Positions 1-64,000 of a stretch of DNA of 64,000 bases are shown here, in pieces. Where the stretch lies: NCBI RefSeq assembly GCF_009914755.1, contig NC_060927.1; one strand, 5' to 3'. Numbering within the stretch: position 1 is the first letter of the stretch; each line of letters opens with the position of its first letter. The position numbers and the translations under genes were made by a program. This stretch comes from the human T2T-CHM13v2.0 reference genome, Homo sapiens. The notes under the pieces are model-generated. The model did not search any database. It saw only the letters and a list, made by a program, of their open reading frames with translations, and was not told the origin of the DNA.

Positions 1-252
1 TTAGAGTTCAGCAGAGAGGTGAACCTGCTGAACCCTGAGGTGGGGGTCATCAATGGGTGAGTGATCGTGCAATGTGAGCGGATGAAACTGCTTCAGGAAA
101 AAACACAGAGTAAGAAGAGAGAAGGGCATACGGCAGAACTGCATTAAAAAAAATTCCAGGCCAGGCACGGTGGCTCATGCCTGTAATCCCAGCACTTTGG
201 GAGGCTGAGGTGGGCGAATCATGAGCTCAGGAGTTCAAGACCATCCTGGCTA

Positions 253-554
<302 letters not shown>

Positions 555-1436
555 TTAACTGCTACGTCACTTTATTTCCCATGGATGTGAGCAATGAGTC
601 TAGATTCTGATCTAGGTTCTAACTGACTCCAAAGACTTTTGTCAGTCTATGATACAATGTTGCCTCCTCAGTCCTAGGATGGTGCTTTTTGCTGTTTTGG
701 GTTTGCTTTTTTTGTTGAGACAGGGTCTCCCTCTAGGCTGCAGTGGCACAATCATAGCTCACTGGAGCCTCAACCTCCCAGGCTTAAGCAATCTTCCCAG
801 CTCAGCCTCCGGAGTAGCTGAGTCTACAGGCATGCACCACCATGGCTGGCTAAGTTTTTAAATTTTTTACAGAGATAGGGATCTTGCTGTGTTGCCCAGG
901 CTGGTCTTGTATTCCTGGCCTCAAATTTCTAGTGATCTTCCTGCCTCAACTTCCCAAAGTGCTAGAATTATAGGCATGAACCACCACGCCCAGCCAAGTA
1001 TACATACTTTAATACCAATTAGTTGATTAGCTCTTTTCCAATGTGATTGCTGGCTGAGAATAAATTCTGATAAAAAAGAAAGATGAGCTTAGAGTTCCAG
1101 GTAGTTATACGAGGCCCTGACAGGGGATGACATGAGCGAGAACACACAATTATGCCTGTATTTGTGAGGTCTGATTTTTTTTTTAAATAGGAGGATACTA
1201 AACCCCAGTGACTCACTTGACAACTTTATCCAGAACCAAAATGTATTTAAAACACTGCAAATGGAGTAACTGCCAAAGAGAAAGCAGAAACCTTTAAGAA
1301 TTATTGGATTCTACTCATTTCAAAACTCAAAGCTGATTATAGAGTTTTTGAGGATATAAAGAAAAAGAAACTCGGCTAGGCGCAGTGGCTCACGCCTGTC
1401 ATCCCAGCACTTTGGGAGGTCGAGGCAGGCGGATCA

Positions 1437-1704
<268 letters not shown>

Positions 1705-2513
1705 TTATATTTTAAAAATTTAAGCTACAATCAAACTACCATTCATAAGCGTCAACCAGGTATCTATAAAGTAAAACTCAAAGGGTATTCTAAATATGAC
1801 AATATTTTATAAATAGTTCTCGGATTGTCCTAGGATGCTAGGAGGAAAATTTAATGAGTCATTGTGTCCTCCTCCTCTTCCTCCTCATCATAGCACATAC
1901 TAGGAGAGCTCTTCCTATTCTCTTAATGCTTTACATACCACACCAACCCTAGAGGTAGACAGATGCTACCTCATTTCACTGGTGAGGAAACTAAGGCACA
2001 AAGAGGTTAAGTATTTTGCCCAAGGTTACACAGCTAACACATGAAGGAGCTGAAAACTGAATCCAGGCAGTCTGGCTCTACCCTGAGCCACAGTACCTAT
2101 TAACTACTCGTGTCATAGTTAACATGAGTTAACTACTAACTCTTCTTTTCCCTAGTCACTTTTATGCCTGCTAGTTTTCACAGATACTTTGAGGATAAAG
2201 TCTCACTATCCTTACAAAGAAAGCACATTAATTCTTTCTTCCCATTATTAATTTGAAGTAAAGATAGTAATAACAAAAGTCTAAATTTAGGGAACAAGAT
2301 GAAAATTCTAATTCAAAAAGAATCACAGGAAGAGCTGATTATTTTGTCTCAGGAAAGAGACGTTGATTCTAATTACACGAATCTTATCAAGCCTAAGCAA
2401 TTAATTATCACTAGAACACACTGGCTTCTAGACAAAAGGATTTCCCACAGGGAAGTACTTTTAATGTCACTGAGCACATGGAGTTTCATCTTTTCATTCT
2501 TTTGTTGTTGTGA

Positions 2514-2621
<108 letters not shown>

Positions 2622-2948
2622 TAGCTGGGATTACAGGTGCGCGCCACCACGCCCGGCTAATTTTTGTAATTTTAGTAGATACAGAGTTTCACCATGTTGG
2701 CCAGGCTGGTCTTAAACTGATCTCAAGTGATCTGCCCCACTTGGTCTACCAAAGTGCTGGGATTACAGGCGTGAGCCACTGTGCCTGGCCACCTTCTCAT
2801 TCTGTAGAAACATTTCATGCATGAAAGTCAGAAATAAGTGAACATATTTTTGCCTTGGCTGTTTTTCTTCCTTTATCCTACCTACTTCTGAAAAAAACCA
2901 GCATGGTTTTAAAACCAAAACTAAGATTCAGAAGGAAAAGCTTCCTGG

Positions 2949-4105
<1,157 letters not shown>

Positions 4106-4347
4106 TTTAAGTTGACCTAATCTTTTGTTGCTGATTTGCTGTCCTACCCAGTGATTTATTCATTCCATTAACATCTATGGTCCATCAGACACGATGTGAA
4201 ACGTTCTGTATATTAAAAAAATGAATTAAGTCACAGCTGCTCTCAGGAGTCCACAGACCAGTGGCCTTCATCTCCTCCCTGCCAATGCGACTGTTTCTTT
4301 TCAACAAGCGAGTCAGCCAATCTGGCAAAAAAAGGAGTTCTGCATAC

Positions 4348-4501
4348 CTGGTCACGGATAAGCCCGTGATAGAGGATGCTCTGCATGTCCCTGCAAAGCC
4401 GCTCCAAGCCACCATACTTAGACCAGACGTTGGGGCTGTTGGTTGATACCAAACCCTCCACCGTCGTCTTCAAATTACCCAGCAACTGCCAGTGCTCCCT
4501 C
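4348..4501 (-). CDS. RUBCN: Rubicon coding exon 2 (N-terminal region into start of RUN domain)
   Basis: Minus strand cttgcag|GAGGGAGCACTGG...GACCAG|gtatgc, 154 nt. It encodes (R)[51 protein letters not shown] and is phase-compatible with the 65-nt exon 1 CDS (total 219 nt = 73 codons). Later exons lie beyond the left edge. Confidence 0.95.
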
Positions 4502-4815
4502 CTGCAAGGGCATCAGTTACACCAATCGTTAGTTACCTTTGCTGTACTTGATCCTGATCATATCAAAGAAAGTCTAAGCCGAGGAGCCTCCTGCCCCACA
4601 TCCTAACATTCTCTCCCCTCTTAATTTTTACTTGGGCACAAAACTCAACTCTGAGAGAATTAAAGTTGTGAACAATACTAATTTAAAGACAAAAAACAAA
4701 CAGCAAAAACCCTCACATTCAAATGGTAGATTATGCTTTGTAAAGGGATTTTCATCTACTATCTCACTCAATCCTCACATAAGCAGCTTATAACCCTAAC
4801 TTTATAGGGGTATAA

Positions 4816-4992
<177 letters not shown>

Positions 4993-5628
4993 TAAATTTT
5001 TTGTAGAGATGGGGTCTCACTATGCTGCCCAACTCCTGGCCTCAAGTGATCCTCCCACCTCGGCCTCCCAGAGAGCTGGGATTACAGATGTAATCCACTG
5101 CACTCAGCCTAAGATCCATTTCTTAACAATGACAGTACCTGCACAATATACAAAAAGATGAAGGCATCCACACAGAACCAGACATCTTTTGCCAAACAAA
5201 AAAGGCCAAAAACAACTTCTTATTTCCTATATTTCCAAGCACTAACTACAGCATCGTGAAGGACAGAAACTGTAGGACTAAGGCGGTCACTAAAATGTCA
5301 TTTATGATTATACCGTAAGAAACGGCCATCGCAGAGGCCAATGGACTGCCAACTTTTGCCCAGTGACTCTGCATATCCTATGCCTCTTCCTCAGAGCAAA
5401 CTAGCCTCTGATTTCTTAGTGACACAGTTTTCCCATGTGCCAACAGGTTACAATCCGGTCTCATAGGCCTGAGAATCAGTCTGACTCATGACGTGACTCT
5501 GCATACCTGTGTTCTGATTCATTCTGTACTGATCTTACAAGGTTAACTGTTAAAGAACATCATGAGGCTGGACGCAGTGGCTCACACCTGTAATCCCAGC
5601 AATTTGGGAGGCTGAGGCGGGTGGATCA

Positions 5629-5934
<306 letters not shown>

Positions 5935-6174
5935 TTACACAAAGAGCATTGACATCTTAGAAACTTTGAGCATTCAGATCTACCTATAATTTCCTCTGGA
6001 CAAAGCTGAAGAATTTCCCTTCCTCACAATGAAGTGTCCCTAAGGTGCCAAAGCTACAAAAGAATGTGGCTTTTATTCTAAGATACACCAAACAATCTAT
6101 ATTTGGTATCTGCTCATGTAGAAGAAAACTTCTGTAAAAAATTGATTTACATAGCTACCGTATTTAGTGTCACC

Positions 6175-10070
<3,896 letters not shown>

Positions 10071-12533
10071 GTTGAAATACTAAATTCAACTGAAGCTCAT
10101 ACACACTGGTTTGATTAAACCATTATGCCTGAATCTTAGATGCAAGTAAACAGATCACAATGGAGAAATAAAATATCCTTTCCCAGCCAGGCGCAGTGGC
10201 TCACGCCTGTAATCCCAGCACTTTGAGGGGCTGAGGCAGGCAGATCACCTGAGGTCAGGAGTTCGAGACCAACCTGACCAACATGGAAAAACCCCGTTCT
10301 CTACTAAAAAAATATAAAAATTAGCCAGGCGTGGTGGCACATGCCTGTAATCCCAGCTACTCGAGAGGCTGAGGCAGGAGAATTGCTTGAACCTGGGGGG
10401 CGGCCTAAGTGGCAAGGGAGAGTATAACCCATCCCTACATAAATCATTTTCATCAACTCACAACGAAGCCAATCTCAGAATAAAATACCAACTACCTTCT
10501 TCTGGGAGGATCTTGACCACATCCCTCCTTTAAAGAGGAACAGAAATTGCTTAAGTGACCCAAATAAGTATATCTGGGGAAAACCAGTTTTCCTAGATGC
10601 CAACTCAGTCTTAAGCTCACCATGTTATAATAAGTATGTTATAATAAGTAACACTCAAGATTAAAGTAAAAAGCTACAAAACTCTGTAAAGTATTACACT
10701 ATATAACTAATACATAACTAAAACATAATCACTAAAAATATATGACATGTGAGTATCTTATATGTGATATATATGAAATATATAATAAATAGTAAATAAG
10801 TGAAAGTACTATGCAATTGCAAAGTGTGATTCAAGGTAAGAAATAGATACTGGTCTATCTTCAATCCCCAAATACTCTTTTTAGTGGTAAAGGAAACAGC
10901 TTCAGCTTACTGGCATGTCCCTTCCACAGTGAGCTCTTTATCTGGGACAGGCCCATGGATCACAGCTGAAAGTCAGGTTGTCCCAAGTCAGGTAATGATT
11001 TGATCCCCAAAGTGGAGGAAGAAAGATGTGACATCCACATGATGGAATACCATGAAGAATGAAAACTTTTGACCAAAAAGTTTCTAAAGCTAATTATAGC
11101 ATATTAAAGTATAAAAAGCAGAATGTAAAATTAGATTTACGATCTCAACATAAAAATATGAAAAGAAATAATACGTTAATAGTGGTTACCTTTAGTAATA
11201 TGGGGGAACTGTAGAGAAGAGCAGAATTGTTTAGGGCTTTCCTGAGACTAGCGATTAATAGAGGATCAGTAGACTGGGTGTGGTGGCTCACGCCTGTAAC
11301 CCCAGCACTTTGGGAGGCTGAGGCAGGTGCATTGCTTGAGCTCAGGAGTTCAAGACCAGCCTGGCCAACATGCAAAATCCCGTCTCTACAAAAAAACTAA
11401 AAAAATCCCTCCCCACAAAGAAAGGATCAATAATCTGAACAAACCAGAAGCTGGAAAGTACCATAAAGGATTTTTAAAATACTCAGTATCAAGGGCTTCA
11501 AAGTTGGAAGACTGTGGTCAGGCAAGTGTCCCTGGGACTTTTAATGCCAGAAAGTACTTCCTGGAAAGAGGTAATGGGTTCCTCCTTCAGGTAGAAAAAA
11601 TATAATTAAGTGAAATAATTATTGGTAACACTGAGGTAGCGAGAGACTATCACATGTGTGTTTAATGTTTCTTCTTATCTGGCCATATATTTGCTGTTTT
11701 TAATTATCTAGTATTTAACTTGCAGGCTGTGTAGTTGAATGTGCTCCTTTTTACATAAATAATATGCTTTAAATAAATAACATGCTTATAGGAAAAACAT
11801 ACTTGACTCTCTTATATAGTCTCTCAGCTCTGGGGCACCTGGGAGAATGTAACCATCGGCCAGTCCCATACATTTCATGGCTGACAGGAGAATCTTTTTT
11901 TTTTTTTTTTTTTTTTTTTTTTGTAGAGACCAGAGTCTTACTATGTTGCTGAGATTGGTCTCAAACTCTTGGGCTCAAGCAACCATCTGCCTCGGCCTCC
12001 TAAAGTGCTAGGATTACAGACGTGAGCCACTGCACGCAGCCAAAGCAGAATCTTAATGTACAGGAGGGAATAAGCAGTACCTGTAGGTATGCTTTGTAAT
12101 TCGACACCTATTTAACACCTGAGTAACATCAAATGCATTGAATTTCAACAATCAGTGGATTTAACATACGGATGAAAAATCCCTTATGTCAGAAACCTAA
12201 CCACCAACAAACTCCTTAGCATGGAGGTGAAAAATTCTCCATCATTGGCCCCAATCTAAATACCAACTTTGCTGCCCAGTACTCCTCAGGTTAGGTACGG
12301 GGACCTCATCACACACTATTACAAACATGCCAACCTCACTCTACTGCCATGATCTTATTCATGCAGAGCTCTCCACCTGGAACGCCTGTTCTCACCCCAT
12401 TCAGGGATTCAGGTCCAGCTCTAATTCAACTTTCTCTAAAAAGGTTCTAAATAATCTGACCCACTATAGCTCCTTTATTAGAACTCCAAAAGCGTATGAT
12501 GTCGCTATACCATTCCTTCTAAAAATACTTTAA

Positions 12534-12830
<297 letters not shown>

Positions 12831-12864
12831 TAGCCAGGATGGTCTCGATCTCCTGACCTCGTGA

Positions 12865-13083
<219 letters not shown>

Positions 13084-13285
13084 TAATTTTTGTATTTTTT
13101 AGTAGAGACGGGGTTTCACCATGTTGGTCAGGCTGGTCTCAAACTCCTGACCTCATGATCCGCCCGCCTCAGCCTCCCAAAGTGCTGGGATTACAGATCT
13201 TTTGTATTTTAATAAGCAGGAAGAAAATGTCACCCAGTAGAAAGAAAATAGACATCATAGTCATTTAAACTGAATTTGAATTTGA

Positions 13286-13468
<183 letters not shown>

Positions 13469-14356
13469 TGACACCATGCCCAGCTAATTTTTGTATTTTT
13501 AGTAGAAATGGGGTTTCACCATGTTGGCCAGGCTGGTCTCGAACTCTTGACTTCAAGTGATCTGCCTGCCTCAGCCTCCCAAAGTGCTGGGATTACAGGC
13601 GTGAGCCACCTCACCTGGCCTAGATCCACATTCTTGACCAAGCCATTTAAACTCTTGAAGCTTCAATTCCCTCACTGTAAAATGGAGACAACAATTGCTT
13701 CACAGAGGAGGGTGTAACTGACAATCTAGGGGAAGCATTATCATAGAGCAGAGAATAATATTCTCTTTTCTCTGCCATTTTCCCCCTGTGAACTTCCATT
13801 GCATAAATCTAATAAATCCAACAAAATCAGGAAGGGTACCTAGAATAAAGCCTTCTTACCCATTCTGCTTAAAAAGAAAATTCTGCCAAAAATTGTAAAG
13901 GATTGGACAGTCTGCAGCATAATGAAGTTTGGTTACAGTGTTCCACATCCAAACAGTATCTCCACTGCGTTTAAACCAAGGTCAGGTCTGCAGGTAAGCA
14001 TGGATTGCAAGGCCCTGTTGATGCTGTTGGTCCTCTCACTGAAGTAGGAAAGCTAGGAAGGACTTCCTCAAATACTGGATATGACTTTTATATGGTAAAG
14101 ACTTAAATCTGCTTGACGGAATGGAAGAAACTGTCAAGGTGTTACTGCGGCACAATAAGGCTGATTTCATGAGACATATAAGAAAGACAATCTTATTACT
14201 TCACCAGGCTCATGTTATACTGTCTAGGTAGCAGAATGCTTTACAAACAAGGTAAAGCAGGCACACAACACCACTTTAATAGCAATGGCACGGGAGGAAA
14301 GACAAAGTGTTTCAGTCTTTTCAGTTTCAGGTAGATGATTTAAAGGTAAAAGGCAC

Positions 14357-14570
14357 GCTGGGCACAGCGGTACATGCCTGTAGTCCCAGCTCCTCAGGAG
14401 GCTGAAGCAGGAGGACTGCCTGACCTATGCTGGGCACAGTGGCACATGCCTGTAGTCCCAGCTCCTCAGGAGGCTGAAGCAGGAGGACTGCCTGACCTAT
14501 GCTGGGCACAGTGGCACATGCCTGTAGTCCCAGCTCCTCAGGAGGCTGAGGCAGGAGGATTGCCTGACCT
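14357..14570 (+). repeat. 72-bp triplication within an Alu monomer (FLAM-like)
   Basis: Units start at 14357, 14429, 14501; the monomer 3' end follows to ~14620. Confidence 0.9.
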
Positions 14571-15362
14571 CAAAAGTTCAAGTCTAGCCTGGGCAACAAT
14601 GTGAGAACCCTTCAAAAAACAAAAACAGCTGTGGGGAGAGGAAAAGCTTCAGGCTTAGAGTCCTTGCAGTCCCCTCCTGGGTTCTGACAACAGCAGCTTC
14701 CCCAAAAGCTTCAAGGGTATGTTTCTGTAATTTTTGTACTAAAAATCGAACTAGCAATTGCTAGTTTCCTTTAAAATCATGTGATCATCCTGCTTTGCTA
14801 CTAGCTCTATGTAAACTGTTAACTCCTAGAATAATCAAACAGGGACGGGAAAGAAAGAAAACAGGAAATATAAAAACGTGAAAAAGTGAAAATGAATAGG
14901 AGAAATGCGAAGAAAGTGGCACTTCCAATGACAACAGTTCCACTAGCATCTGCCCATCTGTAAGAGGGATGACCACAACGTTAATGTCTTCATTCCTCAA
15001 ACAAATATTCACTGAACACCAACTATATGTCAGGCACTGGGCTAGGCACTGGTGCTTAAAGAAGCGTTATAGCGGTTAAAGAGGAAGAGTCCCATCTGTC
15101 AGAGAATTCAGAACGTAATGGGGGAAATGGACACTTACATAACCATGCTATGAAGGGAGATGTCAGATGTGCTCTAACAGAGAGGGGTGCCTTCTAAAGC
15201 AGCGTCATTTAAGGGACGACTAAGAGCTCTCCAGGCAAAGAGGGAGGTATTGCAGTGAGTGTAGAAAAGCAAGAATGAGAATGGCAAGAAAGATGTGAGA
15301 GTGGGTGAGTGTGCCATGGTTTTGTAATTGGAAACTTCATTAAGTACTAACAGAAAGATTCA

Positions 15363-15867
<505 letters not shown>

Positions 15868-16102
15868 TGATCCACCTGCCTCGGCCTCCCAAAGTGCTGG
15901 GATTACAGGCGTGAGCCACCGCGTCCGGCCCCTGCTTTTGTTTTGTTCTGTTTTTTGAGACAGTCTCGATCTGTTGCCCAGGGTGGAGTGCAGTGGCATC
16001 ACCTGGGCTCACTGCAACCTCCGCCTACCAGGTTCAAGCAATTCTCCTGCCTAGCCTCCTGAGTAGCTGGGATTACAGGGGTGCACAACCACATCTGGCT
16101 AA

Positions 16103-16415
<313 letters not shown>

Positions 16416-16937
16416 GGCTATCTGGAATTGGGACTAAATTCAGGTTGGAAGATTAGTTAAGAAGCTACTGAGGTAATCCCCAAGAAGAGATTATATGGGT
16501 CTACAGTGAATAAACTTTATATCTGCCCAGAATTTGTCCCTTTATTTTGGTAAGAGAACCCTGATTTTCCACTGAGGAACCACCTCTCTACTACTTACTC
16601 TGGTCCATGAGGTTCCAAGATCTCACCCTCCCTTAGGATCCAGGGTTGGGCACATAACTTAGGCCTGACTAAGCAGAATAGCCCATACCCCGACCACAAG
16701 AACAGAAACATAACTCAAATCAGTCCAAAAAGAGTCAGCCCCGGGATTTTTGCTTTTGCTGGAGCTGCTGGGACTGCATCTTTCTTGTTGCTGGTATTGC
16801 TAAGCTTGGAGTTGCTATGGTAACCTGTAGAATAGTCTACCTGAGAATGAAAACAACACATCTGGAAGCAGAGCCCAGAGACAGAGACAAATTCTTAATT
16901 TGAACACCCATATTTGGGCATTTCTGAAGCAACAGTA

Positions 16938-18254
16938 CACCCTAGATTTTTTTTTTTTTTTTTTTTGAGAGAGAAAGTGGGACCAGGGGGCCATCACCAG
17001 TGTGGATGCTGTGCCAAGGCCCGGAGCTCTGGGAGCCCACACCATTTATTGATGATCAAACAAAGAAACAGGTGGTGAGGATGTGGGGGTTGAAAGGAAA
17101 CAGTGTATCAAGTGAATGAGAAACATATGGCTGCTTGAGATAATGGGAGTGCTAGAAGCAAGGAGCCAGCAAGTCTAGCAGACATGCAAGCCCTGCATCA
17201 GCTTCTCTCCCAACACTCAGCTTTTCTCATTAAAATATCTTTTTTTTTCATATTTTAAAAGCATCTTTTTTTTTTTTTTTTTTTTTTTTACAGTTTCAAC
17301 TATTTATTCAACACCTTAGTGAACATCTGCTCAGTGCGGGCATTATTATGTGTTAACTAGAGGTTTTTTGTTTTTGTTTTTGTTTTTATTGATCATTCTT
17401 GGGTGTTTCTCGCAGAGGGGGATTTGGCAGGGTCACAGGACAATAGTGGAGGGAAGGTCAGCAGATAAACAAGTGAACAAAGGTCTCCGGTTTTCCTAGG
17501 CAGAGGACCCTGCGGCCTTCCGCAGTGTTTGTGTCCCTGGGTACTTGAGATTAGGGAGTGGTGATGACTCTTAAGGAGCATGCTGCCTTCAAGCATCTGT
17601 TTAACAAAGCACATCTTGCACCACCCTCAATCCATTCAACCCTGAGTGGATACAGCACATGTTTCAGAGAGCACAGGGTTGGGGGTAACGTCACCAATCA
17701 ACAGGATCCCAAGGCAGAAGAATTTTTCTTAGTACAGAACAAAATGAAAAGTCTCCCATGTCTACCTCTTTCCACACAGACACGGCAACCATCCGATTTC
17801 TCAATCTTTTCCCCACCTTTCCCCCGTTTCTATTCTACAAAACCGCCATTGTCATCATGGCCCGTTCTCAATGAGCTGTTGGGTACACCTCCCAGACGGG
17901 GTGGTGGCTGGGCAGAGGGGCTCCTCACTTCCCAGTAGGCGCGGCCGGGCAGAGGCGCCCCTCACCTCCCGGATGGGGCGGCTGGCCGGGCGGGGGGCTG
18001 ACCCCCCCACCTCCCTCCCGGACGGGGCGGCTGGCCGGGCAGAGGGGCTCCTCACTTCCCAGTAGGGGCAGCCGGGCAGAGGCGCCCCTCACTTCCCGGA
18101 TGGGGCGACTGGCCGGGCGGGGGGCTGACCCCCCCACCTCCCTCCCGGATGGGGCGGCTGGCCGGGCGGGGGGCTGACCCCCCCACCTCCCTCCCGGACA
18201 GGGCAGCTGGCCGGGCAGAGTGGCTCCTCACTTCCCAGTCACCCTAGATTTTTT
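16938..18254 (-). mobile_element. 5'-truncated SVA (D-F-like VNTR) with serial 3' transductions, including TSDs
   Basis: SINE-R ~17385-17890, GC-rich VNTR ~17890-18239. TSD caccctagatttttt at 16938-16952 and 18240-18254. T tracts at 16947-16966, 17266-17289 and 17364-17387. Confidence 0.92.
16967..17229 (-). mobile_element. LTR14A-like (HERV-K14 group) LTR fragment carried inside the SVA insertion
   Basis: Minus strand tgagaaaagctgagtgttgggagagaagctg...caataaat...ggccccctggtcccactttctctctc resembles the recalled LTR14A consensus, truncated by poly(A). Confidence 0.7.
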
Positions 18255-18605
18255 AGTACTATAAGCCATTATATTTGGAAATGGAGAGAAAAAGAAGGCT
18301 TCAAAAGAAAAATTAGGAACAGAATTTTAGACCCTGGTGACTGCTTACATATGGGAAATAGAGAAGAGCGAAATGTCAAATGTCACTCTGACGCTCTGGC
18401 TTGTTGAGTGAGTGGAAAATGCTATTAACAGAGATCAGAGGAGGGGCAGGTTTTGGTCAGTGGAATAAGCTTAGTTTGGAGATGCTAAAACGGATCTTAC
18501 TCCTTGAATTCTGACTGTACCTGGATCACGGTGCCAGGAGCACTGAGCAGTACATGTACCTGAGCTGCAAGCTCAGCAGTAGACTGCATGGCCAAGGCAG
18601 TCTAG

Positions 18606-18893
<288 letters not shown>

Positions 18894-20282
18894 TAGCCAG
18901 GATGGTCTCGATCTCCTGACCTCGTGATCCACCCACCTTGGCCTCCCAAAGTGTTGGGATTACAGGCGTGAGCCACCGTGCCCAGTGTAGTGTAGTAGTT
19001 TTACCAGGCAACCTCAAAATAACTGGCATTTAGGAAACGGAGGGAAAGTGAAGTATCATCCCTAAGCCCCAGAGCATCTGGCTGGAGTGATAGCTAGACG
19101 GAAAACAATAGGGAAGCCCATCACCTAAGCACACTACCGGGGAAGTGGGAAGCTAAGCCAACACTCTAGGTCCCAATGTGTTCAACTCGGATGAAGGAGC
19201 CACTGAAAGAGGAAGAACAAGTGATACCCTTGCAAACAGTCACTTGTGGGGGAGACCCTCGCCTTATTTCAAAAAAACTAGCAAGGGGTGGATTCGACAT
19301 TTTTCCTACTTCCTACGTATCAGGCTCTCAGGAGCTTTATGCACATTGTTTTATTGAATCCTCAGAACTTCTCAGGCAGGAAAGCATTATTCTTCCTACT
19401 CAGGCAGGTTACGTAAAGTAACTTGATCAAGTTAAGCCAAATTAATCCGTGAACTAGGATTCAAATGCAGGTCTGACTTTAAAGCTTATTCACGTTTCAT
19501 TATATCAACTACTTAAGGAAAATACACTGAAAAGTTTCATCCTTCATTTTTAAAATGACACTACCGGCTGGGCACAGTGGCTCATGCTTGTAATCCCAGT
19601 GCTCTGGGAGGCCAAGGCAGCAAGATCCCTTGAGGCCAGGAGTTTGAGACTGGCCTAGGCAACATGGTGAGACTCTGTCACTACAAAAAATCTGAAAAAA
19701 TTAAAAATTAGCTGGGAGTGGTGGCACACACCTGTAGTCCTAGCTACTGAGGAGGCTGAGGTGGGAAGATCACCTGAGCCCAGGAGTTTGAGGCTGCAGT
19801 GAGCTACGATTGCACTATTGTACTCCAGCCTGAGTGACACAGTGAGACCCTATCTTTAAAATATATAAATAAATAAATAAAAATGATGCTATCTCATCAA
19901 GAAGACTGTTTCTGAACTGGGTATTTCATTGGCCATAGAAAGGTTATGTTTGCAGTAACCCAGTCACAAAGCCTCAATTAATAGGCACAAGGAATGTGTA
20001 TTTACTAGTTGTGTATCTGGAGCTAAGGAGGCCATCAGTACCATGAAGCCTCATTAAACAACGCATTCTGAATTAATCAGCCGCCAACACAGTATGCCTA
20101 TAACAATGACGGGAGTGACTTTGTGAGGATAACCCCACTACTAAAATTAAGTTTTGATTAAAGTTTTTTGGTTAAGAGGCAATCATAAAAAGAATAAAAG
20201 ACGGGAAAAGATTCTGCAAAGGAGCTTTCCTACTGGCCTGAATGACAGGCACAGAATGCTGTGAAATTTATTCACTATCTTA

Positions 20283-20691
<409 letters not shown>

Positions 20692-21984
20692 TCAGCACTT
20701 TTGAGAGGCCGAGGCTGGAGAATATCTTGAGCCCAGGAGTTTGAGACCAGCCTAGGCAACATAGTGAGACCCTGTCTAAAAAAAGAAAAAAAAAAAAAAG
20801 CGCAGACTCTGGTGCCGAACTGCCTGGGTTTGAATCCAGTTCTGCCAGGGATTCGCTGTACAACCTTGGCAAGTTACTTACCCTGTCCATTTCTCAGCTT
20901 TCTCATCTGTGACACAGCAATAACAGTAGTACCGACCACATACAATAGTTATAGGGATTAAAGAAGTTAACGCAGTATTCATATCTTAATACCTTAAAAC
21001 AATTCCTGGCATGTGGTAAATAGCATTTGTTACATACATTAAAAAAATAACTAACCCAGCCTCCCTCACATGAAGTGGTAGAGGGAAATCAAAACAATCC
21101 TAAAACGTGTTTAGAATTTACATGGGACCTTTCACACGAAGCACGTCACAGACATCTGCAGGAAGAATAAATAGTCAAATAGGCAAAGCAGAAACTGAAA
21201 CATGGAAAAGGGAAGTAAGATGTTCAGTTTCACTTAGCACAAATCATTCTCAGATCTCAGGCAGGAGCCCCAAAGTCCTGTCAGTCCAGGTTTTGTTCAA
21301 CAGGCCACTTTGCACATAAAAGTAGAGTCACCCTTAAAAATAGCAAGTCTTCACCCAGGAACATCTCATAAATCTTCCCTTGTTGATATTTTCTCAGAGG
21401 TAAATATTCTGCTTCTAGTTTTTGGATCCCAGCTGCTCCTGAGACCATCATTATATCTGAAACTGTTTCTAAATGTCAAGTGAGGTCAGGCCTGGTGGCT
21501 CACACCTGTAATTCCAGCACTTTGGGAGGCCGACGTGGCGGGGGAGAATTGCTTGAGCCCAGGAGTTAGAGACCAGCCTGGGCAATATGGTGAGACCCTG
21601 TCTCTACAAAAAAGTTTTTTAAATTAGCCAGATGTGGTAGCTGGCACCTATATCCCCAGCTACTTGGGAAGCTGAGCTAGTATAATCGCTTGAGCCCAAG
21701 AGTTGGAGGCTGCAGTGAGCCGTGTTCACGGCACTGCGCTCAGCCTGGGGGACAGGGTGAGGCTGTGTCTCAAAAAATAAAATAAAAATAAAATAATAAA
21801 TGTCAAGTATGACTCCCTTAAGCCACATTCCTGCTCTCGCCTGTCAGCATTCCAGCCTCTTTAAAAAAGATTAAGACCAGAGTTATTAATGAAGCAAACC
21901 CTAAATATGGAAGGCATCTCTACAGACTCCGATTCATCATTTAGTCAAAGTAGTTCGGGGTTTCTTTGGCTTTTTGTTCTTTGA

Positions 21985-22146
<162 letters not shown>

Positions 22147-23028
22147 TAGAGACGGGGATCTCCCTAGGTTACCCAGGCTGGTCTCAAACTCCTGGACTCA
22201 AGCGACCCGCCTCAGCCTCCCCCAAGGTGCTGGAATTACAGGTGTGAGGCACCGCACCCGGTCCAAAGTAGTTTTTATATTTTAAATCCCCCAATTTCTA
22301 GAAGATATGAGCTTTCTGACATGGTTCCATATAAATAAATGTGAACTTGCTTAGTTTGCATTGTGAGGAAAAAGGGACAGGTTTGAAGACGAAAAGGAAA
22401 TGGCACAGAGGTCCTGCCACTCTCTGACAGGGATTCGGCAATGACAAAGTGCAGAGTTTCTGGTCTCATTAGCAGTCCCCGCCCCACCGCACTGCCATGA
22501 CACTCGCTCACTTTCTCCCCAGGCTCTCCTCGCCTTCATCCCCATGCTCATCTCTGCCTAAGCTTCTTCCGAGGCCACTCATAACGCTTCACCTCTGCTC
22601 CCAGGAATTCTCACATCCTCTTCGCGTTGGCCCCACTTGCTGTCACGGCAAGTTTCAGTCCGGGTGGTGCCCTGCCCCTGTCTATAGACTCTGGCCTGTA
22701 AAACCTCACTGCACCCCTCTGGCCTCTTCGCCCAGTCTCTCAGCTGCCACCTCCTCTCCAGCAGTCTTGGATCTGAGCTTCACCCTCCTCTGCTGCCCTT
22801 GCCCTCCGCAAATCCCACCCACCCTCCTCACCCTAAGCCGGTTCCTTCGTCCCATCCCCGCCCCGCCCGTCCTTCCTCTGCGAAATGCTTCCCAAACAAG
22901 TCCTCCGCAGCCGTCGTCCTCAAGACTCGTCGCGCCCGGCCCTTCTCTCCGTGACCCCGCGCCCTCCCAAGCCTCCCGGGGCTCCGGCGCCTGTCGCTGC
23001 CCCGACTCCGCGGCGGCTCCCAGCCCAC

Positions 23029-23093
23029 CTGCTCTCCTCAGGCAGGCGCTCCTCGCCGCCTCCGAGCTCCATTCCCGCGCCCTCCGGCCGCAT
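23029..23093 (-). CDS. RUBCN: Rubicon coding exon 1 (CDS part)
   Basis: ATG at 23093-23091 gives MRPEGAGMELGGGEERLPEES+AG, followed by donor CAG|gtgggc. Lies in a CpG island and matches the recalled Rubicon N-terminus. Confidence 0.95.
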
Positions 23094-23328
23094 CCGGGGC
23101 GGTGAGGCCGCCTCTTCGCCCAAGAGAGGCGTCCCTGCCGCTTCGCCCTTCAGGGCTCCCGGGGCCCCCTGGGGCCGGAGGAGGCACCTGCGGCCGGTGG
23201 GCTCCGGGTGATGCGCTACACCCGGGCGGCGACAGCGGGAGGGACCGCCGCCTGGGCTGCGGCTTCTATCCCGGCCACCCCCACTTCCGGCTCCGGGGAC
23301 TACAGCCCCCGGCGAGCACTCCGAGGCT

Positions 23329-23472
23329 AGGCCGCTCCCGCAGGACGCGTCCTCCAATCCCAGGCCGCGCTCGCAGACCGCGCCCCTCCAACGGCAGGCC
23401 GCTCCCGCAAGCCGCGCCCTCCAATCCCAGGCCGCTCCCGCAGGCCGCGCCCTCCAATCGCAGGCCGCGCTC
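23329..23472. repeat. 33-34 bp GC-rich promoter minisatellite, about 4.3 copies
   Basis: Unit aggccgctcccgcaggccgcgccctccaatccc; ccaat/ccaac cores at 23354, 23388, 23421, 23454. Confidence 0.85.
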
Positions 23473-24211
23473 GTGGATTACTACGCACCCGGTGGTTGGC
23501 TGGGCCGGCTTGCAAGCGGCGGGGGACCTTGGTCTCAGGAATCCGTGCCGGGGCGTATCCTTATTCACCCCCGTGACATTACACGCTGGGGACCGAACTC
23601 AGTCCGAGATGTAGACTAGGCAATAACGCTAATCTAATCCCGGTACGATTAACCCCACTCAGCCCGCCCTGGCTTAATGTCCGCTGGTGGTGTTTGGAGA
23701 CCTCGAGCATTTAAATGAAGCGCTCACAAACAAGAGCACAGGTTGCTTTGGGATCATAAAAGAGCAGGAGAGAAAGGCTTCTGGGGGCTCTCGGAAGATG
23801 GATGTCAACGCAGAGTTTTCAAGGCTGAGTACGGGTTAGCCAGGAGAAAGAAGAGAAGGTGGAGAGAGCAACACGGCAGATACAAGGAAGGAAGTGCTGG
23901 CTTGGGAACTGCAGGTGCTGGGTAGCCAGAGCTGGGAAGGAGTGAGCAGCAGCATGGTGTGGGCATTCTGGTGTGGGGAAACCAGATCATGAAATGCCAT
24001 TTTAAGGAGTTTGGATTTTATCCTGAAAACAATCAGCAAATCAAGCATATGCAAATCAAGAAGTGATTTGATCGAATCTGATGAGAAAGCCACTTTTGAC
24101 AATGTGGACAGGAGATGGGGCAGATATAATACTATATTGAGGTAACGGTGGAAGGCTAGATAGGAGACTGGTCATCCTTATGGGGGATAACCAAGTAATG
24201 CTAAGAAGTGA

Positions 24212-24436
<225 letters not shown>

Positions 24437-25524
24437 TGATTTTTTAAAAGAAGCTAGGATCTGCATTTTTAAGCACTACTTCCAAATTTTTAAACGTTGG
24501 CAACAAATTTTTTAAACTTTCAACTTTGCACAGGCCAAACACAGCTTGTCTGTAGGCTGAAGGTGGCCCTTGAGTTGCTAGTTTGCAAACCCAGGCTTAA
24601 ACTACAGCAGCGGTTGAAGAGAACAAGGAGGCTCAGATTACAGCAATGTGAAGGCAACAGAATCAGCACTACTCTATAAAGGACTGACTGTGGCAAGTGA
24701 GGGAGAAAGAGCGATCAAGAATAACTCCGTGAAAAACTAATGACTCTATATTAAAATAATATATGGCTTTTAGGTATTTTCAAACTTGACAAAAGTGTTT
24801 TGGCAATTAAAAATGAAATGAAAGAGCCTCTTGAAGCCATTTATGATTTCATTTAGGTTAAAAAAATACTCTCTTTCAAACTTTCTCATTTTCCTACTAA
24901 ACGATTATACTTCTTTAAGAAAGGGGCAATATTACTCATTGGGATTTCTCTTCCTTCTGTGACTTTCTTCTCTTTTGGAGACGCAGTCTTGCTCTGTCAC
25001 CCAGGCTGGGGTGCAGTAGCGCTGCCACAGTTCACTGCAGCCTCAACCTCCTCAAGCGGATCCTCTCACCTCAGCTTCCCAAGTAGCTGGGACCACAGGC
25101 AGTGCCACTATGCCCAGCTAATTTGTTTTTTTTTTTTTAATTTTTGGTAGAGACAGGGTCTCACTATGCTGCCTAAGCTGGTCTCAAATTCCTGGGCTCA
25201 AGCAGTCCTCCTGCCTCAGTCGCCCAAAAAGTATTGGGATTACAGGCATGAGGCACCATACCTGGCCTTACTTCTAGTTCTATAAATGTATGAACTTTAT
25301 TTTTTGGCATACAGTATAATCCCAAATTAACACTATATTATTTATTTATTTATTTTTGAGACAGAGTTTCACTCTTGTTGGCTAGACTGGAGTGCAATGG
25401 CGCGATCGGGTTCAAGCGATTCTCCTGCCTCAGCCTCCTGAGCAGCTGGGATTACAGGCATCCGCCACCACGCCCGGCTAATTTTGTATTTTTTAGTAGG
25501 GACAAGGTTTCTCCATGTTGGTCA

Positions 25525-25722
<198 letters not shown>

Positions 25723-25869
25723 CTACTGCACTCCAGCCTGGGCGATAAGAGCAAGACTTCGTCTGAAAAAAGAAAAAAAAAAAAGGCCGGGCGTGGTGGC
25801 TCATGCCTGTAATCCCAGCACTTTGGGAGGTCAAGGCGGGCAGATCACGAGGTCAGGAGATGGAGACTA

Positions 25870-26088
<219 letters not shown>

Positions 26089-26189
26089 TCAAAAAAAAAG
26101 GCAATCAGCTTTATCAGGAAATCCTAGGGGCCAGAAGCGGTGGCTCACGCCTGTAATCTCAACACTGGGAGGCCCAGGCAGGCGGGTCA

Positions 26190-26489
<300 letters not shown>

Positions 26490-26662
26490 TCAAGTTACAT
26501 GTACTGGATTTTCTTTAAAGCCATTAATAAACATGACAATAATCTGCACTAGCCATGCGTTACCTATCCCATCCCTCTACTTTCCCTCATAATCCTGAAC
26601 CCCTTCTTTTGTTTTTTTTTTCTTTTGAGATGGAGTCTCGCTCTGTCACTCAGGCTGGATCA

Positions 26663-27319
<657 letters not shown>

Positions 27320-27912
27320 TAATTCCTGCAACTTTCTCTCAAATTGTCTAACAACAACTAATATCTCTATACAGAGAGAAAGCAAATGTGGCAAAACATT
27401 AATTGGTGAAGTAGAGGATATATGGGTATTCATTGCACTATTTTTGCAACTTTTCTCTACATTTGCAAGTTTAAAAAATAGTCAAGGTTCTGCTTTCATG
27501 GGGACCTAAAAAAATAGTCAATGATCTTAGTATGGTTTTGTTTTCTTATGACTGTATCCTGCTAAATATAACAAAAATTTTAGTGTTTCACATGGAAATT
27601 TTTAATCTTGTAATGATTAACTTTAAAGACAGTTTAAAATTAATTTATGTTTTCCCCATAGGTAGCATTTCTAAAAGTCTTTTAAGCCAATTTTGCCAAA
27701 TGACCAATTCACTGACTTTACCAAATTTACTGATTTACCAAAATTCTTTTTCTGTTAGGCATATATAAAGCTTATAGTAGTTCATCTGATGAGATGATTT
27801 TAAAAGCTTTTGAAGAATTTTGCCAAGTTTTAATTACTTAGCTTTTATTCTGTCTTTATAGCAACATTTCCATCCCCTCTAAGCACTTAGTAGTGGTTCA
27901 TTTATTCAATTA

Positions 27913-28402
<490 letters not shown>

Positions 28403-29531
28403 CTAAAATTACGGGCGCCCGCTGCCGCCTGGCTAATTTTTTGTATTTTTAGTAGAGACGGGGTTTCACTGTGTTAGCCAGGATGGTTTCGATCTCCTGA
28501 CCTCATGATCTGCCCACCTCGGCCTCCCAAAGAAAATGTGCAATTTTTAATGTTAAAATGAAAATTTTAAAAATCTTATTTCTAAGCTGAGTGCAGTGGC
28601 TCACGCCTGTAATAGCAGCACTTTAGGAGGCCGAGGTGGGCGGATCGCTTGAGGTCAGAAGTTCGAGGCCAGCCTGGCCAGCATGGTGAAACCCCATCTC
28701 TACTAAAAATACAAAAATCAGCTGGGCTTGGTGGCGGACGCCTGTAATCCCAGCCACTTGGGAGGCTGAGGCAGGAGAATCACCTGAACCTGGGAAGCGG
28801 AGGTTTCAGTGAGCCGAGATCCCACCACTGCACTCCAGCCTGGGTGACAAAGTGAGACTGCCTCAAAAAAAAAAAATCTTATTTCTAGACTGAGCAAATC
28901 CTTAACATAGTTGACGAATGTTCGTTTTGTCCCTGCCCCAGCTTCCTGCAACTCTCGCTGAGTAAAGCTGCACAGAAGGGACCCTCCACTGCATGAAGAG
29001 GGTCAGAGCTTGAGTGGCTGCTATGTGCAAGACGCTGTGCTTTAGTTAGTCTCCCCCAGCCTGGGCTCCTCATCCCAGAGCAGGGAACCTGCGGGGCACA
29101 GAGAGAAGAAGCCTGGGAGAAGGAGGAATGCCTGAAGACCTGCGACCCAAGAATCCTGGCTCCCTGAGCCTTCCTGGACTACAAATCCATCCAGTACAAA
29201 TTGAGGATATCTTCGAAAAACAAACAGTTTTATGTAAATGGGTGGAATTTTGCACTTTATGTAAATTTGTTTAGCTTTGGAAAATGCCACAGTTGGTCAT
29301 TCAGTGAGTCAATCTAGAACCCCTGGTGGTCAAGACTCCTGCCTTCCCTAGGGAGGGCAAGGCCTAATAAGCTGAGAGGTCCCACCCCTGAGTCCAGGAA
29401 GAATTCCCCTTCAAGTTCCCTTGTCCACCCAGAGCAGATTCCCTAGTCACACAGAACTGATGCTCAGGGACTTAGTGGCCAGTAGTGCTCCTTTAAACTT
29501 GCTAGCTGAGGCGGGCAGGCTCCTCCGGAGC

Positions 29532-29785
29532 TCTTGAGTTTCTTAAGGGCAGCAGCTATGCCTGCAACCCCGTCTGTCATGTTCTCTGCAGTATCCCCAG
29601 CCTCTAGCACAGTGTCTTGAGTTTCTTAAGGGCAGCAGCTATGCCTGCCACCCCGTCTGTCATGTTCTCTGCGGTATCCCCAGCCTCTAGCACAGTGTCT
29701 TGAGTTTCTTAAGGGCAGCAGCTATGCCTGCAACCCCGTCTGTCATGTTCTCTGCGGTATCCCCAGCCTCTAGCACAGTGTCTTG
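29532..29785. repeat. 83-bp triplication in an L2-like 3' end
   Basis: Units start at 29532, 29615, 29698; followed by the L2-type tail gttgaatgaacgaataaatgaa. Confidence 0.9.
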
Positions 29786-30140
29786 CACATAGGAGGACCT
29801 CGAACTCTGTTGAATGAACGAATAAATGAACAAACAAATTTTGAGATTAAAAGGCAGAAGACTAGAACAGGAAAAGTTTACAACAAAGGAAAAGGGCAAC
29901 ACAGAAGAGGGACAGAAAGCTACAGCAAAGTGGCAAAGAAAAGCTACTGCAGCAGAAGACAGCAGCAGACAGGTAGAATGGAAAAAATTGAACAGAAAAG
30001 AGAAGAAAACCTGTAGTGTATATATAAGTAGTTTAAGGGTGCTACGAATTAGCTATTGTTTATTAATAACTAATATTGGCCAGGCGCGGTGGCTCACGCC
30101 TGTAATCCCAAAACTTTGGGAGGCCGAGGTGGGTGGATCA

Positions 30141-30380
<240 letters not shown>

Positions 30381-30539
30381 CTAATATTAGCTAATAATTA
30401 GTTATTATACCTAATACATATTATCTATATATCATATAATATAAATTATACCATACTTCTTTAATATACCAGTATAATACATATTACATCAATATGATTT
30501 CTAGATATCCTCTTTTGAAAAGCAAAAGAGTTAACATAA

Positions 30540-31370
30540 GAAACAGACAAATGAATTACAAGAAAAGGAAATTACATACCAGTGTCACTCATGAAAAGAC
30601 AAAATTCTTGGCAAAATATTAGCAAGTCAAATCCAACAACATGTAAAAAGGATAATATACCATGACCAAGTAGGTTTATCCCAAAAATGCAATATTTGGA
30701 ACATCAACATTCAAAAACAAAATCAACATTCAAAATTTGATAGCCAATGTAATTCGCCATATTAATACATTTTGCAAGAAAAACCTTTTGATAATCTCTA
30801 GATACAGAAAAAGCATCAGATAAAACTCAGCATTTATTCATGATTAACTCTCAGCAAATCAGGAGTAGAAGGGAACTTCCTCAACCTAAAAAAAGGCATT
30901 TTTAAAAATTAGCATCATACTTAATGTTGAAAGACTGAACGCTTTCCCTCTGGGGTTGGGAACAAGGCAAAGATGTTCACTTTCACTACTCCAATTAAAC
31001 ATGATACTAGAGTCCCTAGTCAGTGCAATAAGGCAAGAAAAAGAAAAGGCATACAAATAAAAAACAGTTATGCTATGTGAAATAATCCAGTTAAAAAGTA
31101 TATACTGTATGATTCCATTTATTAAAAATACTAGAAAATGCAAATTAATCTACAGCAACAGAAAACAGATCAGTAGTTGCCTAGATAGTAGGTGGGGGGT
31201 AAGGATTACAAAGGTGAGCAAGAAAACTTTAGAAAATAATGAATATATAATAATATTTATTCAGATTATCGTAGTGTTTTCACAGGTATATATCCTGTAC
31301 ACCTGTATAAACTGCATACTTTCAGTATGTGTCTTTTATTATCAAATATATCTCAAAACTAAGAAAAGGG
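30540..31370 (+). mobile_element. Degraded L1M ORF2 RT fragment and 3' end
   Basis: aaaatattagcaagtcaaatccaacaacatgtaaaaaggataatataccatgaccaagtagg... and atactgtatgattccatttat are L1M hallmarks. Confidence 0.75.
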
Positions 31371-31397
31371 GGATTTAGGCTGGGCACGGTGGCTTCA

Positions 31398-31724
<327 letters not shown>

Positions 31725-31848
31725 TCACACCTGTAATCCCAGCACTTTGGGAGGCTGAGGCGGGCGGATTACCTGAGGTCGGGAGTTCGAGACCAGCCTG
31801 ACCAACATGGTGAAACACTGTCTCTACTAAAAATACAAAATTAGCTCA

Positions 31849-32007
<159 letters not shown>

Positions 32008-32442
32008 TCAAACTGATAAAAAGTTAAGGGGTGAAGTGTGTAAGAGTTTACTACCTTTGAAGAAACATAGATTTCTGTGCACATTATGAAAAAGGAGCCA
32101 GAAAGTGTTAACAGAAAACTATGAGGTTGAGCTGGGCGCGGTGGCTCACACCTGTAATGCCAGCACTTTGGGAGTCTGAGTCGGGTAGATCACCTGAGGT
32201 CAGGAGTTCGAGACCAGCCTGGCCAACATAGTGAAATGCTGTCTCCACTAAAAATACAAAAATTAGCTGGGCGTGGTGCCATGCACCTGTAATCTCAGCT
32301 ATAGGGGAGGTTGAGGAAAAGAATAGCTTAAACCCGGGAGGCGGAGGTTGCAGTGAGATCATGCCACTGCACTCCAGCCTGGGCAACAGAGTGAGACTCT
32401 GTCTCAAAAAAGGAAAGAAAGAAAGAAAAGTATGAGGTTGAG

Positions 32443-33086
32443 AAGGTTGCCAGATTTAGCAAATAAAATAAAAGACTCCCAGTTAAACCTGAATTTCAGT
32501 TAAACAAATGTCAACCTTCAATAATGAGATTCAGAAAATATGACTAAGTATAAAGTTTACTGCAGCACAAAGCTTGAGGATAGCCATCGCGAAACATGAT
32601 TCCAAAGGAATGGGGTCAGTGCTCCAAAGTGAGGAGGCCAAGATTTCACTTATATAGGCAGAAACAGTTGTAACAATTTGATTAGTTTAACTTGCTACAT
32701 TCCAAGGAAGATTCCTTTAATATTCTGTGAGGAGGTGTAATGTTCTCAGGGGTCTTATCTCTGGCACGCCTCAATCATTCCAGATCACTTACAGGAAAAA
32801 GCAGAAGTTACAACTACATGCTGCTTGACTCATGCCATATAGCCATGTCCCTCTCAAAGCTCAGAATAATTTAAAGTTTCAACAGCTTTAAGTTTGAATT
32901 ATTTTATTTCACACAATGAAATGATTCTCTGTTGTAAATATATCCTAAATATTACATGAAACTTACTGTAGTTAAAAAAAAATCACTGTTTATCTGAAAC
33001 GTGGGACATATTTGTACTAAACAATTGTCCGTTGTTTATCTGAAATTCAAATTTAGCTGGCCCTGCATTTTATCTGGCAATCCTGG
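32443..33086. mobile_element. MER33-like DNA element with nested LTR-like insert (~32509-32915)
   Basis: Terminal inverted ggttgccagat...atctggcaatcc; the internal segment runs TG...CA. Family of the insert not identified. Confidence 0.55.
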
Positions 33087-34237
33087 AGGTTGTTTTATCT
33101 ACATTGTGTGAAATGAAGTCTTTTAAAAGGGCAACTGCTTGGATCCCATGTTTATTTTGACTTAGGCGAAGCTGTGGAACTGCTGTACACCAACAAAGGC
33201 TGAATGCCCACGTCCAGTCCAGGGCCTTGTTCACAGCAGGTGCTGAGATATTCTTTGCTCTTCAAGCTGTGTGAAGATAGGGTGTGCATCCGTCTTGCTC
33301 ACTTTTTTTTTTTTTAATCCCCAGGGCCTATTACAGTGCCTGATGCTCAATGAATATATGATTAAATGAATAGCTACCTCTCCTGCCCCAGAAAATTGCA
33401 GGGTTGACCTTTTAACCCTGGCCCTTGTGGTTGGCTGATGGACTTCTTGGACAGGACCCAGTTCCGATTTCTTGGCTTGTCTTCCTCTTTATTTTTACTG
33501 TGTGTGTCTCGGGTTGCTATTTTCTGTTTTGTGTATGAAAAGACCTGCCATTACCCACAATGCTTCACTCTTGCTTTCTTGCCTTTCCCTCTGGAATCTG
33601 GGGATGGCTCCTAGGCCCCAAGACTCTCAGCCCTTGGGGAAACCTGAAAGTCTGAAACACAACAGCTAGGACTGTTTAATCAAATACTGCAGCATGGCCT
33701 TTTGCACTATAGAGACTGGGGATAAGGCTTTGGTTTGGGGGAGAAGATCAGGATAAAAGAGAATCTTTTTTTTTTTTTTAAGACAGGGTCTCACGATGTC
33801 GCCCAGGCTGGTCTCGTACTCCTGGGCTCAAGTGATCCACCTGCCTCGGCCTCCCAAAGTGCTGGGATTACAAGCGTGAGCCACTGCACCAGGTCGAGAA
33901 TCTTTATTATATTAGTGGTAGGGAGGATTTTATACATTTGGGATTTTTATCTGTCCTATAAATACCTGAAGTACAAAATGCCTCCAAACTCTAATTGCAT
34001 TAATTTTCTTCCATAAAATTAAGAACTTAACCTAAGGATCCTCTCTGTAGTTTACTCTCACAAATGAGCAGAGATGGTAGAAGTTATTTCTAGTGACAGA
34101 AGGTGAATGTGGAGAAAAATGACTTGTGCTTAGAGGATTTTAAATATACTTTTCATACTCACTATTCTTACTCCTTTTTCTGGTTTTGAAGATGGGTATG
34201 AGGTCCAGAGACTCTCCCAAAATCATACAGTGAATAA

Positions 34238-34547
<310 letters not shown>

Positions 34548-35644
34548 TGACCTCAGGTGATCCGCCTGCCTCAGCCTCCCAAAGTGCTGGGATGACAGGC
34601 GTGAGCCAGTTTCTCTAGTTTTTAGCAGTCCAGACAAATGAAGGGGCTTCAGGGTGAGAGAGTAGTAAAATCAAGCACATTATGCTAAGGACATACATGA
34701 TATTCTCCTTGACATGCCAAATATTGTTCTTGAGTTTCCGAGTCCAAACTTTCCTCCACTATTAAAGTTTCTTGTGCCCCTTGATAGGTGTGTGGTTCAC
34801 TCTTCCTATATTGTTATGTCCTTGTCATGATAAAAAAAAAAGAGACATCTTAACCTTTGAGAATAAGAAGTTATTTAGAATATTCCCAAAAGCCTAACAA
34901 AAATCATACATTTCCCCAAGATAAGACTACTAGGCTTACAAAAAGGTCATGGTTCTTTGAGTTCAGCTGGAAACATAATCTGTGTGAAGACTCCTGGTTT
35001 TATCCATGCTACATATACAGGAAACGTTCACATTTACTTTTATTGTTAAGGTGACCGCAAAATTGTCACTGCAAGCTTTGCTTTAAATTCAGGCCTGGAA
35101 AGGGGAGCTGGAACAGCTGGCTTTAATTTTTAAGTGTGACATGCATAAGAAATATTTTAAAACATGGGATCCCCAAGCAAAAAATAGTAAATGTGTCATT
35201 GGTGTTGAAGTTGGAAGCCACATGACATTGTGACATGACTAAATTAAGCAAAGGCTACTGTGGTTTTGAGATGGCTGGTTTCCATGCTAAAGGAATTTTT
35301 GCATTTTATGAATTGGAGAGGAGAAAGGCGACAGAGATTTCTAGGTGGACAGAATGCATCTGGTATTGTCCTTAGATGTAAATATCCGAGATAGTTTTAA
35401 GCTGTATGAGGGTGATATAACCTAAACGCTTCCACATAAACGCAGTTACTTCAGGGAAGGAGAATGAGGTAAGAAGAGAGGTAAATACCGTATGTTGTAA
35501 ACGGAAAAAAGTTATCATGCAGGAATTCATCAAATATTAAACTGTTTTCCCGTAGGGATGATTAAAAAGTAAACGAACCCTTCTATCCATTCCCAATGCA
35601 AATGAATTAGAAGAAAATGCAGCTACATCAACAGAGGTACTTAC

Positions 35645-36000
35645 CCCTCCCGAGGGAAGCTGAGGTCTTATTAGGGTAGTGAACACCGTGCCAGATGTTT
35701 TGAGAGTGCCGATTGAGAGAAGGTACAGACACGGGAAACGTTAGCATTTACTTTGGAGTTAAGGTGACGCAGGAACCGTCACTGCAGCGTTTGCTTTGCG
35801 TTCAGATGCGGCAGCTCAGCGCAGCTGTAGGTGGAGGAGCGTGCCAGGGAGGGGGGAGCTGGGATGCAGCTGCAATCTACACTCGCAGGGGTCTGTCCTG
35901 CCTCCCGAGGCTGCGTTGCGGTGGGCGCGAAAGGCTCGTGTGTACCGAAGTATAGGGGACCTGTCTGCAGCAGGAGGGACTCGAAGGACACGGAGGATTA
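35645..36000 (-). other. RUBCN: Candidate upstream non-coding first exon of RUBCN (5' end undefined)
   Basis: Strong minus-strand donor GGG|gtaagt (plus acttac at 35639-35644) at the edge of the FYTTD1 CpG island. I recall a RUBCN isoform that starts at Met61 from a distal promoter. The 36000 boundary is a placeholder. Confidence 0.55.
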
Positions 36001-37100
36001 TATCACTGAAGGCATAAGATTCAGAGGTGCCCGCGGTCTAGCATCCCCCAGTTTGGGCGGAAAGTCGAACTGCTCACAACGGCGGTCCTCGCGAGCGCCT
36101 AGCACAGCGGCTGCAATGCCTCGTCCGATCCTGCGAGGGCCGCTAGGAGCGAGTCACGGCGCGGGGCCGCTCTGGTCGCCCGCGAGTGTCGGTGGCCCCG
36201 CCCCGCCCGCAGCCGCGGGTGGAGACCGAGGACGGCGCCGGCGCGTGCGCGCTCCCTCGGTGCGGCGGGCTGCGTGCGCGAGTGGGAGGTGGCAGGCCTG
36301 CGACTCCGGCCTTGTCCGCGCCCGCTCTCGGCGCGACGTCTCCAGCCATGAACCGGTTTGGTACCCGGTTGGTGGGAGCCACGGCGACTTCTTCGCCGCC
36401 GCCGAAGGCCCGCAGCAATGAAAACCTCGACAAAATAGATATGTCTTTGGGTGAGGGGCCGAGTTGGACCGAGTTGGAGTGCGGGGGAGGGCGCGGGTGG
36501 AAGCCGGCGGCGCGGTTTGTGGGGGCAGGGGCGGTCGGCAGCAGTTGCCGGCGGAGTTTTCTCGCTGGTGGGCGGACCCGAGCGGAGGCCCGGAGGACAG
36601 CCGGGAGCGCAGGCTCGACGCCAGGTGCCCGGCTGGACCGCGAGGGACCCGGGCGTCCCCTCGGCCGCGGCAGTCGGAGGAGGGGCTGTGGAGGCGGGGG
36701 CCGGGGCGCTGCGGGCCCGAAGGTTCGCAGGGTCGCGGGGGGCGTCTCTTCTCCCCGGAGGGGCTACGGCTCGCCGCTCGCCGGCTCTTTGTGAGGAAAG
36801 ATCTGCCGGTTTCCCCGGAGCGCGTTCGCGGTGGGCGTTATCGGGGAGCGAGGGGAATGGTCCGACCGAGCCGTTCTCTCTGAAGAAAGGTCTTGGAGAG
36901 CCCGGCCGGGGCTGCGGTCGGTTAAACCAGCGCTTCCGGAGCTTTCCCTGGTCGCCGGGCGTTCCAGGCCGGCGCCGGCCATGGCTGCCGGGCGCGACTC
37001 TCGGGGCCACCTCCGGCCGCGGCCCCGGAGCGTCTGTCAGAAAGGAAGCAGCGCTCGGCCGCCTGTGGGATGTGGTTGTGTATTGAGCGCTGCCTAGAAA
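35750..37100. promoter_or_regulatory. FYTTD1: CpG-island promoter of FYTTD1, probably bidirectional with distal RUBCN start
   Basis: Very high GC/CpG; tandem GC boxes ccccgccccgccc at ~36196-36208 upstream of the ATG. Confidence 0.88.
36348..36450 (+). CDS. FYTTD1: UIF coding exon 1
   Basis: gccATG; MNRFGTRLVGATATSSPPPKARSNENLDKIDMSL+G (103 nt), donor TGG|gtgagg. Carries the first half of the ALYREF-type UAP56-binding motif DKIDMSLDDII. Confidence 0.96.
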
Positions 37101-38251
37101 AGCACAGTCTCCCTCTCCAGGCCTCAGAGCTAGCTAATGGGGGAGAAAGCAAACATCTTTGAAGGAGAGATGATTGCTGTGGCTCGCTGAGAAGCCAGGT
37201 AAAGCGTGGGGTTCTTGAGCGCATCTGAGAGGGTGGCGTGGTTTCTTGCCGATTATATAAAAACCGGGAGGTTGGTGATTCCATTAAAATCCAGCCCTGA
37301 CACTACCGAGGCACCAGCCGCTGTGGTTAGCTTAGGTGGGCTAAAAGTACGAATATTTTTGTCGGGATTCAAGTGATGGCGTTGGGTGTAAGTCAGCTCT
37401 GCCAGGTGTTTGGCTGGCAGTTTTTCGGATATTTGAAAAGTACCTGACTAGTGGATTCCGAGGCGTACCCTTTCCCAGGACGGTCTTTAGAGTGATAACT
37501 GTCTTGGAAACCTTCTTTCGGTTTTCATTTCTTCCCATTTGTCTTGTGTGTCTTTTGTTGTGGTTTATCTGGAACGTTTTTGGTTCCAGGTGAGATGGGA
37601 ACTATTGATTTCTACGATTGCCACAGTCAGAATCCAGTATGTGAACTAAGCAAATGATCAGAAATAATAGGTTTGGCCTCAAGTCTTGCCTTGCTGCTGG
37701 TTAGTAGTGAGCTTGTAAGAAATGAGAAAGCTGGGGCTGGGCGCGGTGGCTCACGCCTGCAATCCCAGCCCTTTGAAGGCGGAGGCGGAGGCAGGCAGAT
37801 GGCTTGAGCCCAGGAGTTCGAGACCAGCCCGGGCAGCAAGGTGAAATCCCATGTCTACTAAAAATACTAAAATTAGCCGGGCGTGGTGGCCGCGCGCCTG
37901 TAATCCCAGCTAAGACATGAGAATAGCTGGAACCCGCGGGCGGATGTTGCAGTGAGCCGATTGCGCCACTGCACTCCAGCCTGGGCGGCAGAGCGAGACC
38001 CTGTCTCCCCCCGCTCTCCCCCCCCGCAAAAAAGAGAGAGAAACCTTTTGAGGTAAGGCCAAGAAATAATGTAATAATGAATATTTATTGAGTGCTTACT
38101 ACCTACCAGGTCCTGTACTAAGCATTTTATATGTTAACTCAGTTTATCCTCGTCATAACTCTGTGAGGATTCTAGCGATGGAGAGCACGGAACCCAGAAC
38201 CACATTGTCTCAGTTCAGGTCCTGGACTAAGCATTAAATTAAATTAATTAA

Positions 38252-38488
<237 letters not shown>

Positions 38489-38824
38489 TGATCTGTCTGC
38501 CTTGGCCTCCCCTACAGGCGTGAGCCGCCGCACCCGGCCAGCATTTTATATATTAACTCAGTTTATCCTCATGATAAGTCTGTGAGGGTTGTACTCCTAG
38601 TGATTGACAGCATGGAATCCAGATCCACACTGTCTCCTTTCAGGTCCTGCCTCTGCCACTTTGTAACCATGTAACCGTGGGCAGATGATTTCCCAGTGCC
38701 TCATCTGTAGAAAGGTGACAGTAAGTAGTGTTTACCACATAGGGTTGCTGAAAACATTAAACGAGTCAGAAGGCATATGTGAACTGCTTAGAACAGGACC
38801 TGGTACACAGCACTGTATTTTTCC

Positions 38825-39160
38825 ACATACACTATATATATGTGTGTATGTCTGTATGTATGCCTTTATTTTTATACATACACTATATGTAGTATGTCTG
38901 TATATATGCCTTTATTTTTATACATACACTGTATGTGTGTATGTATATATGGCTTTATTTTTCTACATACACTACATATATGTGTATGTATGTCTATGGC
39001 TTGGTTATTTTTATACATACACTATATATATGTGTATGTATATATGGCTTTGTTATTTTTATACATACACTACATATATGTGTGTATGTCTATATATGGC
39101 TTGGTTGTTTTTATACATACACTATATATATGTGTGTATGTCTGTATATATGCTTTTGTT
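38825..39160. repeat. ~48-bp degenerate AT-rich palindromic minisatellite, about 7 copies
   Basis: Unit approximates atacatacactatatatatgtgtatgtatatatggcttggttattttt. Confidence 0.8.
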
Positions 39161-41771
39161 ATTTGTTGTTATTTCCATTTTACAGAAATCAGAGGCATAG
39201 AGAAATTAAGTAACTTGCTCGAAGTCATACAAGGTAGTTAAGTGGTGGTGCCAGGATTTCAGTCTGATTCTAGAGCCTCAAGTTGTTTTACACCTAGATT
39301 TCTTACGTTTCTAGGTTTTCTGTTTTCTTTTTTGTATGTGTTTTGTTTGATGATTAGTACGTTCAAGTGAAGAAAACTGAGGGGTAGTTCTCTTGGAGGT
39401 AGCAATGAAGTGCTGTGGAGAGCTGAAACAGCTTGATATCTTTCTTTCCCCCAGGAACATACAGCAGTCCCTCTATTGCCTTTCTTTTGGTGAGAATTTT
39501 ACAGAAATGGGATGAAGAGATCATCCCATTTCTATCCTAGACATCATCTATCCTAGGCAGTTACTATGCTTTGTGAATGTTTAATCTTACCAGGTTTGCA
39601 GAGGTTTTTTTGTTTTAAATCATGGCTTTGCCAGGTGTATATGAATTTCACATAGAGTACCAAGTTTACCAATAGCTGGCCTCATGGTTCAATTCCTTAA
39701 TTTGAAAATCGGTGTTACGGTGATACTTATTTCATAGGATTGTTGTGAATTAAGTGAATACATGTCAGAACTGTTGGTACTAACATTGCTGGTGCCTGTG
39801 CTGTAGTACTTACCACCACCACTGCTGCTACTGCTGCTATTACTATTACCATGTATATTCCTCTAGTGCTATGGAAGAAACTTAAAATAGCTCATTGTAA
39901 GGAATTTTTTTTTTTTTTTAATTCTGATACCTGTGTATCTATTCATTGGGCAGGAGAAAGCCGTTTTCTTTTTTTAGATTGAAAGAATCCTCTCGGCCAT
40001 GGTAGCTCATTTGACTTATTTGAAGATATAGGTAGTAAAATGTTGAAATGTGAAATGTAATTTTATATTTAATATGCTCTGCTACTTCTGATTTTTAGTT
40101 ATATTTAGACTTTATATGCTGTATTTTATTTTATTTATTTATTTATTTTGAGACGGAGTCTTGCTCTGTCGCCCAGGCTGGAGTGCAGTGGCACGATCTC
40201 GGCTTCCCAGGTTCACAACATTCTCCTGCCTCAGCCTCCCAAGTAGCTGGGACTACAGGCGCCCACCGCCACACCCGGCTAATTTTTTGTATTTTTTAGT
40301 AGACACAGGGTTTCACCATATTAGCCAGGATGGTCTCGATCTCCTGACCTCATGATCCGCCCACTTCGGCCTCCCAAAGTGCTGGGATTACAGGCGTGAG
40401 CTACCGCACCCGGCCTATATGCTATATTTTAAGATGAACTTTGTTAGTCAGAATTGTACTTTGCCTCTTTTTTTTAATGCTCCCCAGACAAAATTCATTT
40501 TTTTGGTTTACTCTCAAGGCTTGAGATTTTAGACTTTTGATGAAGAGTAAGTAGCACTTTGTGAAAGGAAAGTGGTGTCTCATAAATAGTGTCTTCCTTG
40601 GTATTCCCTTTATGCTTGTTGAGATACATGTTTATATATCTGATGTTGACCTTTTAATTTTTTACAAAAGTTTTTGAGTGCCCTTAACTTTGATGAACTT
40701 TTTCGTAGTTGGACATTAATTTCAAGAAGACAACTAAATATTTTGGGGAGATTTGAGATATTTTGTGTGAATATTTGAGTGTAATTAAGAGTCTTAAAGA
40801 TTAGAGATTGGTTAGGTAGAACAGTAATATATTACAAAGGACCTTCAAGTTATATTTCCTTCTCTGACTTCTGGAAAGACTAATTATAGTGACAAAAAAA
40901 TTGAGTTTAATTAGTTTCATAGAGTTTTATTAAGAATTTGTTGACTGTATGCAATTTCTTTGTTTTATTTGCTTTCTCAATTATGAAATAATACTGGAAT
41001 TAGGACTATGGAGGAAATGTTTGTGGGTTTTTTTTTTTCTTTCTTTTTTTTTTTTTTTGAAAGACAGTCTTGCTCTGTTGCCTAGGCTGGAGTGCAGTGG
41101 CGTGATTGTGGCTCACTGCAGCCTTGACCACTTGAGCTCAAGGAATTCTCCCACCTCAGCCTCCTGGGTAGCTGGGACCACGGGCACGCACCACCATGCC
41201 TGGCTAATTTTTAAAAATTATTTGTGGAGATGAGGTTTTGCTGTGTTGCCCAGGTTGGTCTCGAACTCTTGGGCTGAAGCATTCTCCCATCTCACCTCTA
41301 AAAGTGCTGAGGTTACAGGCATGTGCCCAGCTGGATATTTCTTAAATGAGTATTTTTGGCTTCTAGTAACCTCTTTTAACAGATATAAATGGGAATCTGG
41401 AGTACATTTAGTTTTCTGGTCTTCACCTTGTTCTGTTGTGTATTTTTGTTTGTGAATTACCTTGGGGCAGTTTGGAAGTATGTTTGGAAGTAATGAGGCT
41501 TAGATCAGTGTAGAAAGAAAAATAAGGTAACTTGAAGTACTTTGCTAGAGGTGAGTCATTAGTATTTTTTGTACTATACCTTTATTATGGCACTTGTTTA
41601 ATTTTGTATTTGCTATTTGCATGTCTGTTTCCATCAGTACTTTTAAACTTATTTAGAAAAGGGACCATATTTTACTTTTGTTTCAGTTACAGCACAACCT
41701 GACACATATATTTGTTGCATGTAGTATATGCTCAGTAAATATTTGCTGAATTTCAACATTTAGTATTTTAG

Positions 41772-42179
<408 letters not shown>

Positions 42180-42180
42180 T

Positions 42181-42550
42181 AAAAAATGGAGCCTTCTGTG
42201 ATTATGGGAAGTAAGTAGGAAAATGGAGGCTTCTGTGTTTTTGGGAAGTAAGTAGGAAAATGGAGGCTTCTGCGATTATGGGAAGTAGGTAGGAAAATGG
42301 AGGCTTCTGTGATTATGGGAAGTAGGTAGGAAAATGGAGGCTTCTGTGATTATGGGAAGTAGGTAGGAAAATGGAGGCTTCTGTGATTATGGGAAGTAGG
42401 TAGGAAAATGGAGGCTTCTGTGATTATGGGAAGTAGGTAGGAAATTGGAGGCTTCTGTGATTACGGGAAGTAGGTAGGAAATTAGAGGCTTCTGTGATTA
42501 TGGGAAGTAAGTAGGAAATTGGAGGCTTCTGTGATTATGGGAAGTAAGTA
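42181..42550 (+). repeat. 37-bp minisatellite, 10 copies
   Basis: Unit ggaaaatggaggcttctgtgattatgggaagtaggta; units start at 42181, 42218, 42255 ... 42514. Confidence 0.95.
42186..42210 (+). CDS. FYTTD1: Alternative start exon CDS (MEPSVIMG-N) in first unit of 37-bp VNTR
   Basis: aaaATGGAGCCTTCTGTGATTATGGGAA|gtaagt: 25 nt, phase 1, joining exon 2 in frame (MEPSVIMGNDIIKLN). Matches my recollection of a shorter annotated isoform N-terminus. The 5' boundary of the exon is not determined. Confidence 0.7.
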
Positions 42551-42801
42551 GGAATAACTTGTAAACAGGCTTCTGCTTGATTCATCAGGTAAAGAAATAC
42601 TATGGCCAATAGCACTCTTCATTAATTGGTAGATCTGCTTTGGGCTATTGTAAAATGGCTGATTCTTGTTATTATCCTCTTATGGAAGTGCTTTCAAAGT
42701 AGAAAAGAAGTTAGGAACGTAGGACATCTATCAGCTAGAAAACGAAACTGAGTAATTGAGTTAAGTTAAAATGAAAATAATTGGCATTTCCTCTATCATA
42801 G

Positions 42802-42933
42802 ATGATATCATCAAGTTGAATCGAAAGGAAGGGAAGAAGCAGAATTTTCCAAGACTAAATAGAAGACTCCTCCAGCAAAGTGGTGCCCAGCAATTCAGGA
42901 TGAGAGTGCGATGGGGAATCCAACAGAATTCTG
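42802..42933 (+). CDS. FYTTD1: UIF coding exon 2
   Basis: atag|ATGATATC...TCTG|gtaagt, 132 nt: (D)DIIKLNRKEGKKQNFPRLNRRLLQQSGAQQFRMRVRWGIQQNS. Confidence 0.96.
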
Positions 42934-44252
42934 GTAAGTTTTGAAAGTAAGCTTTAATGGAAAGCTGTTATTTGTGTGTTCATAGTGTACTGTCTTTAGC
43001 ATATGCTTAACGTGGAGGAATGCGTCAGTACTCTTTGTGTTTTGTGTTTCCTCTATGCCTAGGTTTTTGTTTAGATCTAAAACCTGGTAAAAATTTCAGT
43101 AGCCTTCAATAGACGTAACACTGTCTCTTAAACGTTGTAAGTCATTTAAAAGTAACTTCAGTTTATACACAGTCTAAATTATATTCAGAGTTTAGAATTG
43201 CAAAGGATCTTATATATCATGAGCTCCTATCTTCATCCAAGTGAGATGTTCCTTTAACAGTCTGTCTAATGGATGACTAACTCCAGCTTAAATATATTCA
43301 GTGAAAGAGCATACTACCTCACAAGCATGAGCCACTGTGCCTGGCCTCTTAATTTGGATTAAAGCATGCCTATCACTTCGGTAAAGTTATAGAAAGCAAA
43401 TTCTCTTTTGTATATGAGAACTCTTTAAGTATGTGGAGACTACTGTTACATTCTGCATAGAAAATGACCTCCAGACTCCTTATCTTATCATCCAAGAACT
43501 TTAGGATTTGTTAAATCTTCCAAAGTTGACACTCAGAAATGAATGCTTTAGATATAATGTGGAACTCTACACATTTAGTTATTTTTGATAATCTGGAAGC
43601 TTATTTATAACCATCTTGATTGAAGGCAGTAATTGAACACTAATATATATGGCTTGTTAACTTCTTTATCAGCAATATCAGAATTTTAGAATAAATATTT
43701 GTTGAAATAAAAGAACTAAATCTTTTTCAGATATGTAAAAATATGTTTGACAAACTAACTTCCAAATTGATTTTTATTCTATATGTTGAAAAACATAAAA
43801 ATAATCTCCAGTAGGTTGAACATAATTAGTTCTGTGTTTACAGCTAATATCCCATTATATCCTCAAAATATGTATAACTGAAGCTGAGCACAGTGGCTTA
43901 TGCCTGTAATCCCAGAACTTTGGGAGGATCAGTTGAATCCAGGAATCTGAGACCAGCTTGGGCAACACAGGGAGACCCTGTCTCCACAAAAAATTTAAAA
44001 ATTAGCCAGGCGTGGTGGTACCTCTTTCTGGTCCCAGCCACTCAGGAGTTTGAGGTGGGAAGATGGCTTGAGCCTGGGAGATCAAGACCACAGTGAGCCA
44101 TGATGGCACCACAGCACTCCAGCATGAGACTCTGTCTCAAGAAAAGTACATATAACTGAGATTGGGCCCTTAAAAAAAATTATTCATCTCTAATAATTTT
44201 TTGAATAGTTGAACCTAAGGGAGTAAATTTCATGACAGGTATTTAACTGTAG

Positions 44253-44591
<339 letters not shown>

Positions 44592-45361
44592 TAAATATTT
44601 CTTATAAATGTTATTGAACATACTATATATTTTTGTATTATTTGTTTTTAAAATAACTGTTGAGAGTTCATAGAACCAGAAATATATTTATTAATTAATG
44701 TTTATCAAATATTTAACATGAATATATTTCAGTGTTAAATACTTGATAGATACCCTAAACTGATTGGGTCCTAGGGGGTACATAAAGATGTGGTCTTCTA
44801 CTTCAAGGAATTAATTTCCGGTGTTAGAGATAAGATGGAAAAGGTAGTGTGGGAGAAATGTTGTAAGAGAAATTCAAATAGTATTATAGGACTTTAGAGA
44901 TTTTGTACTAAGAAGATCAGGAGTGATTTAATGGATAAGGTGAAATATGATCTGGTCCATGAAGTGTCAGAAAAGCTTTCCTTTTATGGATGTTATGATC
45001 TGAGCCTTGAAATAAATGATATCTAGGGGCAGCTTAGGATCTCCTAAGATTGAGCTTGCCCTTGTATGTTTATTGCTTACATGTGACACGGGCTAAAATA
45101 GAACAGCTGCCACTGTTACTGAATGTACAGAGATAGAGGATTGTCTTAAACTCTGATTGGCTAGGAAAAAGTTCAGATTTCCACGTTGTAATGTCAATGA
45201 GGATGTTAGCTTGAGGTAAGAGAAATAAGTAGGACAGAGGAGCTCTTTGCAGATCCGCGGTATGATTTCTGATGGCTGAACAAGTCAATGAATGAAATCT
45301 TTAACTTCGTGTGTGAAAAATAATTTAGGCACTCAGTAAATACTTGGAGAAACAACCCAAA

Positions 45362-48019
45362 TGTTCTTCAGTGGTAGAGCGTATAGAGTTGTTCTTCAGT
45401 GGTAGAATGTATAGAGTTGTTCTTCAGTGGTAGAAAGTATAGAGTTGTTCTTCAGTGGTAGAAAGTATAGAGTTGTTCTTCAGTGGTAGAATGTATAGAG
45501 TGTTCTTCAGTGGTAGAATGTATAGAGTTGTTCCTCAGTGGTAGAATGTATAGAGTTGTTCCTCAGTGGTAGAATGTATAGAGTGTTCTTCAGTGGTAGA
45601 ATGTATAGAATTGTTCTTCAGTGGTAGAAAGTATAGAGTTGTTCTTCAGTGGTAGAACATATAGAGTGTTCTTCAGTGGTAGAATGTATAGAATTGTTCT
45701 TCAGTGGTAGAATGTATACAGTTGTTCCTCAGTGGTAGAATGTATAGAGTGTTCTTCAGTGGTAGAACGTATAGAGTTGTTCTTCAGTGGTAGAATGTAT
45801 GGAGTTGTTCTTCAGTGGTAGAATGTATAGAGTGTTCTTCAGTGGTAGAATGTGTGGAGTTGTTCCTCAGTGGTAGAATGTATGGAGTTGTTCCTCAGTG
45901 GTAGAACGTATGGAGTTGTTCCTCAGTGGTAGAACGTATAGAGTGTTCTTCAGTGGTAGAGCGTATAGAGTTGTTCTTCAGTGGTAGAACGTATAGAGTT
46001 GTTCTTCAGTGGTAGAACGTATAGAGTTGTTCTTCAGTGGTAGAACGTATAGAGTTGTTCCTCAGTGGTAGAACGTATAGAGTTGTTCCTCAGTGGTAGA
46101 ACGTATAGCGTGTTCTTCAGTGGTAGAACATATAGAGTTGTTCTTCAGTGGTAGAATGTATAGAGTGTTCTTCAGTGGTAGAACGTATAGAGTTGTTCTT
46201 CAGTGGTAGAACGTATAGAGTGTTCTTCAGTGGTAGAACGAATAGGGTGTTCTTCAGTGGTAGAATGTATAGGGTGTTCCTCAGTGGTAGAATGTATAGA
46301 GTGTTCTTCAGTGGTAGAATGTATAGAGTTGTTCCTCAGTGGTCGAATGTATGGAGTTCTTCAGTGGTAGAACATACGGAGTTGTTCTTCAGTGGTAGAA
46401 TGTATGGAGTTGTTCTTCCGTGGTAGAACGTATAGAGTTGTTCTTCAGTGGTAGAACGTATAGAATGTTCCTCAGTGGTAGAACGTATAGAATGTTCCTC
46501 AGTGGTAGAACTTATAGAGTGTTCCTCTGTGGTAGAACGTATTGAGTTGTTCCTCAGTGGTAGAACATATCGAGTTGTTCCTCAGTGGTAGAACGTATAG
46601 AATTGTTCTTCAGTGGTAGAACGTATAGAGTGTTCTTCAGTGGTAGAAGGTACAGAGTTGTTCTTTAGCGGTAGAATGTATGGAGTGTTCTTCAGTGGTA
46701 GAATGTATAGAGTTGTTTTTCAGTGGTAGAATGTATAGAGTGTTCTTCAGTGGTAGAATGTATAGAGTTATTCTTCAGTGGTAGAATGTATAGAGTTGTT
46801 CTTCAGGGGTAGAATGTATGAGTTCTTCAGGGGTCTTCAGGGGTAGAATGTATAGAGTTCTTCAGGGGTAGAATGTATAGAGTTGTTCTTCAGGGGTAGA
46901 ATGTATAGAGTTGTTCTTCAGGGGTAGAATTTATAGAGTGTTTTTCAATGGTAGAATATATAGGGTTGTTCTTCTGTGGTAGAATGTATAGAGTTGTTCC
47001 TCAGTGGTAGAATGTATACAGTTGTTCTTCAGTGGTAGAACATATAGAGTTGTTCTTCAGTGGTATAATGTATGGAGTTGTTCTTCAGTGGTAGAATGTA
47101 TAGAGTGTTCTTCAGTGGTAGAATGTGTGGAGTTGTTCCTCAGTGGTAGAATGTATGGAGTTGTTCCTCAGTGGTAGAATGTATAGATTTGTTCCTCAGT
47201 GGCAGAATGTGTAGAGTGTTCTTCAGTGGTAGAATGTATAGAATTGTTCTTCAGTGGTAGAATGTATAGAGTTGTTCCTCAGTGGTAGAACTTATGGAGT
47301 GTTCTTCAGTGGTAGAATGTATAGAGTGTTCTTCAGTGGTAGAATGTATAGAATTGTTCTTCAGTGGTAGAATGTATAGAGTTGTTCCTCAGTGGTAGAA
47401 TGTATAGACTTGTTCTTCAGTGGTAGAATGTATAGAGTTGTTCCTCAGTGGTAGAATGTATAGAGTTGTTCTTCAGTGGTAGACTGTATAGAGTGTTCTT
47501 CAGTGGTAGAATGTATAGAGTTGTTCTTCAATAGTAGGATGTATAGAGTTGTTTCTCAGTGGTAGAATGTATAGAGTGTTCTTCAGTGGTAGAATGTATA
47601 TACTTGTTCTTCAGTGGTAGAATGTATAGAGTTGTTCTTCAATAGTAGAATGTATAGAGTTGTTCCTCAGTGGTGGAATGTATAGAGTTGTTCCTCAGTG
47701 ATAGAGTGTATAGCATGTTCTTCAGTGGTAGAATGTATAGAATTGTTCTTCAGTGGTAGAATGTATAGAATTGTTCTTCAGTGGTAGAATGTATAGAGTT
47801 GTTCCTCAGTGGTAGAACGTATAGAGTGTTCTTCAGTGGTAGAATGTATAGAGTGTTCTTCAGTGGTAGAATGTATAGAATTGTTCTTCAGTGGTAGAAT
47901 GTGTAGAGTTGTTCCTCAGTGGTAGAATGTATAGAGTGTTCTTCAGTGGTAGAATGTATAGAATTGTTCTTCAGTGTTAGAATGTATAGAGTTGTTCTTC
48001 AGTGGTGGAATGGTATAGA

Positions 48020-48022
<3 letters not shown>
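45362..48022. repeat. 27/28-bp minisatellite, ~2.66 kb, roughly 95 copies
   Basis: Unit ttgttcttcagtggtagaatgtatagag with interspersed variants; copy number estimated as length divided by period. Confidence 0.97.
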
Positions 48023-50050
<2,028 letters not shown>

Positions 50051-50922
50051 CTAGAGGTAGAAGAGTTGGGAATATTTGTATGTTGCTTTGGAAAGGAGCC
50101 AATAATATGATTACATATACTGTAGAATGTGACATTTCCCAGAAAATCCCTCAAATCTTTATTTAGATGATAAGGCTCCTGAAATTATTGGGACATATGA
50201 TGTATGTGGAAAGAAATTCATGAATAGATTAGTCTTGGGATTCAAGAGAAAGATGAAAATGTCTTTCTCTAGTTTCAGCTGTTGTCAACCTTAGTTGCAC
50301 CTGCGGAGCTTTGTGAACTAGACGCTCTGGCGGTACTTTATTTCTACTGAACCAGGACCTGTAGAGGTAGGGCTTGGAGGATTTTTTTTAAGCTCCATGG
50401 ATGATTCTGATACCTAACTGGTTTTAAACTACTGCTCTGGTGGAGCTGAAAATGTAAAAGGGTCTTCATAAAGGGTGGTAGTTGAAGTACATGGAGAATG
50501 TGGGTACTCTGGAACTCTGCAGAGAGGCTCAATGAATGAAAACTAAGAAAAGACTGTTGCATTGGATGAAGTCTTTAGTACCCCTTCATAGTGCTTTTTA
50601 GAATGTAAGACAGTTACAGAGCATAAGAGGGAAGGGGAGATAATTGGGGCAGTATGTATACATTTTTCTTACTTTATGTAATGTGACAATGAAAGGGTAA
50701 AGAATATAATCATTGCTAAAACAGATACAGCTAATGAAGTTTGTTCAAAGGTAGAAAGGTGGGAGAACGAATCATATAGGCCTGATTAGAAAGCAGAGGA
50801 GGAGGCGGGGCCAAGTGGCTCACGCCAGTAATCCCAGCACTTTGGGAGGCCGAGGTGGGCAGATTACGAGGTCAGGAGTTCAAGACCAGCCTGGCCAACA
50901 TAGTGAAACCCCATCTCTACTA

Positions 50923-51045
<123 letters not shown>

Positions 51046-52183
51046 CTACACTCCAGCCCGGGTGACAGAGCGAGAGTCCGTCCCAAAAAAAAAAAAAAAG
51101 CAGAGGAGGCAACACCTTGGATAAGAGAAAAAAAAAACAGCAGAAAGATTGATAAGTATGGGACCAATGTACTGTACTATCAATAGAAATAGAAAGCGCC
51201 AAGGGATGGAGTTCTATTCCATACTTTTTTTTTTTGGGGGGGGAGGATGGAGTCTTGCCCTGTCACCCAGGCTGGAGTGTGGTAGTGCGATCTTGGCTCG
51301 TTGCAACCTCCGCCTCCCAGGTCAAGCGATTCTCATGCCTCAGCCTCCCCAGTAGCTGGGATTACAGGTGTGCACCACCACGCCTGGTGGCTAATTTTTA
51401 TATTTTTAGTAGAGACGAGGTTTCACCATGTTGGTCAGGCTGGTCTCGAACTCCTGACCTCAAATGATCCACCCGCCTCAGCCTCACTAAATGTTGGAAT
51501 TACAGGCGTGAGCCACGGTACCCAACCTTATTTCATACTTAAGATCTTGTTTTAATCCATTTGATTCCTATTTATGAGAGTTTCTTGTCAGTCTTTCTCA
51601 TCTAGTCCTGAAATTTTGGTATAATAATGGGTTCGTCCTCCTTTTAATCGTTTCTTTTTTGCCCTACAAACTCACTTATTCTTTTGGAATATTTTCCAGT
51701 TTCTTCCTTTCTCAAGGAAGATTGTTAGCATCAGTCTTATCAGATTATCATACAAATTATAGTACTCAGCACAGTGCCTAGCACAGTGAAGGGTAGCTGT
51801 TACATTATTTAACACAAATAGCAAGTCATTGTATATTGGAATTAATTTTAATGTACAGTTTTTCCCAATATGGTTTAATCTTCATCTAGTTGCAATTTTA
51901 GAAGGAAACCACACATAGGGCAGCAATAATTTGATTTAAAAACTAAAGACTTTAAGCCAGCCGTGGTGGCTCACGCCTGTAACCCCAGCACTTTGGGAAG
52001 TTGAGGCAGGCAGATCACCTGAGGTCAGGAGTTTGAGACCAGCCTGGCCAACATGGTGAAACCCTGTCTGTACTAAAAATACAAAAATAGTCCGGGCGCA
52101 GTGGCTCACACCTGTAATCCAAGCACTCTCGGAGGCTGAGGCGGGCGGATCACAAGGTCAGGAGATCAAGACTATCCTGGCTA

Positions 52184-52567
<384 letters not shown>

Positions 52568-52801
52568 TTAACCTAGCATTTCACCTTCTAGAAACTCACA
52601 TCTTCAGAAAATAATCATGGATGTGTTTAAAAATATATCTGTGGTTCTATTGTGATATTATTTATAATTAGAACTAACTGAAATGATTAGTATAAAGTTG
52701 GTTTGGATCAAGTATGGCATATTAAAAAGTAATGCGATAAAAGGATGTCAAAAACATGGGATAATATTTTTGCAATATAGGTGTGTGTTGTGTTTGAGAC
52801 T

Positions 52802-52802
<1 letters not shown>

Positions 52803-52848
<46 letters not shown>
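52803..52848. repeat. (GT)23 microsatellite at an Alu tail
   Basis: Uninterrupted GT run directly preceding antisense Alu ttgagacagggtct. Confidence 0.92.
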
Positions 52849-52851
<3 letters not shown>

Positions 52852-54828
52852 AGACAGGGTCTTGCTCTGTCACCCCAGCCTGGAGTACAGTGTGATCTTG
52901 GCTCACTGTAACCTCTGCTTCCCAGGCTCAAATGATCCTCCTGCCTCAGCCTCCCTATTATCTGGGACTACAGGTACGCGCCACTGCACCCGGCTAATTT
53001 TTGTATTTTTTCTAGAGATGGGGTGTCGCCATGTTGCCCAGGCTGGTCTCGAACTCCTGGGCTCAAGCAATCCATCCTTCTCAGTCTCCCAAAGTGCTGG
53101 GATTATAGGCATCAGCCACCATGCCCAGCCTGCAGTACAGGATTAGTGTAGGGCTACAAAATAGTATGTAGAGTTGTGTAGTTGCCGAAAGATTGACTCA
53201 GTTCACCTTCTACTATAAAATTGAGGCACTACTATAAAATTGAGAATTACTACAGATGATAGTCTTGAGTTGCTTAAAAATAGTTAAAACCAAAAATGTT
53301 AACTTTTAAAATATATGTATACAAGTAAAAGAAAGACTAGAAAGACAGAATGTCAGTGGTCATCTCTAGGTGGTAGGCTGATGGGTGATGTTTATTTTCT
53401 TATTTGTACTTTATGTGTTTCTAGGAATTCTGCAGTGAACATGTCTATTTTTTAATTTACCACCTTTTTTTTTTTAACGGGCAGCCCCTGAACCAGAATA
53501 GGTTCAGAGACACTCCCAATTTATTTTTTATTTATTTACTTTTTTTGAGACGGAGTCTCGCTCTTCGCCCAGGCTGAAGTGCAGTGGCACGATCTCGGCT
53601 CACTGCAAGCTCCGCCTCCCAGTTCACGCCATTCTCCTGCCTCAGCCTCCCGAGTAGCTGGGACTACAGGCACCCGCCACCACGCCTGGCTAATTTTTTG
53701 TATTTTTAGTACAGATGGGGTTTCACTGTGTTTGCCAGGATGGTCTCGATCTCCTGACCTTGTGATCCACCTGCCTCGGCCTTCCAGAGTGCTGGGATTA
53801 CAGGTGTGAGCCACTGCACCTGGCTGCTATTTTTTTTTTTTTTTAACTAGAAAAAAGTATTTACTTATTTATTTATATATTTATTTATTTTTTAATCTAT
53901 TTATTTTTTGGAGACAGGGTCTCACTCTGTTGCAGCCTAGAACTCCTGGGCTCAAGCAATCCTCTCACCCCAGCCTCCTGAGTAGCTGGGACTACAGGCA
54001 TGTGCTACTATGCCCAACTAATTTTTAGAGGCGAGGCCTCACTATGTTGCCCAGGCTGGTCTTAAACTCCTGAGCTCAAGGGATCTTCTTCCCTCGGCCT
54101 CCCAAGTGCCGGGATTACAGGCGTGAGCCACTGTGCCCAGCCTTAAAAAAGTATTTAAATAGGTAAGATATGTAATGGAAAACCAAAGTTGGTAATGTCA
54201 CATGCCACAGATTAAAATGTGTCTATTGGCACTCACTGGCAACTTTAGCAAAAGCAATTTGAATGGAGTAGGGTTGAAAATGAAGCCAGATTGCAGTGTG
54301 CTGTCATAAGTAAATTGGAGATGAGATAGTGATTCCACTCTAGATCAGCACTGTTCAATAAAGATTGAGCACATATGAATATATTTTACTTAGCCCAATA
54401 TCTTTAAAATATTTCACTATATAATTTATATAAAATCATCAGTGAAATATTTTACCTTGAAATACCTCGATTCAGACTAGTGCTTAACTTCAAGTACTCA
54501 GTAGCCACATATGGTTAGTATCTACCATAATGCACAGGTAAAGACTCGACAGACTGTCCTGTTTGTTGAGAAACTAATGACAAAAGAGTATGGCCAGAGG
54601 CAACATGTGAGAATCCTCTAGTTATTTAGAGTCCAGTATAGCCACAGAACCCTTCCCAATGCAGCAGATTGCCTTTTTAAAATGAAGTATTTTATGTAAT
54701 TTAAAAAACATAAATAATAACATAATAAATGTTCATAAGTTCCCCCTTCCTTGGGAAATAGAATATCCTGTGACCGTCCCAATTGAATTGTTAAATTGAC
54801 ATTTTCTTCTGTTTTTGCCCTCCTATAG

Positions 54829-54977
54829 GTTTTGGTAAGACTAGTCTGAATCATAGAGGAAGAGTAATGCCTGGAAAGAGACGTCCTAATGGAGTTATCA
54901 CTGGCCTTGCAGCTAGGAAAACGACTGGAATTCGAAAAGGAATTAGTCCTATGAATCGTCCACCTCTAAGTGACAAG
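54829..54977 (+). CDS. FYTTD1: UIF coding exon 3
   Basis: tatag|GTTTTGG...GACAAG|gtagga, 149 nt: (G)FGKTSLNHRGRVMPGKRRPNGVITGLAARKTTGIRKGISPMNRPPLSDK. Confidence 0.95.
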
Positions 54978-55207
54978 GTAGGATGATGGCTTAATCCTGG
55001 ATTAGATATCCTTTTCCTTTATTTGTACTAACATTTCTGTGAATAAGCTTAAGAGAGAATTTTATTTGTTTTTATGTAGTACTTTGGGACTGATATAAAA
55101 AAATTTAATATCTAAATAAAAATCATTGCCATTCATAAAGAATACCTAAATTTCCACATTCTCAAATATAAGTAAGTTGTTTGTTTGTTTTTGTTTTTTA
55201 TATATAG

Positions 55208-55756
<549 letters not shown>

Positions 55757-56157
55757 TAAGCCACGGTGCCTGGCCAGATTCAGAATTTTTAATGTGATTT
55801 AGTCAATGGATATTTATAAAGTACTTCTCATATACTTAATAGAAGAATCCAGATAAAGTATAAGATAAGGTGCATATTTGTCAAGAACTTTAGAGAAGTC
55901 TTTATGGACAATATGGATATCTGATTAGGCTTTAATGATGGATTTAATTTATGCATGTGGAGGAAGAAAAAGAGGATGTCTCATGTGCTTTTGTTTTTTA
56001 TGATACTTTTCGCCTCTAACCACGTCTACTCCAGCGTCTTTGCTGTCATAACTTCCCCACTTTTTCTTTTTTTTTGGCATGCATTTGTTTTGGAACTTGG
56101 CTTTTTTAAATCTATTAGTATCAAAAATCATGTTTATAGAAATTATTCCCTGATTTA

Positions 56158-56335
56158 TATCTATGGCTCTCTGATTCTTCTCTTGAGTTCCAGAGCCGCG
56201 ATTCCCCATCACCTGTGGGTCCCCTGAGCACCTCACATATTTTAAATATCTCTGGCTCTCTGATTCTCTTGAGTTCCAGAGCCACGATTCCCCATCACCT
56301 GTGGGTCCCCCGAGTACCTCACATATTTTAAATAT
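56158..56335. repeat. ~89-bp tandem duplication
   Basis: ggctctctgattct...ccccatcacctgtgggtcccc...cctcacatattttaaa occurs twice, with several differences. Confidence 0.85.
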
Positions 56336-56521
56336 AATGTGGGGTTTTCATCTTTTCAGTCATGTAGACTGTACAGTTTCAAGTTGTTTGTTTCTCCGTC
56401 TCCCTTATCTGCACATTCAAGCAGTTGTCAATCCTTGTTCATTCTGCATCTGAAATGTTTATTGTAGTAGAGTATATAGAAAAATGCAATTTGATTAACA
56501 TAGTTTCTTGCCTTCTGATAG

Positions 56522-56634
56522 AATATAGAACAATATTTTCCAGTGTTAAAAAGGAAGGCAAACCTTCTGAGACAAAATGAAGGGCAGAGGAAACCAGTAG
56601 CAGTTCTCAAGAGACCTAGCCAGCTAAGCAGAAA
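56522..56634 (+). CDS. FYTTD1: UIF coding exon 4
   Basis: gatag|AATATAG...AGAAA|gtaagt, 113 nt: NIEQYFPVLKRKANLLRQNEGQRKPVAVLKRPSQLSR. Confidence 0.95.
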
Positions 56635-57884
56635 GTAAGTGCTCAAAAATAATAATGTGTTATTTTGCATTAAAAACACTTCCTGCATTAAGTGGTGTGA
56701 AGAATGGATTTGCAGTGATTTTTTTAGTTATCTGGTCATTTTCAAGACAGATATTTGGGATGTCTATCTGAACATCCACATGGATGTATCCAGTAATAGC
56801 TTGTTTATTAGATGAATTCTTACTGATGAAGTTAACCGATATAAGCTTTTTAAAAAGCATCACTCTGCTTCTTTACCTCTTTGACATATGGAATAAAATT
56901 GCAAAAGCTGATCACTTTAGTAGAACTCTCTTTTTTTTCTCCCTGTTTTTTGAGACAGGGCTTCTCGATCTGTTGCTGAGGCTGGAGTGCAGTGGCGCCA
57001 TCACTGCTCCCTGGAGCCTCGGCCTGCCCTGGGCTCAAGCGATCCTCCCACATCAGCCTCCTGAGTAGCTGGGACTGCAGATACATGCCACCATGCCCTG
57101 CTAATTTTTTTTTTTTTTTAATAGAGACAGGGTCTCACCATGTTGTCCAGGCTGGTCTCAATTCCTGGCCTCAAGTGATCCTCCCACCTCAGCCTCCTAA
57201 AGTGCTGGGATTACGGGCATGCGCCCCTGTGCCCAGCCCTGGTAGAACTCTTAACATCTTAGTGGGAATTATTCAAAATTGAGAATTCTGAAATCTCAAT
57301 TTGTTACTCAGTCTGGATGGCTCTTACTAGAACACTGAATCACAATGTATGTTATTTGTGGAAAAATCAAACTAGAAAGGGAGAATTCTTCATGAACACT
57401 TGTTAAACTGAAATTATTTTTATACTAAATTGAATAATAAAAACCAAAAATTATGGCCTGTGAGCTGGGTGCAGTGGCATGTGCCTGTGGTCCCAGCTAC
57501 TTACGAGGCTGAGGCAGGAGGATCACATGAGCCCAGGATTCAGGGCTAACCTGCTGGGCAACATAGTGAGACCCCCATCTCTGAAAAAGAAAGAAAAGAA
57601 AAATTATGATCTGTTGTTATGGCATTCTGTTCTCTGTAAGGACAAAGTAGATGAAGTTGATGAGGTGTGAAGTTTCCTTATTCAGTTTCAAGTATTATTT
57701 ATTTATCTTTCGTGGAAGATAAGTCAGCAAAAAAAACCTGGAATGAGGTTTTTAAAAAATGCAGTGGCTGGGCACAGTGGCTCATGCCTGTATTCCCAGC
57801 ACTTTGGGGGGCTAAAGCAGGCAGATCACCTGAGGTCAGGAGTTACGTGGCAAAACCCCATCTCTACTGAAAATGCAAAAATTA

Positions 57885-58480
<596 letters not shown>

Positions 58481-59793
58481 TCAAAAAAATAAAAATAAAA
58501 AAACAAAAAATGGAATGGCTGGAATTGCAGTTTTAACCATCATCTTTTGGGAATCACTTGATAATACCTTTTGTGAAAGGGGACCTTCTCAAATAAGAAC
58601 CCATCATTTACGTGAGACTTACATGTTAATTGGGTTAGCTAGGGCAGTTTTGAACTTGAATCTCTGAAAGATTGGAGGTAAGACTAGGGAATCTGTTAAA
58701 CACTCGTTTATATAGTGTTTCATATTTATCAATACATCAGTTGAAGACATGGAATGTTAGAGGATTGAATATTTCATAGATAAATATGAAATTTTAATTT
58801 TTCGTACTTCACTAACTTCCTATAGAAAACAAAAGAAATTAGGTGCCGCAAACCACCATGGCACATGTATAGCTACATAAGAAACTTGCACGTTCAGCAC
58901 GTGTCTCAGAACTTAAAATTAAAAAAAAGAATTGGTGACAGTCATAATTAAGAGCATTGTTCTGTGCATGAAAGAACAAGAAATAGAAGAGTATAAGTTT
59001 TTCTGTGGTTTGTATATTTTTTGAGATGAAGTCTGTGTCGCTGGGCTGGAGTGCAGTGGCGTGATCTCGGCCCACAGCAACCTCTGCTTCCCTGATTGAA
59101 GCAATTCTCATGCTTCAGCCTCCTGAGTAGCTGGGACTACAGGCGTGTGCCACCAAGGCTGGCTAATTTTTGTGTTTTTAGTAGAGACGGGGTTTTACCA
59201 TGTTACCCAGGCTGGTCTCAAACTCCTGACCTCAAGTGATCCACTCACCTCAGCCTCCCAAAGTGCTGGGATTACAGGTGTGAGCCATAATGCCTGGCCT
59301 CTATGGTTTATGTTAATACATAATGGTTTCTGAGTGAGGAAGGAAGAGAAAGCTGGAGGAGGAGATGTTATTTTTCAAACCTTTCTCTTTATTTTTGGTC
59401 TTCAGTTTATTTTACGTCTTCAGTTTGGCCTATGTGTGGTTTTTCTTTGTACTAATCCTATAAATTGTAAAGTTATGTTTTCACCAAATATAGGAAATAG
59501 CACTAAAAATGTGATTATTAATGTCTTCAGAAGATATATGGGATATTAGAGGATTGAATATTTGGAAGATAAAGTGGTTTGAAATTAACACGTGGTTATG
59601 TGCTATGCTTCGGAGGGAGGTATTTGTTAATCAAATCTCAGTAGCTTCATGTTAATAAGCAAATAATTCAGAGTTGTTTGTTTCTTGCACCTCATGTTTG
59701 CAGCCTATGAATTTAACTATTTTTGCTTATTTTTCCTCAAGATGTTTGAAAGTAGTTAAATGGCTTAGCATGGCCTATGTGTTTTTGTTGCAG

Positions 59794-59890
59794 AAATAAC
59801 ATTCCAGCTAATTTTACCAGGAGTGGAAATAAATTAAATCATCAGAAAGATACTCGTCAGGCAACTTTTCTTTTCAGAAGAGGCCTGAAG
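59794..59890 (+). CDS. FYTTD1: UIF coding exon 5
   Basis: tgcag|AAATAAC...CTGAAG|gtattt, 97 nt: (K)NNIPANFTRSGNKLNHQKDTRQATFLFRRGLK. Confidence 0.94.
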
Positions 59891-60170
59891 GTATTTAAAA
59901 ACTTTGGCAGTGTTTTTGTTTGTTTGTTTGTTTGTTTTTTCCCAAAGAGGATCCTGAGCAGCCACCTTTAGTAAGCCTCAGTCATAGGCAGCATTGGGTT
60001 CAGGATGTGAGGCACGTGGTAGTAGATTAGTTCTTCCTGTTGTATGTTTTTTATTTCCCATCTTTTCTTACCCTCAATAGCAATGTCTTATAAGAATTTA
60101 ACTCGTTATTTGGGAATAAACCTGTATTTGCCACTCGTTCTCATGTAGGAATTCCAACAGGGAACTGTTG

Positions 60171-60474
60171 CCAGAATAGCGTGGGCCCCTCCGCTGCACT
60201 CACGCACACACCCCACTGGGTTAGGAAGTTCTAGAATAGCACGGGCCCCTCCGCTGCACTCACGCACACGCCCCACTGGGTTAGGAAGTTCTAGAATAGC
60301 GCGGGCCCCTCCGCTGCACTCACGCACACGCCCCACTGGGTTAGGAATTTCTAGAATAGCGCGGGCCCCTCCGCTGCACTCACGCACACGCCCCACTGGG
60401 TTAGGAAGTTGTAGAATAGCGCAGGCACCTCCGCTGCACTCATGTACACGCACCACTGGGTTAGGAAGTTCCAG
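60171..60474. repeat. 60-bp minisatellite, 5 copies
   Basis: Unit ctagaatagcgcgggcccctccgctgcactcacgcacacgccccactgggttaggaagtt, in register with the 60-nt lines. Confidence 0.95.
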
Positions 60475-60543
60475 AGCAGGATCGCTCTTTGGATTCAAAT
60501 CCTCTGCTTTCTGTGGTACCTACTGCTTTTTTTTTCCCTTCAG

Positions 60544-60605
60544 GTGCAGGCCCAGTTGAATACAGAACAACTGCTAGACGATGTAGTAGCAAAGAGAACT
60601 CGTCA
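60544..60605 (+). CDS. FYTTD1: UIF coding exon 6
   Basis: ttcag|GTGCAG...CGTCA|gtaagt, 62 nt: VQAQLNTEQLLDDVVAKRTR. Confidence 0.94.
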
Positions 60606-60846
60606 GTAAGTTTCCATTTGTTTTTTAAGATGTTATTTCAAAACTCCCAGAATACTAACTACCCAAATTATCATGTACCTCAGTCCAGAAGAAATTAATT
60701 GAAACCCAAAATAAAATTCAGTCTGAAAGCTGGGCATAGTGGTGCTACACACCTGTAATCCCAGCTAGTTGGGAGACTGAAGCAAGAGAATTGATGGAGC
60801 CCAAGAGTTCAAGGCTGTGAAGTGCCATAATGTCACCTGTGTATCG

Positions 60847-61273
60847 CCACTGCACACCAGCCTGAGCAGCATAGCTCGATGCCACTGCACACCAGCCTGA
60901 GCAGCATAACTTGATTGCCACTGCACACCAGCCTGAGCAGCATAGCTCGATGACCAGTGCACACCATCCTGAGCAGCATAGCTCGATGACCAGTGCACAC
61001 CAGCCTGAGCAGCATAGCTCGATGACCAGTGCACACCATCCTGAGCAGCATAGCTCGATCGCCAGTGCATACCATCCTGAGCAGCATAGCTCGATCGCCA
61101 GTGCACACCAGCCTGAGCAGCATAGCTCGATCGCCAGTGCACACCAGCCTGAGCAGCATAGCTCGGTGGCCAGTGCACACCATCCTGAGCAGCATAGCTC
61201 GATCGCCAGTGCATACCATCCTGAGCAGCATAGCTCGATGGCCAGTGCACACCAGCCTGAGCAGCATAGCTCG
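60847..61273 (+). repeat. 36-bp minisatellite, 12 copies, inside a FAM/7SL-like Alu monomer (~60728-61300)
   Basis: Unit gccagtgcacaccagcctgagcagcatagctcgatc derives from the Alu/7SL 3' segment gccactgcactccagcctgggcaacatagc. Confidence 0.92.
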
Positions 61274-61769
61274 GGCTATGGAGACTGTCTCCAAAAAAAT
61301 TTTTAAACATTGAGGCTAAAATAAATAAATCTTGTTTTGTCCTTTGTTAATTTTCCCCAAAAACCTTTTGAGTTTTCATGTGTCGATATTGTAACAGTTT
61401 TAGTGCCACGTAGATTACTTCATTTTTATTATTTTTATTTTTTATTGGCTATACCATTTTAATGAAACAGCTTTTTCTTTTTCTTTTTTTTGCTATAACT
61501 GCTTTCATACAAATGAACCTATTTAGGGAATGAATAGAATAAAATTCAGTGGAGCTTTTAGAACATTTGTACAACTTTAAAAACAATAGTTTTCCTTTTC
61601 ACAGTCTTTTTTTCTTAGCCCTATAAAAAATCTTTTGAAAACCTATTTTATCCTGTTATAATCACACCTCCTAAGTGTGAGTTGTAACATACTAATTCCA
61701 TCAGTGTGATTAGGTTTTGAGATTAAACTATTTAAAATTATGACTACTTTTTGGAAAATAAAATATATA

Positions 61770-62043
61770 CACTTGGCCCTCTGTGTCTCAAGGGAATTGT
61801 TGCCAGGCCCATTGAAGAGATTAAAATCCTCAGATACTCAAGTCCCTTTCAGTCGGCCCTCCATATCCGCGGATTGTCTCTGTGTCTCAGGGGAATTGGT
61901 TCCAGGCCCACTGAAGAGATTAAAATCCTCAGATACTCAAGTCCCTTACAATCGGCCCTCCATATCCGTGGATTGTTTTCATTCTGCGGTTGCAACTGAT
62001 TGAATACATGGACGTAGAACCTGTGGATACAGAGAGCTGGCTG
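61770..62043. mobile_element. MER2/Tigger-type MITE with internal 99-bp tandem duplication (61779-61976)
   Basis: Inverted ends cacttggccctctgtgtc / gatacagagagctggctg flanked by TA; duplicated units start at 61779 and 61878. Confidence 0.7.
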
Positions 62044-63321
62044 TAAAACATGGTCAGGGCCCAGATATGGTGCCAACTGTGGTGCATGATTTTTAGCAAT
62101 TGGAGTGTTAGGAAACTGTGAAACTGATACAGGTGGTATTCTTTAGCACAGGGGTCATGACATTAGAAACCATGGGGAAAGAAATAATAATTGTAGCCTT
62201 TTTGCTTCTGCAGTGAACAATATTTACATAATTGTGATCATATAAATGTTATTTGTTTTGAACTTTGAGAATCAACCTGTTAGACAAAGCACAAAATAGT
62301 TAATTTGAGAACAATATAATGTAAATGTCCGATTTTGACTAATGTGAATATAAAGGAAGAGCTGACAGAAAGTGAGAGGTACAAACAAAGGAGCAGAGGT
62401 GGAGGGAAGGAATAGAGGCACTATTATCCTTTCACATAAAGCTGGGGGTGGGTTCAAGAGATTCTGCTGAAAGAAACAGAGATTTAAGTATTTTCAGTTA
62501 CAAAGGCCTGGAAATAGTGATACAGCCATCAAAATGTTTCATGGTGGGTAAGGAAACTGGAGGATAGTTTGACGAACTAAATCTTTATTCATCATAGCAA
62601 TTTTTTTTTTTTTTTTTTGAGATGGAGTCTCGCTCTGTTGCCCAGGCTGGAGCGCAGTGGCACAATCTCAGTTCACTGCAACCTCCCCCTCCCGGGTTCA
62701 AGCAGTTCTCTGCCTCAGCCTCCTGAGTAGCTGGGATTACAAATACCCACCACCACACCCCACGCCCAGCTTAAATTTTTTTTTTTTTTTTTTTTTTTTG
62801 GTAGAGATGGGGTTTCACTATCTTAGCCAGGCTGGTCTTGAACTCCTGACCTCATGATCCACCTGCCTCTGCCTCCCAAAGTGCTGGGATTACAGGTGTG
62901 AGCCAGTGCCCGGCTGCAGCAAGGTTTTTTTTTTACTATGTAAGCATCTTGTTTAGTGAATTGGAAGTAACCAGAAAGCAGTAAAAACAGGTTAAAAGTG
63001 CTGCCTCTGGAGAGTAGGAATAGAAAGCAGGAGAATAGTGGGGTGAGGGACTGTTGCTTTTTATTAGAAGTTCTTTTGTACTATTTGATTTTTTTAAATT
63101 TGTATACATTTATTACACTGAAAAATATTTAATAAATTAATTCAGATGCCCAGTTCCGCACCCAAGATGTTGATTTATTATATCATGGTGGGGTTCAGGT
63201 ACTTATTTCTTACAAGCTAAGAAAAAGTAATGGCTACTTTTAATGTTCATTTTTATTTTGAATATACATAGGGTTTATCAACTTACATTTAATGAATTTT
63301 TTTTATTTTTTTTGAAACTAG

Positions 63322-63396
63322 ATGGCGGACTTCCACCACAAATGGAGGGATTTTGACTGTATCTATTGACAATCCTGGAGCAGTGCAATGCCCAGT
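63322..63396 (+). CDS. FYTTD1: UIF coding exon 7 (gene continues past window)
   Basis: actag|ATGGCGG...CCAGT|gtaagt, 75 nt: (Q)WRTSTTNGGILTVSIDNPGAVQCP. All seven exons join in one open frame (731 nt). Confidence 0.94.
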
Positions 63397-64000
63397 GTAA
63401 GTTGTTTCTTTCTTTTTGCAAAAATTATAACCTCTCATTACATGAGATCATAAGAAAGTATTGGACTTCTGCTCAGAGAATGATGTCCAAGTTGGGATGA
63501 ACCAGGAAGACAGTAATACCTGTGATACAATATGGAAACAGTATATGGTGTAAAGTAAAGTAAGAGCTTTCTTGATTCCTGATTCTGCAGCCCTAAATGA
63601 CCACGTTGGAACAGTGTTTTTTATGTTTTAAAAATTATGTGCATGTATACTCTGTGTACCCTTTTTTTGGAGGCAAGGTCTGGCTCTGTTACCCAGGCTG
63701 GAGTGCAGTGCCATGATCATGGCTTATTGCAGTCTTGACCTCCCAAGCTCAAGCGATCCTCCTGCCTCAGCCTCCCGAGTCCTGAGGAGCTGCAGCGACA
63801 GTTGCCCACCACCATGTCTGGCTTTTTTGTTTGTTTGTGCCCAGACTGGTCTTGAACTCCTAGACTTAAGCAGTCCTCTTGCCTTGGCCTCCCAAAATGC
63901 TAAGGTTACAGGTGTGAGCCACTGCACCTGACCCAATATATATATTTTTGTGTACAATAATAAACGAGATGATGGTATACATGCTACTTCTCCTAATCCC

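What the first reader, a model, noticed from the sequence alone, without database searches (positions are those of the whole stretch)
42181..42550. VNTR made of self-contained start-codon / splice-donor / stop modules upstream of FYTTD1 exon 2
Seen in the sequence: all 10 units of 37 bp contain GAA|gtaagt or GAA|gtaggt, a consensus-like 5' splice site. Units 1-7 have aaaATGG (A at -3, G at +4) exactly 25 nt before the donor, giving phase 1, the phase exon 2 needs. Most units also hold a second in-frame attATGG. If a unit's donor is not used, its ATG reads ME(P/A)S..GS(K/R) then TAG, a 10-codon ORF. Inference: splicing at unit n gives an in-frame FYTTD1 protein preceded by n-1 strong uORFs, so donor choice and allele copy number could tune output of this isoform. 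The array is also a cluster of 10 U1 sites 250 nt from the exon 2 acceptor. I recall that the unit-1 product (MEPSVIMGN) is an annotated isoform; the modular array logic is my inference and I do not know it to be described.
Basis: partly seen in the sequence, partly recalled or inferred. Interest (0 to 1): 0.8.

Follow-up and report, generated by a model that had tools for sequence, protein, structure and literature searches.

The report
FYTTD1 intron repeat copying a splice donor
A 37-base sequence repeated ten times in the first intron of the human gene FYTTD1 supplies, with its first copy, the start codon and splice site of a known minor transcript whose other end comes from a neighbouring Alu element; the nine further copies look like by-products of duplication.

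Summary
Window 42183-42554 is a 37-bp tandem array of 10.1 copies, found nowhere else in the T2T genome. All 10 units carry GAA|GTAAGT or GAA|GTAGGT. Units 1-7 carry aaaATGg 25 nt before that donor, which gives phase 1, the phase exon 2 needs.

The annotated exon 42046-42210 starts exactly at the linker 3' splice site of an antisense Alu and ends at the unit-1 donor. It is an Alu/VNTR composite exon.

Four results weaken the "tuning ladder" idea:
- Units 3-8 have a more U1-complementary donor 4 nt downstream that is out of frame.
- Units 8-10 have lost the first ATG.
- Variable columns are not depleted at motif positions.
- The Alu part already puts three uATGs ahead of the unit-1 ATG.

No RNA, population or primate data could be examined. 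FYTTD1 was absent from the held supplements of five tandem-repeat studies.

The closest precedent is the ABCA7 intron-18 VNTR, whose first unit holds the canonical donor and whose next unit is a cryptic one. My verdict is a real, modestly interesting member of a known kind whose regulatory use is unproven.

The parts
41805..41821 (.). Upstream target-site duplication of the Alu (GGAAGGTGGTCATCTTT)
   Evidence: a direct repeat of 17 nt, 94% identical to 42164-42180, with 359 nt spacing that brackets the Alu
41822..42163 (-). Dimeric Alu, antisense to FYTTD1. The right arm is about 41843-41985 and the left arm 42046-42162.
   Evidence: two Metazoa_SRP (RF00017) matches on the minus strand, 54.6 and 58.7 bits, E 9e-13 and 6e-14. 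Both are below the family's gathering score of 70, as expected for 7SL-derived Alu monomers. A poly-T run at the + strand start is visible.
41988..42035 (+). (ATTT)12 microsatellite in the Alu linker. It forms most of the pyrimidine-rich tract ahead of the exon's 3' splice site.
   Evidence: period 4, 12 copies, 100% matches; one search shows tttatttatttatttgtatttttag|TAGAGACGGG
42046..42210 (+). Annotated alternative exon of 165 nt. It consists of the antisense Alu left arm, the target-site duplication and the first 28 nt of VNTR unit 1.
   Evidence: Hub annotation table.: AG preceded by a T-rich tract at the 5' border and GAA|gtaagt at the 3' border.: the exon start coincides with the end of the left-arm match.
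42164..42180 (.). Downstream target-site duplication of the Alu
42183..42554 (+). 37-bp minisatellite of 10.1 copies. Units 4-7 are identical and the edge units are the most diverged.
   Evidence: It is unique in the genome: 10 forward matches, all within this array, and 0 reverse matches.
42186..42188 (+). ATG of unit 1, the start of the MEPSVIMGN... reading frame. It recurs at +37k in units 2-7.
42211..42216 (+). In-frame donor of unit 1 (GTAAGT), the annotated 5' splice site. It recurs at +37k in all 10 units, as GTAGGT in units 3-8.
   Evidence: -7.2 and -6.9 kcal/mol with the U1 5' end
42289..42294 (+). Second, out-of-frame donor register TAG|GTAGGA in unit 3. It recurs at +37k in units 4-8.
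   Evidence: -9.1 kcal/mol, the same core as the annotated exon 3 donor AAG|GTAGGA at -9.2; phase 2, immediate stop in exon 2
42567..42594 (+). Degenerate partial unit in the 3' flank, with a further donor-like site CAG|GTAAAG (last exon base 42588)
   Evidence: AGGCTTCTGcttGATT; 2 of 500 shuffles reach the score; -8.3 kcal/mol
42802..42933 (+). FYTTD1 exon 2, the phase-1 acceptor exon to which the array donors would join
   Evidence: Hub annotation table

Best explanation
This is a locus-specific 37-bp minisatellite in FYTTD1 intron 1 that directly abuts an antisense Alu. The Alu linker supplies a T-rich tract and an AG acceptor at 42045/42046. VNTR unit 1 supplies a usable donor (GAA|GTAAGT, last exon base 42210) and an ATG in phase with exon 2. 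Together they make the annotated 165-nt alternative exon.

When that exon follows a non-coding first exon (35909-36026 or 36623-37198), the unit-1 ATG opens an N-terminally altered UIF in which canonical residues 1-35 are replaced by nine residues. When it follows the canonical exon 1, it carries an in-frame TAA and would act as a poison exon.

The other nine ATG/donor/stop modules exist because tandem duplication copied the unit that holds the exon's 3' end. They are most likely unused or rarely used cryptic donors and are not a selected regulatory ladder.

Shown: the array, the motifs, the phases, the Alu, the splice-site sequences and the uniqueness in the genome. Inferred: that the exon is internal, that downstream donors are little used, and that the repetition is neutral.
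For: - Array and unit anatomy.
- Splice signals: the exon 42046-42210 has a textbook acceptor upstream. Exons 35909-36026 and 36623-37198 have no AG upstream but do have GT donors, so they are first exons.
- Alu: SRP-like arms lie on the minus strand at 42046-42162 and 41843-41985. The exon start coincides with the left-arm end. A 17-nt target-site duplication flanks the element.
- Literature (passages of PMC2639721): antisense Alus exonize from the right arm (313 cases) or the left arm (77 cases), each arm preceded by a poly-T stretch.
- Canonical exon 1 plus this exon plus exon 2 reads into TAA two codons before the unit-1 ATG.
- No sign of constraint on the modules: ATG1 is lost in 3 of 10 units and ATG2 in 2 of 10. 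5 of 8 variable columns fall in the 15 core motif columns, against 3.2 expected.
- Units 4-7 are identical and the edge units are diverged, the usual pattern of recent internal expansion.
- Six of 10 units have a better-pairing, out-of-frame donor register.
- Three Alu-derived uATGs already precede the unit-1 ATG.
- No dispersed copies of the unit exist in the genome.
- No RefSeq functional element is listed over the array in the hub table.
Against: - No transcript, ribosome, population or cross-species data were available, so non-use of donors 2-10 is inferred and not shown.
- The in-frame donors of units 1, 2, 9 and 10 pair with U1 as well as or better than the constitutive donors of FYTTD1 exons 4-7 (-7.2 against -5.6 to -6.7 kcal/mol). 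They are credible splice sites.
- In ABCA7 the equivalent next-unit donor is used.
- The full module is uncommon by chance: 2.2% of shuffles and 0.5% of intron 37-mers.
- The constraint test has only 8 variable columns and little power.
- The U1 duplex energy is a crude proxy for splice-site strength.
- Whether RefSeq models 42046-42210 as an internal or a first exon is not shown in the hub table.
Confidence: 0.7

Rival explanations
1. One reading: the array is a ladder of alternative in-frame start/donor modules. Splicing at unit n yields the same kind of N-terminally altered UIF behind n-1 short uORFs, so donor choice and allele copy number tune the isoform's output.
For: - The geometry is exactly as described. 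Seven units give ME(P/A)S...GN-DIIKL products, and units 9 and 10 still give MGN-DIIKL from the second ATG.
- The ATGs have A at -3 and G at +4.
- The GTAAGT donors pair with U1 as well as constitutive FYTTD1 donors do.
- ABCA7 shows that next-unit donors in such arrays can be used.
Against: - Units 3-8 favour an out-of-frame register by U1 pairing (-9.1 against -6.9 kcal/mol), which gives an immediate stop.
- Units 8-10 have lost ATG1, and variation is not depleted at motif positions.
- The leader already has three uATGs, one of which overlaps the main ATG. Extra uORFs would act on an already poorly translated minor isoform.
- FYTTD1 does not occur in the held supplements of five tandem-repeat eQTL, sQTL or catalogue papers. 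One file each was not searchable.
- FYTTD1+VNTR and FYTTD1+sQTL each return 0 papers.
Confidence: 0.1
2. The array acts at the RNA level as a copy-number-dependent splicing modulator and not as a source of products. It would be a dense cluster of U1-complementary sites and UAGG motifs downstream of the unit-1 donor that raises or lowers inclusion of the Alu/VNTR exon, or the efficiency of the exon 2 acceptor 250 nt away, as VNTR length does in ABCA7.
For: - 10 of the 28 GT sites in the 6.35-kb intron 1 with a U1 duplex of -7.0 kcal/mol or better lie in the 372-bp array, and the six GTAGGT sites score -6.9.
- Each unit holds one TAGG and units 3-8 hold two, 16 in all (read). UAGG as an hnRNP A1-type silencer core is recalled and was not tested here.
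- In ABCA7, VNTR length is reported to affect splicing of the flanking exons (passages).
Against: - No binding or splicing data were available.
- Motif density follows automatically from repeating one unit.
- No FYTTD1 entry occurs in the splicing-associated tandem-repeat supplements that could be searched (10 files searched, file 1 not searchable).
Confidence: 0.15
3. The array is a DNA-level regulatory element, for example ten tandem GGAAGT (ETS-core-like) sites acting as an intronic enhancer or silencer for FYTTD1 or RUBCN. Its splice and start motifs would then be incidental.
For: GGAAGT occurs once per unit (read). The ETS-core assignment is recalled, not tested. The array lies about 6 kb from the shared FYTTD1/RUBCN promoter region in the hub table.
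Against: The RefSeq functional elements listed by the hub (enhancers and silencers) do not include this interval. No VNTR-eQTL entry for FYTTD1 occurs in the held supplements. No chromatin data were available.
Confidence: 0.05

Closest known systems
ABCA7 intron-18 25-bp VNTR (De Roeck et al. 2018, PMC5954066; passages seen)
   Same: The VNTR directly abuts an exon. The first two bases of its first unit are the exon's canonical GT donor. The same motif recurs in later units, and a cryptic donor exactly one unit downstream is used, retaining one unit. VNTR length is reported to affect splicing.
   Different: - In ABCA7 the exon is a constitutive internal coding exon, and retaining a unit shifts the frame.
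- Here the exon is a minor alternative exon, and the unit also contains the start codon and an in-frame stop. Any in-frame donor would therefore restore a similar ORF, with earlier units left as uORFs.
- Use of later units and a length effect are documented for ABCA7 and untested here.
Left-arm exonization of antisense Alu elements (Schwartz et al. 2009, PMC2639721, passages; Gal-Mark et al. 2008, PMC2330237, abstract)
   Same: The Alu lies antisense in an intron. The 3' splice site sits just after the internal T-rich linker. The exon body is the antisense left arm. The exon is alternative, not constitutive.
   Different: In the published left-arm set the 5' splice sites lie inside the Alu, downstream of consensus position 249. 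Here the donor lies 48 nt beyond the Alu's end, in an unrelated minisatellite. The linker tract has also been lengthened by an (ATTT)12 microsatellite.
uORF control of 5' leaders produced by alternative splicing (general knowledge, recalled)
   Same: Short ORFs with good Kozak context upstream of the main ATG would be expected to lower its translation. Three such uATGs are already present in the annotated exon.
   Different: The number of uORFs would be set by which repeat unit's donor is used and by the allele's copy number. I found no description of this. VNTR+uORF+splice returned 19 papers; of the 12 listed, judged from titles and abstract starts, none is about such an array.

Membership tests
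Minisatellite / VNTR | Head-to-tail tandem copies of a unit of about 10-100 bp | tested here: met
   period 37, 10.1 copies, 95% matches, no indels
Minisatellite / VNTR | Copy number varies among individuals | not testable with these tools
   Only one human assembly is held. FYTTD1 is absent from the held supplements of four VNTR papers (file 1 not searchable) and of one paper on splicing-associated tandem repeats (file 1 not searchable).
Antisense-Alu exonization | An Alu lies antisense to the host gene within an intron | tested here: met
   two SRP-like arms on the minus strand.: flanking target-site duplication. The hub table places it in FYTTD1 intron 1.
Antisense-Alu exonization | The 3' splice site (AG) follows an Alu poly-T tract | tested here: met
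   tttatttatttatttgtatttttag|TAGAGACGGG. The exon start 42046 coincides with the end of the left-arm match.
Antisense-Alu exonization | The 5' splice site lies within the same Alu arm | tested here: not met
   The donor follows 42210, 48 nt past the left arm's end at 42162, inside VNTR unit 1. The exon is therefore a composite and not a pure Alu exon.
Antisense-Alu exonization | The exon is spliced in from an upstream exon (internal exon) | not testable with these tools
   The hub table lists the exon without its transcript structure. The acceptor sequence suggests an internal exon, but no RNA data are held.
Exon-abutting VNTR with a donor in every unit (ABCA7 type) | The first unit provides the annotated donor of the adjoining exon | tested here: met
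   The hub table gives the exon end as 42210, which is offset 28 of unit 1.
Exon-abutting VNTR with a donor in every unit (ABCA7 type) | A donor-like motif is repeated in later units | tested here: met
   10 of 10 units have GAA|GTAAGT or GAA|GTAGGT. Six units also have TAG|GTAGGA.
Exon-abutting VNTR with a donor in every unit (ABCA7 type) | Later-unit donors are used in RNA, and repeat length affects splicing | not testable with these tools
   No RNA-seq or genotype data were available. Literature searches found nothing on this locus.
uORF-regulated leader | An upstream ATG with an in-frame stop lies before or overlaps the main ATG in the mature mRNA | tested here: met
   the annotated exon holds uATGs at 42064, 42100 and 42154. 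The last ORF overlaps the ATG at 42186. The VNTR-unit uORFs would exist only if later donors are used.
uORF-regulated leader | Ribosome initiation at the uATGs and an effect on main-ORF output | not testable with these tools
   No ribosome profiling or reporter data were available.

The most novel reading that the evidence does not exclude
The array is a copy-number-polymorphic rheostat. The spliceosome distributes over the in-frame donors of several units. Each choice yields an N-terminally altered UIF lacking the canonical first 35 residues, behind a different number of strong 10-codon uORFs. Alleles with more units would then shift splicing towards heavily uORF-loaded or out-of-frame products, setting the level of this isoform or of a poison-exon transcript in a heritable, graded way.
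Probability: 0.08. Interest if true: 0.7.

Novelty: new member of a known kind. Interest (0 to 1): 0.3.

Why it matters
UIF (FYTTD1) is an mRNA-export adaptor that acts redundantly with ALYREF and binds UAP56 through a short N-terminal motif; deleting that motif abolishes binding (passages of PMC2828547; PMC5095910). The alternative exon replaces the first 35 canonical residues with nine. The isoform may therefore bind UAP56 poorly. That rests on my recollection that the motif spans the exon 1/exon 2 junction, which I could not confirm: two searches of solved structures, one with each exon's translation, returned nothing.

If the minisatellite's length or unit composition changes how often the Alu/VNTR exon is included, it would be a heritable modifier of an export factor. 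It would also be a second worked example, after ABCA7, of a VNTR that multiplies an exon's own donor.

As it stands, the locus is a neat illustration of how two repeats, an Alu and a minisatellite, can jointly create an exon. It is also a caution that repeated "modules" in a tandem array count as one observation, not ten.

Tried and rejected
- **"Unit 0" upstream of the Alu.** I asked whether the Alu had inserted into an older copy of the repeat. The 5' flank 41740-41822 aligns to the unit no better than shuffles (198 of 500 reach the score). Rejected. The 3' flank does hold a degenerate partial unit (2 of 500).
- **Unit as part of a dispersed repeat family.** The whole-genome DNA and pattern searches found only this array. 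Rejected, with the tool's caveat that only the best candidates are scored.
- **Processed pseudogenes as fossils of the splice junction.** Two loci (G000 C1 about 173.73 Mb, C9 about 113.55 Mb) both join canonical exon 1 directly to exon 2. Neither contains the unit-1 segment. Their exons are only 74-91% identical to the gene, so they probably predate the Alu and say little.
- **RNA structure.** The array folds at -89.8 kcal/mol, z = -5.9 against shuffles. The MFE has frequency 0 in the ensemble and the centroid is almost unpaired. The signal comes from a wobble-palindromic GGAGGCUUCU pairing between units in many registers. I do not treat it as a defined structure.
- **MIR137 VNTR paper (PMC6692358).** The passages seen describe two novel donors in an exon but do not say they lie in each repeat unit. 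Not used as a precedent.
- **Location of the UAP56-binding motif.** phmmer of the exon 1 and exon 2 translations against PDB sequences gave 0 hits each at E up to 10.
- **Literature on this locus.** FYTTD1+VNTR gave 0 papers. FYTTD1+sQTL gave 0. FYTTD1+tandem repeat gave 5 and FYTTD1+Alu+exon gave 3, all unrelated judging by titles and abstract starts.
- **Supplements of five tandem-repeat studies.** No FYTTD1 entry in the files held. File 1 of PMC10078293 and file 1 of PMC10234305 could not be searched, and PDF supplements are not held. An entry listed only by coordinates would also have been missed.

Full report
**What is there.** Window 42183-42554 is a clean 37-bp tandem array: 10.1 copies, 95% matches, no indels, TRF score 653. 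In register from 42183, units 4-7 are identical to the consensus. Units 1, 2, 3, 8, 9 and 10 differ from it at 1-3 positions. A 32-nt core of the unit occurs 10 times in the window at up to 3 mismatches and in none of 100 shuffles. In the whole T2T assembly the same pattern gives 10 forward and 0 reverse matches, all inside this array. A 185-nt piece of the array finds only itself. So this is a locus-specific minisatellite, not a piece of a dispersed repeat. The 3' flank holds one degenerate partial unit, which 2 of 500 shuffles match in score. The 5' flank holds none (198 of 500).

Every point checks out.
- All 10 units have GAA|GT at offset 28. It is GTAAGT in units 1, 2, 9 and 10 and GTAGGT in units 3-8.
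- Units 1-7 have aaaATGg with the A at 42186+37k. There are 25 nt from that A to the last exon base, which gives phase 1.
- Canonical exon 1 coding (36348-36450) is 103 nt, so exon 2 does need phase 1.
- Eight of 10 units keep the second in-frame attATGg.
- Unspliced, each of units 1-7 reads a 10-codon ORF ending at TAG.
- Joined to exon 2, the in-frame donor of every unit except unit 8, which has neither ATG, opens the FYTTD1 frame.
- The hub table lists exon 42046-42210 among other transcripts, so the unit-1 donor is an annotated splice site.

- Rfam finds two 7SL-like arms on the minus strand, at 41843-41985 and 42046-42162 (54.6 and 58.7 bits).
- The element is flanked by a 17-nt target-site duplication, 41805-41821 and 42164-42180, with 16 of 17 bases identical.
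- The annotated exon starts at 42046, exactly where the left-arm match ends.
- Immediately upstream lies tttatttatttatttgtatttttag, a T-rich tract ending in AG. An (ATTT)12 microsatellite in the Alu linker has lengthened this tract.
- This is the known route of left-arm exonization of antisense Alus. In passages of PMC2639721, 77 left-arm and 313 right-arm cases are reported, each arm preceded by a poly-T stretch.
- The 5' splice site differs from that route. It is not in the Alu but 48 nt beyond it, in VNTR unit 1.
- The two other non-selected exons (35909-36026 and 36623-37198) have GT after them and no AG before them. They look like alternative first exons that could feed this acceptor.
- That 42046-42210 is an internal exon is my inference from the sequence. 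The hub table does not give the transcript structure.

**Consequences for the products.**
- From a non-coding first exon, the first long ORF starts at the unit-1 ATG. It replaces canonical residues 1-35 with nine residues.
- The Alu part of the exon already contains uATGs at 42064, 42100 and 42154. Two of them have A at -3. The ORF from 42154 overlaps the ATG at 42186 and ends just before the second ATG at 42204.
- If the 165-nt exon is included after canonical exon 1, the frame stays open through the Alu and stops at a TAA two codons before the unit-1 ATG. That is a poison-exon configuration.

**How good are the donors.** I used the computed duplex energy with the 5' end of U1, which is a crude proxy and uses a motif I recalled.

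| Site | Energy (kcal/mol) |
|---|---|
| Array GAA\|GUAAGU | -7.2 |
| Array GAA\|GUAGGU | -6.9 |
| Annotated donors of exons 4-7 | -5.6 to -6.7 |
| Annotated donors of exons 1-3 | -9.1 to -9.8 |
| UAG\|GUAGGA, second register in units 3-8 | -9.1 |
| AAG\|GUAGGA, annotated exon 3 donor | -9.2 |
| CAG\|GUAAAG at 42588 in the flank | -8.3 |

- The array donors are therefore credible.
- In units 3-8 the +4 A>G change creates the second register 4 nt downstream, with the same core as the annotated exon 3 donor.
- That register is in phase 2 and runs straight into a stop in exon 2.
- By this measure only units 1, 2, 9 and 10 have the in-frame site as their best donor, and units 9 and 10 have lost the first ATG.
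- Of 419 GT sites in intron 1, 28 reach -7.0 or better, and 10 of those lie in the array.

**Is the repetition selected?** Nothing says so.
- The ten modules are copies of one unit, so they count as a single observation.
- For a single unit, the full module appears in 448 of 20000 composition-matched shuffles and in 29 of 5553 37-mers from intron 1. That is uncommon but unremarkable given how many minisatellites lie in introns.
- Eight of the 37 columns vary among units. Five fall in the 15 core motif columns (two ATGs and donor positions -3 to +6), against 3.2 expected. Six fall in a wider 21-column set, against 4.5 expected.
- So variation is not depleted at motif positions, although the test has little power.
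- Identical central units with diverged edges are the ordinary signature of recent internal expansion.

**Literature.**
- FYTTD1 with VNTR or with sQTL returns no paper.
- FYTTD1 with "tandem repeat" (5 papers) or with Alu and exon (3 papers) returns only unrelated work, judging by titles and abstract starts.
- FYTTD1 does not occur in the held supplements of five tandem-repeat eQTL, sQTL or catalogue studies. One file each could not be searched. PDF supplements are not held. Tables keyed by coordinates alone would be missed.
- The closest precedent is the ABCA7 intron-18 VNTR. Its first two bases are the canonical donor of exon 18. A cryptic donor one unit downstream is used, which retains 25 bp. 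Repeat length is reported to affect splicing (passages of PMC5954066).
- VNTR+uORF+splice returned 19 papers. None of the 12 listed, by title and abstract start, describes an array of start/donor/stop units.

**Dead ends.**
- Two processed FYTTD1 pseudogenes in the genome both join canonical exon 1 to exon 2 and lack the unit-1 segment. They are old (74-91% identical by exon) and probably predate the Alu.
- The array RNA folds better than shuffles (z = -5.9) but without a defined structure.
- Searches for solved structures with either exon's peptide gave nothing.
- I could therefore not place UIF's UAP56-binding motif relative to the junction. That it spans the junction is recalled, not shown. 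The passages seen say only that the motif was found by homology to the N-terminal REF peptide and that deleting it abolishes UAP56 binding.

**Verdict.**
- The most likely account (0.7) is an Alu/minisatellite composite alternative exon whose donor-and-start unit happens to be the repeated unit. The later modules would be by-products that are at most minor cryptic donors.
No RNA, population or primate data could be examined.
- This is a new member of a known kind: an exon-abutting VNTR that multiplies the exon's donor, combined with Alu exonization. It carries an unusual extra, the start codon and stop inside the unit.
- Interest is moderate to low until junction counts and copy-number genotypes are in hand.

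Noticed in passing
window 41988-42035: A perfect (ATTT)12 microsatellite sits in the Alu linker, directly upstream of the alternative exon's acceptor. It forms most of the pyrimidine-rich tract and pushes any branch point in the CTAAT just upstream to about 60 nt from the AG. Its length could be a second polymorphic input to inclusion of this exon.
   Followed up: no
window 42154-42201: The uORF starting at accATGc (42154, 15 codons) overlaps the unit-1 ATG at 42186 out of frame and stops 2 nt before the second in-frame ATG at 42204. This geometry would favour bypass of the first ATG and possible reinitiation at the second.
   Followed up: partly
window 36348-36450 + 42046-42210 + 42802: If the 165-nt exon is included after the canonical exon 1, the frame stays open across the whole antisense Alu arm and ends at a TAA two codons before the unit-1 ATG. 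That is a possible NMD-targeted poison-exon transcript.
   Followed up: partly
L009 (G000:C1:173724290-173727397) and L010 (G000:C9:113546875-113549930): Two intronless FYTTD1-like copies have exons 1-7 contiguous on the minus strand and are 74-91% identical by exon to the gene. Both carry the canonical exon 1/exon 2 junction. They are presumably old processed pseudogenes.
   Followed up: partly
window 42183-42554: The segment GGAGGCTTCT of each unit is self-complementary as RNA when G-U pairs are allowed. Units can therefore pair with one another in many registers (MFE -89.8 kcal/mol, z = -5.9, but the centroid is almost unpaired). The unit is also strongly G-over-C skewed (14 G and 2 C of 37, read).
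   Followed up: partly
window 42763-42848: A weak Rfam match to PYLIS_6 (27.3 bits against a gathering score of 80, E 0.07) spans the exon 2 acceptor. It is almost certainly a chance match. The mir-3135 and mir-1268 matches at 41860-41987 and 42113-42164 are Alu-derived and below threshold.
   Followed up: no
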